Shown here: positions 1 to 64,000 of the stretch, piece by piece
Position numbering within the stretch: the stretch's first letter is position 1
Layout of the letters: the number at the start of each line of letters is the position of its first letter
NCBI GenBank assembly: GCA_965214945.1
Contig: OZ244029.1
Location: forward strand, 2,444,868-2,508,867
Direction of reading: 5' to 3'
Length of the DNA: 64,000 nucleotides
DNA from: Acidimicrobiales bacterium
GTDB taxonomy: Bacteria > Actinomycetota > Acidimicrobiia > Acidimicrobiales > Aldehydirespiratoraceae
The notes under the pieces: model-generated
Databases searched by the model: none
What the model was told of the DNA's origin: nothing
The model's input: only the letters and a program-made list of their open reading frames with translations
Translations under genes and position numbers: made by a program

Positions 1-1306
1 CCGCAGGCGCGGCGTGATCGTGGGCATTCTGGAGCAGCTCGGCGAGCACCACCGAGAGCGGCATCGCGACCTCACCGTCGACCGCTCCCGCCGTTCCGTC
101 CACGCGGATGCGCAGAGGCTTCTCCGCTGCGGTCAGGCCCTCTTCCACCATGCGCACCAACGGCGCGACGATCGCGTCAAAGTCCACCTCAGATGTGATG
201 TCCAGAGCTAGATGCTCATGCACCGTCGCGATCGACGAGATGCGCCGCACCGAGCTCTCCACGGCGGCTTTAGCCTCCGCGTTGCCGAGCCGACGCGCCT
301 GGAGGCGCAGCAGGGCGCTCACGGTCTGCAGATTGTTCTTCACGCGGTGGTGTATCTCACGGATGGTGGCGTCCTTGGAGACGAGGAGGCGGTCTCGGTG
401 GCGCAGCTCTGAGATGTCGCGTAGCAGCGCCACTGCGCCGGTGATGCGGTCGTCGGCGACAAACGGGAAGGAGCGGATCATCACCGTGACCCGCGATCCC
501 GCGTCGAACTCAGCCAGCGTGGAACGGCGGCGCCAGAACGAACGCCAGATGACCGTGTCGTCGAGGCCAAAAGCGCTGAGCGGGCTGCCCAGCACGGTCT
601 GGATCACGCCCAAGCGGCGCAGCGCGCTGTTGGCGTTCGGAGAGGCGTAGGTAATCCGGCCCTCGTAGTCGAGCACCATCACCCCGTCGCCGACTCTGGG
701 CTCCCGGAACTCGCCCAGTTGCTCAACTCGCTCGTAAGGAAGCGTGCCATCCGCAACCATCTGGGCGAACCGTTCATAAAGGCCGAGGTAGACGGTCTTC
801 AGCGGGTTGATATGCCGGTCACCGGCGGGGGCGGACTGGCGGGCCAGCACCGCTATCGGATCATCGCCGACGCGCACCGGCACGTAGTCCACCTCCAGTC
901 GAGCCTGCGGCGCGGCATCGTGCCAGGCACTGTCGACAGCGGCCTGATCGCCGAAATGGGCAGTTTCGGCGTGGCCGGACTCGCCGTCGGCCAACGCCGA
1001 GTTCAGCCACCTATTCGCATCGGCCGGAACACGCGCGCCCACTGGGTCGGAGATGTGAACGGTCGGGCCGGAGTTGGCACGCACATGCGCCAGCACCACG
1101 AAGCGCTCTGAGGCCTGAACCGGAGACGGCTCGACGCCAGCATCGGCGTACGCTGCGGCACCCGGCGCGCATGGCGCGTACAGGAGCAGATCCGAGAAGG
1201 ACAGATCAGCCAGGGGCGCCCATGCGGCCACCAGCCGGTGAAGGTGATCTATGGACCGCTCGTCGAGGTCCGTTAGCGTGCGGGCCAACTGCCCCAGGCC
1301 GACCAT
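1..1306 (-). CDS. pdtaS: PdtaS-like sensor histidine kinase (GAF/PAS-type N-terminus, HisKA_2 H-box). The C-terminus runs off the left edge of the window.
   Basis: Absent from the ORF track because there is no stop codon in the window. My reverse-strand translation from the ATG at 1306 reads MVGLGQLARTLTDLDERSIDHL... and continues to ...ATIREIHHRVKNNLQTVSALLRLQARRLG...TVHEHL. HHRVKNNLQ is the HisKA_2/PdtaS-type H-box. The plus-strand ORFs 108..650 and 719..1111 look like GC-shadow ORFs. Confidence 0.75.
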   Translation of the reverse strand, partial: MVGLGQLARTLTDLDERSIDHLHRLVAAWAPLADLSFSDLLLYAPCAPGAAAYADAGVEPSPVQASERFVVLAHVRANSGPTVHISDPVGARVPADANRWLNSALADGESGHAETAHFGDQAAVDSAWHDAAPQARLEVDYVPVRVGDDPIAVLARQSAPAGDRHINPLKTVYLGLYERFAQMVADGTLPYERVEQLGEFREPRVGDGVMVLDYEGRITYASPNANSALRRLGVIQTVLGSPLSAFGLDDTVIWRSFWRRRSTLAEFDAGSRVTVMIRSFPFVADDRITGAVALLRDISELRHRDRLLVSKDATIREIHHRVKNNLQTVSALLRLQARRLGNAEAKAAVESSVRRISSIATVHEHLALDITSEVDFDAIVAPLVRMVEEGLTAAEKPLRIRVDGTAGAVDGEVAMPLSVVLAELLQNAHDHAAPA

Positions 1307-1325
1307 CTCGGCCGTGTACCTGCGA

Positions 1326-1553
1326 TCAGCCGAACCCGATCGGGTGCGAACCGGACGGGCCGATCTCCACGTGAGTGATCCGCGACGTCGCCACGGCGAT
1401 CTCCCGCCCGGCGTCGTCGGTGAGCCACAGCACCGAGGTCTTACCGTCGAGGGCCTCTCCCACAGCGGTCTTGAGCGCTGTGCGGTCGACGCCCTCAGCC
1501 AGCGTCACAGCCAGATTCTGAGCGGTGTCAGATATTCCGATCCGTATCTCCAC
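1326..1553 (-). CDS. DUF3107 family protein (TB9.4-like small conserved actinobacterial protein)
   Basis: The track ORF is 1326..1592. The sequence VEIRIGISDTAQNLAVTL...ITHVEIG resembles the DUF3107 pattern (MEVKIGI...YVEIG). I place the start at the GTG at 1553, preceded by AGGAGGAG. Confidence 0.7.
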   Translation of the reverse strand: MEIRIGISDTAQNLAVTLAEGVDRTALKTAVGEALDGKTSVLWLTDDAGREIAVATSRITHVEIGPSGSHPIGFG

Positions 1554-1661
1554 AACTCCTCCTGTTCGCTGGTCGTCTGCCGCTGATCGCATGCTCGCTG
1601 GCTGTGCGCTGGCTGTGGTGACGCTTGCCTCGCTCTGTGCCGATGGGGGCAGGCGCGCCTC

Positions 1662-2801
1662 TCAGCGGATGACCAGCTCGGGATGCGTTCGCTTGGACGG
1701 ACTCTGCGCCTGTATCCAATCCGCCATTGCGGAGAACACCATCGACGCCTCCGACAGCGGATCGGCAGCCATGACGGGACGTCCGTGGTCGCTGCCCTCG
1801 CGCAAGGCGACGCTCATCGGCACCTGACCGATGAGTTTGACGCCGAGCCGGCTGGCGAGAGCGGCGCCGCCTCCCGAGCCGAATAGCAGGTAGCGCTTGC
1901 CGGAGTCGCCGGTGAACCACGACATGTTCTCGATAACGCCGCGCACCTTGATGTTGACCTTGCCGAACATGAAAGCGGAGCGCTGGGCCACCGTTTGCGC
2001 GGCCGGGTTGGGGGTGGTCACCACGTAGGCCTCGGCCCGGGGCAGGAACTGGGCCAGCGACAGTGAGATGTCTCCGGTGCCGGGCGGCAGATCGACCAGC
2101 AGGTAGTCGGGGTCGTCCCAGAACACGTCGGTGAGGAACTGCTCCAAGGCCTTGTGCAGCATCGGCCCCCGCCAGATCACCGGCTGGTCCTCCTGCGCGA
2201 AGAAGCCCATCGATATGCAACGAACGCCGTGCACCTCCGGCGGCACGATCATGTCGTCGATCACAACGGGCGCCCGGTTCACTCCGAGCATCCGAGGGAT
2301 CGAGAAGCCCCACACGTCGGCGTCCACCACCGCTGTCGACCGACCCCGGGCGGCGAGGGCGATGGCCAGGTTGGCGGTCACCGAGGATTTGCCGACCCCA
2401 CCCTTGCCCGAGGCGATCAGCAGCGTACGCGTGCGGTTGCCGGGCTGGGCGAAGGGAATCGCCCGCCCCTGGGCATGCCCGTGAGCGGGAGCGGAGCCTG
2501 CTGTGGCCGCAGGATTGCCGTGCAGCCTGGTGCGCAGCTCAGCCCGCTCGGCGTCGGTCATCACGGTGAAGTCGAGCGTCACGGCCGCTACACCGTCGAG
2601 GGCTAAGAGCGCGTCGCTGACCCTGTTTTGTATCTCGCTTCTCAGCGGACACCCGGCCACGGTGAGGGCTATGCGTACATCGACATGGCCGCCGTCCACA
2701 TCAGCACCGCGGTACATGCCGAGATCGACGATGCTGCGGTGCAGTTCGGGGTCTTCGACAGGGCGAAGAGCCTCTTGAATCTGTGCTTCGGTGACGGCCA
2801 C
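1662..2801 (-). CDS. mrp: Mrp/ApbC-type Fe-S cluster carrier ATPase
   Basis: 379 aa. It has an N-terminal DUF59-like segment (EALRPVEDPELHRSIVDLGM) and a deviant Walker A motif, SGKGGVGKSS. Confidence 0.9.
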   Translation of the reverse strand: MAVTEAQIQEALRPVEDPELHRSIVDLGMYRGADVDGGHVDVRIALTVAGCPLRSEIQNRVSDALLALDGVAAVTLDFTVMTDAERAELRTRLHGNPAATAGSAPAHGHAQGRAIPFAQPGNRTRTLLIASGKGGVGKSSVTANLAIALAARGRSTAVVDADVWGFSIPRMLGVNRAPVVIDDMIVPPEVHGVRCISMGFFAQEDQPVIWRGPMLHKALEQFLTDVFWDDPDYLLVDLPPGTGDISLSLAQFLPRAEAYVVTTPNPAAQTVAQRSAFMFGKVNIKVRGVIENMSWFTGDSGKRYLLFGSGGGAALASRLGVKLIGQVPMSVALREGSDHGRPVMAADPLSEASMVFSAMADWIQAQSPSKRTHPELVIR

Positions 2802-2850
2802 GTGCTCAGGCTAACGGCGAGCGGACGGTGCTCGGATGGCCCTGTTGCTG

Positions 2851-2980
2851 AAGTGGCCGAGGCTATGACCACCCGGTTAGGGGATCAGGTCGGGGCTATG
2901 ACCGCCCGCGTTTCGAGATGGAGGGTCGGTGCTGTGACCGCCCGGTCCTGAGATGGGGGGCGGGGCTATGATCGACTGAT
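2851..2980. repeat. Four tandem direct repeats with a period of about 34 bp and core GCT(A/G)TGA(C/T)C(G/A)CCCG
   Basis: The cores start at 2862, 2895, 2931 and 2965 (spacings 33, 36 and 34 bp). They lie in the 177-bp divergent intergenic region between mrp and the phosphatase gene. The last copy abuts the ATG at 2979. Confidence 0.8.
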
Positions 2981-3476
2981 GCTTCATTTGGTGCGTCACG
3001 CGCTGGCTGGAAGCCGTCCCGCTTGGACGGGCGACGATTTTCAGCGGCCTCTGGACTCCGTAGGGCGGGCCCAGGCGCGCGCTATCGGCGCCGAGCTGAG
3101 CGGCCGGCCTGTGAAGCGGATCCTGTCGAGCCCGGCGCTGCGTTGCACCGACACCGTGGCGCCTCTGGCGCAGACGCTGGGACTGGAGATCGAGACGGTA
3201 GACGAACTGGCAGAGGGCGCCTCGACCGCTCGGACTCTCGACCTGCTCTCGGAGCTGGCCACAAGCGTTGGCGATTCTGTGCTGTGCAGCCACGGCGACG
3301 TGATTCCGGGCGTGATATGGGCGCTGTCGCGAACCGGTCTGGTGATTCCCGACCGGCACCGCTGCAAGAAAGCTTCCATCTGGGAGCTGGCAGTGACCAG
3401 CCATCGCTCAATCGGAAGCATCGTGTCGGGTGCCCGCTACCGGCATCCCAGAGACTTCGGCGCTAATTTCGCCTGA
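2979..3476 (+). CDS. Histidine phosphatase superfamily protein (SixA-like)
   Basis: 165 aa. The N-terminal LHLVRHA motif (RHG/RHA catalytic motif) and the small size fit the SixA / phosphohistidine phosphatase branch. Confidence 0.7.
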   Translation: MLHLVRHALAGSRPAWTGDDFQRPLDSVGRAQARAIGAELSGRPVKRILSSPALRCTDTVAPLAQTLGLEIETVDELAEGASTARTLDLLSELATSVGDSVLCSHGDVIPGVIWALSRTGLVIPDRHRCKKASIWELAVTSHRSIGSIVSGARYRHPRDFGANFA

Positions 3477-3541
3477 TGAGCCGACCAGCCTCCGCGTAAG
3501 GATTGACAACAGCGCTGGTGCCCTGCTCAGACAAATGGTGT

Positions 3542-3579
3542 GTTGAGATCGGCAATCGTCACGGAGAGACGATCTCAAC
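3542..3579. terminator. Perfect 10-bp inverted repeat (GTTGAGATCG ... CGATCTCAAC) between convergent genes; possible bidirectional terminator
   Basis: The arms are at 3542-3551 and 3570-3579 with an 18-nt loop. The repeat overlaps the last codons of the DUF3179 gene. There is no clear U-tract. Confidence 0.3.
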
Positions 3580-4920
3580 GGCCGGGTCGAAGGCTGCCAC
3601 AGCGAACCAGAAGGCGTCTAGATGCTCGACCGGTTCGAGGCTGCTTGCTCGGTCTGTGCCAGCGGGATCGGTGGGATCAGCGGCGGGGTGGCCCAAGATG
3701 TTGAAGACGATGCCGGTGGATGTGTCGATGAAGCCTCCGCCATCGAACGGTTCGAGCGCAAAAGGCCCAGCTGGGCGAACGAAGACGCCGGCCGCGCCCA
3801 CGTCGCGGCCCTCGGAGATGCGACCAGCGTCAAGGGCGCTGGTCGTGCCCGGCTCGTACAAGGCGACCAGGTCCTGCCCGCCCGCGGTGAACATCACCAC
3901 CCGCAACTCGGCCAGAACTTCGTAGGGGATCGCCACCGTCGGGCCGTCGCCCCGCACGGACAGCACCCGAGTCATGGGAGCGAGGCGATCATCAAACGAG
4001 CCGCCGTACAGGAAAGGAACGCGGCTGGGATGGTCGTAGCCGACGTAGGGGTTGCTGCCGTAGTTCCGGCGATGGCCTGTGTCGGAACTCAGCACCGCCC
4101 CGTCAGGATGCGCCGTCGCGAACGCCTCGAAAGAGACGGTCTGCATGGGGAAGAAGTCAAGCTGTTCGCCGGTGAGGTGACCGGCCACGGCCTGACCGGT
4201 GAAGTGCGACCACAGGCTCTCGGTCTGGCGGTCGTACATCACCAGCGAGGAGTTGAGCAGCTCGCCTGAGGTACCGAAGTCGAGGATGCGGCCAGCGACT
4301 CGGCGGTCGTACGCCACCGCGGAGTTGCACAGCGGGCAGTAGGAGACGGTCACCGGCGCCCCGCCTACCGTGCCGTTGACGAGTTCGTGCCAGGTCATGA
4401 TCTGCAGCGGGTAGGCGCGGGCGTCTCCGCCGATTTCCAAGGCGAGCACCGGCTCTTGCGGCTCCAGCCAGTCCACCGTGCCCACAGGCTCGAACCGGGG
4501 ATGCTCCAGCGCGGGGATGGCGTCGGGAGGCACCCCGCCGGAGCGGATCTCGCCCAGATCGACGAGCGGGTCGGGGTGATCCGGGTTGTCGCGGTCGCGC
4601 AGGGCACTGGGCACGTCTTCACGAGGCGTGGACTCGACCGTCTCCGGTGGCGCGGCCGGCAACTCATCGGCGTCGGCGCCTGTCGTAGGTGAATCTCCAG
4701 CGGCAGAGTCTTCAGCCGCTGGCGGAGAATCGCCTGACGCCGATACCGAAGGTTCGGGCTCTTGTGATTCGGCGGTGATGCCCTGAGAGGCGTCTTCGGA
4801 GGACGATGATGAGCCGCAGCCGGCCCCTATCAGCAGGGCCACAGCCACCGCAACGCCCAGCTGTCGTCTGAAAGCACTCTCGCGCCCTAAGCCGTGCTGC
4901 GACAATGCCATAGCGGACAA
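3559..4920 (-). CDS. DUF3179 domain lipoprotein
   Basis: 453 aa. It has a signal peptide with a lipobox-like LIGAGC and a low-complexity S/E/P/A linker. The domain contains YPLQIMTWHELVNGTVGGAPVTVSYCPLCNSAV, typical of DUF3179. Confidence 0.75.
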   Translation of the reverse strand: MSAMALSQHGLGRESAFRRQLGVAVAVALLIGAGCGSSSSSEDASQGITAESQEPEPSVSASGDSPPAAEDSAAGDSPTTGADADELPAAPPETVESTPREDVPSALRDRDNPDHPDPLVDLGEIRSGGVPPDAIPALEHPRFEPVGTVDWLEPQEPVLALEIGGDARAYPLQIMTWHELVNGTVGGAPVTVSYCPLCNSAVAYDRRVAGRILDFGTSGELLNSSLVMYDRQTESLWSHFTGQAVAGHLTGEQLDFFPMQTVSFEAFATAHPDGAVLSSDTGHRRNYGSNPYVGYDHPSRVPFLYGGSFDDRLAPMTRVLSVRGDGPTVAIPYEVLAELRVVMFTAGGQDLVALYEPGTTSALDAGRISEGRDVGAAGVFVRPAGPFALEPFDGGGFIDTSTGIVFNILGHPAADPTDPAGTDRASSLEPVEHLDAFWFAVAAFDPAVEIVSP

Positions 4921-4997
4921 CCTAACTTGGCAGGGCCGTGCTCGGACCCGCCCAGAGGGGAGCAGACCATGAATTCAAAGAAAGAGCAGAGGAGACC

Positions 4998-5984
4998 ATG
5001 AACTCCGCTGACGGCATTCTCGGCGCCCGCCATCCTGCCTCGGAGGCCGCTGCTGCTGTCGGCGACGCTCTCAACGCGCGAGTGCTCGAGCCCAGCCCTC
5101 CGTCCGTCACCGAGGCGCCGTTCTGGGCCGACGACCCGGCCCATCCCCAACCCGCCGATGGCCGTCCGGTGGTGACGCCCCACTCCGGCGGCGACCTCAC
5201 CTGGGACGAACTGATCCAAGAGCGCCCCGAGTTGGCCGGCTTCGCCGCCGACCGCTGGCTCGGGGCCCGGCGGCCGCTGCCCCCGTTGCCGTCGGACTAC
5301 CCGGCTGCGCTGTTCGACCTCCACCGTCTGGCCTATTCGGTGGTGGCCGAGACCCGCTACCGAGTGAACGGCAAGTTCGGGCTGCGCTACACGATGGGCG
5401 GGTTCGGCACGCCGTTCTTCGGAAACGACACTCAGGTGCGGGTGGCCGACGGCCGACTCGTGGTGCAGGAGGCGGGGCGGGCCCGCTCGACTGCGATCAG
5501 CACGCTGCGCGAGGCGGCCGAGTTCGCCGGAATAGCGCCGGGGACGGTCGCGGCCGAACACGACAGCCCAGAAATCGGCGACCTTGACCGACACCTGGAC
5601 GCCAGGCCTGAGGTGTGCGACTTCCTGGGTGCCTGGTTCGGACTGGCCTTCGCCGTGCTGGAGGAGCTGAGGTTCACACCCGACGTCACCGACCCAGAGC
5701 GGGTGCAGCTGTGGCCCGGCCATTTCGACGCCGCCATGGCTGTCGGCGACGCTGATGCCGGGCTGCGGGCCACTTACGGCTTCTCCCCCGGCGACCGCGA
5801 CCACTCCGAGCCCTACGTTTACGTGGCAGCCTGGGGCGGCATAGACCGCTCAGACCCGTTCTGGAACGATCCGAGCTTCAACGGGGCGTCGCTGACGTTC
5901 AGCCGCCTCGCGGCGGGCACCGAACACTGCGGGTCTGCCCTCGAGTTCCTGCGAGCCGGCTACGCCCGCCTCAACAGCGGCTGA
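4998..5984 (+). CDS. Conserved hypothetical protein
   Basis: The track ORF is 4938..5984. I prefer the ATG at 4998 (MNSADGILG), preceded by AGAGGAG. Using 4938 would leave only 18 bp to the divergent gene start at 4920. Codon composition looks protein-like, but I recognise no family. Confidence 0.6.
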   Translation: MNSADGILGARHPASEAAAAVGDALNARVLEPSPPSVTEAPFWADDPAHPQPADGRPVVTPHSGGDLTWDELIQERPELAGFAADRWLGARRPLPPLPSDYPAALFDLHRLAYSVVAETRYRVNGKFGLRYTMGGFGTPFFGNDTQVRVADGRLVVQEAGRARSTAISTLREAAEFAGIAPGTVAAEHDSPEIGDLDRHLDARPEVCDFLGAWFGLAFAVLEELRFTPDVTDPERVQLWPGHFDAAMAVGDADAGLRATYGFSPGDRDHSEPYVYVAAWGGIDRSDPFWNDPSFNGASLTFSRLAAGTEHCGSALEFLRAGYARLNSG

Positions 5985-6041
5985 GCTGTACGAGCGGCCG
6001 CAGCGCAGAACCCCGGGTCGATCGCCCACCCGCTCTCAACA

Positions 6042-6069
6042 GCGGCTGAGCCTTTTGAGCCTCAGCCGC
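6042..6069. terminator. Hairpin with a perfect 9-bp stem (GCGGCTGAG / CTCAGCCGC) and a 10-nt loop between convergent genes
   Basis: It lies 58 nt downstream of the stop at 5984 and 90 nt downstream of the ccmH stop on the other strand. There is no U-tract. Confidence 0.35.
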
Positions 6070-6158
6070 CAAAGCGAACGGGGCCGGCGGCGCGCTCCGC
6101 TGGGATCGCCGCCCTACTCTGAGTGTCGGGACGCTCGGAGCTGTCAGGGCGCCCAGGA

Positions 6159-7643
6159 TCACTCGGGGCTGGCAGAGTTCTGCTCGGGGTTGAGGGCAGT
6201 GCGCAGGCCGTAGGCCTCGATCAGGGTGACGAGCCCGGCAGGACGGTCCGGCAGAGCGTCGAACGCGGCCAGGTCGGCTCGGGCCGCGGTGACGTCGTCA
6301 CGGGCGGGATCTCCGCGCTGGTGCAGGGCAAACGCCCGGTACACCAGAGCTTCGGGATGGGCCTCCTCGACAGTCAGGGCGGCGTCGAGGAACTCGATGC
6401 CGCGCTCGAGCAGCTCCGGGTCGCCGGTGCGGGCGATGAGCCAGCCCCGGCCCGCAAGCGCCGCCGGGTCGTCCGGGCGGTCGGCCAGCATCCAGTCGAG
6501 CAGCCGCACACCGTCCAGAAGCCGGCCTTCGGCGGCAAGGCCCTCCGCCGCGGCCAACACCTCTGCGACGGCCAGGCCGGAATCTTCGAACGCGGTGTCG
6601 CTGTCGGCGTCGAACACTGCGAGCACCTTGGCCGCCGCGGTGGCGTTGACGGCCGCGGCAATCCGCTCGCGCAACCGGGCCTCAGCGATCAGCGACTCGG
6701 CGAAGGCGGGCGGATCAAGCGAGTCGAAAACTGCCAGCTCGGCCGCGGCCCGGGCCGCGTCACCACTGTCGAGAGCCACGATGGCCCGGAACAGGCGTGC
6801 GTCGGGATAGTCGGGGTCGGTGGCGATGGCGTCTTCGAGGTATTCGGCTGCTGCTGCGTGGTCGCCCGAGCGCGACGTGAGCCAGCCGCGATAGGTGAGA
6901 GCCTCCGCGTTGGAGGGCTGAAGATCGAGAGCCTGGTCGTAGAGGTCGACGGCGCCGGCCATGTCGCCGGCGGCGAGCGCGGACTGGGCCTCGAAGATCA
7001 GCTGGCGGGTGCTAGACCGGATTCCGCCGGTGATCGAGGAATCCGCGCCGCGGCTTCCCGAGGTGCGGGCCACCAGTACCCCGGCGGCTCCGGCGACCAG
7101 CCCGACAGTGATAGTCCACCCGACCGCGGCTCGCCATCTGCGGCCGAAAACGCGGCGATGCAGGCGGCGTCTGAGACCAGCCTCCGAGCCGGGCGCCTCC
7201 GCCTGCTCAGACTGTTCGGCCTGTTTCGGCAGCCTGTCACGCGCCGACCGCGACCCGGATGCGCTCCGCCGCAGCATCAGCACCGGAACCGCAGCGATGC
7301 CCGCGGCCGCCACGACAGGCAGCACCCACACGAGACTGTCGAAGCCGGTCGCCGCCGGGTTGTAGTCGATGTCGTCGTATGCGGCCGTCAGCTGATCGCG
7401 GATGTACCCGTCGGTTCGGCCCTCGTCCACCCAAACCGCGATCTGGCGCCGTATCTCGCGGGCGACCGGCACGTCGCTTTCGGCCACCGACTGCCCGGCG
7501 CAGACCGGGCACGCGAAGTCCTGGGCCAGTTCGTGGGCGCGGTCGGCGTTGGTGCGCGGCGGCGGGGCGTCAAGCGCGCCATAAAGGAAAGCTGCAGCGG
7601 CCAAAGCCGCGCACGCCGCCCAACTGATGGTTCGCAACTTCAC
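6159..7643 (-). CDS. ccmH: Cytochrome c-type biogenesis protein CcmH fused to a TPR (CcmI-like) domain
   Basis: 494 aa. The N-terminal DFACPVCAGQSVAESDVPVAREIRRQI matches the CcmH CxxC motif region. This is followed by a TM segment and a long Ala/Leu-rich, TPR-like C-terminal half. Confidence 0.8.
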   Translation of the reverse strand: MKLRTISWAACAALAAAAFLYGALDAPPPRTNADRAHELAQDFACPVCAGQSVAESDVPVAREIRRQIAVWVDEGRTDGYIRDQLTAAYDDIDYNPAATGFDSLVWVLPVVAAAGIAAVPVLMLRRSASGSRSARDRLPKQAEQSEQAEAPGSEAGLRRRLHRRVFGRRWRAAVGWTITVGLVAGAAGVLVARTSGSRGADSSITGGIRSSTRQLIFEAQSALAAGDMAGAVDLYDQALDLQPSNAEALTYRGWLTSRSGDHAAAAEYLEDAIATDPDYPDARLFRAIVALDSGDAARAAAELAVFDSLDPPAFAESLIAEARLRERIAAAVNATAAAKVLAVFDADSDTAFEDSGLAVAEVLAAAEGLAAEGRLLDGVRLLDWMLADRPDDPAALAGRGWLIARTGDPELLERGIEFLDAALTVEEAHPEALVYRAFALHQRGDPARDDVTAARADLAAFDALPDRPAGLVTLIEAYGLRTALNPEQNSASPE

Positions 7644-8263
7644 GGCGTCTGCGCGGAATCGAGCAGCTCGGCGATCACGGCGTCGATCCCGTCTGCGGTG
7701 ACGCCGCCCAGCTGTTTGAACACGACCACTCCGGAGGGCGCCACCAGGTACGACTCGGGCACGCCGGTGACGCCGTAGCCGACCGCCGCCGCGCCGGCGC
7801 CCTCCGCGAGCACCGGCCAGTCGCCGCCGTTAGCCGCGAAGAAGTCCCTCACATCGGCTGGGCTGTCATCGAACACCACGGACACCACTTCGGCCTCTGC
7901 GGCGCTCCGCTCGCTGAACGCCACCAGTTCGGGGTGCTCAATCACACAGGGCACGCAAGCAGTGGAGAAGAAGTTGACCAGCACCCACCTGCCGCGCCAG
8001 TCGTCGATGTCGAACGGCTCGCCTTCCACGGTGACGCCCGTCACCGGCGGTGTCAGGGCGCCCAGGACGCCGCCGGAGGCGTTGCGCTCCGCACCGGAGT
8101 CGCGTGTGGCCAGCAGCGCGACCAGAAGAACAGCCGCCGCGGCCACGGGAAGCACCGTCCACACGATGCGCCCGCGGGCGCCTTCCACAGTCGCGCCGCG
8201 ATCCTCCTTGTTCGAGTCTTGGACGCCCTTGTCGCGGTCTTGGCCGACGCGGTTCTCAGGCAT
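7640..8263 (-). CDS. ccmG: Thiol:disulfide oxidoreductase CcmG/DsbE/ResA-type (thioredoxin fold)
   Basis: 207 aa. It has an N-terminal TM anchor and the motif FFSTACVPCVIEHPEL (CxxC). It overlaps ccmF (8 nt) and ccmH (4 nt). Confidence 0.8.
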   Translation of the reverse strand: MPENRVGQDRDKGVQDSNKEDRGATVEGARGRIVWTVLPVAAAAVLLVALLATRDSGAERNASGGVLGALTPPVTGVTVEGEPFDIDDWRGRWVLVNFFSTACVPCVIEHPELVAFSERSAAEAEVVSVVFDDSPADVRDFFAANGGDWPVLAEGAGAAAVGYGVTGVPESYLVAPSGVVVFKQLGGVTADGIDAVIAELLDSAQTP

Positions 8264-10319
8264 CGACAGCCCGCAGCGCTCGGACGCGGCGGCCTGCGAT
8301 CCGCCCTGTCCTGGTCTTGGCCGACGCGGCTGAGGGCTTGATAGCCCTGGACGGCACCAGCGACGCCGCGGTGCCCGCCGCCATCACCAGACCACCGATC
8401 CACAGCCACACCACCAGCGGCTGAACGGTCACCCTCAGCACCACCCGGTCGGCGGAGAAGCTTTCGGCCGCGCCTGGCTCGGCCGACCTGGCGCCTCCGG
8501 CGCCGTCGGGGCCTTCGGGAAACGAGAGCACCGACAGCGCCACGTCATCTCGCCAGCTCGAACTCACCGACGGGATGCCGATGGTCTGAGAGGCGAACGG
8601 GTACACAGCGATGGCCGGCCCGTGCACCTCGTCTCCGTCGACCCTCACATAGGCCACACGCTCGGTGCGATTTTCGTGCTGCACGACCGCCGAGCCGACA
8701 TAGGCGAGTTCGTGGCCGGAGAAGACCGCCTTCTGGTTCGGCGCCAGGTCGAACTCGGCCTGCCGCACGTACGACTGGCTCGCCGCGAACGCTACCGCCA
8801 CGAGCACTACGCCCAGGTGCACGATCATCCCGCCGTTGGCGCGTCCGACCAGGCCCCGCCATCTGTTGCGACGCACCGCCAGCGCCAGCTGTCGCAGCGC
8901 CGCGCCCCCGGCAAAGCCGCCCAGCCCGAAAGCCAGCAGCGGAGCCCATCCCCGGGCACCGGCCACGGCCACGGCCACGGCCAGCGCTGCCGCGCCCGCC
9001 CACGCCGGCACGAGCAGACGCCTGCCGAGCCGCTGCACCACCTTGCGCGGCGCGGCCTTTTTCGCCCACGGGAGCATCGGCGCCACCGCCATCAGAAAAA
9101 GCAGCGCCAGGCCTATAGGCCGTGTCATACGGTCGAAGTAAGGGTTTCCAACCGACACGGCACGGCCGTCGACGGCCTCCACGATCAGCGGGAACACCGT
9201 GCCGAGCAGCACCACGAACGCGAACGCTGCGAACAGCGCGTTGTTGACCAGGAACGCCGCCTCGCGAGAAGCCGGCGATGCGATGCGGCCCTCGGGCGAG
9301 CGCAGCGCGTCACCGCGCCAGGCGATCAGTCCAAGTGACACCAGCACCACGGCCGCGAAGAATCCGAGGATGGCGGGGCCGATCTGAGATTCCGTGAAGG
9401 CGTGAACCGAGGCCAGCACCCCCGATCGGGTCAGGAACGTGCCGAGGATTGTCAGCGAGAACGTGGCGATCACCAACGACAGGTTCCACACCCGCAGCAG
9501 CCCGCGCCCTTCTTGCACCATCACCGAGTGCAGATACGCGGTGCCGGTGAGCCACGGCAGTAAGGAGGCGTTCTCCACGGGATCCCACGCCCAGTATCCG
9601 CCCCACCCCAGCGTCTCGTAACTCCACCAGGCGCCCAGCACGATCCCGAAAGTCAGGAACCCCCACGCGGCCAGCGTCCAGCGCCGTGTCGCTCTCAGCC
9701 AGCCCTCTCCGAGGCGGCCCGTGGCCAGCGCAGCGACGGCGAAGGCGAAAGGCACAGTGAAGCCGACGTAGCCGAGGTAGAGGATCGGCGGGTGGAAGGC
9801 CATCAGGATGTGGTTCTGCAGCAGCGGGTTGGGGCCGGGGCCGTCGTATCCGGGGGGCGGGCTGACGCCGACGAACGGCGAGGCCGGCCCGGCCATCAGC
9901 GCAAAGAAGAAGACGCACACGACGAACAGCACCAGCAGCGCCCAGTTGAGCATCGGATCGTCGCCTCGGCTGCGGAAGCGCACGACAACGGCTGCGACAT
10001 AGCCGCACAGCACCAGCGCCCAGAGCAGTATCGACCCCTCCAGCGCCCCCCAAAGGGTGGCGAAATTGAATACAGCGGGCGTGGCGGACGATCCGTTCTC
10101 GGCCACGAACTTCACCGTGAAGTCGCGGGTGATCAGCGCCCGCTCCATCACCGTGAAGGCGACCACCGCGGCTGCGGTCATGAGCGCTACGAGACCGCGG
10201 GCGGGCCGGAGCCAGCCCGGCAGGACGCGTGCCGTGCCGAGCGCCGCCACGGCCGTCCCGGCGACCGCGGCGAGCAGCCCGACGGTCACCGCGGCCGAGC
10301 CGAGCGTGACGTTGCCCAC
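8256..10319 (-). CDS. ccmF: Cytochrome c heme lyase subunit CcmF
   Basis: 687 aa polytopic membrane protein with the WWD motif LGWGGYWAWDPVENASLLPWL. Confidence 0.9.
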   Translation of the reverse strand: MGNVTLGSAAVTVGLLAAVAGTAVAALGTARVLPGWLRPARGLVALMTAAAVVAFTVMERALITRDFTVKFVAENGSSATPAVFNFATLWGALEGSILLWALVLCGYVAAVVVRFRSRGDDPMLNWALLVLFVVCVFFFALMAGPASPFVGVSPPPGYDGPGPNPLLQNHILMAFHPPILYLGYVGFTVPFAFAVAALATGRLGEGWLRATRRWTLAAWGFLTFGIVLGAWWSYETLGWGGYWAWDPVENASLLPWLTGTAYLHSVMVQEGRGLLRVWNLSLVIATFSLTILGTFLTRSGVLASVHAFTESQIGPAILGFFAAVVLVSLGLIAWRGDALRSPEGRIASPASREAAFLVNNALFAAFAFVVLLGTVFPLIVEAVDGRAVSVGNPYFDRMTRPIGLALLFLMAVAPMLPWAKKAAPRKVVQRLGRRLLVPAWAGAAALAVAVAVAGARGWAPLLAFGLGGFAGGAALRQLALAVRRNRWRGLVGRANGGMIVHLGVVLVAVAFAASQSYVRQAEFDLAPNQKAVFSGHELAYVGSAVVQHENRTERVAYVRVDGDEVHGPAIAVYPFASQTIGIPSVSSSWRDDVALSVLSFPEGPDGAGGARSAEPGAAESFSADRVVLRVTVQPLVVWLWIGGLVMAAGTAASLVPSRAIKPSAASAKTRTGRIAGRRVRALRAVDA

Positions 10320-10349
10320 CGCCGAGCTGCTCTTCCCGTTCCGAAGGGC

Positions 10350-10997
10350 CTAGCCGCGCGCCGCGCCAGCTGTCAGCGTGACCGTGCGCTTGGCCAGAGA
10401 GCCCACACGGCCAGCTTCATGCGAAGCGACCATCACGGTGGCCCCGGAGGCGGCGGCTTCCGCGATCAGGTCGTCCACGGCGCGTCGGGCCAGGTTGTCG
10501 AGGCTCGCGTAGGGTTCGTCCAGCAGCCACAGCTCAGGCCGCCGCATAACCATCGCGGCGAGGGCACAGCGGCGACGCTGACCGGCCGAGAGCCAGCCCA
10601 CCCGCATGTGCCGCAGCCGCGTACCCACGGCCAGCCGATCCAAGGCTCGGGGGGCAGCGCTCGCCGGAACTCGGGCGACCCGCGCCCAGAATTCGAGGTT
10701 CTCCATGACGGTCAGGTCGTCGTACAGCGCGCTCTCATGGCCGAGCAGGCCCACCTGTCGGCGCAGCGCGGAACGCTGGGAGGCGCCGTTGACGCCGAGG
10801 TCGTGGCCCAGCACAACGGCCTTGCCCGAATGCAGCCGGTGAAGGCCGGCGCACAAGCCCAGCAGCGTCGACTTGCCTGCCCCGTTGGGGCCGCGCACCA
10901 GAACGATCTCACCGGCTTCCACATCAAGGTCGAGCCCGGCCAGCGCCGGGAACCGGCCCCGCAGCACGACCGCCTCGCGTAGCCATATCAAGCACAC
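10350..10997 (-). CDS. ccmA: Heme exporter ATP-binding protein CcmA
   Basis: 215 aa. Walker A is GPNGAGKST, the signature-like motif is LSAGQRRR, and Walker B is LWLLDEP. The small single-NBD size and the ccm context both fit CcmA. Confidence 0.8.
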   Translation of the reverse strand: MCLIWLREAVVLRGRFPALAGLDLDVEAGEIVLVRGPNGAGKSTLLGLCAGLHRLHSGKAVVLGHDLGVNGASQRSALRRQVGLLGHESALYDDLTVMENLEFWARVARVPASAAPRALDRLAVGTRLRHMRVGWLSAGQRRRCALAAMVMRRPELWLLDEPYASLDNLARRAVDDLIAEAAASGATVMVASHEAGRVGSLAKRTVTLTAGAARG

Positions 10998-11081
10998 GCG
11001 GCCTCGCGCTCAGACGCGACCGTCGAGCGGGCGACGCGCTCTCGTCATGCGGGTCAGGCTAAGAGCGCCCGACGCAACAGA

Positions 11082-11183
11082 CGGCTCATCGTGGGGTTCC
11101 GGCCTGGTCTCTGAGGTGCGGGCTCGGGCTCGGAAGCATCAGGCGACGCAATAGGCGGCTCATGGTGGGCTTCCGGCCTGGTC
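11082..11183. repeat. 28-bp direct repeat (26/28 identical) duplicating the stop-spanning 3' end of ccmE 74 bp further downstream
   Basis: Copy B (11156-11183, CGGCTCATGGTGGGCTTCCGGCCTGGTC) contains the ccmE stop at 11160-11162. Copy A (11082-11109, CGGCTCATCGTGGGGTTCCGGCCTGGTC) lies in the ccmE-ccmA spacer. Confidence 0.85.
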
Positions 11184-11714
11184 GGCTTCGGTGATGCGCT
11201 GGTCGTAGTCGTCGCGGTTGCGGTAGTCGTTGTCGTGCTTGACCAGCATTCGGTCGGATGCGAAGTGCCAGCCGTCGTCAGTCGAACCGCTTGCGGCACC
11301 AGCGACAGCACCCGGCTCAGGTCTCCACGCCCCTTCCAGCACCACAGGAACGCCCGGCTGGAACAGCTCCGGCGGGTCTCCGACATGGACCACCTCGATA
11401 ACCGCGCCCTCGAAGCCGATCGAGAACGCCAAAGCCCGACGATCGTCGACGAAGACTTCAACAGGCGCGTTCAGCGGCGTGCCCTGCACCCGGAAACGCC
11501 GTGCGCCGAGCTCATCTCGGCGTTCTACAGCCTCATCGGCGTTGTAGAAAAACAGCGCCGAGTCGCCAAGCAGATTGGCCACCAGAGCTGCGACCGCCGC
11601 GGCCGCTGCCAGTGCAATCAGCGCCGCGGCCCATCGCCGTCGACGTCCCAAGCGCCGTGGAGGCCGCCGCGTCAGCGGTGCCAGCGAGTTCGGATCGTTG
11701 CCGCTGTCGGTCAC
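11160..11714 (-). CDS. ccmE: Heme chaperone CcmE
   Basis: 184 aa. It has an N-terminal TM anchor, an OB-fold-like body, and a C-terminal LVKHDNDY that matches the heme-binding His motif (KHDxxY). The start is a GTG overlapping the ccmD stop (GTGA). Confidence 0.85.
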   Translation of the reverse strand: MTDSGNDPNSLAPLTRRPPRRLGRRRRWAAALIALAAAAAVAALVANLLGDSALFFYNADEAVERRDELGARRFRVQGTPLNAPVEVFVDDRRALAFSIGFEGAVIEVVHVGDPPELFQPGVPVVLEGAWRPEPGAVAGAASGSTDDGWHFASDRMLVKHDNDYRNRDDYDQRITEADQAGSPP

Positions 11715-11881
11715 CCGGCCTCAGGCTCTCGCTCCGGTTCAACCGCCGACATCCAACGCTGTCTGTCGGGAGCAACCCGGCGCGAGAGGCGCCGGCCCCT
11801 ACGAAGCAGGCTGACCGCGTAGACGGCCGCTACAGCCGCGGTGAGGCCCCACGCACCGAGCACATAGCCGGCGTTAGCCAC
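11711..11881 (-). CDS. ccmD: Heme exporter protein CcmD (56 aa, not in the supplied ORF track)
   Basis: My translation of the minus strand from the GTG at 11881 is VANAGYVLGAWGLTAAVAAVYAVSLLRRGRRLSRRVAPDRQRWMSAVEPEREPEAG, ending at the stop 11711-11713. It has a single TM helix followed by a basic tail. It overlaps the ccmC stop (11874) and the ccmE start (11714), exactly where ccmD sits in ccm operons. Confidence 0.7.
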   Translation of the reverse strand: MANAGYVLGAWGLTAAVAAVYAVSLLRRGRRLSRRVAPDRQRWMSAVEPEREPEAG

Positions 11882-12683
11882 CGTTCGGCCTAGGGTCTGG
11901 CTCGCCGCCGTGCTGGCCCGGCGGCGCTCGTCGGGCCTCTGCCCGTCTGGCCGTCAGCGCTTCGGCGATCTCCTGTGACTGGAGTTCGTACTCCAGCCAG
12001 CCGATGCGAAACCGGTGGATCAGCAGCCAGCACACAGCCATCCCGCACACAAGTATCCCGGCGAACACGGTGAACAGCGTGAGATCTTCCAACTTGCCGT
12101 CTGTTAGGGACGACTGCTGGTGCAGCGTGCGGTTGCTCCACCAGTTCACCGACTGGTTGACGATGGGCAGGTTGACGGCCCCGACTAGGCCGACCACAGC
12201 TGCCCGGGTGGAAACGGAGTCCGGATGGCCGCCCAGAGACCGCACCGCCACATAGCCGACCATCACCAGGAACAGGATCAGCGTGGTCATGAGTCGCACG
12301 TCGCCCCACTCCCAGTAGGTGCCCCAAGTGGGACGGCCCCACAGCATCCCGGTGGCCAGCGTCAGCCCGCAGAGGAGCAGTCCGATCTCGGCTCCGGCGC
12401 AGGCGACCGTGTCCCACCAGCGGGAGCGCCGCCACAGCCAGACGGCAGAGCCGACAGCGGTCAGTCCGAACGCCGCGTAAGCGCCGACGGCGACTGGCAC
12501 ATGGACGAAAATGATGCGCACGGCGTCGCCTTGCACATCGTCAGCGGGCGCGGCCAGCAGCCCGAGTGCCGCGACGGCGGCCGCCCCGGTCAGTGTGGCC
12601 GCGCCGAGCCAGAAAGTGGCCCGCGACCCCGTGTTCGCCTGAGCCGACTTCTGCGGCGGTGACTCAGCCGCGGTTAAAGTCAC
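11874..12683 (-). CDS. ccmC: Heme exporter protein CcmC
   Basis: The WWD motif is WGRPTWGTYWEWGDVRLMTT. The track ORF extends to 12770, but I place the start at the GTG at 12683, which forms a GTGA overlap with the ccmB stop at 12680. Confidence 0.85.
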   Translation of the reverse strand: MTLTAAESPPQKSAQANTGSRATFWLGAATLTGAAAVAALGLLAAPADDVQGDAVRIIFVHVPVAVGAYAAFGLTAVGSAVWLWRRSRWWDTVACAGAEIGLLLCGLTLATGMLWGRPTWGTYWEWGDVRLMTTLILFLVMVGYVAVRSLGGHPDSVSTRAAVVGLVGAVNLPIVNQSVNWWSNRTLHQQSSLTDGKLEDLTLFTVFAGILVCGMAVCWLLIHRFRIGWLEYELQSQEIAEALTARRAEARRAPPGQHGGEPDPRPNGG

Positions 12684-13369
12684 GAATCCTCTAGCAGCGC
12701 ACCGTAGACCGCGGCACCCAAGACAGCGTTCACAACGGCAAAGCCCGCCAGCCCGGCCACCCAGGCCCATCCATTGAGCGCTGTAACGCCGAACGCGTCT
12801 CCGAACGCCCTGGTGGCCGCAATCAGCACGGGCGCGACCACCGGCAACAACAGAATCGGCAGAACGGTCTGATGAGATCGGGTTCCCGCAACCACAGCAC
12901 CAAGCAAGCTACCGGCCGCCGCCAGTCCGCACGTGGCCGCCACCGCGGCCGCCGCGGCCAGCAGCGGCGAGCCCACCTCCGCGCCGAAGAGCGCGACCAC
13001 CCCGGCGAGCAGCAGCAGCTCCACCACCAGCAGCTGCACAGCCACCGCAGCCGCTTTACCCACGAAAGCAGCAGCGGGTGACATGCCGCCCAGCAGCAGC
13101 ATCCGTCCGGCCTCGTCCGCCGCCTCCACCGCCGCGGAGCGCTGCACTGCCACCACCGTCACGAACAGCGCAGTCATCCAGAACAGCCCCGGCGCAGCCA
13201 GCCGCAGCGCCGGCCGGTTGGCGTCCAGCGCGAAGCCGAACAGCACCAGCACCAGCACGGCAAAGGGCGCGACCTGGCCCAGAGCCGCCCGCACGCGCCA
13301 TTCGATGCGCAAGTCTTTGGCCGCCACTATCCGAGCATCTCCCACCGCTGAGCACAGCTCACGCCACAT
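12680..13369 (-). CDS. ccmB: Heme exporter permease CcmB
   Basis: 229 aa, about 6 TM segments. The N-terminal AAKDLRIEWRVRAAL is typical of CcmB. Confidence 0.8.
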   Translation of the reverse strand: MWRELCSAVGDARIVAAKDLRIEWRVRAALGQVAPFAVLVLVLFGFALDANRPALRLAAPGLFWMTALFVTVVAVQRSAAVEAADEAGRMLLLGGMSPAAAFVGKAAAVAVQLLVVELLLLAGVVALFGAEVGSPLLAAAAAVAATCGLAAAGSLLGAVVAGTRSHQTVLPILLLPVVAPVLIAATRAFGDAFGVTALNGWAWVAGLAGFAVVNAVLGAAVYGALLEDS

Positions 13370-13523
13370 CAGCGGTCACCCCGCCGAAGCCTCAGCCTCA
13401 CAGCCAAACGCAGCGCAACGACCGGCATCCGCCGACGCTACCCGACCGGCATCAAAGCCCAGGGCCGCCCCGGGTCTTACCAAGCCGCGGCGCGGGGCCG
13501 CTCTGGAGAGTCTCGGCCGCTAG

Positions 13524-14210
13524 CTAGAGCCAACGGAGCTCTGCAGGGTCAGTGACAAGTAACTCGGGGACTCGGCTGTGGCACCGAACCCAATCTGCTG
13601 TATCAGGCGAGAGCCAGTCCAATAGCTGCAACGCGATCTCGTAATCGGCCTTGAGCCTTCGATTGCGGATGGGCTCGTGATGCGCAATCCGGTTGCGCAG
13701 CTTGCGCAACCGTTCGAGGTGAGCGTGCACCTCAGAGCGCTTCGGCGTCGGATAGAAGATGCGGCACAGATTACGCCGCCAAAGGGCTTCATCGCGGGCC
13801 TTCGCGAAGAGTCCAACCCAGAATGCGAATGACAGCTCAGCGATGATTCGTCCATCGGCTGGCTCCGCACCACGCTTCCCAATCTGGGATCGGGCCTTGG
13901 CAGCCGTGCGCGCAGCCCAAGTTCCTACCAACTCAGAGTCCAGAAGCCACGCTGCTCCATACTTTTGCATCATTCGATTATTTACAGTGTTACGCAGTGT
14001 GATCTCCACCATGTGAAGAGGCCACAAGAATGCGGCGCTGACCGCAGCGTTCCAGACGTAGAACCTCAAAGCGCGCACGACATCTCCGGTGCCAATGAGA
14101 TAAAGCTCAAATCGTTCGCCAGAGATGGCCTCTCTGAGGCTTTCAACCTCACGCGGTTGGTAAGCGAAGCGGTCTCGCCGATTCCCGTCACCCGTGCTAT
14201 CGTTGGTCAC
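13524..14210 (-). CDS. Abi_2 (AbiD/AbiF-like) abortive-infection family protein
   Basis: Motifs recognised: ISGERFELYL, ALRFYVWNAAVSAAFLWPLHMVEITLRNTV, GRIIAELSFAFWVGLF and LRKLRNRIAHHEPI. I prefer the GTG at 14210 as the start. The track start at 14375 would encode a low-complexity N-terminus and would put a perfect 13-bp palindrome inside coding sequence. The region has lower G+C than its flanks. Confidence 0.75.
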   Translation of the reverse strand: MTNDSTGDGNRRDRFAYQPREVESLREAISGERFELYLIGTGDVVRALRFYVWNAAVSAAFLWPLHMVEITLRNTVNNRMMQKYGAAWLLDSELVGTWAARTAAKARSQIGKRGAEPADGRIIAELSFAFWVGLFAKARDEALWRRNLCRIFYPTPKRSEVHAHLERLRKLRNRIAHHEPIRNRRLKADYEIALQLLDWLSPDTADWVRCHSRVPELLVTDPAELRWL

Positions 14211-14265
14211 GTGCGCCCCCTCCCCGCCTCTCCCCACGTAGGTGCATGCAGTTGGGGGCAATGCC

Positions 14266-14307
14266 CAGGGTGCTGGGGCGACGTTTTTGGACAACCCCAG
14301 CACCCTG
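14266..14307. terminator. Perfect 13-bp inverted repeat (CAGGGTGCTGGGG N16 CCCCAGCACCCTG) between the wHTH gene and the Abi gene
   Basis: The arms are at 14266-14278 and 14295-14307. The repeat lies 84 nt downstream of the wHTH stop and 56 nt upstream of my Abi start. No U-tract follows the stem on the minus strand. Confidence 0.4.
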
Positions 14308-14390
14308 CCGGTCCCAACTTCCGCTAAGTAGCGATTTTCGGGCTTCTCTGCTTGATGAACTGTTAGACGTGGCACTCATCGAGAGCGCCA

Positions 14391-15176
14391 TCACTCAGTG
14401 ATTCCCGCGCCGGGACTCTCGAGCTTGCCATCCAGCGGAGCGTCGTCCGGTCCATAGACCACGTCAAAGGCAAGACGCCACATTTCTAGCCACCGGTCTC
14501 GTTGATCGGCGGGAAAGTCGCTCGACGGTGATGGCAGCTTCGCCGAGAGGTTGGTCCAGAGGTCCCGAAGGAGTGGATCAAGGCGCGTGTGTCTTCCCGG
14601 CCCAGAGTCCGGTAACTTGAGGGAGTCAGCTATCGTGGTCTTCTCCCCAGCATCTGTTACAGCAGAATTTTCTTCCGGCGTATACGCGGAAACCGTGTTT
14701 GGGAAGGCTGGCTTGACCAAGCGAGTCTTCCCCTTATCGAAAAATCCTGCAGACTCTGCCGAACGGAGAAGGACCTGCCGAGCACGGGTAGCTGACTTGG
14801 GCGTAACTCCGAGATCTATGATTGCCGTATCCAGGCCGTGACCCGCAGGCAGGAGCGAACCCTCATAGCGATCATGGACCGCCGTGTATAGCGGAACGTT
14901 CAGGAAGGCGTCAACCTTGGCGCGTGCTGCCTTTGAAGGGTCAACTACGCGCCCCCCCAAGTCCGTCAGCAAGCTCCGGCCACGATGACGCCGTATGACA
15001 CCGAAGGTCTTGGCCGCGGCTAGCTTGGTACGAAAGGTACTGCTGCTAGTGGTAGAACCTAGACTAGCAGCGAGCTGGGCATCGGAACACTCCCCACCGT
15101 AGTCGTTGTGGACCACCTCGGCAATCTGTACGGCATCAGTGAGGGTGGCGTAGGGAAACTTGATCGTCGACCGCAT
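14391..15176 (-). CDS. Uncharacterised protein with two winged-helix-like segments, upstream partner of the Abi gene
   Basis: I place the start at the ATG at 15176 (MRSTIKFPYATL), preceded by GGAGAGGAGGAAG. The track start at 15215 adds 13 codons. LTDAVQIAEVVHNDYGGECSDAQLAASLG...FGVIRRHRGRSLLTDLG looks like a wHTH, and a second similar unit is IIDLGVTPKSATRARQVLLRSAESAGFFDKGK. I recognise no enzymatic motif. Confidence 0.6.
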   Translation of the reverse strand: MRSTIKFPYATLTDAVQIAEVVHNDYGGECSDAQLAASLGSTTSSSTFRTKLAAAKTFGVIRRHRGRSLLTDLGGRVVDPSKAARAKVDAFLNVPLYTAVHDRYEGSLLPAGHGLDTAIIDLGVTPKSATRARQVLLRSAESAGFFDKGKTRLVKPAFPNTVSAYTPEENSAVTDAGEKTTIADSLKLPDSGPGRHTRLDPLLRDLWTNLSAKLPSPSSDFPADQRDRWLEMWRLAFDVVYGPDDAPLDGKLESPGAGITE

Positions 15177-15261
15177 GGGTCTTCCTCCTCTCCGAGAGAT
15201 TTTCGTTTGGGTCATTCATCATTTCTCTGCCTCTCTGGGCTATCGAACATAGCGTAGACAG

Positions 15262-15316
15262 ATCTGCAGCGAATTCCACCTCCAAAGGCAGGATGATTGC
15301 CTAAAATTCTGCAGAT
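15262..15316. promoter_or_regulatory. Imperfect inverted repeat ATCTGCAG[CG]AATT ... AATTCTGCAGAT upstream of the wHTH gene; candidate operator
   Basis: The left arm is 15262-15275 and the right arm is 15305-15316. The repeat sits 86-140 bp upstream of the start at 15176, in AT-richer DNA. Confidence 0.35.
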
Positions 15317-15874
15317 AACTCATTTGAGATGTCGATTCGTCCAGAATGTCGGCTGAACAGTAGCAGCATAGCGCGGAGATTGCGCGGTGCGGCAGAGTTA
15401 TCCGCCGGAGCGGTGGGGCTGCCGAACAGAACCGGGGTTGCGGAGATCGCTCGGCAACTTAGCTCGGAAGCTGGCGTTGGCTGTCTGCCAGATAATCCTG
15501 GCGGGCTGACTGCCCGCTGGTTATCTTGCTTCGCCAAGCGCCTCTGGGACGCAGCCCACACCGCCTCCAGACGACCACACCCCGCTTGGCCTGCGCCGAG
15601 ATCCACGGCACCACACAACCGCCAACGCAGCCGGGTTCCCGACGCCGGGCCCGCAGCGGCGGGCTGCCCGCGGCACCAGCGAAGCGAGGCCTCATCGGCA
15701 ACACAAGCGCATCTGAACAGTCGGCAAACGGCACGCGGGCCTGGTGTTCACCTATTCTCGCCGGTTCCCTCGTTCGACCCGACCTCAACGAACACGCCGC
15801 GACGCTCCGAGGCTTAACTCAAGGACCCAGGCCGCCCAGGCCCTACCTAGCTGTGGCCGAACCGCGTGCCACTA

Positions 15875-16375
15875 TCAGGAGACGTCCGGAGAGGCGAGGA
15901 TGTCGTCGATCTGGCCGAGAGCCTGGATCATTCCTTCTTCGGCCCCCATGGCGAGGATCTGCTCCATTTGTTCGAGCGAGGCGAACGAGGAGACTAATGT
16001 CATCGTGGTCTTGCCTGAAGATGCACCGGTCAGACTCACACGAGTCCGGACGTTCGGCATCTCGTTGTCGGGCTCCCCGTCGCCATCGCTGAATCCGTCT
16101 TCGAATTCGAGCAAGCACGGCGCTTCCACCGAAGAGACGCGCCACCATCCGGGATACTTTTCGCCGTTGGGACCGGTCATGCAGTAGGAGACTCGAGCCC
16201 CCGGGGCCAGAGCATGCTCTACGACCGTGGCCGGATAGGCGGGAGGCCCCCACCAGCGTTCCAGCTGCCGCGGGTCACTCCATACCTGCCACACTCGCTC
16301 CACCGGCGAGTCGAACTTCGCAGTGAACGTCATCATCAAGTTGGTGGAGTCCTTTTTGACGCTGAGCAAGGTCAC
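15875..16375 (-). CDS. SRPBCC / AHSA1 (Aha1-like) domain protein
   Basis: 166 aa. FDSPVERVWQVWSDPRQLERWWGPP is characteristic of the AHSA1/SRPBCC family. Confidence 0.75.
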   Translation of the reverse strand: MTLLSVKKDSTNLMMTFTAKFDSPVERVWQVWSDPRQLERWWGPPAYPATVVEHALAPGARVSYCMTGPNGEKYPGWWRVSSVEAPCLLEFEDGFSDGDGEPDNEMPNVRTRVSLTGASSGKTTMTLVSSFASLEQMEQILAMGAEEGMIQALGQIDDILASPDVS

Positions 16376-16491
16376 GAACAGTCTCCTTATCCCTTATGCG
16401 AATGGCTGAGCCGAACGGCTGACACACACCGCGGCGGGAGGTGCTTGCGGGGAGGTGCTGGCGGCTGTCGGCAGAATCAGGCTCCGCGTGA

Positions 16492-17283
16492 TCAGGCTGC
16501 GGGGTAGAGGTCGCCGGCGTTGACCAGCAGCGACTGGCCTGTGATCATCCGTGCCCGCTGCGAGGCCAAGAACACCGCGGCTTCCGCCACGTCGGAATCG
16601 GCGGGCATCTCCCTCAGCGCCATGTTCTGCTCGATCTTCCGTTTCACCTCACCCGCGGCGATCCCCCGAACACCGGCCTGCCATCGGCAGTAGAGTTCCA
16701 CGTTCGGGCCCCACATCCACGTCGGGACCACCGTGTTGACTCTGATCTTCGAAGGGCCCAGCTCCTCCGCCAGATCCCGCGCCAGCGACAGTAAAGCCGC
16801 CTTGGCGGCGCCGTAGGCACTCTGGGGAACCGCCGCCACGGGCCGCATCGAGGCCTGCGACCCGATCAGCACCACCGCGCCGCCGCCTGAGGCCCGCAGA
16901 CGCGGCACCGCAGCCCGCACAACGTGAACCGCGCCGAGCACGTTCACCGTGAGATTGGCAGACCAGTCCTCGTCGCTGAGCCGGTCGAAGGCACCGTGAC
17001 GCGTGTCGAGCGCGGCGACGTTGATCACCGCGTGAAGGGCACCGAAGCGTCGCACCGCGGCCTCGGCCGCGTCTTCACAGCTTTGCTGGTTGGTGACGTC
17101 GCCGGGCAGGGCGACCACCCGCTCGCCGGCAGGGTCGAGTTCGGCAGCGATAGCGGCCAGGCGCTCGGCGTTGCGGGCCACGGCCACGACGTTGGCGCCG
17201 TCCCGCAGCGCCAGCCGAACGCAGCTGCGGCCCAAGCCGGGCCCGACTCCCGTCACCAGCACCGTCCGCCCTTGGAGAATCAT
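16492..17283 (-). CDS. SDR family oxidoreductase
   Basis: 263 aa. It has the TGVGPGLG glycine-rich NAD(P)-binding motif and the catalytic YxxxK (YGAAK). Confidence 0.85.
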   Translation of the reverse strand: MILQGRTVLVTGVGPGLGRSCVRLALRDGANVVAVARNAERLAAIAAELDPAGERVVALPGDVTNQQSCEDAAEAAVRRFGALHAVINVAALDTRHGAFDRLSDEDWSANLTVNVLGAVHVVRAAVPRLRASGGGAVVLIGSQASMRPVAAVPQSAYGAAKAALLSLARDLAEELGPSKIRVNTVVPTWMWGPNVELYCRWQAGVRGIAAGEVKRKIEQNMALREMPADSDVAEAAVFLASQRARMITGQSLLVNAGDLYPAA

Positions 17284-17334
17284 GAAAGCAGTCTTATTCG
17301 CCGACTACTCATTCGCCAACCACTCGTTCGCCGA

Positions 17335-18957
17335 CTACAGGTCATCGATCCACTCCCAGAGGACCGGATCGTCGGCGCAGGAGGTGTCGGGTTTGTTCTG
17401 CGGGTTGGCTGCGAACTCGTCGACTATCCGGCTTGCGCAGTCGTCGCCGGCCCAGACGCCGTGGCTGCGGCCTTCGAGCACCACCAGCGTGGCGTTCGGC
17501 AGACCCTCAGCGGCCTGGGCGGCCAACTCCGGCGGAGTGATCGGGTCGTACCGGCCCGACAGCAGCAGCACGGGCAGGTCGCTGGTCACCGGAGCTACCG
17601 CAAACGGCGCAGATGCGGGCACGTCCCAAAGATCGCACAGCTCCTCCAGGTCGTGGTCCAAAATCGCCTCCTCGAAGGCGCGCAGGCCCGGCGGCAGCCC
17701 CGAAGAAAATGGCAGACGATCGGCGCAGGTGGCGGCGAGGTACGTGCCCTCGCTGGATTGGAGCACCGAGGAGGCGCTGACCAGCACCCCGAGTTGCGCT
17801 ATCCACAGGGCGGCGTCTTCATCGCCTTTGGCCAGCCCGGCCAGCGCCGCTGGGATCGCGGGGATCACCGCATCGATGTAGAGGAACTGAAACACCAAAC
17901 CCGCCAGCGAAGCCCCATCGATCGAGACATCCACAGCCTCGCCGAGAGGCACGGGCCCGCCGAGAGGCGACTCGAAAGCAGTCAGGCTCACGACCAGCGG
18001 AGAGTCGTTCAAACGCTGGATCAGGTCGTCCACGGTCGCGTTCAAGTCGCCCACCGTGACCGAGCAGTCGGCGTCTGCGGAGCAGGAGTCGTGAAGTTCG
18101 TCGAGCGCACGACGGGCCGAGAAGGCCACCGAAGCGTCCAGGTCGATGTCGGGAGGGAAGACGCCGTCGAGCACAGCACCAGCCAGCCCGTCGGGCGGGT
18201 CTCGTAATATCTCCAAGGCGATGGTGGTTCCGTAGCTCACGCCGTAGAGGAGCCAGCGGTCATAGCCCAAAGCCGCCATCACGTCCGCCACGTCGGCGGC
18301 ATGGGCGGCGGTGTGGGTGTGATCCAACACGGGATGGTCGGCGAGACGCTCAGAACACCAGCTGTAGGCCTCAAGCTCGATCTCTTCGGCCTCGGTGCTG
18401 TCAGCGGACAGCAGCTCCAAGAAGACCTCGTCGAATTCTTCGCAGTTGAAGTCCACCGAGCCGAAGCCCGTGCCGCGCTGGTCGATGAACACCTGCGTGT
18501 AGGGCTGTCTCGGGTAGTACAAGGGCAGATCGCTGCTGGCGCCACCCGGACCGCCCTGCAGCACAGCCATGGGTACGGCACCCTCGCGGTCGTCGTTGCC
18601 CGGCCAGATCAGGACGCTGATGTCGGTGGTGCCCAGGCTTGGTTTGGCCCTGTCGATGGGCACTGTGGCCAAGGCGCAGTCGAAGTCGAAGGCGGCAGTC
18701 TGGTAGAGCCAGCGATCGGGGCAGTCCACCAGCACAATTGTCGTAAGCGACGCCGAGCCGGCCTCGATCGCAGCGTCTAAGCCGGTCGCCTCGTCGTCAG
18801 CGGCTGCCTCGCCGTCCGCCCGATCGGCGTCAGCTGCGGCCGCTCCGGCCGGGTCGGCATCAGCGACGGCCTCGCCCGCCGAATCGGACAGATTGTCGGA
18901 GCATGAGGCCGCGACCAGCGCAGCAACCACCAGCGCCGCAGCGACACGCCGCCTCAT
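17335..18957 (-). CDS. Secreted alpha/beta hydrolase lipoprotein (tripeptidyl-aminopeptidase/TAP-like)
   Basis: I prefer the ATG at 18957 (MRRRVAAALVVAALVAASCSDN, signal peptide plus lipobox). It has a GVSYGT nucleophile-elbow-like motif and a C-terminal TAP-like region (LLLSGRYDPITP). Confidence 0.7.
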   Translation of the reverse strand: MRRRVAAALVVAALVAASCSDNLSDSAGEAVADADPAGAAAADADRADGEAAADDEATGLDAAIEAGSASLTTIVLVDCPDRWLYQTAAFDFDCALATVPIDRAKPSLGTTDISVLIWPGNDDREGAVPMAVLQGGPGGASSDLPLYYPRQPYTQVFIDQRGTGFGSVDFNCEEFDEVFLELLSADSTEAEEIELEAYSWCSERLADHPVLDHTHTAAHAADVADVMAALGYDRWLLYGVSYGTTIALEILRDPPDGLAGAVLDGVFPPDIDLDASVAFSARRALDELHDSCSADADCSVTVGDLNATVDDLIQRLNDSPLVVSLTAFESPLGGPVPLGEAVDVSIDGASLAGLVFQFLYIDAVIPAIPAALAGLAKGDEDAALWIAQLGVLVSASSVLQSSEGTYLAATCADRLPFSSGLPPGLRAFEEAILDHDLEELCDLWDVPASAPFAVAPVTSDLPVLLLSGRYDPITPPELAAQAAEGLPNATLVVLEGRSHGVWAGDDCASRIVDEFAANPQNKPDTSCADDPVLWEWIDDL

Positions 18958-18972
18958 GCTATTCACCACGCG

Positions 18973-19050
18973 CCCTAACAGTGGTCGGGGCTGCCTTTCG
19001 GATCGGCATAAAGACCGAAACTCCAAGTGGGCCCGTAACAGTGGCCGGGG
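18973..19050. promoter_or_regulatory. Two 18-19 bp direct repeats CCC(T/G)TAACAGTGG(T/C)CGGGG upstream of the hydrolase gene
   Basis: The copies are at 18973-18990 and 19032-19050 (period about 59 bp), just upstream of the start at 18957. Confidence 0.4.
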
Positions 19051-19151
19051 ATACCCAAAGCCGCGTGGGAGCCGGTCCTTTCATCAGGTGGCCCGCGTAG
19101 GCATTGAGAGCCCAGTCGCTAGACACCGCATCGGTGCCAGCGCAGATGTCT

Positions 19152-19883
19152 TCACCAGAGCTGGTCGGTGTAGGCGTCCGTACCAACGATGGTGGGACGA
19201 AACGGCGCAGCGAAGACTGTCTCAGCGACTTCAGCCCGCCGGAGCCCGGTCGCGTATTCGCGGAAGCGGTGCCACACAGAACTCGGCTCGCTGTCGCAGA
19301 AGAACATCTGGATTTGGCGTTCGGGCGGGCCCGGCGGTGTTCCCAGGTCCATCGGCGCCCGGCCGGTGACGCCATCTGAGGCGTTTATGTAGCGCCATGA
19401 CACCATCGACGCCACCGCTGAGCCGTCCATCAGGCCAGGCAGCGCCTCGGCTCGCAGATAATCGTTGAGGTCGTCGGCAGTTGTATTACCTGCGGGATCG
19501 ACCGCGAGCACAGCGAGGCCCTTGTAGGGGTGGTCGAGGGCCAGCGCAATCGGCACCGGGTCATGGTCGCGGTAGTGCGACCACGGCTCATGCAACAACA
19601 CCGTGTGGGCGTGAACGCGCTCGGCGAAGCCTCGGCCGTCCTGGTAGAGCTCGACCACCTGATCGATAGCCCACGCGAAATGCTCGTCGTGGCGGCCTTC
19701 AAGCACCCAGTACACCGCCAGGTACGAGCCCGCGTCCACCGGCGACGCCAGCGGCGAGTCTGCCGGGAAGCGGAGGTCTTTCAGGTCGCGGGTGGCCACC
19801 CAGCGCCGGCCCGAGAAAAGCCACGGCCCCACGAGGCAGCCGGCGTAGAAGTGGTCGCGCTCATACCAGCGGTTGTAGGCCAC
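19152..19883 (-). CDS. Conserved hypothetical protein
   Basis: 243 aa from a GTG start. The frame stays open upstream (…CLFTLVDPKRGHEVAYNRWYERDH) to a possible CTG at about 19952 that is preceded by AAGGGAG, so the true start may be further upstream. Confidence 0.55.
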   Translation of the reverse strand: MAYNRWYERDHFYAGCLVGPWLFSGRRWVATRDLKDLRFPADSPLASPVDAGSYLAVYWVLEGRHDEHFAWAIDQVVELYQDGRGFAERVHAHTVLLHEPWSHYRDHDPVPIALALDHPYKGLAVLAVDPAGNTTADDLNDYLRAEALPGLMDGSAVASMVSWRYINASDGVTGRAPMDLGTPPGPPERQIQMFFCDSEPSSVWHRFREYATGLRRAEVAETVFAAPFRPTIVGTDAYTDQLW

Positions 19884-19990
19884 CTCGTGGCCCCGCTTTG
19901 GGTCGACCAGCGTGAACAGGCAGCTCCCCGCTCGAATAGGATGGGTGTTCAGAGTTTGGCTCCCTTTGCTCCATCGCCGGGTGGGCTACT

Positions 19991-20881
19991 CTACCCGCTC
20001 GACCGAAGCGCTCTAGAAGGCCGGAGCGCTTCGGAAAGCCGCTGCGCAGCCGGATTCAGGCCTGCACCCTGCCGGCGCGCGATCACCAGCCGTCGCCGGA
20101 CCAGCACACGGGCCCGAGTCAGCGGCTGATCCGTCAGCCCGCCGGGCCCGGCCTGCACGACAGGCAGCACCGTCCATCCCACACCCAGCCGCACCATCTT
20201 GCGCAACACCTCCGGGTGATGCGATTCGGCCACCACGTCAACCGGCGCGCCCGCGGACTTGAGCGCCTCCTCAGTCACAGCCCTGGTGTGCGAGCCCTTT
20301 GGAAACAGCACCCAAGGCCCCCAGTTGCTGCTCGGCCCGGCTCGGGCGCGCCCGTCGGGAGCGTAGAGGCCCAGTGCCTCGCTCAGCAGCGGCTCGACGG
20401 TGATGCCCCGCGGCAGGTTGGGCGGCTCGACGCACACCGCCAGATCCAAAGCACCTGCTCTGAGTTCGTCGAGCAGGTCGGCCGAAGGCGCCACACGCAG
20501 AAGCAGTCTCAGACCGGGACGCTCCGCTCGGAAGCGGCTCAGAGCCTCGTGGTGATGGTGCACGATGCAGACGTCGATCATTCCCAGCCGCAGGCGCCCA
20601 GCGCCTGCGGTGCGGACGTGATACGCCCATTCGGCGAGGTCGGTGGTCTGCGCCACGACCTGCCTGGCGTGGTCCAGCACGGGCCGCGCATCGGCGCGGA
20701 GCACACGACGGCGGCCCTGCCTGTCGAACAGCGCCACACCGACACGGCGCTCCAGCTCCGCAAGCCCCTGAGACAGCGCTGAGGGGCTCACCCCCACCCG
20801 AGCCGCGGCCAAGGCGAACGTGTCGGCCTCAGCAACAGCCACCAGATACTCCAGCTGACGGATCGACAAGTCGGGCAACAC
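19991..20881 (-). CDS. LysR family transcriptional regulator
   Basis: 296 aa. The N-terminal HTH is IRQLEYLVAVAEADTFALAAARVGVSPSALSQGLAELE, followed by a LysR substrate-binding domain. It is divergent from ino1. Confidence 0.9.
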   Translation of the reverse strand: MLPDLSIRQLEYLVAVAEADTFALAAARVGVSPSALSQGLAELERRVGVALFDRQGRRRVLRADARPVLDHARQVVAQTTDLAEWAYHVRTAGAGRLRLGMIDVCIVHHHHEALSRFRAERPGLRLLLRVAPSADLLDELRAGALDLAVCVEPPNLPRGITVEPLLSEALGLYAPDGRARAGPSSNWGPWVLFPKGSHTRAVTEEALKSAGAPVDVVAESHHPEVLRKMVRLGVGWTVLPVVQAGPGGLTDQPLTRARVLVRRRLVIARRQGAGLNPAAQRLSEALRPSRALRSSG

Positions 20882-20912
20882 CCCGAGCAGGTTAGTTAAG
20901 TCTTACTTCATA

Positions 20913-20931
20913 ATTGAGGGATTATCTCAAT
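20913..20931. promoter_or_regulatory. Perfect palindrome ATTGAG-N7-CTCAAT (LysR T-N11-A-type box) in the LysR/ino1 divergent region
   Basis: ATTGAGGGATTATCTCAAT sits in the AT-rich 70-bp spacer between the starts at 20881 (minus strand) and 20952 (plus strand). Confidence 0.5.
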
Positions 20932-20951
20932 GAACGCTTACTGTCAGTCCC

Positions 20952-22337
20952 ATGACGACAGGCATTGCGACAGGCACCGATCCGCAAGACGCCGCAGCCG
21001 CGGGTCTGCGCGCCACCACAAGCCGGCCCGTGGCTCGGGAGATCGCACCGGCCGGAGGACGCCTCGGAGTGCTCACTCCCGGCATGGGTGCGGTGGCCTC
21101 CACGTTCGTTGCCGGCGTGCTGGCAGCCCGCGGGGGCCTCGGCCCGCCCATCGGTTCGATCAGCCAGATGGCCCACATCCGCCTCGGCGCCAAGGCCGAG
21201 GGCCGCAACCCGCTCATCCGCGACTTCGTGCCGCTGGCCGGCCTCGACGATCTCGTGTTCGGCGGCTGGGACCCCCTGTCGGCAAACGTGCTCGAGGCGG
21301 CCCGCACCTGCGGCGTGCTCAACGAGCAAGACCTGAACCCCATTTCCGCGGAGATGGAAGGCGTGGTGGCCATGGACGCGGTGTTCGACCGGCGTTGGGT
21401 CTCGCGGCTCGACGGCGTGAGAGTGAAGAAGGCCGCATCGAAATGGGATCAGGCTCTGGCCCTGATCAACGACATCGAGGCTTTCCGGGTCGCCAACGAC
21501 TGCGACCGCTTGGTGATGGTCTGGTGCGGTTCCACGGAGGCGTTCTCTGAGCCGTCGGCTGTGCATGAGTCGGTGGCGTCGTTCGAAGCCGGACTGGCCG
21601 TCGACCACGCCGACATCGCCCCCAGCCAGATCTACGCTTACGCGGCCCTGCAGTGTGACGTGCCTTTCGCCAACGGTGCTCCCAACCTCACCGTCGATCT
21701 GCCATGGGCGCGGGAACTGGCTCGAACCAGGGGCGTGCCCATCGCCGGTAAGGACTTCAAGACCGGACAGACCTTGCTGAAGACGATGCTGGCCCCCGGC
21801 TTCAAGGCTCGGATGCTGGGCTTGAGAGGCTGGTATTCCACGAACATTCTCGGCAACCGCGACGGTGAGGTGCTAGATGCTCCGGAGAACTTCAAGAGCA
21901 AGGAGGTGTCGAAGCTAGGTGTGCTCGACACGATCCTGCAGCCCGGCGTGTACCCCGACCTCTACGACGAGATCCACCACGTGGTGCGCATCAACTACTA
22001 CCCGCCCCGGGGCGACAACAAGGAGGGGTGGGACAACATCGACATCTTCGGCTGGCTGGGCTATCCGATGCAAATCAAGATCGACTTCTTGTGCCGGGAC
22101 TCGATCCTGGCCGCGCCCATCGTGCTCGACCTGGCGCTGTTCATGGACCTGGCGGCCCGCGCCGGAGTGTCAGGCGTGCAGGAGTGGCTGAGCTTCTACT
22201 TCAAGGCACCTCAGCCGAGCCTCCCGGAGAGAGAGGCCGATGTTGAGCACGACCTGTTCATCCAACAGACCAAGCTGAAGAACACCCTTCGGGAGTGGAT
22301 GGGCGAGACTCCCGTCACCCACAGCGAGGCCGGCTGA
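20952..22337 (+). CDS. ino1: Inositol-3-phosphate synthase family protein (long bacterial type)
   Basis: 461 aa. GKDFKTGQTLLKTMLAPGF..GWYSTNILGNRDGEVL and the C-terminal NYYPPRGDNKEGWDNID resemble the MIPS (Inos-1-P synthase) family as I recall it. It does not resemble the short mycobacterial Ino1. Confidence 0.6.
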   Translation: MTTGIATGTDPQDAAAAGLRATTSRPVAREIAPAGGRLGVLTPGMGAVASTFVAGVLAARGGLGPPIGSISQMAHIRLGAKAEGRNPLIRDFVPLAGLDDLVFGGWDPLSANVLEAARTCGVLNEQDLNPISAEMEGVVAMDAVFDRRWVSRLDGVRVKKAASKWDQALALINDIEAFRVANDCDRLVMVWCGSTEAFSEPSAVHESVASFEAGLAVDHADIAPSQIYAYAALQCDVPFANGAPNLTVDLPWARELARTRGVPIAGKDFKTGQTLLKTMLAPGFKARMLGLRGWYSTNILGNRDGEVLDAPENFKSKEVSKLGVLDTILQPGVYPDLYDEIHHVVRINYYPPRGDNKEGWDNIDIFGWLGYPMQIKIDFLCRDSILAAPIVLDLALFMDLAARAGVSGVQEWLSFYFKAPQPSLPEREADVEHDLFIQQTKLKNTLREWMGETPVTHSEAG

Positions 22338-22356
22338 CCCCTCGCCCACCACAAGG
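22321..22356. repeat. Left copy of a ~35-bp direct repeat flanking the AT-rich island; spans the ino1 stop codon
   Basis: ACAGCGAGGCCGGCTGACCCCTCGCCCACCACAAGG aligns with 24554-24588 at 30 identities over 36 aligned columns (1 gap). Weaker similarity extends about 20 bp further upstream. Confidence 0.55.
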
Positions 22357-22359
22357 TAC

Positions 22360-22384
22360 GGCTCAGACGGAGGCCTGCTGAGCC
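22360..22384 (+). terminator. Hairpin GGCTCAG-N11-CTGAGCC downstream of ino1
   Basis: 7-bp perfect stem, 23 nt after the stop. There is no U-tract. Confidence 0.3.
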
Positions 22385-22491
22385 AGTTACGAGCGCTCGG
22401 CCAGGCTCAACTTGACCCGCTGCCTCCCTACAGTGTGATCTACAGCTGGACTACGAAGCCCGTCCGCCATCTCCCTTTGACGAGGATAATC

Positions 22492-23213
22492 ATGCCTGAC
22501 TTCGATCGATTTGAGAGACTAGTCATAGCAGCAATGACAGCTGCACCTGAAGACCTACCAGATATCCATCAAGAGGTGTCCCGAATCCCGCAGATCAACA
22601 GACCCAAATTCTATAAGGGCCTCCAATCAAACAGATTAGCAGCATGGATAGAACAAACAGATTAGCAGCATGGATAGAAACTGCGAGAGATTATCTAAAC
22701 TCACTTGGATACCCATATAATATCTTGAGATCTAATAATAACAATCAACAAGGTATGGATCTATTAGTAGTCACCACAAATCAGCAGATCGAACTAAAGA
22801 CAGGGAAAGTTACAGATGCTAATTTGGGACTAGGAACTCTCATGTGGGCATTTGATGATGCGGAGGAAAGGATAAAGTACATCTTAAATACCTCTATGAA
22901 AGAGCGCATAGAACTAGCAAACGCTAATGACTTTGGTAGAGTCATACAAAACCAGATTGAGACTATGGTAGAACTTGGCAAATTCTTCAAATCCCAGCTG
23001 ACGGAGGGAAGAGATGCCCCTCACAAACTTTCTATCCTAGCTAGATGTGTTGCTAGAGGTATCACAAGACTTGAGGCGATGAAGACGCTAGAAACCATAC
23101 CAGAGGAAAAGTGGAATGTTCCTATCATTTTACATACTGATAGGAAATTCGGCTGGGTGAAAGTGGACCGTCCGTTAGTATTCACACGGGCAATAGGTGT
23201 GTCAGTTCTGTAG
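22492..23213 (+). pseudogene. Type II restriction endonuclease (PD-(D/E)XK-like), disrupted by a 26-bp tandem duplication
   Basis: Track ORFs 22435..22665 and 22644..23213 share the peptide NRLAAWIE. Removing one 26-bp repeat copy fuses them in frame (…YKGLQSNRLAAWIETARDYLN…) into a 231-codon ORF starting at the ATG at 22492 (RBS GAGGA). GMDLLVVTTNQQIELKTGK gives a D...ExK nuclease-like motif. The gene is convergent with, and overlaps by 32 bp, an N6-adenine methyltransferase gene. The DNA is very AT-rich. Confidence 0.6.
22628..22679. repeat. Perfect tandem duplication 2 x 26 bp (CAAACAGATTAGCAGCATGGATAGAA)
   Basis: The copies are at 22628-22653 and 22654-22679 and are identical. 26 is not a multiple of 3, so the upstream frame ends at the TAG at 22663-22665. 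Confidence 0.97.
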
Positions 23214-24396
23214 CAGAAATCTGGGTGTTGCCGGTCAACATTCTGGCTCTAGCTAGTACTGACGGTGCTCGAAGAGCCTCTAGCAAGCAGTTCCATCCGA
23301 CCGACGCTTCAAACTGACCATGTCGACGGATCACGTTCACATGGTTCTCACCGACGAATTTATAATCCTCAGGAATAAGAGCACATCGCAGCTCCCCTGC
23401 GCCTACCGAGCCGGTGATTCGGTTGATCACGATAGCAGGTCCTATCAAGGCAGGCTTTGTAGTCTCAATATACTGAGGTCTCTTGTGATTCTCAGCCAGA
23501 CGGACCGTATCAGCAATGTTGTGGGCCCATATTAGCGGAACACTGCTCGACGTTCTTGTTCGCTTCAAATGCTGCTTGTTTTGATTCCATACGATTGTCC
23601 CTGTAACAGCTTCATAACCAAGTGAATACAGTGTATTATTTTTAGAGAAAGAGTCTGCCAGTGCCTCACTACTATTGGAGAATATCACACGTCGGAACCC
23701 AATATTTGGATATGATACCTCGAAACTATACTTGTCTGAGTTATCTCGACCCTTACGAAGTACTAGAAGTTGTACAGGAGTCTGAGCTTGGTCAAACAGA
23801 TCTGGTTGAGTATATATCTCAAGAAATTCGATGGCACATTGTCGAACTATATAATCCCGCAATTTGGAGAAATAAGCACCACTGTTCATCGATGGAGGAA
23901 CAACATAAGCTAGTTGACCTCCATCCCGTAAGATGTCGAGACCGGCTTGAAAAAATAGGGCAAAGATATTGGCTCGTCCGGAGATTACTTGACTAAAGTG
24001 TGCCCGTACTTCCTTCGGTAACTTGAGTTGAAAATAAGGAGGATTTCCAATGACTAGATCAAATCTATCGCCAAGGTAAGGATCGAGAGCCGATCGCTTT
24101 GTCAGCACTGCTTCTGGAACTGTATCACCTGCTACAGCCAGTATCTTAGAATCAATATCCCAGCCGTGTATCTCACACTCAGGCTCCCGATCGAGGATGG
24201 ACCGTAGAAACTCCCCTGTCCCAACCCCAGGATCTAGAACACGTATTCCAGGCCACAAGTCACATTGGTCTATCAGGCTCTCCCTAAGCACCTTCGGCGT
24301 CATGAACTGACCCAACTTCTTTCGATGAGAAATCGGGGTGTCCTCGATCCACCGGCGGGTGTTGGAAGATAGCTCCTGGTTGGCTATGCACACCAA
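23182..24396 (-). CDS. Gamma-class N6-adenine DNA methyltransferase (TaqI/Eco57I-like)
   Basis: 404 aa. Motifs: LGQFMTP (motif X), VLDPGVGTGEF (SAM-binding motif I) and IGNPPYF (catalytic NPPY motif IV), followed by a C-terminal target-recognition region. AT-rich codon usage. Confidence 0.85.
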   Translation of the reverse strand: MVCIANQELSSNTRRWIEDTPISHRKKLGQFMTPKVLRESLIDQCDLWPGIRVLDPGVGTGEFLRSILDREPECEIHGWDIDSKILAVAGDTVPEAVLTKRSALDPYLGDRFDLVIGNPPYFQLKLPKEVRAHFSQVISGRANIFALFFQAGLDILRDGGQLAYVVPPSMNSGAYFSKLRDYIVRQCAIEFLEIYTQPDLFDQAQTPVQLLVLRKGRDNSDKYSFEVSYPNIGFRRVIFSNSSEALADSFSKNNTLYSLGYEAVTGTIVWNQNKQHLKRTRTSSSVPLIWAHNIADTVRLAENHKRPQYIETTKPALIGPAIVINRITGSVGAGELRCALIPEDYKFVGENHVNVIRRHGQFEASVGWNCLLEALRAPSVLARARMLTGNTQISATELTHLLPV

Positions 24397-24425
24397 AGTT
24401 CTTCACCACTCTCACGGCAAGCCTA

Positions 24426-24443
24426 TTGAACTATCTAGTTCAA
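24426..24443. promoter_or_regulatory. Perfect palindrome TTGAACTA-TC-TAGTTCAA upstream of the methyltransferase gene
   Basis: 18-bp dyad, 30 bp upstream of the start at 24396. Candidate operator or C-box-like site. Confidence 0.4.
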
Positions 24444-24553
24444 CACGCCTGCTAGTGTTAGCGGTGGACTTTCTACAAGATTAAGTGAGCAGGCAGTGAA
24501 GTGGGCATGCTGCCGATCACCTGAAACGCTGGCACAGCAGCCGAGCTTCCCGG

Positions 24554-24588
24554 ACAGCGAGACCGGCTGACCCTCGCCCGACGCAAGA
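24554..24588. repeat. Right copy of the island-flanking direct repeat (diverged copy of the ino1 3' end including TGA)
   Basis: ACAGCGAGACCGGCTGACCCTCGCCCGACGCAAGA. See 22321-22356. Confidence 0.55.
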
Positions 24589-24644
24589 GCCACGAACATC
24601 GGCTGCGACAAGAAGCGCTGCACCTTGCGAGCCCGGTTGACCGT
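24588..24644 (-). other. 57-bp fragment of atpD (duplicate of 33438-33494, 55/57 identical, same orientation)
   Basis: AGCCACGAACATCGGCTGCGACAAGAAGCG(C/T)TGCACCTTGCGAGCCCGGT(T/C)GACCGT. Track ORF 24435..24623 begins [12 protein letters not shown], identical to the AtpD peptide [13 protein letters not shown], then diverges. Confidence 0.9.
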
Positions 24645-24649
24645 GCCGA

Positions 24650-24900
24650 GGTGGGCCTATGCGTCTGCGGTAGCGGTATCGGCATCGCCATGGCCACCAA
24701 CAAGATCGCCAGCCACCGTCCACCACACCACTCGGCACGTCTTGCCCGCCAGCACAACGGCGGCAACGTGATCTGCGTGAGTGAGCGGCTGACCGGCTTA
24801 GAGGTGGCCCGGCGACGCTCTGGGTGCCTGGCTGGGTGCATTCTTCGAGGGGGATGCCCCTGCACTGTGTGGCGAAGATCGGCCGCCTTGGCGGTGAGAC
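24650..24900 (+). pseudogene. rpiB: Remnant of a ribose-5-phosphate isomerase B / LacAB-family gene (N-terminally truncated, frameshifted)
   Basis: Track ORF 24651..24995 starts GLCVCGSGIGIAMATNKIA...SARLARQHNGGNVICVSERLTGLEVA, which resembles the RpiB core (ICGTGIGMSIAANK...SARLAREHNNANVL...G). A second frame continues WLGAFFEG, resembling AWLxAxFEGG. No full-length frame exists. Confidence 0.55.
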
Positions 24901-24974
24901 CGGCAAAGAACTTGCCTGACCCGCCATCAACCGCCCTCAGCCCGGCGCGGTTGGGGCCACACCCCAATCTGAAC

Positions 24975-25012
24975 TTGACAGGGCAGGTTCGTTAAGTACA
25001 ATTACAAATTGT
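24975..25012 (+). promoter_or_regulatory. Sigma-70/SigA-like promoter (TTGACA-N16-TACAAT) giving a leaderless ROK-regulator mRNA, overlapped by the palindrome ACAATT-ACA-AATTGT
   Basis: The -35 is at 24975-24980 and the -10 at 24997-25002. The GTG start at 25011 is only 8 nt after the -10. The dyad at 24998-25012 spans the -10 and the start codon. Confidence 0.5.
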
Positions 25013-26237
25013 GGGCACCACTCGTAGTCGCTTCAGCGGATCATCGCCAAGCATCCTGCGCCTGAGAAGCGGGCAGAAGATCGTGGACGCCATGCTCGCG
25101 AGTCAGCCTCAGCCGATCTCTCGAGCCGAGATCGCCCGAGCATCTGAGCTGTCCAAGCCGACGGTGTCCTCGCTGATCGCAGACATGGAGGCCGCAGGAC
25201 TGGTAAGCGCAACCGAGACGGGTTCGCCTCCGAAGCGCTCGGGACGCCCAGCCACGCTCTACGAACTCGTCGGCGACTACCGCCTGCTGGTGGCCGCCGA
25301 CATCGGCGCCACCAAGATTCTCGTGGCTGTCGCGGACCTGACGGGCAGCATCCTGGTCGAGCGCGAAATCCAGACAGGTCCAGATGCCCAGACCGCACTC
25401 GAGCGGTTCATGGATACCGCTACCGACATGCTCGCCCTCTTTGGCAGCGGCTGCCACAGCATCTGCGTGGGAGTACCGGGCATCTACCGGCCCGGCACAG
25501 ACCAGGTGCAAGAAGCCCTCAACCTGCCGGGATTCGACAACCTGAAACCTCGGTCCCTGCTCGCCGAACGCTTCGGAACAAATGGCGAACGCCTCCAGAT
25601 GAACATCCACATCGACAACGACGTAAACCTGGCCGCTCTGGGCGAGCTGAGCCGAAGCGAGCCCGGCGACAGCGACTTCGTCGCAATCTCGGTAGGCACA
25701 GGCATCGGCATGGGCATCGTCGCCGGCGGTGAGCTTTATCGGGGCGGCACAGGATCAGCCGGAGAGATCGGCTCGCTGCTGATGTGGCATCCCGTTTCTG
25801 CGACGGCACCGCTGACTCTCGAAGACGTCGCCTCGGGCCCCGCCTTCTGCAAGCTCTTCGGGCAAGCCATCGAGGGCGGTTGCCGCAGTGAGCTGCCTCC
25901 GTGCTCAGACGTGCCAGAGATCCTCGACGCCGCCAAGCGAGGCGACGAGGCCGCAAGCCGGACCTTGCATCATGTCGCCAGGGCCATGGCCCTGGCCGTG
26001 TCGCACGTGTGCCACATCACCGACCCGACACGGGTGGTGTTCAGCGGCGGCGCCGGTGCAAACCCGGTGTTCGTCGACGCGGTCCGGCTCCACGTCGAGA
26101 GGCTGATCAGCAGACCTCCAAGAGTGACAGTGTCCAAGCTCGGCCACCGAGCCGCACTGATCGGGGCGGTGTCGGTGGCGCTTCGCTCCGTTCGAAACAA
26201 CCTGGTGGCGCAGACCCTCGGGGGCATCCGGCCATGA
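25011..26237 (+). CDS. ROK family transcriptional regulator (NagC/XylR-like)
   Basis: 408 aa. The N-terminal wHTH is SRAEIARASELSKPTVSSLIADMEAAGLV, followed by a ROK sugar-kinase-like domain (GIGMGIVAGGELYRGGTGSAGEIG). Confidence 0.85.
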   Translation: MGTTRSRFSGSSPSILRLRSGQKIVDAMLASQPQPISRAEIARASELSKPTVSSLIADMEAAGLVSATETGSPPKRSGRPATLYELVGDYRLLVAADIGATKILVAVADLTGSILVEREIQTGPDAQTALERFMDTATDMLALFGSGCHSICVGVPGIYRPGTDQVQEALNLPGFDNLKPRSLLAERFGTNGERLQMNIHIDNDVNLAALGELSRSEPGDSDFVAISVGTGIGMGIVAGGELYRGGTGSAGEIGSLLMWHPVSATAPLTLEDVASGPAFCKLFGQAIEGGCRSELPPCSDVPEILDAAKRGDEAASRTLHHVARAMALAVSHVCHITDPTRVVFSGGAGANPVFVDAVRLHVERLISRPPRVTVSKLGHRAALIGAVSVALRSVRNNLVAQTLGGIRP

Positions 26238-27538
26238 ACCCGCCGCCCTATGGCTCCGCGACCCCCGGCGCCGCGACCTCCGGCGCCGTGAATTCGACAC
26301 TGGCAGAAGCCGCCGCAGCGGCAGTTGACGGCGACGCTGTGGTGGAGTTGCTCACCGAGGCAATTGCCATACCCAGCATCACCCCCGAAGAGGAGCCCTT
26401 CGCCTGCTGGGTTCACGAGCGAATGACAGAGTCGGCCGCCTTCGATCACTGCGAGCTGCTGGAGTGTGCGCCAGGACGCCCCAACGTTCATGGCTCAACA
26501 GGTGGTAACAACGGGCGCTCCCTTCTGCTTGCCGGTCATCTTGACACGGTCGGCGTGGACGACTGGACCCAGCATTGGGCTGACACCGACAAGGACGACC
26601 CTTTCGGTGCGCACATCGTCGACGGCGAGATCTGGGGTCGGGGGGCGGCCGACCAGAAGGCCGGAATCTGCTGCATCATCGAGGCGCTGCGGTCGTTCTC
26701 CCGCGCAGGGATCCGTCTGAACGGTAAGGCGACGACGCTGTTCGTCTGCGACGAAGAGTCAGGGCAACCCGGCAGTGGAGTCTCTGCGGGGATGCGGGCA
26801 GCAGTGAGCGCAGAAGGCCTGGTGCCCAAAGCGGACTTCGCTATCTACACCGAACCCACCACCTCGGCGATCTACACCGCGCAGATGGGCTTTCTGATCG
26901 CCGACATCGCCCTGGAGGGCGTCTCGGCGTACTTCGGCAGACCCGAACTCGGAATCGACGCACTCAAGGCCGGCCATGATCTGCTCGCCAGGCTGTGGAA
27001 GCACTCCGATGCCCTGCGCTCGGAGGTTCCCGCTCATGACCTGCTGGACGAAGCGTTCCTGCTGGTGACATCCGTGAACTCGGGGGGCAACATTGCCGTG
27101 CCCGGACGTTTCGAGCTTTCGCTGATACGCAAGATTCTGCCCGCCGAGAGCCTGGACAGCGCTGCAGAGCAGATCCAAAGCATCGCTTCGGCGGCGGCGC
27201 AGGACCATTCCGTGCGTTGTTCGGTGAACTTCAGCGCACCTCGTGACCATCCACTAGGGGGAACCCCCGACGAGGTCGCCGCGGGCCATCCCGGTGTCGC
27301 TGCGCTCTCGTCGGCCATTCTCGACACGACCGGGCAAGCGGCCCGAATCGAGGGCGCCCCCTACTGGTCGGAGAAGCCGTTCCTGCGAGACCTGGGGATC
27401 CCCGGGGTGTACTTCGCACCCGGGGACATATCGAACTGCCACACACCTTTCGAACGCGTCGCCGTCGACGAGTTGATCACAGCTACCCGCACGCTCGCCT
27501 ACTTCATCGGCGACTGGTGCGGAGCAACCGATCCCTGA
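26234..27538 (+). CDS. M20 family metallohydrolase (ArgE/DapE/deacylase-like)
   Basis: I place the start at the ATG at 26234 (ATGA overlap with the ROK stop). The first 111 codons of the track ORF (start 25901) overlap ROK out of frame. Motifs: AIPSITPEEEPF, LLLAGHLDTVGVDDW and GRGAADQKAGI. Confidence 0.8.
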   Translation: MNPPPYGSATPGAATSGAVNSTLAEAAAAAVDGDAVVELLTEAIAIPSITPEEEPFACWVHERMTESAAFDHCELLECAPGRPNVHGSTGGNNGRSLLLAGHLDTVGVDDWTQHWADTDKDDPFGAHIVDGEIWGRGAADQKAGICCIIEALRSFSRAGIRLNGKATTLFVCDEESGQPGSGVSAGMRAAVSAEGLVPKADFAIYTEPTTSAIYTAQMGFLIADIALEGVSAYFGRPELGIDALKAGHDLLARLWKHSDALRSEVPAHDLLDEAFLLVTSVNSGGNIAVPGRFELSLIRKILPAESLDSAAEQIQSIASAAAQDHSVRCSVNFSAPRDHPLGGTPDEVAAGHPGVAALSSAILDTTGQAARIEGAPYWSEKPFLRDLGIPGVYFAPGDISNCHTPFERVAVDELITATRTLAYFIGDWCGATDP

Positions 27539-27562
27539 ACCCGACCCACTGGAGGGGTCCCA

Positions 27563-28768
27563 ATGAGAACAACAACCAATGCGCATCTTCGGGCCAGACG
27601 CCATCTCTGGATGCTCTGGACAGCGATGCTTGTGGCCTTCGCTTTGCTTGCCGCAGCTTGCGGCGACGACGACACATCCTCGCCCAGCGATACCGTCCCG
27701 CCCAGCGATACCGTCGAAGAACCCGAACCCGACGCCGATGCGGCCGAGCAGGCGCCTGCACCACAAAGGCCCGTGACCCAGGGTCCTGCGGGTGAACAGG
27801 CTGTGCCGTCCAGCGAGATCACGCTCACCGATGACGAGATCGCCACCGTTCGGGGCGGGAACCACACGGCCGCGTTGCTCTGGCACACAGCGGCGGCCTT
27901 CACCGACGCTGTGAGCCAGGGCGCTCGCGACGCCTTTGAGGAGTTGGGCATAGAGGTGATCGCCGAGACCAATGCCTCATTCGACGCCGCTCAGCAGGCC
28001 AACGATGTGGAAACCGTGCTGGCACAGGATCCCGACATCATTATCAGCCTGGCCATCGGCCCGGACTCTGGCGCCGAGGCCTTCAGGCCCGCTGTGGAAG
28101 CGGGCGTGCACCTCGTGTTCCTCTCCAACGTGCCTCAAGGCTACGTGCAGGGTGAGGACTATGTCGGAATCGTCACCGACGATCTGGCAGCAATGGGCAT
28201 CACCGCGGCTGATCTGCTCGCTGATGCGCTCGGAGGTGAGGGGCAGGTGGGCTACATCTTTCACGATGCCGCCTACTATGTGACCAACCAGCGCGACCAG
28301 GCCTTCAAGGCTTGGATCGAAGGCAACTACCCAGGAATCGAGATCGTGGCCGAGCAGGGTCTGGCCGATCCAGCTGCAGCCGAAGAGATCGCCTCAGCCC
28401 TGCTGACTCGACACCCGGACCTCGACGGTATCTACGCTCCCTGGTCGGCGGGACCCGCCGACGGCGTTCTCGCCGCTTTGAGAGCCGCAGGCGCTGACGA
28501 TGTCGCTGTTGTCACCATGGACCTCGACACCAATGTCTCGCTGGATCTGGTAGAGGGGGGCAATATCGCCGGCATCGCTGCCGACGAGGCCTACAACCTG
28601 GGGCGGACCATGGCCTTGGAGGGTGCCTACGGAGTGTTGGGGAAAGCAGCCCCGGCGTTCGTTGTGGTGCCTGCCATCGCTGTGACCGCCGACAATATCG
28701 TGGATGCGTATCGCCAATCGCTGGCAACGGAGCCACCGCAGGAGGTTCTAGACGCTATCGGAGGCTGA
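27563..28768 (+). CDS. Sugar ABC transporter substrate-binding lipoprotein (periplasmic binding protein type I, ribose-like)
   Basis: 401 aa. RBS GGAGGGG, signal peptide with lipobox LLAAAC, an acidic linker, then a PBP-I fold pattern. Confidence 0.75.
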   Translation: MRTTTNAHLRARRHLWMLWTAMLVAFALLAAACGDDDTSSPSDTVPPSDTVEEPEPDADAAEQAPAPQRPVTQGPAGEQAVPSSEITLTDDEIATVRGGNHTAALLWHTAAAFTDAVSQGARDAFEELGIEVIAETNASFDAAQQANDVETVLAQDPDIIISLAIGPDSGAEAFRPAVEAGVHLVFLSNVPQGYVQGEDYVGIVTDDLAAMGITAADLLADALGGEGQVGYIFHDAAYYVTNQRDQAFKAWIEGNYPGIEIVAEQGLADPAAAEEIASALLTRHPDLDGIYAPWSAGPADGVLAALRAAGADDVAVVTMDLDTNVSLDLVEGGNIAGIAADEAYNLGRTMALEGAYGVLGKAAPAFVVVPAIAVTADNIVDAYRQSLATEPPQEVLDAIGG

Positions 28769-28775
28769 GCAGGCC

Positions 28776-29762
28776 TTGCCCTCGATCCCACCATGGCTCG
28801 ACACTCGCCAGTGGCTTGCCGAGCGGCGCATAGACACGGATCTGCGCCACTATGTCGTGTATGTCGCGGTGCTGTGCATCTTCTTGCTCTTTGCGGTGAC
28901 ATTACGAGACGACGGGTTCCTCACCACCTCCAACTTGCTCAACATCGGCCGTCAGGCCACGCCCATCGCCGTGATGGCGGTGGGCGTGGCGTTCGCCCTC
29001 GGAGCCGGGGAGATAGATCTGTCGGTTGGCTCGGTCACGGCTCTGTCGTCGTTGGCTGCAGCAGAGGCGGTAGGGAGCTTCGGCTTTGTCGGAGGTGTAC
29101 TGGGGGCCCTGCTAGTGGGGGCGTTGATCGGCTGGATCAACGGGATGATCACCGTGAAAGTGAGGATCCCGTCATTTCTGGTCACGTTGGGGATGCTGGG
29201 GATCGCCAGCGGAATCGCCCGCAACATGAACAACCTGCAGTCGCTGCCGATCCGCAACGACACATTCCTGGCTGTCTTCGGTGCAGGTGCGCTCGGGCCT
29301 GTCTCCTCGCTGCTGATCTGGACGATCGTGGTAGGAGCGCTCGGCCACTACACCCTGCATCAGCTCAGGTGGGGACGCCATGTGCTAGCGGTCGGCGCCG
29401 ACCGTGCGGTGGCTGCGACGCTGGGCATCAACACCGATCGCATTCGTGTCACCGCGCTGATGGCAAGTTCCACGGCTGCCGCTTTCGCGGGTGTGCTGCT
29501 CGCAGGCCGGTTAGCGGTCGGGCGTCACGACCTCGGCGAAAACCTCCTGTTGACGGTAATCGCAGCGGTGGTTATCGGAGGCACCAATCTCTTCGGCGGC
29601 CGCGCCTCGGTTGTCGGAGCCATTGCCGGATCGATAGTCATGGCCATGCTCAACAATGGTCTGATCCTGATGGGGTTGAGAGTGGCAGATCAGTTGATCG
29701 CCCGTGGTGTGATCATTATCGCAGCCGTGGCCCTCAGCATGCGCGAGCACCGGGAGGCCTGA
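28776..29762 (+). CDS. Sugar ABC transporter permease (RbsC/AraH family)
   Basis: 328 aa polytopic protein with the GEIDLSVGSV motif typical of the CUT2 permease branch. TTG start. Confidence 0.8.
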   Translation: MPSIPPWLDTRQWLAERRIDTDLRHYVVYVAVLCIFLLFAVTLRDDGFLTTSNLLNIGRQATPIAVMAVGVAFALGAGEIDLSVGSVTALSSLAAAEAVGSFGFVGGVLGALLVGALIGWINGMITVKVRIPSFLVTLGMLGIASGIARNMNNLQSLPIRNDTFLAVFGAGALGPVSSLLIWTIVVGALGHYTLHQLRWGRHVLAVGADRAVAATLGINTDRIRVTALMASSTAAAFAGVLLAGRLAVGRHDLGENLLLTVIAAVVIGGTNLFGGRASVVGAIAGSIVMAMLNNGLILMGLRVADQLIARGVIIIAAVALSMREHREA

Positions 29763-29763
29763 C

Positions 29764-30987
29764 ATGTTTTTGAACGCCCTGGTAGAACGCAACCCCGAGT
29801 TCGTTCAGGCAGCAGTGCAAGCCCACCAAGCCGGGTTGGTGCCCCCAAACTGTTACGTCCTAGACCTCGACACGATCGAAGCTAACACAGCCACTCTTTG
29901 CCAACGAGCCCATGCTCTGGGACTCACCGTTTTGCCCATGACCAAGCAGGTAGGGCGACAGCCACACGCCTTGGATGCGATCGCACGGGGAGGCGCTGAG
30001 GGGTTTGTGGCTGTGGACATGGATTGCGCACGTGCGATCCACCGCGGCGGGCACTGCCTGGGCCACCTCGGTCATCTTGTGCAAGTTGCCAGGGCTCAGG
30101 TTCGCGAGGCAAGCGACATGGAGCCGCTGTATTGGACCGTGTTCTCAACCAACAAGGCATCCGAGGCTGCGGCCGCGGCCGCAGCCGCCGGTCGCACCCA
30201 GCGGTTGATGTTGCGGATCTTCGACGACGGAGACGTGTTCTATCCCGGCCACGAAGGAGGCATCACACTTCCCGAGCTGCCGGCAGCACTCGACTACATC
30301 GATTCGCTCACGGGCGCGGAACTCGCCGGACTAACAACCTTTCCGGCCTTGCTGTTCGACCCCGCCACGGAAACAGCCAGAATCACGCGCAACGTCGAGA
30401 CTCTGGCCCGTGCCGCGGATCTGTGCCGCTCACATCGGACGGCTCCACAGCGACTGGAGCTGAACCTGCCCGGCACCACCTCGACCTCGGTGCTGGAGAT
30501 GCTCGCAGATGCGGGCGCCACTCAGGTGGAGCCGGGCCACGGACTCACCGGCACCACACCGCCGCACGCCGTTCAGGAACTACCCGAACGACCGGCTGTG
30601 TTGTATCTGAGCGAGGTGGCCCACATCCATCAGGGGGCACCCTACTGCTTCGGTGGCGGGCTGTATGTGGATCCGGTCTTTGGTCCTTACGAGGTCCGGG
30701 CTCTTGTGGCTCACGATCCCGACGAGGCTCTGTCGCTTGATTCGAGCGCTCCGGTGGCCATGCCCAACCCAGCCGCCATCGACTACTACGCGAGGGTGAA
30801 CACCGACCCACAACGTTCGGTGTCGGAGGGAGCCACAGTCATATTCGGCTTTCGGATCCAAGCCTTTGTCACCAGAGCTGTAGTCGTCGGATTGAAGGGT
30901 GTGGCTACAGAGCAAGCTGAGATTGCCGGGATTTGCTACAGCTCGGGAATCCCAATCGAAAGGCATTTCCGAGATGAGCAGCTATGA
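29764..30987 (+). CDS. Alanine-racemase-fold PLP enzyme (YhfX-like putative amino-acid/amino-sugar racemase)
   Basis: 407 aa. The N-terminal pattern (FLNALVERNPEF...YVLDLDTIEANT...LPMTKQ with a candidate PLP lysine) is reminiscent of E. coli YhfX-type proteins. It sits between the permease and ATPase genes with 1-nt and 4-nt junctions. Confidence 0.45.
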   Translation: MFLNALVERNPEFVQAAVQAHQAGLVPPNCYVLDLDTIEANTATLCQRAHALGLTVLPMTKQVGRQPHALDAIARGGAEGFVAVDMDCARAIHRGGHCLGHLGHLVQVARAQVREASDMEPLYWTVFSTNKASEAAAAAAAAGRTQRLMLRIFDDGDVFYPGHEGGITLPELPAALDYIDSLTGAELAGLTTFPALLFDPATETARITRNVETLARAADLCRSHRTAPQRLELNLPGTTSTSVLEMLADAGATQVEPGHGLTGTTPPHAVQELPERPAVLYLSEVAHIHQGAPYCFGGGLYVDPVFGPYEVRALVAHDPDEALSLDSSAPVAMPNPAAIDYYARVNTDPQRSVSEGATVIFGFRIQAFVTRAVVVGLKGVATEQAEIAGICYSSGIPIERHFRDEQL

Positions 30988-31856
30988 CAAGCGCAAGCAA
31001 GACAGCGCGAATCTCCGGAAACAATACAGCAGACAGGGGTGGGATTGCCCTCGAGGTGTTGGGGATCCGCAAGGCGTTTCAGGCAATTCAGGCACTCGAC
31101 GACGTAACGCTGGACCTCCGCTACGGCACGGTTACAGCCCTGCTAGGCGACAACGGCGCCGGCAAGTCGACTTTGGTCAAGTGCGTCTCGGGTGTCTACC
31201 GGCCCGACGCGGGTGTTGTGAGAGTCAACGGTGTGCAAGAGGAGATCTCGTCGCCCGAGGCAGCCAGAAGGCTGGGCATAGAGACGGTCCATCAGACCCT
31301 CGCTGTGATCGAGCCTCTGGACGTTGCCGAGAACCTGTTCATGAACCGAGAGTTCACGAAAGGGGGCCGCATCGGAGCACTGATCGGAGTGCTCGACAAG
31401 CGGCGCATGCGAGCCGAGTCGGGGGCGATCCTCGGCCGTCTCGACATCCGCATCCCCTCCCTGAGACGACCGATGACGGCACTCTCTGGCGGTCAACGCC
31501 AGGCTGTGGCGATCGGGCGCGCCGTCGCTTGGGGTCAGCAGATCGTGCTGCTGGACGAGCCCGCCGCGGCCCTGGGGGTGGAGCAGACAGCCCGGGTTCT
31601 CGACTTGATCCGCAACCTGCGCAGAGACAACGTGGCTGTGCTGTTGATCACCCACAACATGGATCGTGTCATCGAAGTATGCGACCGTGCAGTGATCCTG
31701 CGGCAAGGCCGTAAGGTGGCGGAACTCGATGTGGCTTCGGTGACCAAAGACGACCTTGTCGGCTATATCACTGGCGCCAAGGGCAGCGACGGCCACAACA
31801 GGCCTGCGGGCCGCTCCAGCGAACTTGCCGGCGGGGACGCCCAACGAGAGTCGTGA
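30984..31856 (+). CDS. ABC transporter ATP-binding protein (single NBD)
   Basis: 290 aa. Walker A is GDNGAGKST, the signature motif is LSGGQRQ, and Walker B is IVLLDEP. Confidence 0.85.
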   Translation: MTSASKTARISGNNTADRGGIALEVLGIRKAFQAIQALDDVTLDLRYGTVTALLGDNGAGKSTLVKCVSGVYRPDAGVVRVNGVQEEISSPEAARRLGIETVHQTLAVIEPLDVAENLFMNREFTKGGRIGALIGVLDKRRMRAESGAILGRLDIRIPSLRRPMTALSGGQRQAVAIGRAVAWGQQIVLLDEPAAALGVEQTARVLDLIRNLRRDNVAVLLITHNMDRVIEVCDRAVILRQGRKVAELDVASVTKDDLVGYITGAKGSDGHNRPAGRSSELAGGDAQRES

Positions 31857-31862
31857 CGCCCG

Positions 31863-32645
31863 ATGAGAGTTGTGGTGGCGGCCTCTCGGCAAGCGGCGAC
31901 GTCAGAAGCAGCCGGGCTGGTGGAGCGCTTCGTCCGAGATGGCGATGCCTGTACTCAAACTCTAGGGCTGGGGCTCGCCGTCGGAGAGACCATGCGACCT
32001 CTGTTCGCCGAGTTGGTACGACGCCATAGGCACTGCGGTCTCAGCTTCGCCTCGGTCGACGCCTACCTGCTCGACGAATACGTGGGCCTGCGGCCCGGGG
32101 ACCCGCAGCTGTTCAGCGAAATCACCAAGAAGCAGTTCGTCGAGCATTCAGACATTGGCGTCTCGAGCTTCCATTGTCCGAATCCGAACGCAGCGGATCT
32201 TCATGCCGAACGCGCCCGCTATGAACGGGTGGTACGAGATGCACACGTTGGGCTTCAGCTACTGGGGATCGGCCTGAACGGGCACATCGGGTTCAACGAG
32301 CCAGGCTCGACAGCAGACAGCGTCACTCGTGTGGTCGAGCTCAGCGAGCAGACCAGGATCGCGAACGCCGCGAACTTTCCCGATCGGCAGGCTGTGCCGA
32401 CGCTGGCAATAACTCAGGGCATATCAACCATCATGTCCGCCAACCGCCTCGTGCTTATGGCCTTCGGCTCGAAGAAGGCGAACATCGTTGCTCGTGCTCT
32501 GCAAGAGCCTGCAACCCCAAAAGTCCCTGCGTCGGTGATCAGGTCACACCCCGATGTGACCGTATTGCTCGACCAACCGGCAGCATCATCGCTATCCACA
32601 ATTGTACCGACAAACATCCACACGAATAGAGAACCGCAATCTTGA
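31863..32645 (+). CDS. nagB: Glucosamine-6-phosphate deaminase / 6-phosphogluconolactonase family (NagB-like)
   Basis: 260 aa. LLGIGLNGHIGFNEPGS matches the NagB active-site region. Confidence 0.7.
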   Translation: MRVVVAASRQAATSEAAGLVERFVRDGDACTQTLGLGLAVGETMRPLFAELVRRHRHCGLSFASVDAYLLDEYVGLRPGDPQLFSEITKKQFVEHSDIGVSSFHCPNPNAADLHAERARYERVVRDAHVGLQLLGIGLNGHIGFNEPGSTADSVTRVVELSEQTRIANAANFPDRQAVPTLAITQGISTIMSANRLVLMAFGSKKANIVARALQEPATPKVPASVIRSHPDVTVLLDQPAASSLSTIVPTNIHTNREPQS

Positions 32646-32835
32646 AATATTCAAGAACCAATTCGGCTCAACTCGTGAAGAGGACATACATCCTTCAGTA
32701 TGTTCAGGACTATGCCGGATACGATACACCGTTTCCAGGACACGTCTGATTTAGATGGAGATTGAAATAAGTCACGGATCGGGCCGGCAAAGCCGCGACG
32801 GGGTCACACTCCAAGTGCTGCTACCAAGCATTGTT

Positions 32836-32869
32836 TAGTCCCCGGTTGGGGCTAGTCTCCCGGTTGGGC
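32836..32869. repeat. Tandem 16/17-bp duplication spanning the atpC stop codon
   Basis: The copies are TAGTCCCCGGTTGGGG (32836-32851) and TAGTCTCCCGGTTGGGC (32853-32869). The atpC stop (CTA on the plus strand) is at 32852-32854. Confidence 0.8.
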
Positions 32870-33265
32870 GGATCGGGCAACTCTCAGGCGAAGCTCGGCG
32901 CGGTCAACTGCCGCGGCGGCAGCAACGTTGTCTCGATCCGCCGCAAGGACCACATTTGCCCGTTCGAGAGCGGCAGCGGCGCGGGTCACGTCTATTTCGG
33001 CGGCGCTTTCGCTTACATCGCTGAGAATCGTTACCTCGTTGCCTGCGACCTCCACGAAGCCCCGGTGAACGGCGAAGACGTCGCGCTCGCCGCCGGCCCG
33101 CACCACCTCCACAGACCACACCGCCAGCACCCCTACAAAGGGCGCGTGACCCGCCAGGAAGGCAATGTCACCGCCCTCAACGGTGCGAGCGATCACCATC
33201 TCGGCCTCACCGGAATACGTCACCCGCTCCGGTGACACCATCTGCACCCCGAGAAGCTCAGCCAT
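32852..33265 (-). CDS. atpC: F1 ATP synthase epsilon subunit
   Basis: I place the start at the ATG at 33265 (MAELLGVQMVSPERVTYSGEAEMV...), 1 nt after the atpD stop. The track ORF extends spuriously to 33388, inside atpD. Confidence 0.85.
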   Translation of the reverse strand: MAELLGVQMVSPERVTYSGEAEMVIARTVEGGDIAFLAGHAPFVGVLAVWSVEVVRAGGERDVFAVHRGFVEVAGNEVTILSDVSESAAEIDVTRAAAALERANVVLAADRDNVAAAAAVDRAELRLRVARSAQPGD

Positions 33266-33266
33266 G

Positions 33267-34796
<1,530 letters not shown>

Positions 34797-35759
34797 TCAG
34801 GCCGCTGCTTCGGGCTGTCCGACCCGCTCCAGCAAGAGCTGGGCGGCATCGGCGGAGCGGTCGTGCTGGCCCAGCGCTTCGGCACCGCCGACGATCTCCA
34901 TGATCTCGGTGGTGATGGCGTCCTGGCGGGCGCGGTTCATTTCCCGTGAGAGGCTGGTGATCAGATCCTCGGCGTTGTCGGTGGCAGCCTTCATGGCCCG
35001 CTGCCGGCTGGCGTGCTCCGACGCCGCCGCATCGAGCAGCGCTCCGTACAGGCGGGCCTCGGTGTAACGCGGCAACAGCGCTTGAAGCACCCCTTCCGGC
35101 GACGGCTCGAACTCGAAGCCAGCGGCAGTCCGCGTGCCGCTCTCGCTGCCGAGTTCGGCCATCACGCTGGTCTCCTCCAGCGGCAGGAAGCGGCGCACCA
35201 CCACCCGCTGGGTGCCCATCGACACGAACTCGGTGTAGATCAGCTCCACCTGATCGACCGTCTCGGACACGAAGTCGTCTCTCACGACAGACGCCAGACG
35301 ACGGGCGTCTTCATAGGACGGGTTGTCGCTGAACCCCGAGAGGGCGTGGCGGATCCGGTAGTTGCGAAAGCGGAAGTAGTCGGCGGACTTGCGGCCCACA
35401 CAGCACAGCGAATAACGCTTGCCTTCGGCCTGGTGATGTCTGAGCTGCCGCTCCGCGGCGCGTATCACCGACGTGTTGTAGGCCCCGGCGAGACCCCGGT
35501 CGCCGGCCACTGCCACGAAACCGACGCTGCGCACCTGCTCGACCTGTCTCAGCAGCGGGTGCTCCACCGCGGCACCCCCCGCTGCCAGGTCTTCGATGAC
35601 GCTGGTGATCAGGCGGGCGTAGGGCCGGGCGGCGTTGGCGCGCTGCATGGCCTTCACCACCCGCGTGGCGGCGATCAGCTCCATGGCGCGGGTGATCTTC
35701 TTGGTGGACTGGATGCTGCCGATGCGACGGCGAAGCTCCCGCTCCTTGGCGCCCGGCAC
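34797..35759 (-). CDS. atpG: F1 ATP synthase gamma subunit
   Basis: 320 aa. The N-terminus is RELRRRIGSIQSTKKITRAMELIAATR. Confidence 0.93.
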   Translation of the reverse strand: MPGAKERELRRRIGSIQSTKKITRAMELIAATRVVKAMQRANAARPYARLITSVIEDLAAGGAAVEHPLLRQVEQVRSVGFVAVAGDRGLAGAYNTSVIRAAERQLRHHQAEGKRYSLCCVGRKSADYFRFRNYRIRHALSGFSDNPSYEDARRLASVVRDDFVSETVDQVELIYTEFVSMGTQRVVVRRFLPLEETSVMAELGSESGTRTAAGFEFEPSPEGVLQALLPRYTEARLYGALLDAAASEHASRQRAMKAATDNAEDLITSLSREMNRARQDAITTEIMEIVGGAEALGQHDRSADAAQLLLERVGQPEAAA

Positions 35760-35808
35760 GGCTCAGTCCTCGCGCGTTGGCGTCTCGATAGGCGTCACCG
35801 CTCGCGGC

Positions 35809-37446
<1,638 letters not shown>

Positions 37447-37491
37447 CTGTGTAGTGCCATCTGTTATGTGCCTTTCGATCTCAGCCCGGGC

Positions 37492-38031
37492 TCACCCAAC
37501 GCTGGAGCGCATCTGATGAATCCGGCGGCGCACGCTGCCGTCGATCACGTCGTCGCCGATCTCGGTTATCGCGCCACCGATCACCGCAGGATCGATGATC
37601 ACCTTGATCTCGACGTCCAGGCCCGACGAAGACTTGATCGCCGCGGCCAGACGGGTTTGCTGATCGTTGCTGAGCGCCACCGCGCTGCGCACTCGGGCCA
37701 CGCGCCGGTTGCGCCCGGCGGCGGCCTGGTCGATCACCGCATCGATGATCTCAGGGAGGTCGCCGCCGCGGCCCGCCGCCACCGCCATCGATACCAGAGC
37801 CGTAGTGACGGCCCGCACCCGACCGTCGAGCAGGTCCTCGACGATCTGCTGACGGCGCGCCGCTCCGATGCCGGCGTCGCTGAGCGTCGAGCGCAGCTCT
37901 TCGCTGCTTCGAAGCACTCGCGCGAAGCTCAACAGCTCCTGCTCAACAGCGGCCTGGTCGCCCTCGGCGCGGGCCACTGTCAGCATCGCTGCGGCGTAGT
38001 CGCTCACCCGGGCGTCGGATGTGCCGGCCAT
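37492..38031 (-). CDS. atpH: F1 ATP synthase delta (OSCP) subunit
   Basis: I place the start at the ATG at 38031 (MAGTSDARVSDYAAAML...), 5 nt after the atpF stop. It has the OSCP-like C-terminus IIDPAVIGGAITEIGDDVIDGSVRRRI. Confidence 0.85.
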   Translation of the reverse strand: MAGTSDARVSDYAAAMLTVARAEGDQAAVEQELLSFARVLRSSEELRSTLSDAGIGAARRQQIVEDLLDGRVRAVTTALVSMAVAAGRGGDLPEIIDAVIDQAAAGRNRRVARVRSAVALSNDQQTRLAAAIKSSSGLDVEIKVIIDPAVIGGAITEIGDDVIDGSVRRRIHQMRSSVG

Positions 38032-38035
38032 CGGC

Positions 38036-39922
<1,887 letters not shown>

Positions 39923-39926
<4 letters not shown>

Positions 39927-40345
39927 CCGGCGCGCCCCGATGTTGACGTGACGGCCAGCTCACGGCGCGGCCCGACACCGCAGCCTGGCTTGAGCCCCGG
40001 GTACGCCAGCGAAACCGAGACACGGCGTGTCTCAAGGGCCAGAAGGCCGATGTGGGTGGCGAGCAGGCTCACCGCGAACGGCAGCATCTCGAACCAGTCG
40101 CTATGGCGGACCGGAAGCACCACGCCTGCGACGATACCGAGCCTGAGCAGATAACCGCCCAGCACCGCGGCCATCATGGCAGCGGCGCCCGCTCGTGCGC
40201 CCCAGCCGATGGCCGCCGCTCCGAGCGCGAAGTTGACGAGCACCAGCGCCAGAGCCAGCGCCACGGACGCCGCGCCCCGCCAACCCCAGCCGAACGCCCC
40301 GCCCGCGATCAGCGGCAGCGCGAACAGCCACGAACGCCAGATCAT
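39923..40345 (-). CDS. atpI: AtpI-like small membrane protein
   Basis: Hydrophobic, about 4 TM segments, directly upstream of atpB with a 4-nt overlap. The start is uncertain: ATG at 40345, TTG at about 40396, or the track start at 40507, which overlaps the upstream gene. Confidence 0.55.
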
Positions 40346-40391
40346 GTCGCGAGCGACATCCCGCTCTGGGGCGGAGGCTGAAGCGGCGATG

Positions 40392-40697
40392 TCAGCCAAG
40401 GCCTGCTCGCCGGGCCCGGTCGGCACCGTCGACGACAGCGGCGGGCCGGCCGTACGAGGCGCGGCGTCTGCGCAGCGCCTCGTCCATCGCAGTGCTGTAG
40501 TCACCATAAAAACGCCACACCTGGTAGCCGAACACGACCACCACCGCTGCCAGCGTCAGCAGCGGGAAAACCCCCAGACGGGAGTCCGCGAACCAGCCGC
40601 CCAAGCCGAACACCGCGGGCGTGGCAATCATCTCGAATGCCTTGGCTAGGGCGTCGCCCGCGCCGGCGCGCGTTTCAAGCCGGGTTGCGTCGCTCAT
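40392..40697 (-). CDS. AtpZ/AtpR-like small membrane protein preceding the atp operon
   Basis: 101 aa with two TM helices (TPAVFGLGGWFAD…FPLLTLAAVVVVFGYQVW). Its position upstream of atpI fits the putative F0F1-ATPase subunit family. Confidence 0.5.
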   Translation of the reverse strand: MSDATRLETRAGAGDALAKAFEMIATPAVFGLGGWFADSRLGVFPLLTLAAVVVVFGYQVWRFYGDYSTAMDEALRRRRASYGRPAAVVDGADRARRAGLG

Positions 40698-40751
40698 AGT
40701 TGCACTTCAGCCGCTCGCTCGCTTCGCGATCTCTATCCCAGGCCGCGTCCG

Positions 40752-41045
40752 TCACCCGCGGGAACGGGCGGTGCCTCGAGGAGGGCGGCGAGGAAGACGG
40801 CGGCGTTTGCCGTATCGGCGCTCGAAGCGTTCGACGCGTCCGGCAGTGTCGACGATCTTCATTGTGCCGGTGAAGAAAGGGTGGCTGGCGCTAGAGATCT
40901 CCACCTTGGCCAGCGGGTACACGTTGCCGTCGGACCATTCGATGGTGTCGTCGGTGGCGATCGTGGAACGTGTCAAGAACGCTGCGTCGGCGGACTGGTC
41001 GGAGAAGACCACCAGCCGGTACTCGGGGTGTATGTCAGCTTTCAT
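40752..41045 (-). CDS. rpmE2: 50S ribosomal protein L31 type B (non-zinc paralog)
   Basis: [16 protein letters not shown]...[10 protein letters not shown]. It lacks the CxxC zinc motif, and the C-terminal tail is basic. Confidence 0.9.
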
Positions 41046-41116
41046 CGACTTGGCAGTCTATGCCGCTCATCCAGTTTGCAACCATGTTCGCGGTGCCCGC
41101 TGTCGCACGGTTCTGC

Positions 41117-41154
41117 TCTACACGAACTACAAGAGGTTCGGAAATTCGTGTAGA
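41117..41154. promoter_or_regulatory. Perfect 10-bp inverted repeat TCTACACGAA-N18-TTCGTGTAGA in the rpmE2/C45 divergent region, with a third ACACGAA half-site at 41179-41185
   Basis: The arms are at 41117-41126 and 41145-41154. Because the flanking genes are divergent, a terminator role is unlikely. Candidate operator. Confidence 0.45.
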
Positions 41155-41203
41155 TTTATGTAATTGACGTGCATAGCCACACGAACTTCGCTGGAGACGA
41201 CCG

Positions 41204-42298
41204 ATGAGACGACCGCCGATCCGGGTGCTCGACTTGATCGGAACGCCCGGTGACGCGGGCCACGCCCACGGCTCTGCCTTTTCTGAGGAGATCCGCGCCT
41301 ACACCGCCGACCGGGTGAGTTTGGCAGCGTCCGGCACGTGGAGCGGTGGCCGGCGGCTGCGGGCGGGCGAGGTGCTGGAACTGGCCGAGGCATGCCTGCC
41401 CGCGCACGAAAGCTACTCGGCAAGCCTGTACGAGGAGATGACCGCGATGGCCGAGGCATCAGGCATCACGCCGGCGGAGGCGGTCGTGGTCGGCGGGTTC
41501 ACCGACCTGGTGGACACGATCCGCGCCGCTGTCGGTGCCGAACACCCGCCGGCGGTGACCGAGGACGACTGCACCGCGTTCATCGTGCCCGACGGACGCG
41601 CCGGCGGCACGGCGCTGTTCGGGCAAACCTGGGACATGCACGACTCGGCCACCGACCACGTGATCCTGCTTCGCGCACGGCTCGACGACGGCCCCGATGC
41701 CCTGGTGTTCACCACCACCGGATGCCTCGGACAGATCGGCATGAACGAGTTCGGCGTGTGTGTCGGGATCAACAACCTCACCGCCGCCGACGGCCGAAGC
41801 GGCGTGACGTGGCCGACCGTAGTCCGCCGCGCGCTGCGGGCCGAGAATGCCGAAGCAGCCCTGGAGTCAGTACTCGACGCCGAACTCGCGGGTGGGCACA
41901 ACTACCTGATCCTCGACGCCGAGGGCTGCGGCTTCAACGTGGAGGCCATGCCCACCGTCCGGCCCGTCACGACGCTGGGCACCCGCCCTCTGGTCCACGC
42001 CAACCACACGGTCGACGCGGCCGCCGGCACCGTGCAGGGCCTCCGGGCGCCGGAGCTTCAGGACAGCTCGCTGCAGCGCATGGCGACCGCTGAGGAGTGT
42101 CTCGACAAGCCGCGCGTGCGAGTCGAGGATCTGATGGAACTAACCCGAGGCGGAGTGTGCCAAACATCGTCGCCGCCCCACAAGACGGAGACCTCAGGCG
42201 CTGTGGTGGCCAGGCCCGGCACTCGCGAATTTTGGGCTGTCTGGGGATTGCCGCCCATGAACGACTACCAGCGATTCGACTTCGCCCAGGCTGACTGA
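41204..42298 (+). CDS. Peptidase C45 / acyl-CoA:6-APA acyltransferase family (Ntn hydrolase)
   Basis: 364 aa. It has the DDCTAFIV autoprocessing Cys context, plus GQTWDM and NEFGVCVGINNL. Confidence 0.75.
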   Translation: MRRPPIRVLDLIGTPGDAGHAHGSAFSEEIRAYTADRVSLAASGTWSGGRRLRAGEVLELAEACLPAHESYSASLYEEMTAMAEASGITPAEAVVVGGFTDLVDTIRAAVGAEHPPAVTEDDCTAFIVPDGRAGGTALFGQTWDMHDSATDHVILLRARLDDGPDALVFTTTGCLGQIGMNEFGVCVGINNLTAADGRSGVTWPTVVRRALRAENAEAALESVLDAELAGGHNYLILDAEGCGFNVEAMPTVRPVTTLGTRPLVHANHTVDAAAGTVQGLRAPELQDSSLQRMATAEECLDKPRVRVEDLMELTRGGVCQTSSPPHKTETSGAVVARPGTREFWAVWGLPPMNDYQRFDFAQAD

Positions 42299-42424
42299 AG
42301 CCGGGTCGGTCGGCCCACCTGAGGGCGACCCTGTCACATCCGACGGCGCCTCGCGCGGGTGCGCCACGGCGCCGCCGGATGCTCTCGGCTACCGTCATCA
42401 CCGATGGCAGCGGGAATGACAGCC

Positions 42425-43510
42425 ATGTCTGAAGCCGCGAGCGCTGCCAAGTCGGTGGCGGTCGGGCTCTACGGGATCACCAAGCGCTTCGACGACGTCA
42501 CCGCCGTCGATCGCGTCGAGCTGGAAATCGACGACGGGGAGTTCTTCAGTCTTCTGGGCCCGTCGGGGTGCGGCAAGACGACCACCCTGCGGCTGGTCGC
42601 CGGTCTCGAGTTCCCCACTGCCGGCCGCCTCAGCATCTTCGGCACCGAGGTGGGCACGCTGCCGCCTAACAAGCGCCCTGTCAACACGGTCTTTCAGGAT
42701 TACGCCTTGTTCCCTCACATGACCGTGGAGCAGAACGTCTCGTTCGGGCTGCGAATGCAGCGCCTGCCCAAAGCCGAGATTGGCCCGAGGGTGAGCGCCG
42801 CCATCGAGCTTGTGCACATGGAGGGGATGGAGGCGCGGCGCTCCAACCAGCTCTCAGGCGGGCAGCGGCAGCGGGTGGCCCTGGCCAGGGCGCTGGTCAA
42901 CAACCCCAAGGTGCTGCTACTCGACGAGCCTCTTGGCGCGCTCGACCTCAAACTGCGCGAGGTAATGCAGCTCGAGCTGAAGGCGCTGCAGCGCGAGCTG
43001 GGTATCACGTTCGTGTTCGTCACGCACGATCAGTCGGAGGCGCTCACGATGAGCGACCGGATCGGGGTGATGAACGCGGGGCGGCTGCTGCAGGTGGGCA
43101 TGCCCGAGGAGATCTACAGCCGCCCCGCGAACCGCTTTGTGGCAGACTTCATCGGACACACCAATCTGCTCGACGCGCTGGTAACCGCGCCGGGTGAGGT
43201 GACCCTGCCCAACGGGGTGCGGATCCCCGCAGCGTCGTCGCTGGCGCCAGGCACGAAGGTGGCGGTGAGCTTGCGCCCCGAGCAAGTGAGAATCCACAGG
43301 CGGGGGGCCGCCCCCTCCGGGCGCACGGCCGTGGACGGACGTGTCGAAGAGGTGCATTATCACGGCAACGCTCTGGTTCACACCGTGGTATTCGAGTGGA
43401 TGACCCTAGACGTGCGCACCGAGAACCGCAGCGGCATGGCAACCGCATCCCCCGGCGACGAGGTGACTGTGTCCTGGGACCCCGAGGCTCTCGCCGTCGT
43501 CACCGACTGA
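42425..43510 (+). CDS. potA: Spermidine/putrescine ABC transporter ATP-binding protein
   Basis: Walker A is GPSGCGKTT, the signature motif is LSGGQRQR, and Walker B is LLLDEP. A C-terminal TOBE-like domain is present. The start is uncertain (GTG 42359, ATG 42404/42416/42425). Confidence 0.85.
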   Translation: MSEAASAAKSVAVGLYGITKRFDDVTAVDRVELEIDDGEFFSLLGPSGCGKTTTLRLVAGLEFPTAGRLSIFGTEVGTLPPNKRPVNTVFQDYALFPHMTVEQNVSFGLRMQRLPKAEIGPRVSAAIELVHMEGMEARRSNQLSGGQRQRVALARALVNNPKVLLLDEPLGALDLKLREVMQLELKALQRELGITFVFVTHDQSEALTMSDRIGVMNAGRLLQVGMPEEIYSRPANRFVADFIGHTNLLDALVTAPGEVTLPNGVRIPAASSLAPGTKVAVSLRPEQVRIHRRGAAPSGRTAVDGRVEEVHYHGNALVHTVVFEWMTLDVRTENRSGMATASPGDEVTVSWDPEALAVVTD

Positions 43511-43519
43511 GGCCAGACG

Positions 43520-44431
43520 GTGACACCGCAGACCGAGACCATCAGCGCCGCCGAGACACAGGTCGCGCCTGGGCCGCAGATCGAGACCGTCGCCGCCCGC
43601 GCCGACTCCCGGCGGGGGTTCCTGCTGTCGCTGCCGGCATACGCCTACCTGGTGGTGTTCTTCGCGCTGCCGCTGGTGACCGTGGTGGTGTACTCGTTCG
43701 CCACCCGCAACCGCATAGGCGGCGTCGACCTCGCCGGATGGAATCTCGATTCGTACCGGCGCCTGGGCGAGCCGATCGTGCGCGTCATCCTGTTCCGGTC
43801 GGTACTGATCGCGCTGATCACCACGGTGATCTGCCTGGTAGTCGCCTACCCGTTCGCCTACTTCCTCGCCACCCGCTCCGCCGCGGTGCGCAATTTGATG
43901 CTGGTGTTCGTGATGATCCCGTTCTGGACGAACTTCCTGGTGCGCAACTACGCCTGGCGTGTGATCCTCGGCAACGACGGCCCGCTGAGCAACGCGACCG
44001 AGGCGCTCGGCCTCGGCGCCCAGGAGATCCTGTTCACCCACGCCGCTGTGGTGCTCGGCCTGGTCTACGGGTTCCTGCCGTTCATGATCTTGCCGCTGTA
44101 CGCGGCGATCCAGCGCATCGATCTGAGCCTGGTGGAGGCCAGCCGCGACCTTTACGCCTCGGGCGCGCAGACCCTGCGGCGGGTGCTGCTGCCGCTGTCG
44201 ATGCCGGGCGTGATCGCCGGGTCGATCCTGGTGTTCGTCCCGAGCCTGGGGGCCTATGTCACACCGCAGATACTCGGCGGGGGCAAGTCCACGATGCTGG
44301 GCTCCTACATCGTCGTGCAGTTCCTAACCGCCCGCAACTGGCCGCTGGGCGCGTCGCTGTCGTTCGTGCTGATGGCCGTGATGCTGGTGGCGACCCTGAT
44401 CTACTTCCGCACCGGCGGGAGGAACCTGTGA
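43520..44431 (+). CDS. potB: Polyamine ABC transporter permease
   Basis: 303 aa with a PotB-like EAA loop (EASRDLYASGAQTLRRVLLPL). GTG start. Confidence 0.85.
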   Translation: MTPQTETISAAETQVAPGPQIETVAARADSRRGFLLSLPAYAYLVVFFALPLVTVVVYSFATRNRIGGVDLAGWNLDSYRRLGEPIVRVILFRSVLIALITTVICLVVAYPFAYFLATRSAAVRNLMLVFVMIPFWTNFLVRNYAWRVILGNDGPLSNATEALGLGAQEILFTHAAVVLGLVYGFLPFMILPLYAAIQRIDLSLVEASRDLYASGAQTLRRVLLPLSMPGVIAGSILVFVPSLGAYVTPQILGGGKSTMLGSYIVVQFLTARNWPLGASLSFVLMAVMLVATLIYFRTGGRNL

Positions 44432-45303
44432 GCGGCAGCACGGCGCGTCCCAGAGGCGTCACACGCCTGCTGCTCACCGCCGACGCCTGGCTGGTGTACG
44501 CGTTCTTCTACGCCCCTATCGCTCTGCTGGTGGTCTACTCGTTCAGCGACGACCGCAACGTCGGGCGCTGGGGCGGCTTCACGCTTGGCTGGTATGACGA
44601 CCTCATCCACCATGACCAGATCCGTCAAACCCTGTGGGTGTCGATCCGAGTGGCGATCCTGTCCACGGTCATTTCCGTGGTACTCGGAACGCTGGCGGCG
44701 CTGGCACTGGAGCGCTTCCGCTTCAGGGGCAAACGCGTATTCGACGCGCTGCTTTATCTGCCTATCATCATCCCGGACGTGACCATGGCGGTCATGATGC
44801 TGCTGTTCTTCGTGCGAGCACTCGATGTGGTGAACACACTGTTCGGGCTGAGCCTCACTAAGGGGTTCTCCACTATCACGATCAGCCACATCGCGTTCAA
44901 CATCAGCTTCGTGTCGGTGGTGGTGCGCGCCCGACTGGCGGGCATGAACGAGGTGCTTGAAGAGGCGGCCATGGACCTCTACGCCACGCGCTGGCGCACA
45001 TTCCGCTACGTCACCCTTCCGCAGATCGCGCCGGGAGTGGCCGGAGGCGCGCTGCTGGCGCTAACTCTGTCGCTCGACGACGTGGTGGTCACCCAGTTCG
45101 CGTCCGGGCCGGGGGCGACCACTCTGCCTGTGTTCGTGTTCGGCCTGATCCGCCGCGGCGTGACGCCGTTAATAAATGCCGTATCGGTGGTGATGTTGGC
45201 CGCGTCGGTGCTGCTGGTGATGCTGTCGCTGGCAGTCCAGCAGCTCCGGGTGGGCGAATCGCGACGCAGGCGCCGACGAGCGGATGCAGGCGCGGCAGCC
45301 TGA
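44428..45303 (+). CDS. potC: Polyamine ABC transporter permease
   Basis: GTG at 44428 (GTGA overlap with the potB stop). Only the C-terminal 291 codons of track ORF 43396..45303 are real. The EAA loop is EAAMDLYATRWRTFRYVTLPQ. Confidence 0.85.
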   Translation: MSGSTARPRGVTRLLLTADAWLVYAFFYAPIALLVVYSFSDDRNVGRWGGFTLGWYDDLIHHDQIRQTLWVSIRVAILSTVISVVLGTLAALALERFRFRGKRVFDALLYLPIIIPDVTMAVMMLLFFVRALDVVNTLFGLSLTKGFSTITISHIAFNISFVSVVVRARLAGMNEVLEEAAMDLYATRWRTFRYVTLPQIAPGVAGGALLALTLSLDDVVVTQFASGPGATTLPVFVFGLIRRGVTPLINAVSVVMLAASVLLVMLSLAVQQLRVGESRRRRRRADAGAAA

Positions 45304-45454
45304 CAACCGAACTGAACACCCCGGCTGAACACCTCAATGGCACCTGAGACATGGGCCGACTCTGAGATATGTGCTGACTCAGACGGGCCTACACGCGGAC
45401 GATGCCTAGTGTACGCTGGGTGAACTGTTCGCACAGTGGGAGGGACATTCAGTC

Positions 45455-46564
45455 ATGAAGCTTCACCGGACATCCGTGCAGGCGGTCGCGGCGGTCGCCG
45501 TGTTCGTACTGCTAGCCGCGGCCTGCAGCGACGACGAGGCCACGCCAGAAACCGCTGATTGCGAACCCGGCCAGACCGACGGTGAACTCAACTTCTACAC
45601 GTGGTCGGAATACATCGACCCTGAACTGCTCGACGCGTTCGCAGCCGAGCACGGCGTGTCGTTCACGATGGACAACTACGACTCCAACGAGGCGATGCAG
45701 CCGATCATCTCCGCTGGCGGGTCCGGATACGACGTGATCGTCCCGTCGGACTACATGGTGGGGATCCTGATAGCAGGCGAGGACATCCAGCCTCTCAACT
45801 TCGACGCCATCCCCAATGCCACCAATGTCTCCGACGACTTCAAGAACCTCGTCTACGACCCCGACGGCGCCTACACGCTGCCCTACCAGTGGGGAACCAC
45901 CGGCCTGGGCGTGGACACCCAGGTCGTGGGGACGGACTTCCCGCGGTCGTGGGGACTTGTGTTCGATCCCGATCTGGCGGACGCCTACTCGGGGCAGATC
46001 TCGCTGCTGAATGATCCCCGTGAGACGCTCGGAGCGGCGCTGAAGTACCTGGGCTATTCGCTCAACACCACCGACCCCGACGAGCTGTCGCAGGCGCGAG
46101 ACCTGGTGATCTCCACCCGCGACAGGCTGGCAGCGTTCGACACCGACCAGGCCGATGAGCTGCTGACCACCGGCGAGACCGTCATCGGCCACGGCTACTC
46201 GGGCGATTTCTTCACGCAGTTCCTCGAGACCGACGACCCGTCACGCTACGTCTACTTCGTGCCTGAGGAGGGCGGCACCCGGTGGATCGACAACATGGCG
46301 ATCCCATTCGACGCCGACAGCCCGTGCACTGCGCACGCGTTCATCAACTTCATCATGGACGGCTCTAACGGCGCGGCCCTGTCGAACTTCAACTACTACT
46401 CAACCCCGAACGCGGCAGCAATCGACGGGTTGGACGAGGAATTGCGGGACTTCGTGAACGACCCGGCGGTGATCCCCGGCGGCGTCGATTCGCTGGAGAG
46501 CATCGTCGACACCGGCGACTTCGAGATCGAGTTCACCGACGCCTTCACCGAAGCCGTCGGCTGA
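45455..46564 (+). CDS. potD: Polyamine (spermidine/putrescine) ABC transporter substrate-binding lipoprotein
   Basis: 369 aa. Lipobox LLAAAC, with the PotD/PotF-like pattern NFYTWSEYIDPELL…YDVIVPSDYM. Confidence 0.8.
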   Translation: MKLHRTSVQAVAAVAVFVLLAAACSDDEATPETADCEPGQTDGELNFYTWSEYIDPELLDAFAAEHGVSFTMDNYDSNEAMQPIISAGGSGYDVIVPSDYMVGILIAGEDIQPLNFDAIPNATNVSDDFKNLVYDPDGAYTLPYQWGTTGLGVDTQVVGTDFPRSWGLVFDPDLADAYSGQISLLNDPRETLGAALKYLGYSLNTTDPDELSQARDLVISTRDRLAAFDTDQADELLTTGETVIGHGYSGDFFTQFLETDDPSRYVYFVPEEGGTRWIDNMAIPFDADSPCTAHAFINFIMDGSNGAALSNFNYYSTPNAAAIDGLDEELRDFVNDPAVIPGGVDSLESIVDTGDFEIEFTDAFTEAVG

Positions 46565-46595
46565 CGCGACGACAGGACAGCTCAGCTAGTACAGC

Positions 46596-47975
46596 TCAGC
46601 GGAGCAGTTCGTAGGCGGCTCGACCCAGCCGCGACTCGCGCCCGGAGGCTGACTCCACCCGGTCAGCTCGGCTCATCACCGCGCGGGTGCCGCGGATGCC
46701 CAGCCAGCGCAGCGGCTCGAACTCCCAGCGGCGAGACTCGATCCCGACCCACGCCAGGTCGACCAGCTCGGAGTCGGTGCCGGTCACCAGATCGGCGAGA
46801 GTGCGCCCCGCGAGGTTGGACGGCGCAACGCCCTCGCCTACGTAGCCGCCTGCGGTGCCTACACCGCTGCGGCGGTCGAAGCGAACTGACGGCAGCCAGT
46901 TTCGGGGCGCGGCCAGCACGCCGCCCCAGCGGTGCGTGATGTTCGTTCCGGCGAGCGCGGGGAAGAGGTTGACCAATGTCCCGGCTATCCGCTCGTGGGT
47001 CGGCGCATGACGCTCAACTGCCGGGGCGATACGCGAGCCGAACAGGTACGGCACGCCGCGGCCGCCGAAGGCGATGCGGTCATCGGCGGTGCGCTGACCG
47101 TAGATCACTACGTAGCGGTCGTCTGAGAAAGTCGGACGCGCGTCAAGGCCTATCTCGGCCAGCACGGCGTCTTCGAGCGGTGCTGTAGCAACCATGAGCG
47201 AGTACAGCGGCACGAGGCTGCGACGACGCCCGGGCAGGTCGCGGGTGTAGGCCTCGGTGGCGACGATCACCGCCTCGGCGGCGATGACGCCGCGGTCGGT
47301 GCGAACCCCGGTGCTGGGATCGATCCCGGTGACCGCAGTTTGCTCGACGATGCGCACGCCGCGGCGCTCGACAGCCTCCGCGAGTCCGCGCACCAAACGC
47401 GCCGGGTCGAGCGCGGCGCACGGCGCGTAGAACAGACCGCTGTGCAGTCCTGTTGGACGCGCGTGCTCGCGCACTTCGTCGGCGTCGAGTGCGCGGATCA
47501 CTTCTTCGCCGAAGCCGAGCGAGCGGTACTCGGCGAGTTCGGCTCGCTGGCGGTCGGCTTGAGGCCTGTTGCGGGCGAAGCGGACCCAGCCTCCTTTGGC
47601 GAAGCCGCAGTCGATCCCCTCAGCGGACACCACCCGCGCGACTTCATCAACCGCCGCGTGCACATAGCGCATCAGGCGCACCGCCGAGTCGAGCGAACGC
47701 CTGCGGGCGTACGCTTCGACGCCGCTCGCCAGCTCGCCGACGCACCATCCTCCGTTGCGCGCCGAGGCACCGAACCCGCAGATGTCACGCTCGATCACTG
47801 TGATCGACAGCGACGGATCGCGTTCGGCCAGATAGTAGGCAGTCCAGAGGCCGGTGAATCCGCCGCCGACGATAGCCAAATCGGTTTGGCAGTCACCGTC
47901 GAGCGCCGCTCTGGGACTCAGATCGCCAGGAAACTCCGACAGCCACAGCGACAGGCTCGAGTATTCGGTAGGCAC
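46596..47975 (-). CDS. FAD-dependent oxidoreductase (DAO family, PuuB/OrdL-like)
   Basis: 459 aa. The dinucleotide-binding motif is DLAIVGGGFTGLWTAYYLA, followed by GASARNGGW. Confidence 0.8.
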   Translation of the reverse strand: MPTEYSSLSLWLSEFPGDLSPRAALDGDCQTDLAIVGGGFTGLWTAYYLAERDPSLSITVIERDICGFGASARNGGWCVGELASGVEAYARRRSLDSAVRLMRYVHAAVDEVARVVSAEGIDCGFAKGGWVRFARNRPQADRQRAELAEYRSLGFGEEVIRALDADEVREHARPTGLHSGLFYAPCAALDPARLVRGLAEAVERRGVRIVEQTAVTGIDPSTGVRTDRGVIAAEAVIVATEAYTRDLPGRRRSLVPLYSLMVATAPLEDAVLAEIGLDARPTFSDDRYVVIYGQRTADDRIAFGGRGVPYLFGSRIAPAVERHAPTHERIAGTLVNLFPALAGTNITHRWGGVLAAPRNWLPSVRFDRRSGVGTAGGYVGEGVAPSNLAGRTLADLVTGTDSELVDLAWVGIESRRWEFEPLRWLGIRGTRAVMSRADRVESASGRESRLGRAAYELLR

Positions 47976-47999
47976 CCACAGAAGTTTAGACTTCCGGCT

Positions 48000-48632
48000 G
48001 TGAGCGCCGAACTGCGCTATTGCAACATCGAGGCGTGCTGGGCCCGCAAGCTGGAGTCGCTGGAACTGAGGGCGTTCCCCAATGTGAGCCCCGCCGACCT
48101 GTACGACGCGGCGGAGCTGGCGGAATTAGCCGAGGTGTTTCCGGAGGGCAACTTCGCCGTGCTCGACGACGACGAGCCGATTGCGATGGGCCTTGGAGTG
48201 CGCGTCCACTTCGACTTCGCAAAGCCCCAGCACACGCTGAAAGAGCTGCTGAGCCTCGGTGGGCGCGCCGGCCACTCGCCCGACGGCGAGTGGTACTACG
48301 GCACCGACATCTCCGTGGACCCGCGGTATCGGCGGAGAGGGATCGGCTCACGCCTGTACGAGATGCGAAAGCAGGTGTGCATCAACCTGGGGCTAAGCGG
48401 CATCGTCGCCGGCGGGGTGATCCCCGGCTACGCCGACTACAAGTCGGCGATGACCGCGCATGACTATGTAGGCAGGGTCGCCGCTGGCGAGATTTACGAT
48501 CCGACGCTCACGTTTCAGCTCCACAACGGCTTCGAAGTGCGCGGCGTGCTGAAGGACTACATGGACGACCCGACCGTGGACAGCTGGGCGTCTTTGATCG
48601 TGTGGTCTAACCCGGAGACGACCGACGCCTGA
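48000..48632 (+). CDS. GNAT family N-acetyltransferase
   Basis: GTG at 48000. Only the last 210 codons of track ORF 47340..48632 lie outside the antisense overlap with the oxidoreductase gene. The acetyl-CoA motif is VDPRYRRRGIGSRLY. Confidence 0.75.
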   Translation: MSAELRYCNIEACWARKLESLELRAFPNVSPADLYDAAELAELAEVFPEGNFAVLDDDEPIAMGLGVRVHFDFAKPQHTLKELLSLGGRAGHSPDGEWYYGTDISVDPRYRRRGIGSRLYEMRKQVCINLGLSGIVAGGVIPGYADYKSAMTAHDYVGRVAAGEIYDPTLTFQLHNGFEVRGVLKDYMDDPTVDSWASLIVWSNPETTDA

Positions 48633-48661
48633 GACCGTCTCAGCTCAGCGGGCCTGCATTC

Positions 48662-50257
48662 TCAGCTCAGCAGATCTGCGTTGGACTCCACAGCGCGCAG
48701 GCGGGCCAGAGCTGTCTCCAAGGCCGTGACCACGGCGGTCGGGCCGTCGCCCGCGGCCTCGGCAAAGCCGCGCCGCAGGTCGTGAAGGGCCCGCAGCGTG
48801 TCGGTATCGACGAAGCGGTGCTCGTCGCGTGAGAACGACGCGAGCACGTCCACGGACGGGACCAGGCCGCGCTCCGCGGCCCAGCGGTCGAGGTGGATCT
48901 CCGTGTTGGCCGTTCCAGTGAACTCCTCTCGCACCACCTGATCAACAGAGCGGTACCTGGTCTTGTCGGTGACTAGCGAGGCGATCATCGTGATCGAGCC
49001 GGCTTGCGAGAGATTGCGACCCGCGCCGAACAGCTTCTTGGGCATGTGAACTGCGCCGCTTTCGACGTTGCCGCTGTAGGCCTTGCCGGCGTTCGACAGG
49101 GCTGTGTTGTAGGCGCGTGCCAGCGAGGTGAGGCTGTCCACCGCCAGCGCCACGTCGCGACCCGACTCGGCCAGGCGCTTGGCGCGTTCTACGGTCATCT
49201 CAGCGGTCTGGACGTGCTCTTCCGCGGGCTGGTCGAAGGAGGTGGCCGCAACCTCGCCGCTGCGGAGGCTGCCGCGGACTGCGCTGATGTCCTCAGGCCG
49301 CTGGTCGATGAACAGCCCCATCACAGAGATGTCGGGCTCGTTCGCCTCGATCGCTGTGAGCACTGCGGCCAGCAGCCGTGATACGCCGGAGCCGCGCGGC
49401 GCGTACACCAGCACACGCTGCCCGAGGCCGACGGGTGCCACCAGATCGATCAGCCTGGCTGTGACTTCGCGGGGAGCGCCGTCGGCGGCGCGGTGTTCCA
49501 GCTTGATCTGGCGGGATGCGTGAACCGCGCTGAGCTGCTCGAACAGCGGGCGATCCGACAGCTCCGCCGGGGCGCCGTTTATCGAGTCCAACGTCAGCAA
49601 AGCCGGATTCTTCTCAGCCCGGTTGGCGGGCCTAGACGTGCCGCACAGATGATCACCACGGCGCAGCCCGAACTGGCGGATCGTCTTCACCGGCACATAC
49701 GCGTCATTGCGGTTGGGCAGGTAGCCGTCCACCCGTAGGAATCCGTAGCCCTCAGCCCGAAGGTCTAGCTGGCCGGTCACGTCCACCGAGTCGCCCTTCC
49801 AGCCTTCGTCGCGATCACGGTCACGGTCACGGGTGCGTCGACGGCGGCGGTGGTTGCCCTTGTCAGCTCCGGCGGCGGGCGTGTTCTCTGTGCCCGCGGC
49901 TGCGGCGCTCTTGTTGGCAGAGCCCTTCGCCGGCGCCTTGGAAGCGGCTGTCCGGCCGGCGCCTTTGGACTTGGGGCCTGAACTCCCAGTACCGGAGGTC
50001 CGAGACGTAGCGGCACCCCTTTGGGCGGTCGGGGCGTGCCGAGAACGGGGCGCCCCGTTGCCCTTGGAGGGTGTGCGCTTGCTCGGCAGCTTGCCGTCCT
50101 GGGCTGGCGGACTGGAAGTCAGGTCGATTATCAGCTTCATGAGCTCGTCTTTGCGGGCTCGCGTCGACGGTTGACCGCCCAGCGCTCTGGCGATCTGCAT
50201 CAGTTCGCCGCGGTCTTTGCGCTGAAGTGTCGACCGTCGCATCTCGGTCGTTTCCAC
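48662..50257 (-). CDS. rho: Transcription termination factor Rho with an Arg/Gly/Lys-rich N-terminal insertion
   Basis: 531 aa. The Rho_N region is LMQIARALG…RKDELMKLI, followed by a low-complexity basic insert, an RNA-binding domain (GYGFLR) and a P-loop ATPase. Confidence 0.95.
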   Translation of the reverse strand: METTEMRRSTLQRKDRGELMQIARALGGQPSTRARKDELMKLIIDLTSSPPAQDGKLPSKRTPSKGNGAPRSRHAPTAQRGAATSRTSGTGSSGPKSKGAGRTAASKAPAKGSANKSAAAAGTENTPAAGADKGNHRRRRRTRDRDRDRDEGWKGDSVDVTGQLDLRAEGYGFLRVDGYLPNRNDAYVPVKTIRQFGLRRGDHLCGTSRPANRAEKNPALLTLDSINGAPAELSDRPLFEQLSAVHASRQIKLEHRAADGAPREVTARLIDLVAPVGLGQRVLVYAPRGSGVSRLLAAVLTAIEANEPDISVMGLFIDQRPEDISAVRGSLRSGEVAATSFDQPAEEHVQTAEMTVERAKRLAESGRDVALAVDSLTSLARAYNTALSNAGKAYSGNVESGAVHMPKKLFGAGRNLSQAGSITMIASLVTDKTRYRSVDQVVREEFTGTANTEIHLDRWAAERGLVPSVDVLASFSRDEHRFVDTDTLRALHDLRRGFAEAAGDGPTAVVTALETALARLRAVESNADLLS

Positions 50258-50446
50258 GGAACTTCCCCGGGTTGTCGGACACAGCGGCCAGACCCGGCGC
50301 GGCAGCGCTCACAAGCCTGAGACAAACCACCGTCACCTTAGCGGAGGCCGCTGAAGAACTCTGCGGCACCTGTTGGCGGGTGGCGCCGTAAGGATACCTC
50401 ACCAGCTCGTCGCTTGGCAACTCCGGCGTGATGGACACCAACGCCG

Positions 50447-51853
50447 CTAGACGCGTCGCACCGACCGGACGAACGACTCGACGGCCGCCAGGTCATTGGG
50501 AAGGTGCGCGCACCTCTCGGGCAGATCCCGCACAGCGGCCAGAGCCTCGGGCATGTCCGGCGCTCGGCCGGTGGCTGCCGTCACCGCTTCGGGAAACTTC
50601 GCGGGGTGCGCTGTGGCCAGCGTCACCACCAGCTCGCCGGGGCGGCGCTGCCGGCGGGACACCCCCACACCGACCGCGGTGTGGGGATCGATGAACATCC
50701 CGGCCTCGGCGTGCACGTCGGCCATCACAGCCAGCGTGGCCTGATCGTCGAGCCGGTCCCCGCGGAACCCAGCGCGCAGCGCGGTGTGGAGTTCGGGGCT
50801 CAGACCAGCCCGGCCTGTGGCCCGGAAGTCCCCCACCAGCCGTTCCGTGGCCGGGCCGTCTCCGCCAAGCAACTCGAACAGCAGCCTCTCCAGGTTGGAT
50901 GAGATCTGGATGTCCATGCTAGGCGACAGCGTCGGCACCACCTCGCGGGCTGAGAGTTCGCCGCTGGCGAGGAACCGGCTGAGGATGTCGTTGCTGTTGG
51001 ACGCGATGATCAGACGCTCTACGTCGAGTCCCATCCGGCGGGCGTAGTGTCCGGCGAGCACGTTGCCGAAGTTGCCGGTGGGAACGCAGAAGGTGACGGG
51101 CCGGTCGCCGCCGAGCTGCCGGTGGGCCCACACGTAGTACACGACCTGGGCCACCACCCTTGCCCAATTGATGGAGTTCACCGCGGCTAACCGAGACTCC
51201 GAGCGGAAGGCCTCGTCCGCGAACATCGCCTTGACGAGGTCTTGGCAGTCGTCGAAAGTGCCCTCGATGTCCGCTGCGTGGACGTTGGGCGCGGTGAGGG
51301 TGGTCATCTGGCGGCGCTGTATCTCGCTGGTTCGCCCGGCGGGGTGCAGCATCACGATGTCGATACGGTCGAGTCCGGCGACAGCCTCCATAGCCGCGGA
51401 GCCGGTGTCACCGGAGGTGGCGCCGACGATGGTGATCCGTTCGTCGCGGCGCTCCAACTCGAAGTCGAAGAGCCGGGCCACCAACTGCAAAGCGATGTCC
51501 TTGAAGGCGAACGTAGGCCCGTGGAACAGCTCGAGCAGCCAGTGGCTCTCGTCGAGCCGCACCAGCGGGCACACATCCGGGTGGGCGAAGCCGGCGTACG
51601 CGTCGGCGGTCAGCGTCCTCAGCAGATCGTAGGAGATCGCATCACCTGTGTATAGGGAGATCACCCGCGCTGCCAGCTCCGCATAACCGCCGTCGGACTG
51701 GCCGCCGGCTGCGGAGCGCGTCTCGGGTAGCGGAGGCACGACGGTGGGTACGTACAAGCCACCGTCGGTGGCGAGACCGGCGAGCAGCACCTCGTCGAAG
51801 GGCAGGTCGCCCGCGCCCGCAGCGGCGCGGGTGCTCACGTAGCGGACCGTCAC
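50447..51853 (-). CDS. thrC: Threonine synthase
   Basis: I place the start at the GTG at 51853 (GTGA overlap with the hom stop). The PLP-lysine region is FHGPTFAFKDIALQ. Confidence 0.9.
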   Translation of the reverse strand: MTVRYVSTRAAAGAGDLPFDEVLLAGLATDGGLYVPTVVPPLPETRSAAGGQSDGGYAELAARVISLYTGDAISYDLLRTLTADAYAGFAHPDVCPLVRLDESHWLLELFHGPTFAFKDIALQLVARLFDFELERRDERITIVGATSGDTGSAAMEAVAGLDRIDIVMLHPAGRTSEIQRRQMTTLTAPNVHAADIEGTFDDCQDLVKAMFADEAFRSESRLAAVNSINWARVVAQVVYYVWAHRQLGGDRPVTFCVPTGNFGNVLAGHYARRMGLDVERLIIASNSNDILSRFLASGELSAREVVPTLSPSMDIQISSNLERLLFELLGGDGPATERLVGDFRATGRAGLSPELHTALRAGFRGDRLDDQATLAVMADVHAEAGMFIDPHTAVGVGVSRRQRRPGELVVTLATAHPAKFPEAVTAATGRAPDMPEALAAVRDLPERCAHLPNDLAAVESFVRSVRRV

Positions 51854-53184
51854 GGGCGAGCCGGGTCGTCGTCGATCACGCGGATTACAGCGCCGAGCTT
51901 GTGGACAGGTTCCAAGCCGCGCAGGTCTCGTAAAGTAGCTTGCACGTCGCGCTCGCGGCACACGTGCGTGATGAACACCAGGCGGGCGTCGTCGCCGATG
52001 CCGTGCTGCTCCATGGAGCGGATCGACACCTCATGCCGCCCGAACACGTCAGCCACTGCGGCCAACACGCCCGGCCTGTCGGCCACCTCCAGCCCGATGC
52101 AGTAAGCGGATCGGAGATCGTCGATTGAACGGATGCGGGCTCGCACCAGCCGCCCGATCCTGCCCGGGCCCCCGGTTGTGAGGTTCACGGCCGCATCGAT
52201 CAGGTCGCCAAGCACTGCGCCGGCTGTGGGCCTGCCGCCGGCGCCGCGGCCGTAGAACATCAGCTCGCCTACCGCGTCGCCCTCCACGAACACGGCGTTG
52301 AAGCTGTCTCGCACTGAGGCCAGCGGATGATTGGCCGGAACCATGGCAGGGTGAACCCTCACCGACACCTCCGGCGCCCGCTCGCAGCCTGCCTGCTCAG
52401 CCGCCGAATGGTCGGAACCGGCCCGCTCTGCCACGGCGATGGCTTTCACCGCGTAGCCCAGTCGAGCAGCCATTTCGATGTCATGGCGCGTCACCTGCGA
52501 GATGCCTTCGTGGTAGACGTCGCCAGCCACCACTACTGCGCCGAACGCGACCGTGGCGATGATCGCAGCTTTGGCACCCGCGTCGAGCCCCTCGACGTCG
52601 GCGGTGGGGTCCCGCTCCGCGTAGCCCAGGCTTTGAGCCTCGCTGAGCGCGTCGGCGTAGCCGGCGCCGTGCTCAGACATCTGGGTGAGGATGTAGTTGG
52701 TGGTGCCGTTGACGATGCCCATCACACGGCGCAGCGGCTCGCCCGCCAGCGATTCTCGCAGTGGCCGGATCAGCGGGATGGCTCCCGCCACAGCCGCCTC
52801 GAACAGCAGGTCCACGCTGGCTTCGTCGGCAGCAGCGAACAGCTCGGCACCGTAGTTAGCGAGCAGCTCCTTGTTGGCGGTGATCACCGGTTTGCCCTCT
52901 GCGATCGCGCCTCTCAGCAGCGTCCGCGCTGGCTCAATCCCGCCGATCACCTCCACGATCACGTCGATCTCGGGGTCGGCCACAACTGCAGCGGCGTCGG
53001 CGACAAGAATCTGCGGGTCTATGTCGAGGCCCCTGTCCTTGGCCGTGGAGCGCACTGCGATACGGGCAATCTGCAAGTCGATGCCGGTGCGGGCCGCGAT
53101 CTGCCGGCGCTGTTCGCTGAGCAACGTCACCAGAGCCGATCCCACATGGCCGCAGCCCAGAAGTCCGATCCGGAGCCGGTTCAC
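51850..53184 (-). CDS. hom: Homoserine dehydrogenase
   Basis: 444 aa. The N-terminus is IGLLGCGHVGSA (NAD-binding), with a catalytic domain and a C-terminal ACT domain. Confidence 0.93.
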   Translation of the reverse strand: MNRLRIGLLGCGHVGSALVTLLSEQRRQIAARTGIDLQIARIAVRSTAKDRGLDIDPQILVADAAAVVADPEIDVIVEVIGGIEPARTLLRGAIAEGKPVITANKELLANYGAELFAAADEASVDLLFEAAVAGAIPLIRPLRESLAGEPLRRVMGIVNGTTNYILTQMSEHGAGYADALSEAQSLGYAERDPTADVEGLDAGAKAAIIATVAFGAVVVAGDVYHEGISQVTRHDIEMAARLGYAVKAIAVAERAGSDHSAAEQAGCERAPEVSVRVHPAMVPANHPLASVRDSFNAVFVEGDAVGELMFYGRGAGGRPTAGAVLGDLIDAAVNLTTGGPGRIGRLVRARIRSIDDLRSAYCIGLEVADRPGVLAAVADVFGRHEVSIRSMEQHGIGDDARLVFITHVCRERDVQATLRDLRGLEPVHKLGAVIRVIDDDPARP

Positions 53185-53401
53185 GGCGCCACGCTACAGC
53201 TGCCCCCGCGCAGAACTCCCGGGCGCGCCCGCCGTCACGGTCTTGATCACGACTCGCAGTCCTGAACACGACAGTTTCGCCTTGGCGTCCGGCCTGGAAC
53301 TCGTGAAAGCTGAGCACAACTGACAGGCGTGAGGGCACAGCTTTCTGTTCCGTGTGGGTTCAGAGATTTATCCTTACATTTCAAGCAATATCATTGATCC
53401 T

Positions 53402-54169
53402 ATGAAGGATTTCAGCGGTCGCTTCGTGTGCTCGTTAGCGGATGTGCTGCGCGAGCGCGGGCGGTTGTCCGACGGCGAGGTCCGGGCCGTGGCTGCAGCC
53501 GCCGCGGCAGCTTTGGCCAGGGTTCACGCCTCCGGGCGTGTTCACGGCGACGTAAAACCGGCGACCCTGCTGCTGAGCCGCGACGGCGGGCTCTGGCTGA
53601 CCGACCTCGGCTCGGCTGCGCCTGCGGAGAGGCGACTGCCCGGCCGCGGCCGGGCAGCGCCGGGCCCTGGGACTCATCCTCGTGCCGATTTGAGAGCGCT
53701 GGGGGTCACTCTGATCGAACTCGCCACCGGAATCCCTGCTGATGCGGGCATCGTCTGGAAGGCCTCGGAACTGCCCCGGCTGGGTTGTTCGCCTGCTCTC
53801 AGCTCTCAGATCGCGGCACTTTTTGATCCGGGCTCAACCGCCGAGGCCGTGGCTGGCGAGTTCGAGCGCTCCGGGGTGTCCGCGCTGCCGGTGCCCGTTG
53901 TGCTCGAAGCGTTCACCGACCCGACCCCCACCGTCGAGTTCATGCCGGTACGCCCGCCGCCGGCATCGCCCGCAGGGGCTGGCACGCCGTCGGCGAGGCC
54001 GGCGGCCAGCAAGTCGCGATGGGCGTCGGTGCGCGCTTGTTGGACTGGCGGTCAGACGCCTTCATCGATGTCGCAGGCCAGCAGGTCACGGTGGGTTTCC
54101 CGGCGAACCACCAGACGAGCGGCGCCGTCGGCGACGAACACCACCGCCGGGCGCAGGACTTTGTTGTAG
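53402..54169 (+). CDS. Truncated Ser/Thr protein-kinase-like protein (C-lobe only; probable pseudokinase or gene remnant)
   Basis: VHGDVKPATLLLSRDGGLWLTDLG corresponds to degenerate HRDxKPxN and DFG motifs, and DLRALGVTLIELATG corresponds to subdomain IX. There is no glycine loop or VAIK lysine, and no room for them before hom. The Pro-rich tail and the last ~118 nt overlap the lysA 3' end on the opposite strand. The start is the ATG at 53402, after an AT-rich patch. Confidence 0.35.
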   Translation: MKDFSGRFVCSLADVLRERGRLSDGEVRAVAAAAAAALARVHASGRVHGDVKPATLLLSRDGGLWLTDLGSAAPAERRLPGRGRAAPGPGTHPRADLRALGVTLIELATGIPADAGIVWKASELPRLGCSPALSSQIAALFDPGSTAEAVAGEFERSGVSALPVPVVLEAFTDPTPTVEFMPVRPPPASPAGAGTPSARPAASKSRWASVRACWTGGQTPSSMSQASRSRWVSRRTTRRAAPSATNTTAGRRTLL

Positions 54170-55335
54170 TTGGAGCCCATCGAGTGGCCGTAAGCACCGG
54201 TAACCGGTGTGGCCAGGATGTCGCCCACCGACAGGTCGTCGGGCACGGCCGCGCCGCGCACCAGCAGGTCTCCCGATTCGCAGTGCTTTCCTACAACGGT
54301 CACCGTCTTGGGCCGGGGCGCGTCGGCGGCGCGGGGTAGGAAGGCCTCATAGCCGCTGCCGTACAGCACAGGCCGAGGGTTGTCGCTCATGCCGCCGTCG
54401 ACGGCTGCGTAGGTACGCACTCCGTCGATCTCCTTGATCGTTCCCACCGTGTAGAGGGTGATCGCGGCAGCAGCCGCGATGCTGCGTCCCGGCTCGGCCG
54501 TCACCCGCGCCGTTACCCCGGCCCGCTCGCAGGCGCTTAGCACTACTTCGCCCCACTCGGTGATGGTCGGAGCCGACTCGCCGGTCACATAGGGCACGCC
54601 CAAACCTCCGCCGAAGGAGATCTCCTCCACGTCGTAAGGCGCGGCAGCCGCCGCTATCACCTCGACGGCCTTAGCGAACGACGACGACTCAAAGACCTGG
54701 CTGCCGATGTGGGAGTGGATTCCCACCACCTTTACCGACGCTGACGCGCTGGCGCGTGCCATGGCCACCGCCGCCGTGCCGTCGGAGACGGTGAAACCGA
54801 ACTTGGAGTCGTTGCCGCCGGTGGCGACGTACTCGTGTGTGTGGGCCTCCACGCCGGGCGTGAAGCGCAGCAGCACCCTGGGCCGAGCGCCGGTTTCGGT
54901 GTGGAGGTCGTCGAGGCGGTCGAACTCGTCGAAGCTGTCCACAACGATCCGGCCCACCCCGGCGTCGATGCCGGCCCGCAGCTCCGCTATCGACTTGTTG
55001 TTGCCGTGCAGCACGAGCCGCTCCGCGGGCACACCCGCCGCTAGGGCCACATGCATCTCCCCGCCGGTGGCCACGTCGATGCCCATTCCCTCTGAGAAGA
55101 CGAGGCGAGCCATGGCACGGCACAGGAACGCCTTGGCCGCGTAAGACACGCCGTCACCGAACGCGGCTACCGCCTCGCGGCACCGGTTGCGCAGGTGCGC
55201 CTCGTCATACACAAAAAGCGGCGTGCCGAACTTTTTGGCCAGGGCTATCAGATCGCAGCCCCCCACAAAGAGACGTCCGCCCACCAGCCCGTGCGTGTCG
55301 GGCAGCAACGCGCGCGGCAGCGGGCCGGGCGCCAT
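54052..55335 (-). CDS. lysA: Diaminopimelate decarboxylase
   Basis: I place the start at the ATG at 55335, 11 nt after the argS stop. The track ORF extends into argS. The PLP-lysine region is YAAKAF, and GGGLGVPY is present. Confidence 0.93.
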   Translation of the reverse strand: MAPGPLPRALLPDTHGLVGGRLFVGGCDLIALAKKFGTPLFVYDEAHLRNRCREAVAAFGDGVSYAAKAFLCRAMARLVFSEGMGIDVATGGEMHVALAAGVPAERLVLHGNNKSIAELRAGIDAGVGRIVVDSFDEFDRLDDLHTETGARPRVLLRFTPGVEAHTHEYVATGGNDSKFGFTVSDGTAAVAMARASASASVKVVGIHSHIGSQVFESSSFAKAVEVIAAAAAPYDVEEISFGGGLGVPYVTGESAPTITEWGEVVLSACERAGVTARVTAEPGRSIAAAAAITLYTVGTIKEIDGVRTYAAVDGGMSDNPRPVLYGSGYEAFLPRAADAPRPKTVTVVGKHCESGDLLVRGAAVPDDLSVGDILATPVTGAYGHSMGSNYNKVLRPAVVFVADGAARLVVRRETHRDLLACDIDEGV

Positions 55336-55345
55336 GGGCCGGCGG

Positions 55346-56959
55346 CTACAGCCGCTCTGGGGCCGACACACCGAGGATTCCGAGGCCCACTTCGAGCCCC
55401 ACCCTGGTGGCCTCAACGAGCCAGAGCCTGCCTTGGCGCACGTCTTCGGAAACACCTTCGCGCAGAATCGGGCAGTCGTGCCAGAAACGGTGGAAGGCCG
55501 CGGCCAGATCTCGGGCCCACGCTGTGATCTGGTGAGGCGCCCGGGCGCGCATCGCGGCCAGGACGGCGTCTGGCAGCGCTGCCAGCAGTCGCAGCACTTC
55601 AAGTTCCCGCCAGTGGGTCAGCACCGACAAGTCAACCCCGCCCAACGGCTCCCGTGTGACGCCCCGCTCTGTGGCGACGCGGGCCAGCGAGTGGATGCGG
55701 GCGCTGGCGTACTGCAGGTAGTACACGGGGTTCTCTGCGGACCGCGCGGAGATCGCTTCGACGTCGATCGTCTGGGTGGTGTCGATGGATTGGAGCAGGT
55801 AAGTCAGCCGGGTGACGTCGGCACCCACTTCATCAAGCAGATCCGAGACCCGCACGATCGCCCCGGACCGCTTAGCGAGGCGGATCTCCTTGGCGCCGCG
55901 GCGCAGTGTGACGTTCTGCCCAATAATCGCCTCATATGCGCCGGGATCATGGCCCAGGGAGACCATGGCGGCCCGCATCCGGGCAACGTAGCCGTGGTGG
56001 TCAGCGCCCAACACGTCGATCACCAAGTCGGCCCGGGCGAACTTCTCGTGGTGGTAGGCGATGTCGGGAAGCAAATACGTCGGCTCGCCGTCGCTCTTGA
56101 CCAGCACCCGGTCGGCTGTGTCGCCGAAGTCGCCACTGCACAGCCAGATCGCGCCCTCGGCCCGGCGCACCACGCCGCGGCTGCGCAGCTCGACCAGCAT
56201 GTCGTCCATTGCACCGCTGTGAACCAGATCGCTCTCGCTTGTCCAGTGGTCGAAAGCTACGTTCATCGAGCGGAGGTCGGCGGCCTGGTCGTTGCGGGCG
56301 CGCTCGATCCCCCACTCGCGCGGATCGGCGTCCGCGGGCATCTCAGCGGCCCAGCCGGCGACGTAGTCGCCCCAATACCCGTCTTCGGGGGGCTGCGCGC
56401 CCGCTCGTCGGGCCGCCAGCGACTCGGCGAACAGCTCGGTCTGGCGGCCCCGGTCGTTCACGTAAAACTCGCGCACGACGCTATAGCCGCAGCGCTCTAG
56501 CAGCCGGCACAGCGAGTCGCCGTAAGCGGCCCAGCGGCCGTGGCCCGCATGCAGCGGCCCGGTGGGGTTGGCCGACACAAACTCAACGCTGACGGTGCGC
56601 CCCGTGCCAACCTCGTGACGGGCGTAGGCGTCCGGGCCTGCTGCGACCGCCTCGCTCAGCACCTCGTGCAGCCACGAGTTCGCCAGGCGGAAGTTCACGA
56701 ACCCCGGCCCGGCGGCCTCCACACTTTGCACGTGCGCCGGCGGGTTGTCCGCGAGCAGTTTGACAAGCTGCTCCGCAAGCTGCCGCGGAGGCCGACGCGC
56801 CGCCTTCGCGCAGGCGAGCGCGACGTTCGACGACCAGTCGCCATGCGAGCGGTCTCGGGGGCGTTCCAAAGCGATCTCCGCCGGGGCCTCGACTTCGGCC
56901 GCCCTCAAAGCGCAGCGCAGACCAGCCCGCAGATTGGCGCGCACATCCGGCATCCACAT
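55346..56959 (-). CDS. argS: Arginyl-tRNA synthetase
   Basis: 537 aa. It has the class I HIGH-like motif SANPTGPLHAGHGR and a C-terminal DALR anticodon-binding domain. Confidence 0.95.
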   Translation of the reverse strand: MWMPDVRANLRAGLRCALRAAEVEAPAEIALERPRDRSHGDWSSNVALACAKAARRPPRQLAEQLVKLLADNPPAHVQSVEAAGPGFVNFRLANSWLHEVLSEAVAAGPDAYARHEVGTGRTVSVEFVSANPTGPLHAGHGRWAAYGDSLCRLLERCGYSVVREFYVNDRGRQTELFAESLAARRAGAQPPEDGYWGDYVAGWAAEMPADADPREWGIERARNDQAADLRSMNVAFDHWTSESDLVHSGAMDDMLVELRSRGVVRRAEGAIWLCSGDFGDTADRVLVKSDGEPTYLLPDIAYHHEKFARADLVIDVLGADHHGYVARMRAAMVSLGHDPGAYEAIIGQNVTLRRGAKEIRLAKRSGAIVRVSDLLDEVGADVTRLTYLLQSIDTTQTIDVEAISARSAENPVYYLQYASARIHSLARVATERGVTREPLGGVDLSVLTHWRELEVLRLLAALPDAVLAAMRARAPHQITAWARDLAAAFHRFWHDCPILREGVSEDVRQGRLWLVEATRVGLEVGLGILGVSAPERL

Positions 56960-57065
56960 GATGCTACCGACGGGGCCAGGTCCGCCGGGCTGCAGCCTGC
57001 CGCCGCTCCTCGGCTGCCCCGCTGCAGCCTGCGGGCCTTCAAGTGGCGGTAATATCGGCTCGCAA

Positions 57066-57137
57066 GCCCTCGTAGCTCAGTGGATAGAGCATCGGCCTCC
57101 GGAGCCGTGTGCGCAGGTTCGACTCCTGTCGAGGGTA
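57066..57137 (+). tRNA. tRNA-Arg (anticodon CCG)
   Basis: Manual cloverleaf: acceptor GCCCTCG/CGAGGGT, D arm GCTC-AGTGGATA-GAGC, anticodon arm TCGGC-CTCCGGA-GCCGT (anticodon CCG), 4-nt variable loop, T arm GCAGG-TTCGACT-CCTGT, discriminator A. No encoded CCA. It is divergent from argS. Confidence 0.85.
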
Positions 57138-57186
57138 CGCAGCCATATCGCCGGCAGATCATGGGCGGCGGCTCTATCATCTGACT

Positions 57187-58398
57187 ATGGCCGTCGCAGC
57201 AACGCCCGCCGCTGCCCCTGCCAAGAAGGCCCGCTGGAAGTACCAATGGAAGGAACTCCACGACGAGGTGATCACCTCGGGCCTGTGCACGGGCTGCGCC
57301 GGATGCGTGATCGCCTGCCCGCACCACGTGATCGGCTACACCCACGAGCCGGGCGCCTACAGGCCCTTCCATCTCGAGGAGGAACTCGGCGCGGACGACT
57401 GCATCCACGGCCAGAAGGGCTGCACGTCGTGCACCAGGGCGTGCCCGCGGTTTCGAATGTGGGAGCCCGAGGCCGACCGGCATCTGTTCGGGCGAGAGCG
57501 CTACGACGACGAGATATCCGGGGTGTTCTCCGATATTTTGCTGGTGCGTGCCAGCGACGATTTTGTCTACGAGATCGGCCAGGACGGCGGACTGGTGTCG
57601 GCGCTTCTCATTTGGTGCCTAGAGAACGACATCATCGACGGCGCTCTCACCAGCGGGGTTGAGCAGCTTCCTAACGGCGAGCCCGGCTGGAAAGCCTTCC
57701 CGATGGTGGCCGCCGACCGCGATGAGGTGCTGCGAGGCGCGGGCAGTCGCTACACCTATTCTGCTAACACGATCGCGTACGACGAGGCCCGGTCCCGGGG
57801 CCTGAGCCGGCTGGCTCTGGTGGGCATGAGCTGCCAGACCTCCATCGGCCCGGTGATGTGGCACCGCAAGGTGGGCAAGGTGGGCAAGGCGATCAAGCTC
57901 AACATTGGGCTGCTCTGCTCGAAGTCGTTCGACGACTCGCTGTTCGACGAGCTGTTCGAGGTGAAGTACGGGCTTCCGGCCGACAGCATCGCCAAGATGA
58001 ACATCAAGGGCGTGTTCCAGATCTGGACCAAGGACGGCCGCTACTACGAGATCAACCTGAAGGAGTGCCACGCCTGGACACGTGAGGGCTGCAACCTCTG
58101 CCCGGACTTCGCGGCCGAGCATGCCGACATCTCCACCGGCGGGATAGGTGAGCTAACCGACTGGACTCTCACGGTGGTGCGCACCGAGCTGGGCAGGGCG
58201 ATCATCGACGCCATGGCCCGAGACGGTGCCATCGTGACCCGGCCCGGCGACGACGACCCCGGTGCCATCGCCCTGATGCACAGACTTGCCGCCAAGAGCC
58301 GTAAGCGCTGGCCGGACTGGGCCGACGGCTCGGCCCGACTGGGTCTGCCACAGCGTAAGCCTCTCCAGCGGAAGTCTTTCAGCGGCCTCACGGGTTGA
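57187..58398 (+). CDS. FrhB/FdhB-family protein (coenzyme F420 hydrogenase/dehydrogenase beta-subunit-like, with an N-terminal Fe-S Cys cluster)
   Basis: I place the start at the ATG at 57187, because the track start at 57109 overlaps the tRNA. The Cys motifs are CTGCAGCVIACP and CTSCTRACP, followed by an FrhB N/C-like body (GQDGGLVSALL…GMSCQ…CPDFAAEHADIS). Confidence 0.65.
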   Translation: MAVAATPAAAPAKKARWKYQWKELHDEVITSGLCTGCAGCVIACPHHVIGYTHEPGAYRPFHLEEELGADDCIHGQKGCTSCTRACPRFRMWEPEADRHLFGRERYDDEISGVFSDILLVRASDDFVYEIGQDGGLVSALLIWCLENDIIDGALTSGVEQLPNGEPGWKAFPMVAADRDEVLRGAGSRYTYSANTIAYDEARSRGLSRLALVGMSCQTSIGPVMWHRKVGKVGKAIKLNIGLLCSKSFDDSLFDELFEVKYGLPADSIAKMNIKGVFQIWTKDGRYYEINLKECHAWTREGCNLCPDFAAEHADISTGGIGELTDWTLTVVRTELGRAIIDAMARDGAIVTRPGDDDPGAIALMHRLAAKSRKRWPDWADGSARLGLPQRKPLQRKSFSGLTG

Positions 58399-58480
58399 CG
58401 TAGGTAGTCCAGTCTTAACTCAGGTCACATCTGAGTATGAGAACGACAGCGGCAATTGAAACAAACGGAGGATGACAGCG

Positions 58481-59095
58481 ATGGATGTGGAGTTCTGGGT
58501 TGACCCGCTTTGACCGTGGTGCTGGGTGACGGCCCGTTGGGTCGTCGAAGAGGTGAAACCGACTCGAGGTCTGGACATAACTTGGCAGCCGATCAGCCTG
58601 ATGTTCAAGAACGACCCGGAGCCCGGCTCCGACTATCACACGGCGTCGTATTTCACCCACCGGCTGATGCGGGTGATGGAGTCAGCGCGGGTCGCTGAGG
58701 GCAACGACGCGGTGTTCGACTTGTACTGGGAGTTCGGACGCCGCATCCATCACGACAGAGACCGCGGCTTCGACCCGGCGGACGCGCTGGCCGCTGTCGG
58801 GATGGACACCGCCCATTCCGCCGCCTTCGGCGACGATTCCTGGGACGCGGAGATACGCACCCGGATGGACGCGGGACTGGCTCTGTGCGGCGACGATGTG
58901 GGCACGCCAATCATCGCAATCGATGACCGCAGCGGGGTGAAGCAGGCTTACTTTGGGCCTGTGATCACCCGAGTGCCGCCGCCTGAGGACTCCCTGGCCA
59001 TGTGGGACGCGCTGGTGACCATGATGAACATCGACGGCTTCTGGGAGCTCAAGCGCACCCGCACCGAGCGCCCCGAGTTCGGTTCTCGCCCTTGA
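58481..59095 (+). CDS. DsbA-fold thiol reductase of the Rv2466c (mycoredoxin-2)-like family, with an in-frame TGA at the first Cys of the CPWC motif (candidate UPWC selenoprotein, or nonsense pseudogene)
   Basis: The ATG at 58481 is preceded by GGAGGA (58467-58472, 8-nt spacer). Translation gives MDVEFWVDPL-TGA-PWCWVTARWVVEEVKP…, in frame with track ORF 58526..59095. It aligns with the Rv2466c N-terminus as I remember it (FWFDPLCPWCWITSRW). The C-terminal part, GTPIIAIDD…FGPVITRVP…WELKRTRTERPEF, also fits. Confidence 0.6.
58527..58547 (+). promoter_or_regulatory. Hairpin 14 nt downstream of the in-frame TGA (SECIS-like position)
   Basis: The stem is GACGGCC(C) / (G)GGUCGUC, 7-8 bp including one G-U pair, flanked by a possible U58527-G58547 wobble. 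The apical loop is (C)GUU(G) with G-U at +25/+26 from the U of UGA. It lies in GC-rich coding sequence, so it could be fortuitous. Confidence 0.3.
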
Positions 59096-59165
59096 ACAGA
59101 TCCCAGTGACAGGTCCAGTACAGATCTCAATGTTATGGGATAGCAGAAAAGATCTCCACCAATCA

Positions 59166-59316
59166 GGCGACAACCTCTATTTGCGACAACCCCCTATTCG
59201 CGAGGGATGATTCCCTCTATTCGCGAGGGGTCATTTGCGAATCATCCCCGCGGTGTTAAGGAAGAATCCCGCGGTATTAGGGAGAAGAGACTCGCGGTGT
59301 TAGGGAAGAGGGGTGA
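59166..59316. repeat. Decaying tandem-repeat array in the convergent spacer, derived from the stop-spanning 3' end of the dehydrogenase gene, plus an embedded 10-bp perfect inverted repeat
   Basis: The units are CGCGGTGTTAAGGAAGAATCC (59249-59269), CGCGGTATTAGGGAGAAGAGACT (59270-59292) and CGCGGTGTTAGGGAAGAGGGGTGA (59293-59316, which contains the real stop TTA at 59300-59302). Upstream are the units GCGACAACCTCTATTT / GCGACAACCCCCTATTC / GCGAGGGATGATTCCCTCTATTC / GCGAGGGGTCATTT / GCGAATCATCCCC. The inverted repeat is GGGATGATTC (59204-59213) / GAATCATCCC (59239-59248). Confidence 0.85.
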
Positions 59317-60262
59317 CGGTGTGCTCCACCGGGTCGCCTCGCAGGGCTGCGAGCACGTTGTGGGCCACATGCAGCGACACATCGCTCTGCGACTGGAAGG
59401 TGCTGGCCCCGAGATGCGGCGTGTGGACGACCAGCGGGTGGCCCACAAGCGGGTGGTCCGACGGCGGCGGCTCGTGCTCGTACACGTCGACGCCCATCCC
59501 CGCTAGGCGGCCGTTGTCGAGCGCTGCGCGGGCCGCGGCCGCGTCGATCAGCGCGCCGCGGGCGGCGTTCACGACGATGGCGTCGGGCCGCATGGCCGCG
59601 AACTCGGCCTCGCCCAGCAGCGGCGCGGCGCCGGGGCTCAGCGCTGCGTGAAGGCTGATCACGTCCGAAGCGGCGAGCAGTTCTTCAAGCGTCATCAGCT
59701 CGACGCCGCGGCTGCGAGCGACATCCTCTGTCACGAACGGGTCGGTCGCCACGACCGTCATCAAAAAAGCCTGGGCGCGTACTGCGACGGCCTGCCCGAT
59801 CCGCCCGAAGCCGACCAGCCCCAGCGTCCGCCCGTCAAGCCTGTGACCCACGAACTCGGTGCGCTCCCAGCGCCCAGCCGCCACCGAGACATGCGCTGCG
59901 GCCACCCGCCGCGAGGCAGCCAGCATCAGCGCGAAGGCGAGTTCTGCGGCTGCGGACGTGCTCGCCATGGGCGTGTTGGTCACCACGATGCCGCGACGGC
60001 CGGCTTCGGCCAAGTCGATGTTGTCGACGCCCACTCCGGCCCGACCGATCACCTTCAGGCGGGTCGCCGCCTTGATCAGCTCGACATCGGCCCGGGTGCC
60101 GCTGCGAACGATCAGCGCGTCGGCGTCGCGCACCGCCTCCAGCAGCTCGGCACGGCCCGCCTCATCCGCGAAGCGTAAGTCAATCCCCGGCTCGGCCTGT
60201 AGGCGCTTGACTCCTGCGGCTCCCAGCGGATCGGCTACCAGCACGCAACTGACTTGGGACAT
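59300..60262 (-). CDS. D-isomer-specific 2-hydroxyacid dehydrogenase (phosphoglycerate dehydrogenase-like)
   Basis: 320 aa. The NAD motif is LGLVGFGRIGQAV, and the catalytic region is …NAARGALID…HLGAST. Confidence 0.8.
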   Translation of the reverse strand: MSQVSCVLVADPLGAAGVKRLQAEPGIDLRFADEAGRAELLEAVRDADALIVRSGTRADVELIKAATRLKVIGRAGVGVDNIDLAEAGRRGIVVTNTPMASTSAAAELAFALMLAASRRVAAAHVSVAAGRWERTEFVGHRLDGRTLGLVGFGRIGQAVAVRAQAFLMTVVATDPFVTEDVARSRGVELMTLEELLAASDVISLHAALSPGAAPLLGEAEFAAMRPDAIVVNAARGALIDAAAARAALDNGRLAGMGVDVYEHEPPPSDHPLVGHPLVVHTPHLGASTFQSQSDVSLHVAHNVLAALRGDPVEHTVTPLP

Positions 60263-60318
60263 CAGACTGACCTCGGACTTCTGGCTTCGGGCTTGGGCTT
60301 GGTACTCGGGCCGCCGGG

Positions 60319-61566
60319 TTATTCAGGGATACCGAAGCGGCTCAGGCCATAGGCATCGATGGCGTTGCCCCGCAGCACCTTGTAGCACTCCTCGGCGTTC
60401 ATCCCGACAGCCGCGAACATCGAATGGGCCACCTTGCGAGAATGCGGGAAGGTGCCGTCGGAGTGCGGGTAGTCGGTCTCGAACAGTATCTGGCCCACAC
60501 CGATGTCGTGGCGCTGTTTGAGGCCTACGAGGTCGTCGAAGATGCAGCCGTAAACGCGGCCTCGCACGATCTCGCTAGGCAACGGCCCGGCACCGCCGAC
60601 ACCGCCCCGGCCCTCCTTGAACACCGAGTCCATGCGCTCCATCTGAAACGGCATCCATCCGACCTGGCTCTCAGCGTACGCGATCTTGATCTTGCCGAAG
60701 CGCTGCAGCGTGCCCGAGAACACCCAGTCCACCATCGAGCCCTCAGCGTTCTGGGCGTACAGCGACATCGACGTGGCCAGCGGCGCGTCCGGCGAGGTGG
60801 CAGGCATCGACGACGACGATCCGATGTGCATCGAAACGGTTGTGTCGGTCTCCTCGCAGGCCTGCCACACGATGTCCCACTCCCCGGTGTACATCGAGGG
60901 CAGCCCCAGCTTTGAAGGGTTCTCCGAGAAGGCCACGGCGTGGCTGCCCTTGGCCGCGCAGCGCCGCACCTCGGCCGCGGCCAGTTCCCGGTCCCACAGT
61001 GGCATCAGCGTCAGCGGGATGAGCCGGCCCCGGCCGGCGCCGCCGCCCCAGTCGTCGATCATCCAGTCGTTGTAGATGCGCAGGCATTCCAAGGCGAGCT
61101 GCTTGTCGTTGCGCTCGAGGAAGCCCTGCCCGCAGAACCGGGGGAAGATGTTGGGGTAGTTGATCGCCGCCTCCACATGGTTGAGGTCCATGTCGGCGAG
61201 GCGGGCGGTCTGGTCGTAGGTGCCGGGTCGAAGGTCCTCATAGCGGGCGGCGACGTTGCGCTGCTGCTCTCGAGGCACGCCAGCGGGGCCGTGCAGAAAT
61301 CCGGTGGGGGTAGCGCTGTCCTCGAAGAGCCACAGATCACACCATTGGCCGTCGGGATCGTCCCGGTGGAAGCCGTAGTGGCCTCCCTCGAAGTGCAGCC
61401 TCACCTTCTCCTGGACTACACGGGGGCCGCGGGCGCGCAGGCTGGGGGACAGCTGCTGTTGCCACAGGTCTTTGGGCTCCATTACGTGGTCGTCTACGGA
61501 GATGATCAGCGGCAACTCCTCCAGCGGAGGCGTCACGTCTAAGGCCGCCGCCTCGCGGTCAGGCAT
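60319..61566 (-). CDS. Amidohydrolase-2 (ACMSD-like) family metal-dependent hydrolase
   Basis: 415 aa. The motifs are IISVDDHVMEP near the N-terminus and ILFETDYPHSDGTFP near the C-terminus, typical of Amidohydro_2. Confidence 0.7.
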   Translation of the reverse strand: MPDREAAALDVTPPLEELPLIISVDDHVMEPKDLWQQQLSPSLRARGPRVVQEKVRLHFEGGHYGFHRDDPDGQWCDLWLFEDSATPTGFLHGPAGVPREQQRNVAARYEDLRPGTYDQTARLADMDLNHVEAAINYPNIFPRFCGQGFLERNDKQLALECLRIYNDWMIDDWGGGAGRGRLIPLTLMPLWDRELAAAEVRRCAAKGSHAVAFSENPSKLGLPSMYTGEWDIVWQACEETDTTVSMHIGSSSSMPATSPDAPLATSMSLYAQNAEGSMVDWVFSGTLQRFGKIKIAYAESQVGWMPFQMERMDSVFKEGRGGVGGAGPLPSEIVRGRVYGCIFDDLVGLKQRHDIGVGQILFETDYPHSDGTFPHSRKVAHSMFAAVGMNAEECYKVLRGNAIDAYGLSRFGIPE

Positions 61567-61969
61567 CGCCGGCGGAGGTCAGCGATCTCGGCAGGCAGTC
61601 CCGGATGATCTGCTCCGCCTTGTCGTCCCAGTTGGCCTCCGCGGTCTCGCCCTCGTCGTCGTCCAGGTCGCTCGGGTTGGGTGCGTCGCGCAGCGCCTTG
61701 TCTAGCTCTTTGAACTCCTCGAAGTCGATCGCGTCTCGCAGTCCGTTGAACGTGCAGACGCACACGGCCTCGACGGCTGCCGGATTGAGGCCGTCGCCGG
61801 TGAGCGACTCGTTGGCGAGCTGGCAGGCGTCCAGGAAGTTCTCGCGCACCGCACCGGTCTCGTCGGCTTCTCGCCAGGAAGCAGGATCGGCGCTGGTGCC
61901 GCAGCCGGCCGCCGTGATTACCAGCGCCAACACCGCGAGAGCTGATCCGGCTTTGCGGAATCCGTTCAT
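61559..61969 (-). CDS. Small lipoprotein of unknown function
   Basis: 136 aa. Signal peptide with lipobox ITAAGC. The mature part is acidic with four Cys residues. Confidence 0.6.
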   Translation of the reverse strand: MNGFRKAGSALAVLALVITAAGCGTSADPASWREADETGAVRENFLDACQLANESLTGDGLNPAAVEAVCVCTFNGLRDAIDFEEFKELDKALRDAPNPSDLDDDEGETAEANWDDKAEQIIRDCLPRSLTSAGDA

Positions 61970-61977
61970 CTCGGTAG

Positions 61978-62778
61978 TCAGGCTAGCGGCTCAGCCTCAG
62001 CGCCCAATTCACGTGTACGGGTGAGCACGGCGTCGAGCATGGGCTCGGTGAGACGGCCGGTGAAGGTGTTCTGCTGGCTCACGTGATAGCTGCTGACCAG
62101 CGTCCGGCCGCCTCGCAACGGCGCCTCGACGCCGTGGCCGAACTTCGGGCAGCGCCCGTCGGCCAGCATCCTCCACATCACCTGATGCGCGAAGCCGCCG
62201 AGTGCCAGCACCACCCGCACGCCTGCCAACGTTTCCAGCTCGCGCCGCAGGTATCCCACGCAGGCGTCGCGCTCAGCGGCGGTGGGCCGGTTGCCAGGCG
62301 GCGCGCACTTCACCGGCGCAGAGATCCAGGCGCCGTGCAACTCCAAGCCGTCGCCTCGGCGCACTGATGTGGGCTGGCTGGCATAGCCGGCTCGGTGCAG
62401 CGCGGCATAGAGCCAGTCACCGGAGCGGTCTCCTGTGAACATTCGACCCGTGCGGTTGGCGCCGTGAGCGGCCGGCGCTAGTCCCACTACCAGCAGGTGG
62501 GCGTCCGGGTCGCCGAAGCCGGGCACGCCTCGTGCCCAGTAGACGTCGTCGCGGTAGGCGGCGCGCTTTTGGCGCCCTACCCGCTCGCGCCATTCCACGA
62601 GACGAGGGCATACCCGGCACGATGCCACCTCAGCCGCTATCAGATCAAGCGAGCGGCGTTTCGGCCCGGACGCACCGCTGCGCCCGCGGCCGGAGAACTC
62701 CACAGCGTTTAGGCTACCTTGGCGCGAGTTTATGAACCCGAGGACCGCAGTGGGCTCCGCCGATCCCAAAGCCCCCAC
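61978..62778 (-). CDS. udgB: Uracil-DNA glycosylase family 5 (UdgB-like)
   Basis: CRVCPRLVEWRE and GDPDAHLLVVGLAPAAHGANRTGRMFTGD match the family 4/5 UDG motifs (GLAPA variant). The N-terminal 47 nt overlap the divergent neighbour, so one of the two starts is probably internal. Confidence 0.75.
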   Translation of the reverse strand: MGALGSAEPTAVLGFINSRQGSLNAVEFSGRGRSGASGPKRRSLDLIAAEVASCRVCPRLVEWRERVGRQKRAAYRDDVYWARGVPGFGDPDAHLLVVGLAPAAHGANRTGRMFTGDRSGDWLYAALHRAGYASQPTSVRRGDGLELHGAWISAPVKCAPPGNRPTAAERDACVGYLRRELETLAGVRVVLALGGFAHQVMWRMLADGRCPKFGHGVEAPLRGGRTLVSSYHVSQQNTFTGRLTEPMLDAVLTRTRELGAEAEPLA

Positions 62779-63484
62779 TCCCGACTACGGCCGTGCCGGT
62801 GGCGCCGTCCGCTCGGACTCGCAAGCGTCGCAGAGCACCGCCGTGCTGCTGGTGCGCCACGGCGAGACGCCCACGACGGGCTCCGTGCTTCCGGGGCGCA
62901 CACCTGGGCTTCACCTGGCGCCCGCCGGTGAAGCCCAGGCGCGGCGCGCTGCAGAGCGCATCTCAGCTCTGGGCAAGATCGCGGCGGTTTATTCCTCGCC
63001 GATGGAGCGCACCCTCGAGACAGCCAGTGTGATTGCTCGAGCCTGTCGTCTGCGTGTTCGCTGGTGCGCTGGGCTCACCGAATGCGACTTCGGCGAGTGG
63101 ACAGGCCGCGAGCTGAAGCACCTGCGCGAACGCGAAGAGTGGAAGGCAGTGCAGCGCAACCCCAGCGGGTTCCGATTCCCTGGGGGAGAGTCGTTCGCTG
63201 AGATGCAGGCCAGGGCCACCGGCGCGGTGGCCGACATCGTCCGCAGGCATCCGGGCGAGGCGGTGGTGGCCGTGTCGCACGCCGATGTGATCAAGTCGGT
63301 GGTGGCCGCGGCCGTTGGCACGCCGCTTGATCTGTTCCAGCGGATCATGGTGTCTTTGTGCTCGATCTCGGTGATCGCGTACCGACCGGAAGGGCCGGTC
63401 GTACTGGCGGTAAACACCGCAGGCGACGGTCTCGACGGTCTCCGCGGTCTTGACGGCCTTAGCAGAACGAAGGCTTCGTCGTGA
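62732..63484 (+). CDS. Histidine phosphatase family protein (MSMEG_4193-type putative phosphomutase)
   Basis: It has the VLLVRHGETPTTG RHG motif and the second His region AVSHADVIK. It is followed with a 4-nt overlap by a DUF3090 gene, the usual actinobacterial pairing. The start is uncertain. Confidence 0.7.
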   Translation: MNPRTAVGSADPKAPTPDYGRAGGAVRSDSQASQSTAVLLVRHGETPTTGSVLPGRTPGLHLAPAGEAQARRAAERISALGKIAAVYSSPMERTLETASVIARACRLRVRWCAGLTECDFGEWTGRELKHLREREEWKAVQRNPSGFRFPGGESFAEMQARATGAVADIVRRHPGEAVVAVSHADVIKSVVAAAVGTPLDLFQRIMVSLCSISVIAYRPEGPVVLAVNTAGDGLDGLRGLDGLSRTKASS

Positions 63485-63969
63485 GCGAGTCGTTCTACTT
63501 CGAGGCGGTGGAGCTGTTCACCGTTGGAACGCTCGGACCGAAAGGCCAGCGCGCCTTCTACCTGCAGTGTCGAGCCGATGACGTGCTGGTGTCGCTGAAG
63601 CTCGAGAAGCAGCAGGCGGCGGCGCTGGGCGAGCACCTCGACCAGATGCTGAACCAGCTTCCTTCGACCGATGCGGGACCGCCTCCCGATGATCTCGACC
63701 TGCGTGAGCCGGTCGTGGAGGCCTGGACGATCGGCTCCATGGGCATCGCATACGACCGAGAGGGCGACCGTGTGGTGGTGGTGGCCGAGGAGTTCGTGGA
63801 CGACCGGGACACCAATCCGGCGCATGCCCGGTTCATGCTGTCGCGCCCACAGGTGACGGCCCTGGTGGACAGGGTGCGCGCGGTCGTGGCGGCCGGCCGG
63901 CCGCCGTGCCCGTACTGCATGCGGCCGCTGGAGCCGGCCAACGGCGGCTGGTGCCCGTGCCACAACTGA
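63481..63969 (+). CDS. DUF3090 family protein
   Basis: 162 aa. The motifs are FTVGTLGPKGQRAFYLQ and a C-terminal GRPPCPYCMRPLEPANGGWCPCHN Cys cluster. Confidence 0.75.
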   Translation: MSESFYFEAVELFTVGTLGPKGQRAFYLQCRADDVLVSLKLEKQQAAALGEHLDQMLNQLPSTDAGPPPDDLDLREPVVEAWTIGSMGIAYDREGDRVVVVAEEFVDDRDTNPAHARFMLSRPQVTALVDRVRAVVAAGRPPCPYCMRPLEPANGGWCPCHN

Positions 63970-64000
63970 CTGCGGCGCCTGCCGTGATATCGAAGACCAC

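Follow-up and report, generated by a model that had tools for sequence, protein, structure and literature searches.

The window analyzed here is a 64,000-nucleotide stretch of a bacterial genome that was assembled as a single 3.15-Mb contig. Just downstream of ino1 (20952..22337; Pfam NAD_binding_5 and Inos-1-P_synth), and before a gene for a ROK regulator, it carries a 2.2-kb restriction-modification (R-M) island of low GC content consisting of two convergent genes. GC content drops from 0.63–0.70 to 0.38–0.50 between about 22450 and 24450. One gene (M) encodes a gamma-class N6-adenine DNA methyltransferase, and the other (R) is the remnant of a putative restriction endonuclease gene. The features of the island are as follows (positions refer to the window).

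22321..22346, no strand: left direct repeat, comprising the last ino1 codons with the stop codon and the next few bases (ACAGCGAGGCCGGCTGACCCCTCGCC)
22492..22653, plus strand: R pseudogene, codons 1–54, collinear with the intact homolog P0001 and with the rest of the family
22628..22653, plus strand: copy 1 of the 26-bp duplication (TRF and repeat search)
22654..22679, plus strand: copy 2 of the 26-bp duplication, which shifts the frame by +2 and creates TAG at 22663-22665
22680..23174, plus strand: R pseudogene, codons 55–219, including the D81...E92-L-K94 hairpin (GMDLLVV..IELKTGK)
23172..23176, plus strand: junction of a 270-bp deletion, inside a 5-bp CCGTT microhomology (from comparison with alleles L001 and L028, listed below)
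23175..23213, plus strand: non-homologous tail of a 231-codon open reading frame, 12 codons (LVFTRAIGVSVL) and a stop, running antisense through the 3′ end of M
23182..24396, minus strand: M, gamma-class N6-adenine DNA methyltransferase, 404 amino acids, NPPY motif, TaqI-like, intact
24554..24578, no strand: right direct repeat, a diverged copy of the ino1 terminus that reaches approximately 24588 when compared with L001 and L028

The left and right repeats are 95% identical over 20 nt and approximately 25–35 bp long (∼35 bp by the comparison with L001 and L028). No ORF for an integrase or transposase was found within the island. The right border (24525-24995) is a mosaic of the ino1-terminus copy (24554-∼24588), a 57-bp piece and an RpiB remnant. 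The 57-bp piece (24588-24652) recurs in the window at 33438-33502 and is present at 85–95% identity in many relatives, and the RpiB remnant is N-terminally truncated and frameshifted (Pfam LacAB_rpiB positions 48–115). No empty site was found among 40 related species genomes, in which the island is absent but the ino1 neighborhood is not syntenic. Sequencing runs X1–X4 also contain a second contig of ∼1.3 kb that matches the ino1 end (22300-22339) with four mismatches and diverges at 22339 into GC-rich sequence; it is deeper in X1 and X4. There thus seems to be, to judge from this contig, a co-occurring relative without the island at its ino1 site.

Within R, the sequence CAAACAGATTAGCAGCATGGATAGAA is present as two adjacent and identical copies at 22628-22679. 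TRF (period 26, 2.0 copies, 100% matches, no indels), a repeat search that returned the same two copies, and direct reading of the sequence all agree on this point, and the first-pass annotation had described the duplication correctly. The 52-bp array cannot be extended by even one base to the left or to the right, and microhomology was looked for on both sides of the duplication borders and not found. A perfect tandem 26-mer would be expected by chance in 64 kb with a frequency of approximately 1e-11 (64000 × 4^-26).

The duplication frameshifts R at codon 55. Translation from the native ATG at 22492, which follows a GAGGA Shine-Dalgarno sequence (22482-22486) at a distance of 5 nt, runs into the TAG at 22663-22665, as had been proposed. 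The ATG at 22644, inside copy 1, is likewise in frame with a 189-codon ORF that ends at 23213. Removing one copy in silico gives a 231-codon ORF (22492-23213), which had been read as the restored gene. This ORF does exist and retains the D..ExK motif, but it is not the whole gene, since homologs are 292–307 amino acids long. Note also that the identity of the two copies had been taken as a sign that the event was recent. This argument is weak because 26 bp offers almost no resolution.

That the 231-codon ORF is incomplete can be seen by comparing the window with other alleles found at the ino1-linked locus. Four allelic states were recovered, as listed here.

L001: R intact, 305 amino acids (P0001, 80% identical to the window); only the last 86 bp of M lie on the contig, 94% identical
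Window (also runs X1–X4, with low-depth pieces in X5 and X6): R with the 26-bp duplication and the 270-bp 3′ deletion; M intact
X7 contig: R with the 23176 junction in common with the window and a further 674-bp deletion (22463 joined to 23138); M 97.4% identical over 879 bp
L028: R and its upstream region absent, R-M spacer kept; M full length, ∼90% identical, abutting the ino1 end

L001 is a 1277-bp Logan contig that begins with a 99%-identical ino1 3′ end and therefore represents this locus as it occurs in a related strain. In L001, the 26-mer region is present once. When this syntenic intact allele was aligned with the window, the window was found to lack ∼270 bp (L001 bases ∼923-1192), and with them R codons 220–305, the R stop codon and the greater part of the R-M spacer. 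At the junction, R codon 219 (…CGT CCG) is joined directly to a point 5 bp beyond the stop codon of M. The native R-M spacer, as read in L028, is CTGCCGTTAGTATTC, which places the deletion in the CCGTT microhomology at 23172-23176. The 231-codon ORF consequently comprises R codons 1–219 and 12 codons that are not derived from R.

Complete homologs end in a conserved block (…R-A-Q…YPNYKNSY…W-V…CFH[IV]WID), and the window ORF ends about 75 residues before it. The lost segment carries 13 of the 44 invariant columns of the family and corresponds to four confidently modeled β-strands in the AF2 family model. The C-terminal piece of R was not found elsewhere in the genome itself (the single 3.15-Mb contig), which has only one copy of R. 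R in this genome is a pseudogene with two independent lesions, the 26-bp duplication and the 270-bp deletion, and collapse of the duplication cannot restore the full enzyme because codons 220–305 are deleted.

The other two alleles extend this picture. In X7, the 23176 junction aligns without gaps, and the additional 674-bp deletion takes the rest of R, including the site of the duplication. In L028, the R-M spacer is kept, so the loss of R there is an independent deletion. R has been lost repeatedly at this locus, in at least two independent events, while M was kept. A single chromosomal site presents a natural series of R-M decay (R intact; 3′-truncated and duplicated; 3′-truncated and internally deleted; fully deleted), which illustrates how orphan methyltransferases arise.

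Several further features of these and related loci were observed. Homology between L028 and the window stops at ∼24465. On the M-upstream side (L028:1-1000), a NUDIX gene and a 128-amino-acid ORF replace the rpiB/ROK neighborhood of the window, and the ino1 flank is the same, so that the locus is rearranged on one side. Divergence between L001 and the window (22259-23260) is mosaic, with the ino1 end 99%, R 81–86% and the 3′ end of M 94% identical, and with an ino1-R spacer rich in indels; this pattern suggests that alleles in the island have recombined or been replaced. In an Acidimicrobiia metagenome-assembled genome (MAG; L012:5001-6700), R extends to residue ∼246 and M to ∼344, both convergent 3′ ends having been lost, and another homolog (P0016) is an R frameshifted near its C-terminus. 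Decay at the R-M junction thus seems to be recurrent in the family.

The assignment of R as a nuclease derives from its family, which is small and uncatalogued. An indexed search recovered 20 homologs of R, and an exhaustive profile search of 1.84 billion proteins recovered 126 representative clusters (50% identity), nearly all of which match profile positions 1–293. Complete homologs are single ORFs, and no homolog was found split into two genes, an arrangement that would have allowed the two frames in the window to be separate functional genes. Most members occur in MAGs with names that point to marine or sponge-associated hosts. D81, E92 and K94 are invariant in the family (…G.DL…IELKTGxVTDAN…) and lie on adjacent predicted β-strands of the AF2 model (pLDDT 87, pTM 0.84).

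Neither R nor distant members of its family matched any family in Pfam, NCBIfam and PADLOC scans, and PDB sequence and profile searches with the R family returned only noise. Foldseek of the AF2 model against the PDB gave no significant match (best E value 0.08, TM 0.15). Against BFVD, it returned one uncharacterized phage protein with an E value of 2.6e-4 but a TM of 0.29, which is not informative. Of 12 genome loci drawn from several phyla, 9 have a convergent M homolog directly downstream of R; hosts of these R-M loci include Acidimicrobiia, Spongiisociaceae, Marinacidobacterium and Arenicellales, among others. At a Dehalococcoidia-type locus (L002), the convergent neighbor of R belongs to a different Type II methyltransferase family. 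Because of the conserved linkage to M and the D..ExK motif, a Type II restriction endonuclease is the best reading of R, and we infer that the family belongs to the PD-(D/E)XK nucleases. This small, uncharacterized family of putative restriction enzymes should be flagged, and the intact allele offers a way to determine its specificity.

M had been described as intact, and this is borne out by its length of 404 amino acids, its NPPY motif and its alignment over the full length (98–100% coverage) with homologs of 400–410 amino acids. Its domain matches are to Pfam Eco57I (1e-15), Pfam N6_Mtase (3e-12) and PADLOC MTase_II (3e-44), and residues 25–214 match M.TaqI structures in the PDB with an E value of 1e-10. 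Values of dN/dS for M are 0.12–0.18 when the window is compared with L028, neither of which has a working R; by this measure M is under purifying selection, although part of the signal may date from before the loss of R. Taken together, intactness and dN/dS imply that M is probably active as an enzyme.

For the R remnant, dN/dS against the intact L001 allele is 0.21–0.31. Most of the divergence would therefore have accrued under selection, which makes inactivation of R comparatively recent. It had been suggested that the host disarmed a newly acquired restriction enzyme and was left with an orphan methylase. The core of this suggestion holds up, given a broken R and an intact M that is under selection. 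"Newly acquired" is doubtful because at least four diverged lineages carry the island at this ino1 site, with nucleotide divergence that reaches 14–19% for R and 10% for M.

We consider it highly probable that the locus is an ordinary case of a dead restriction gene, bearing two independent lesions, beside an intact and conserved methylase. On this explanation, which we hold as a whole with good confidence, the locus is predicted to work now as a solitary (orphan) N6-adenine methyltransferase.

The duplication itself is one instance of a common class of mutation. TRF applied to the whole 3.15-Mb genome identified 175 perfect two-copy tandem duplications with periods of 12–38 bp, or approximately one per 18 kb, and such perfect short duplications look like a characteristic mutational signature of this genome. 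Examples, in coordinates of the complete genome (C1), are 801061-801104, 521970-522046 and 1151634-1151698. Periods that preserve the reading frame are enriched (77 of 175, versus 58 expected) and peak at 15, 18 and 21. This enrichment indicates that the duplications are real mutations filtered by selection and not assembly noise. A screen for other genes broken by a tandem duplication gave seven further candidates, only one of which is a real gene fragment; most of the others are GC-rich shadow frames or the murD-ftsW junction. Outside the window, the perfect 23-bp two-copy duplication at C1:801061-801104 falls within a fragment whose domain matches are HSDR_N and N6_Mtase/MmeI_Mtase. Judged by these domains, the fragment is a second decayed R-M gene (Type IIG-like) that carries the same kind of mutation.

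The likely order of events can be outlined. A Type II R-M unit (2.2 kb, low GC) would have come to sit after ino1 between direct repeats of the ino1 terminus. The CCGTT-microhomology deletion of 270 bp would then have removed R codons 220–305 and the stop codon first. The deletion is common to the window and X7 lineages, which are 2.6% apart in M, and so it predates their split. The 26-bp duplication would most simply have arisen later, by neutral slippage or duplication, in a gene that was already dead. That the deletion came before the duplication is the more parsimonious reading, since two lineages have the deletion and only one has the duplication; note that X7 has deleted the duplication site.

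The opposite order, in which the duplication was the original disarming event and the 3′ deletion came afterwards, appears unlikely but deserves serious consideration. Loss of the duplication site from the X7 lineage means that the order cannot be read directly, and the low dN/dS of the R remnant indicates a fairly recent inactivation by whichever lesion. Sharing of the 270-bp deletion by two lineages 2.6% apart in M weighs against this order, as does the lack of any other known lineage with the duplication. In either order, R carries both lesions.

Two proposals made in the first-pass annotation would give the locus a present restriction function, and neither fares well. The first is that frequent collapse and re-formation of the 26-bp duplication toggle restriction, as a reversible ON/OFF switch. 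Perfect tandem duplications are unstable in principle, and collapse would reopen the frame through the catalytic motif. The single-copy form would still lack codons 220–305, however, and so this lineage has no ON state. A search for a minority single-copy allele had been proposed as a check; contigs from four runs and three samples contain the duplicated form alone, although contigs drop rare variants. Two copies of a unique 26-mer do not constitute a simple-sequence contingency tract, and the gene contains no other tract. In addition, sister lineages lost R through plain deletions, and the 175 similar duplications are spread over the genome. We therefore regard a switch as very improbable. 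A switch based on a duplication would have been of interest, and it is the second, older-looking lesion that rules it out.

The second proposal is that a truncated nuclease of 189 amino acids is produced from the ATG at 22644; an active 231-amino-acid product made after collapse can be considered with it. The 189-codon ORF is open, keeps D81...ExK and is called by a gene caller (P0002). Its product would lack 45 conserved N-terminal residues (the MPDFDxFER... helices) and 86 residues at the C-terminus, with them the entire C-terminal β-domain, and its final 12 residues are antisense read-through of M. There is no Shine-Dalgarno sequence ahead of 22644, and nearly all complete family members keep the full length. 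An active truncated enzyme is accordingly hard to credit, and annotators should be aware that the 189-amino-acid ORF reported by gene finders is here a pseudogene fragment.

An assembly error behind the duplication, the 3′ junction or the two together is also scarcely credible. In its favor, the genome comes from a metagenome-type assembly in one contig and has many perfect short duplications. Against it, the independent assembler Logan reconstructs the same 11,533-bp contig, second copy of the 26-mer included, from four runs (X1–X4; three samples, one study) with zero differences, so that the deposited assembly did not create the duplication. A low-depth X5 contig from another study crosses the 23176 junction exactly, and the genome-wide enrichment of in-frame periods (77/175) is a signature of selection that would not be expected of artefacts.

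The reading of R as a dead gene beside a conserved methylase can be carried further. Considered jointly, R may found an uncatalogued family of Type II restriction endonucleases, may have been discarded repeatedly at ino1 while M was kept, and M may have been co-opted for an epigenetic or protective role in the host. We hold this combination only tentatively and give it somewhat less than an even chance. If it is true, a methylase would have been taken over for such a host role in symbiont-like lineages.

The locus can be compared with several known systems. Phase-variable R-M genes in Haemophilus, Neisseria and Helicobacter are simple-sequence contingency loci, in which homopolymers or tracts of 2–5-nt units are repeated many times and the ON and OFF forms are both functional alleles. 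The R gene resembles them in having a repeat-associated frameshift in an R-M gene. It differs in that a unique 26-mer has been duplicated just once and in that the second lesion precludes a functional ON allele.

Furuta, Abe and Kobayashi (2010; PMC2853133) described R-M units inserted with long target duplications. The island is similar in being a small unit without an integrase or transposase that is bounded by direct repeats copying its target, the ino1 terminus. Unlike those units, its repeats are short (∼25–35 bp) and diverged, its right flank is pieced together from fragments of genes, and the 40 related genomes, not being syntenic at ino1, provide no empty site for comparison.

Another parallel is provided by Type II R-M systems whose N6-adenine methyltransferase is TaqI-like (gamma-class, NPPY). 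The two-gene convergent arrangement, the matches of M and the D...ExK hairpin of R are all shared with them. This R, in contrast, matches no catalogued restriction endonuclease model or PDB fold, and it is dead in this genome.

A further parallel is with solitary methyltransferases that arise by decay of the cognate nuclease. Because of post-segregational killing, loss of R has to precede loss of M, and retention of M with loss of R at ino1 fits this logic. In Helicobacter pylori, many R genes are reportedly inactive beside an active M. Orphan methyltransferases that are conserved within lineages have been reviewed (PMC12707154; PMC6471742). The locus is like these cases in that M is intact and conserved and R is frameshifted, truncated or deleted. 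It differs in presenting, from metagenome-derived lineages, four allelic states of one locus, in which R ranges from intact to wholly deleted and was lost at least twice independently; the activity of M is a prediction in this case. The event is thus of a known kind, decay of R that leaves a solitary methyltransferase, and modest interest is added by the putative, uncatalogued nuclease family and by the multi-allele series of recurrent R loss.

Follow-up and report, generated by a model that had tools for sequence, protein, structure and literature searches.

Does the TGA codon eleven codons into the gene at positions 58481–59095 encode selenocysteine (Sec), or is it a stop in a gene that has been damaged, started at the wrong codon or recoded in another way? 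The original prediction was that this gene, on the forward strand of the window (the whole 64-kb stretch of DNA analysed), encodes an Rv2466c/DsbA-like reductase in which Sec takes the place of the attacking cysteine of the CxxC redox motif. Among bacterial selenoproteins, those with Sec in place of the attacking Cys of CxxC are the most common. The reading frame, its relatives in genomes and metagenomes, the RNA structure 3' of the TGA and the gene neighbourhood were assessed, and the features of the locus are collected in Table 1.

The reading frame and its conservation

Direct reading of the sequence confirmed the proposed ribosome-binding site, GGAGGA with a spacer of 8 nt to the ATG at 58481. 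Translation likewise agreed with the frame that had been proposed: ten sense codons (MDVEFWVDPL) lead up to the TGA and 193 sense codons follow it, with zero additional stops or frameshifts beyond the TGA. The ORF comprises 204 residues, or 205 codons counting both TGAs, and its terminal stop (59093–59095) is also TGA. TGA otherwise functions as a normal stop codon here, as the reductase gene's own terminator illustrates. A Shine-Dalgarno-like tetramer was found in the 20 nt 5' of codon −10 in 51 of 109 relatives of the TGA type. In some relatives the start codon lies farther upstream.

Table 1. Features of the reductase locus, with positions counted along the window.
Feature	Position	Strand	Basis or remark
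FrhB-like gene (4Fe-4S dicluster, FrhB_FdhB_N and FrhB_FdhB_C domains)	57187..58398	+	Pfam
Shine-Dalgarno-like GGAGGA	58467..58472	+	Direct sequence reading; 8-nt spacer to ATG
Predicted full selenoprotein ORF, M1...U11-P-W-C14...P204 and stop	58481..59095	+	Translation; Rv2466c-like DsbA-fold reductase
Ten codons 5' of the TGA (MDVEFWVDPL), first beta-strand region of the fold	58481..58510	+	In frame with the remainder
UGA, residue 11, read as putative selenocysteine; attacking-Cys position of CxxC	58511..58513	+	Relatives and Rv2466c alignment
TGC, Cys14, resolving Cys of U-P-W-C	58520..58522	+	Codon comparison
GTG (Val16), apparent false start of gene callers	58526..58528	+	189-aa ORF 58526-59095
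SECIS-like hairpin, stem 58527-58535 / 58539-58547, loop GUU 58536-58538	58527..58547	+	Minimum-energy fold, covariation

For the profile and structure searches, Cys was written at the TGA position. The product matched the Pfam family PF22234 (Rv2466c-like) with 131 bits, where the cut-off is 27, its residues 10–192 aligning with profile positions 1–180 of 180, and the DSBA family PF01323 with 31.3 bits (cut-off 25.6). Zero NCBIfam models matched the reductase, and hence there is no NCBIfam selenoprotein model for it. In the PDB, the Rv2466c structures 4ZIL, 4NXI, 5XUR and 4WKW aligned end to end (E = 4.5e-36), with residues 4–201 of the reductase on residues 12–207 of Rv2466c. The N-terminal peptide aligned to DFWFDPL of Rv2466c and, because the block EFWVDPL-x-PWCW aligns on DFWFDPLCPWCW of the Rv2466c structures, the TGA corresponds to the first Cys of CPWC, which is where the original prediction had placed it. 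The CPWC active-site motif is present in the variant form U-P-W-C, its first Cys being the UGA codon.

A protein search yielded 1864 relatives, and statistics were taken from the best 120 clusters of these. Of these 120 clusters, 64 are full-length Cys forms, which carry CP(W/F/Y)C with Cys aligned to the UGA, and 55 are 189-residue products starting (M/V)TARW, that is, at the GTG of codon 16; no full-length record containing U occurred among these 120. At the DNA level, one genome per GTDB species with the gene was taken (80 loci). These loci are nearly all titled Acidimicrobiia, Acidimicrobiales, Aldehydirespiratoraceae or Actinomycetota MAGs, in keeping with the "actinobacterial-type genome" that had been recognized. 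Of the 80 species-representative genomes, 79 carry TGA at the aligned codon and one (L075) carries TGT; the codon for Cys14 was TGC or TGT in all 80. Metagenome contigs were scanned with the pattern FW.DP.(TGH)PWCW, which constrains the peptide only and allows TGA, TGC and TGT alike; among the first 120 matches, TGA was present in 33 and Cys (TGC or TGT) in 87. The recurrence of TGA in several lineages, which had been put forward as a mark of a functional codon, is thus seen in genomes and metagenomes alike.

Sec and Cys forms interchange within the orthologous group, as is usual for selenoprotein families; the nearest relatives of one Cys orthologue (L081) by protein distance are Sec forms. 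In 104 of 109 Sec forms the last base of the codon that precedes the UGA is U (85) or A (19), the codons including the rare ATT, CTT and ATA; of 93 Cys forms, 76 have G or C as the last base of the codon before TGY.

The hairpin 3' of the UGA

The fold was computed on the 66 nt from the TGA, and the minimum-energy structure contains a hairpin with a stem of 9 bp, one of them a terminal U-G (the core of 8 bp spans 58528–58546). The stem starts 13–14 nt after the UGA, and 25 nt separate the U of the UGA from the apical loop GUU, so that the geometry claimed in the original prediction was recovered. The bSECISearch criteria for a bacterial SECIS element are a distance from UGA to loop of 16–37 nt and a loop of 3–14 nt. 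Like known SECIS elements, the hairpin is a downstream stem-loop with a small apical loop that contains G. Rfam gave no match at the hairpin locus. The geometry used in selenoprotein surveys also matches the hairpin (PMC1088965).

Compared with dinucleotide shuffles, the single sequence did not fold more stably than expected (z = −0.72) and, because a single G+C-rich sequence folds no better than its shuffles, the significance of the hairpin rests on comparative evidence. The peptide VTARWVV, when written in G+C-rich codons, itself favours a palindrome, and two high-GC Cys forms with a different gene neighbourhood (L086 and L088) can form a similar stem. Since the stem alone is also favoured by the peptide and the base composition, the argument has to be made from covariation and from the freezing of codons that is specific to the Sec forms.

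Six fourfold-degenerate codons in the hairpin region are nearly frozen in the 80 genomes, with a codon entropy of 0.10–0.39 bits: Val16 GTG, Thr17 ACG, Ala18 GCC, Arg19 CGT, Val21 GTC and Val22 GTC. The third positions of five of these lie in the stem and that of Arg19 in the loop. Sixteen flanking fourfold codons gave 0.88–1.74 bits in the same 80 genomes, and the ranges of the two sets are disjoint. The Arg codon CGT, which is disfavoured in this G+C-rich DNA and yields the loop GUU, is fixed in 78 of the 80 genomes, and the Cys forms use CGC at this position. The loop keeps G at position one and U at position three, being GUU and rarely GGU.

Covariation was examined in an alignment of 74 distinct TGA sequences from genomes and metagenomes, in which 99.5% of the stem cells are paired. 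At pair 21–33, formed by the third bases of Thr17 and Val21, the combinations were GC 66, AU 2, CG 2, GU 2 and UA 1; at pair 18–36 (third bases of Val16 and Val22) they were GC 65, AU 5 and GU 4; and at pair 24–30 (third bases of Ala18 and Trp20) CG 69 and UG 5. Cells changed on both sides numbered 10, compared with 0.9 ± 0.9 in shuffles, and none of 500 shuffles reached 10. Shifting the partner column destroyed the pairing, and RNAalifold independently gave the same helix. All 32 evaluable metagenome TGA forms have the stem-loop, at −9 to −17 kcal/mol. As the covarying stem sites are synonymous, the protein cannot account for the covariation. That the hairpin is kept beyond what the peptide demands, as the original prediction required of a SECIS element, is evident both from this covariation and from the freezing of the stem codons relative to the flanking ones; the hairpin is under selection as RNA.

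The Cys orthologues that share the gene neighbourhood (L075, L081, L082 and L089) carry GTA/GTC, ACA, GCA/GCT, CGC and ATT/GTG at the hairpin sites and fold at −2.5 to −8.8 kcal/mol, versus about −14 kcal/mol for the Sec forms. These syntenic Cys orthologues have drifted at the synonymous hairpin sites and lost the hairpin.

Readings of the UGA codon

Because the hairpin has SECIS geometry, the residue replaced is the attacking Cys of CxxC, and Sec and Cys forms interchange, the gene at 58481–59095 very probably encodes a true selenoprotein of the UxxC type, by means of a Sec codon and a bacterial SECIS element. The original interpretation is in this respect supported: the TGA is not strain-specific, the hairpin is selected, and the Cys orthologues lose it.

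Sec as the inserted residue is nevertheless what we infer, since the sequence reveals recoding and a selected hairpin and leaves the identity of the residue free. In principle, the UGA could be recoded to Cys by a tRNA(Cys) that resembles tRNA-Sec, carries a UCA anticodon and is delivered by SelB, or to Trp or Cys by near-cognate read-through that the hairpin stimulates. A tRNA-Sec-like tRNA(Cys) that reads UGA has been described in some uncultured bacteria. We consider such non-Sec recoding very unlikely here. The UGA sits at the redox-active Cys, which in known UxxC selenoproteins is as a rule the residue replaced by Sec (PMC1088965), and the hairpin combines SECIS geometry with a conserved G in the loop. 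Moreover, Cys is obtainable by a one-base change to TGY, the codon type seen in L075, L081 and L082; with TGY only one base away, the long retention of a costly UGA therefore favours a residue that is not otherwise encodable.

The 189-residue annotations raise the possibility that the true product starts at the GTG at 58526, the 45 nt upstream being an untranslated leader and the hairpin a regulatory or translational element. The GTG is invariant and 55 of the best 120 clusters are annotated in this way, but the start is highly improbable on several counts. The GTG encodes Val16 of the conserved peptide CWVTARW, which is present in the Cys forms too; direct reading of the sequence found nothing like a Shine-Dalgarno sequence 5' of it; and the hairpin begins at its middle base (58527) and would occlude it. 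The stretch that would have to be a leader is, in addition, kept at the amino-acid level: in the 80 genomes the TGA codon is preceded by the in-frame peptide M-D-I/V-E-F-W-V/I-D-P-I/L, its synonymous sites drift (CCN with four codons, GAC/GAT, GAG/GAA), and the spacing from ATG to TGA is fixed at 30 nt. The stretch 5' of the TGA is therefore translated in the downstream frame, and both flanks of the UGA belong to one reading frame. A product that starts at the GTG would also be without the first beta-strand and the entire UPWC/CPWC motif of the Rv2466c fold, and this is the predicted defect of the public 189-residue annotation. If so, a whole orthologous group across many Acidimicrobiia is stored publicly as a 189-residue fragment devoid of its catalytic motif, the affected genomes being marine, sponge-associated, sediment and soil MAGs.

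The remaining alternative is a pseudogene produced by nonsense mutation or by sequencing or assembly error; a nonsense mutation and a sequencing error had been raised together with the original prediction. It is compatible with one in-frame stop in one window taken by itself, but its probability is negligible and we regard it as excluded, because 79 of 80 genomes at the species level, each assembled independently, have the identical TGA, as do many contigs from metagenomes, the ten upstream codons are in frame and under purifying selection, and the ORF is free of further stops and frameshifts.

Selenocysteine genes, gene neighbourhood and relation to known systems

The genes for Sec insertion were sought near the reductase gene. 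In the 64-kb window, tblastn with approximate E. coli queries gave no match to selA, selB or selD, and these genes were likewise absent from the translations of the window ORFs and from spot checks against Pfam and NCBIfam. The same kind of search (tblastn, approximate E. coli SelA/B/D queries) found no sel genes in 2.2 Mb of flanking DNA of the relatives, where no tRNA-Sec was found either. The tblastn negatives bear only on linkage to the reductase gene; linkage of sel genes to a selenoprotein gene is not expected. ARAGORN called a tRNA-SeC at 62276–62355, which we rejected as a false positive: it has only 80 nt, lies antisense inside a UDG-family gene (PF03167, 84 bits), has no Rfam match to tRNA or tRNA-Sec even at E ≤ 10, and has no equivalent call in any relative. 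The window and the 2.2 Mb of flanks were also scanned heuristically for further in-frame TGAs that combine a redox motif, a GC3 like that of coding DNA and a hairpin; only the reductase gene emerged. A tblastn screen of ORFs against 1.7 Mb for Sec/Cys pairs was dominated by off-frame matches, as is common in DNA rich in G+C.

Complete Sec machinery has been reported elsewhere in the class: selA, selB, selC and selD are present in all 84 complete genomes of Actinomarina, which belongs to another order of Acidimicrobiia (bioRxiv 10.64898/2026.04.03.716425). SelA and SelB have also been reported to co-occur in most sponge-symbiont bins, from various phyla (PMC5649159). In the searchable literature, that 2026 preprint on Actinomarinales and a passing remark on sponge symbionts were the only places where selenocysteine was connected with Acidimicrobiia or Acidimicrobiales, and selenium use in this lineage is thus almost undescribed.

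The gene immediately 5' of the reductase gene encodes an FrhB-like protein of the coenzyme F420 hydrogenase/dehydrogenase beta-subunit family; its matches to NCBIfam models of the frhB type fall below the equivalog cut-offs. In 69 of 81 sequences it occupies this position in the same orientation, with a median gap of 34 nt that is often 4–8 nt and is 0 nt in L082, and the window contains no terminator-like site between the two genes. The FrhB-like neighbour is common to the four syntenic Cys orthologues; near the other 90 Cys forms it was not seen in the fetched DNA, which includes many short contigs. Upstream of the reductase the conserved gene order is rho, thrC, hom, lysA, argS, and downstream it is UDG, MSMEG_4193-family phosphomutase, TIGR03847/DUF3090, the last two lying 3.6 kb from the reductase gene. 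In Actinobacteria the MSMEG_4193-family phosphomutase and TIGR03847/DUF3090 genes usually adjoin mshC, and their presence nearby gives the only hint that the reductase may depend on mycothiol.

By homology with Rv2466c, the product should act in the cytoplasm as a thiol/selenol oxidoreductase; within the DsbA fold it belongs to the Rv2466c-like branch. The following sequence of events is proposed. The ribosome would initiate at the ATG at 58481 and translate ten codons; the hairpin at 58527–58547 (loop GUU), acting as a bacterial SECIS element, would recruit SelB-GTP-Sec-tRNA(Sec) at the UGA at 58511, and Sec would be inserted there in place of termination. The selenolate would then attack the substrate, which, as predicted from Rv2466c, would be either a mixed disulfide with mycothiol or else a nitro or an oxidised compound, and the resulting selenenylsulfide would be resolved by Cys14. 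Re-reduction could come from a low-molecular-weight thiol system or from the FrhB-like protein of Fe-S/F420 type, whose gene probably shares an operon with that of the reductase. The conserved adjacency makes the FrhB-like protein a plausible candidate electron donor, and so provides a concrete hypothesis for the reductant. A more far-reaching proposal, that the FrhB-like gene and the Sec reductase gene form a conserved operon of two genes for an undescribed Acidimicrobiia redox module, in which a deazaflavin- or Fe-S-dependent dehydrogenase re-reduces the reductase directly, is speculative and on balance unlikely. If true, the module would stand in for mycothiol/mycoredoxin or for thioredoxin reductase. 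With the preference of Sec forms for U or A immediately 5' of the UGA, it would amount to a lineage-wide selenoprotein system wholly missed by annotation pipelines.

The class to which the predicted selenoprotein belongs is well supported but unsurprising, and the added value of the locus lies in the lineage-wide annotation error, the covarying SECIS-like element, the natural Sec/Cys pairs and the FrhB-like partner. SECIS predictors perform poorly on elements of this kind; because the hairpin covaries at synonymous sites, it offers a well-supported bacterial example that may serve for their training. Since the Sec and Cys orthologues share their neighbourhood, a clean comparison of Sec with Cys in this fold is possible.

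The kind of protein is already known, because DsbA-like UxxC selenoproteins have been published: they date from the Sargasso Sea survey of 2005 (PMC1088965), and a 2026 review lists a "DsbA-like protein form 1" under PF01323 (PMC13188914). The predicted product resembles them in having Sec first in the UxxC of a DSBA-domain protein and a stem-loop right after the UGA with G in a small apical loop; the published family, represented by AACY01178397 and NIP15863.1, is broad (COG2761 / PF01323), and the likeness is drawn here from its description. With the SECIS element of the E. coli fdhF type the hairpin shares its place within the coding sequence 3' of the UGA, the start of the stem 13–14 nt and the apical loop 25 nt from the UGA, and the G and U in the loop, and its stem is maintained by compensatory change. 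It is, however, unrelated in sequence to the fdhF element, has a 3-nt loop and no obvious bulged U, and would be only a putative binding site for SelB.

The closest comparison is with Rv2466c of M. tuberculosis, described as a mycothiol-dependent reductase/nitroreductase and prodrug activator. A link between Rv2466c and selenocysteine was not found in the searchable literature. The two proteins are homologous over their full length, belong to the DsbA-type fold family, and share the FW.DPLCPWCW active-site block at the N-terminus and the ELKRTRTE block towards the C-terminus. Overall, they differ in their considerable sequence divergence, in the position of the Acidimicrobiia gene 3' of an FrhB-like gene of the Fe-S/F420 family and in that the attacking Cys is UGA-encoded and accompanied by a SECIS-type hairpin in the Acidimicrobiia gene, which would make it a natural Sec version of Rv2466c and a test case for Sec chemistry in a drug-relevant family.

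Base preceding the UGA and annotation of the orthologues

The base directly 5' of the UGA was U in 85 and A in 19 of the 109 Sec-type relatives (those with TGA at the codon for the first Cys of CPWC), giving U or A in 104/109. In these forms it is supplied by the rare codons ATT, CTT and ATA; the codon in the window is CTT. The same base was G or C in 76/93 Cys forms. Judged from the sequences, the U/A looks like a Sec-specific codon-context preference.

Among clusters P0002–P0120 of the protein search, the TGA-type orthologues start, in public gene calls, at the GTG 3' of the TGA, yielding a product of 189 aa. They are entered under names such as 'disulfide bond formation protein DsbA', 'hypothetical protein' and 'Mycothiol-dependent nitroreductase Rv2466c'. 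No full-length, U-containing record was present among the best 120 clusters.

The FrhB-like gene and conserved gene order

An FrhB-like gene lies directly 5' of the selenoprotein gene and was found at the equivalent place in 69/81 sequences. The median distance between the two genes was 34 nt, with 0–8 nt in many relatives. Among the loci compared, the pair was confined to Sec-clade loci and the Cys orthologues syntenic with them, and the FrhB-like protein may be a redox partner of the selenoprotein. The longest FrhB-like ORF begins at GTG 57109, but its 5' end is overlapped by a tRNA-Arg gene, and the true start is therefore probably ATG 57187.

Locus L024 (CAXMSE010000039.1), a record entitled 'uncultured Gammaproteobacteria bacterium', also has a TGA-form reductase gene and the order of genes seen in Acidimicrobiia (FrhB-like, Sec reductase, UDG, phosphomutase, DUF3090); this contig is probably mis-binned or mislabelled.

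Coordinates of features in the window
Feature	Position	Strand	Remark
Abi_2-like ORF	13524–14375		weak; lower-G+C stretch
Eco57I/N6-type DNA methylase	23182–24396		lower-G+C stretch
tRNA-Arg (CCG)	57066–57138	+	Rfam, 63 bits
FrhB-like gene	57187–58398	+	4Fe-4S dicluster, FrhB_FdhB_N/C
Codon before UGA	58508–58510		CTT
Lower-GC spacer	59174–59306
Inverted repeat	59204–59213 / 59239–59248		perfect, 10 nt
UDG-family gene	61978–62778	-
'tRNA-SeC (tca)'	62276–62355	+	ARAGORN, 80 nt

A rejected tRNA-SeC call and other sequence features

The tRNA-SeC predicted by ARAGORN had no match to the Rfam tRNA or tRNA-Sec models at E ≤ 10 and lies antisense within the UDG-family gene; it was rejected as a false positive, and could mislead searches for Sec machinery beside the selenoprotein gene.

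The spacer separating the convergent selenoprotein and dehydrogenase genes contains, besides the inverted repeat, short sequences directly repeated at a spacing of ~23 nt (CCYCTATTYGCGA and GAAGAATCCCGCGGTATTAGGGA, three copies each). Elsewhere, the G+C content was 0.58–0.63 at ~13.5–15.2 kb and 20–24.4 kb, versus ~0.67 in the rest of the window. Besides the two tabulated genes, these stretches contain ORFs that lack a family match; their genes are likely acquired island or defence genes.
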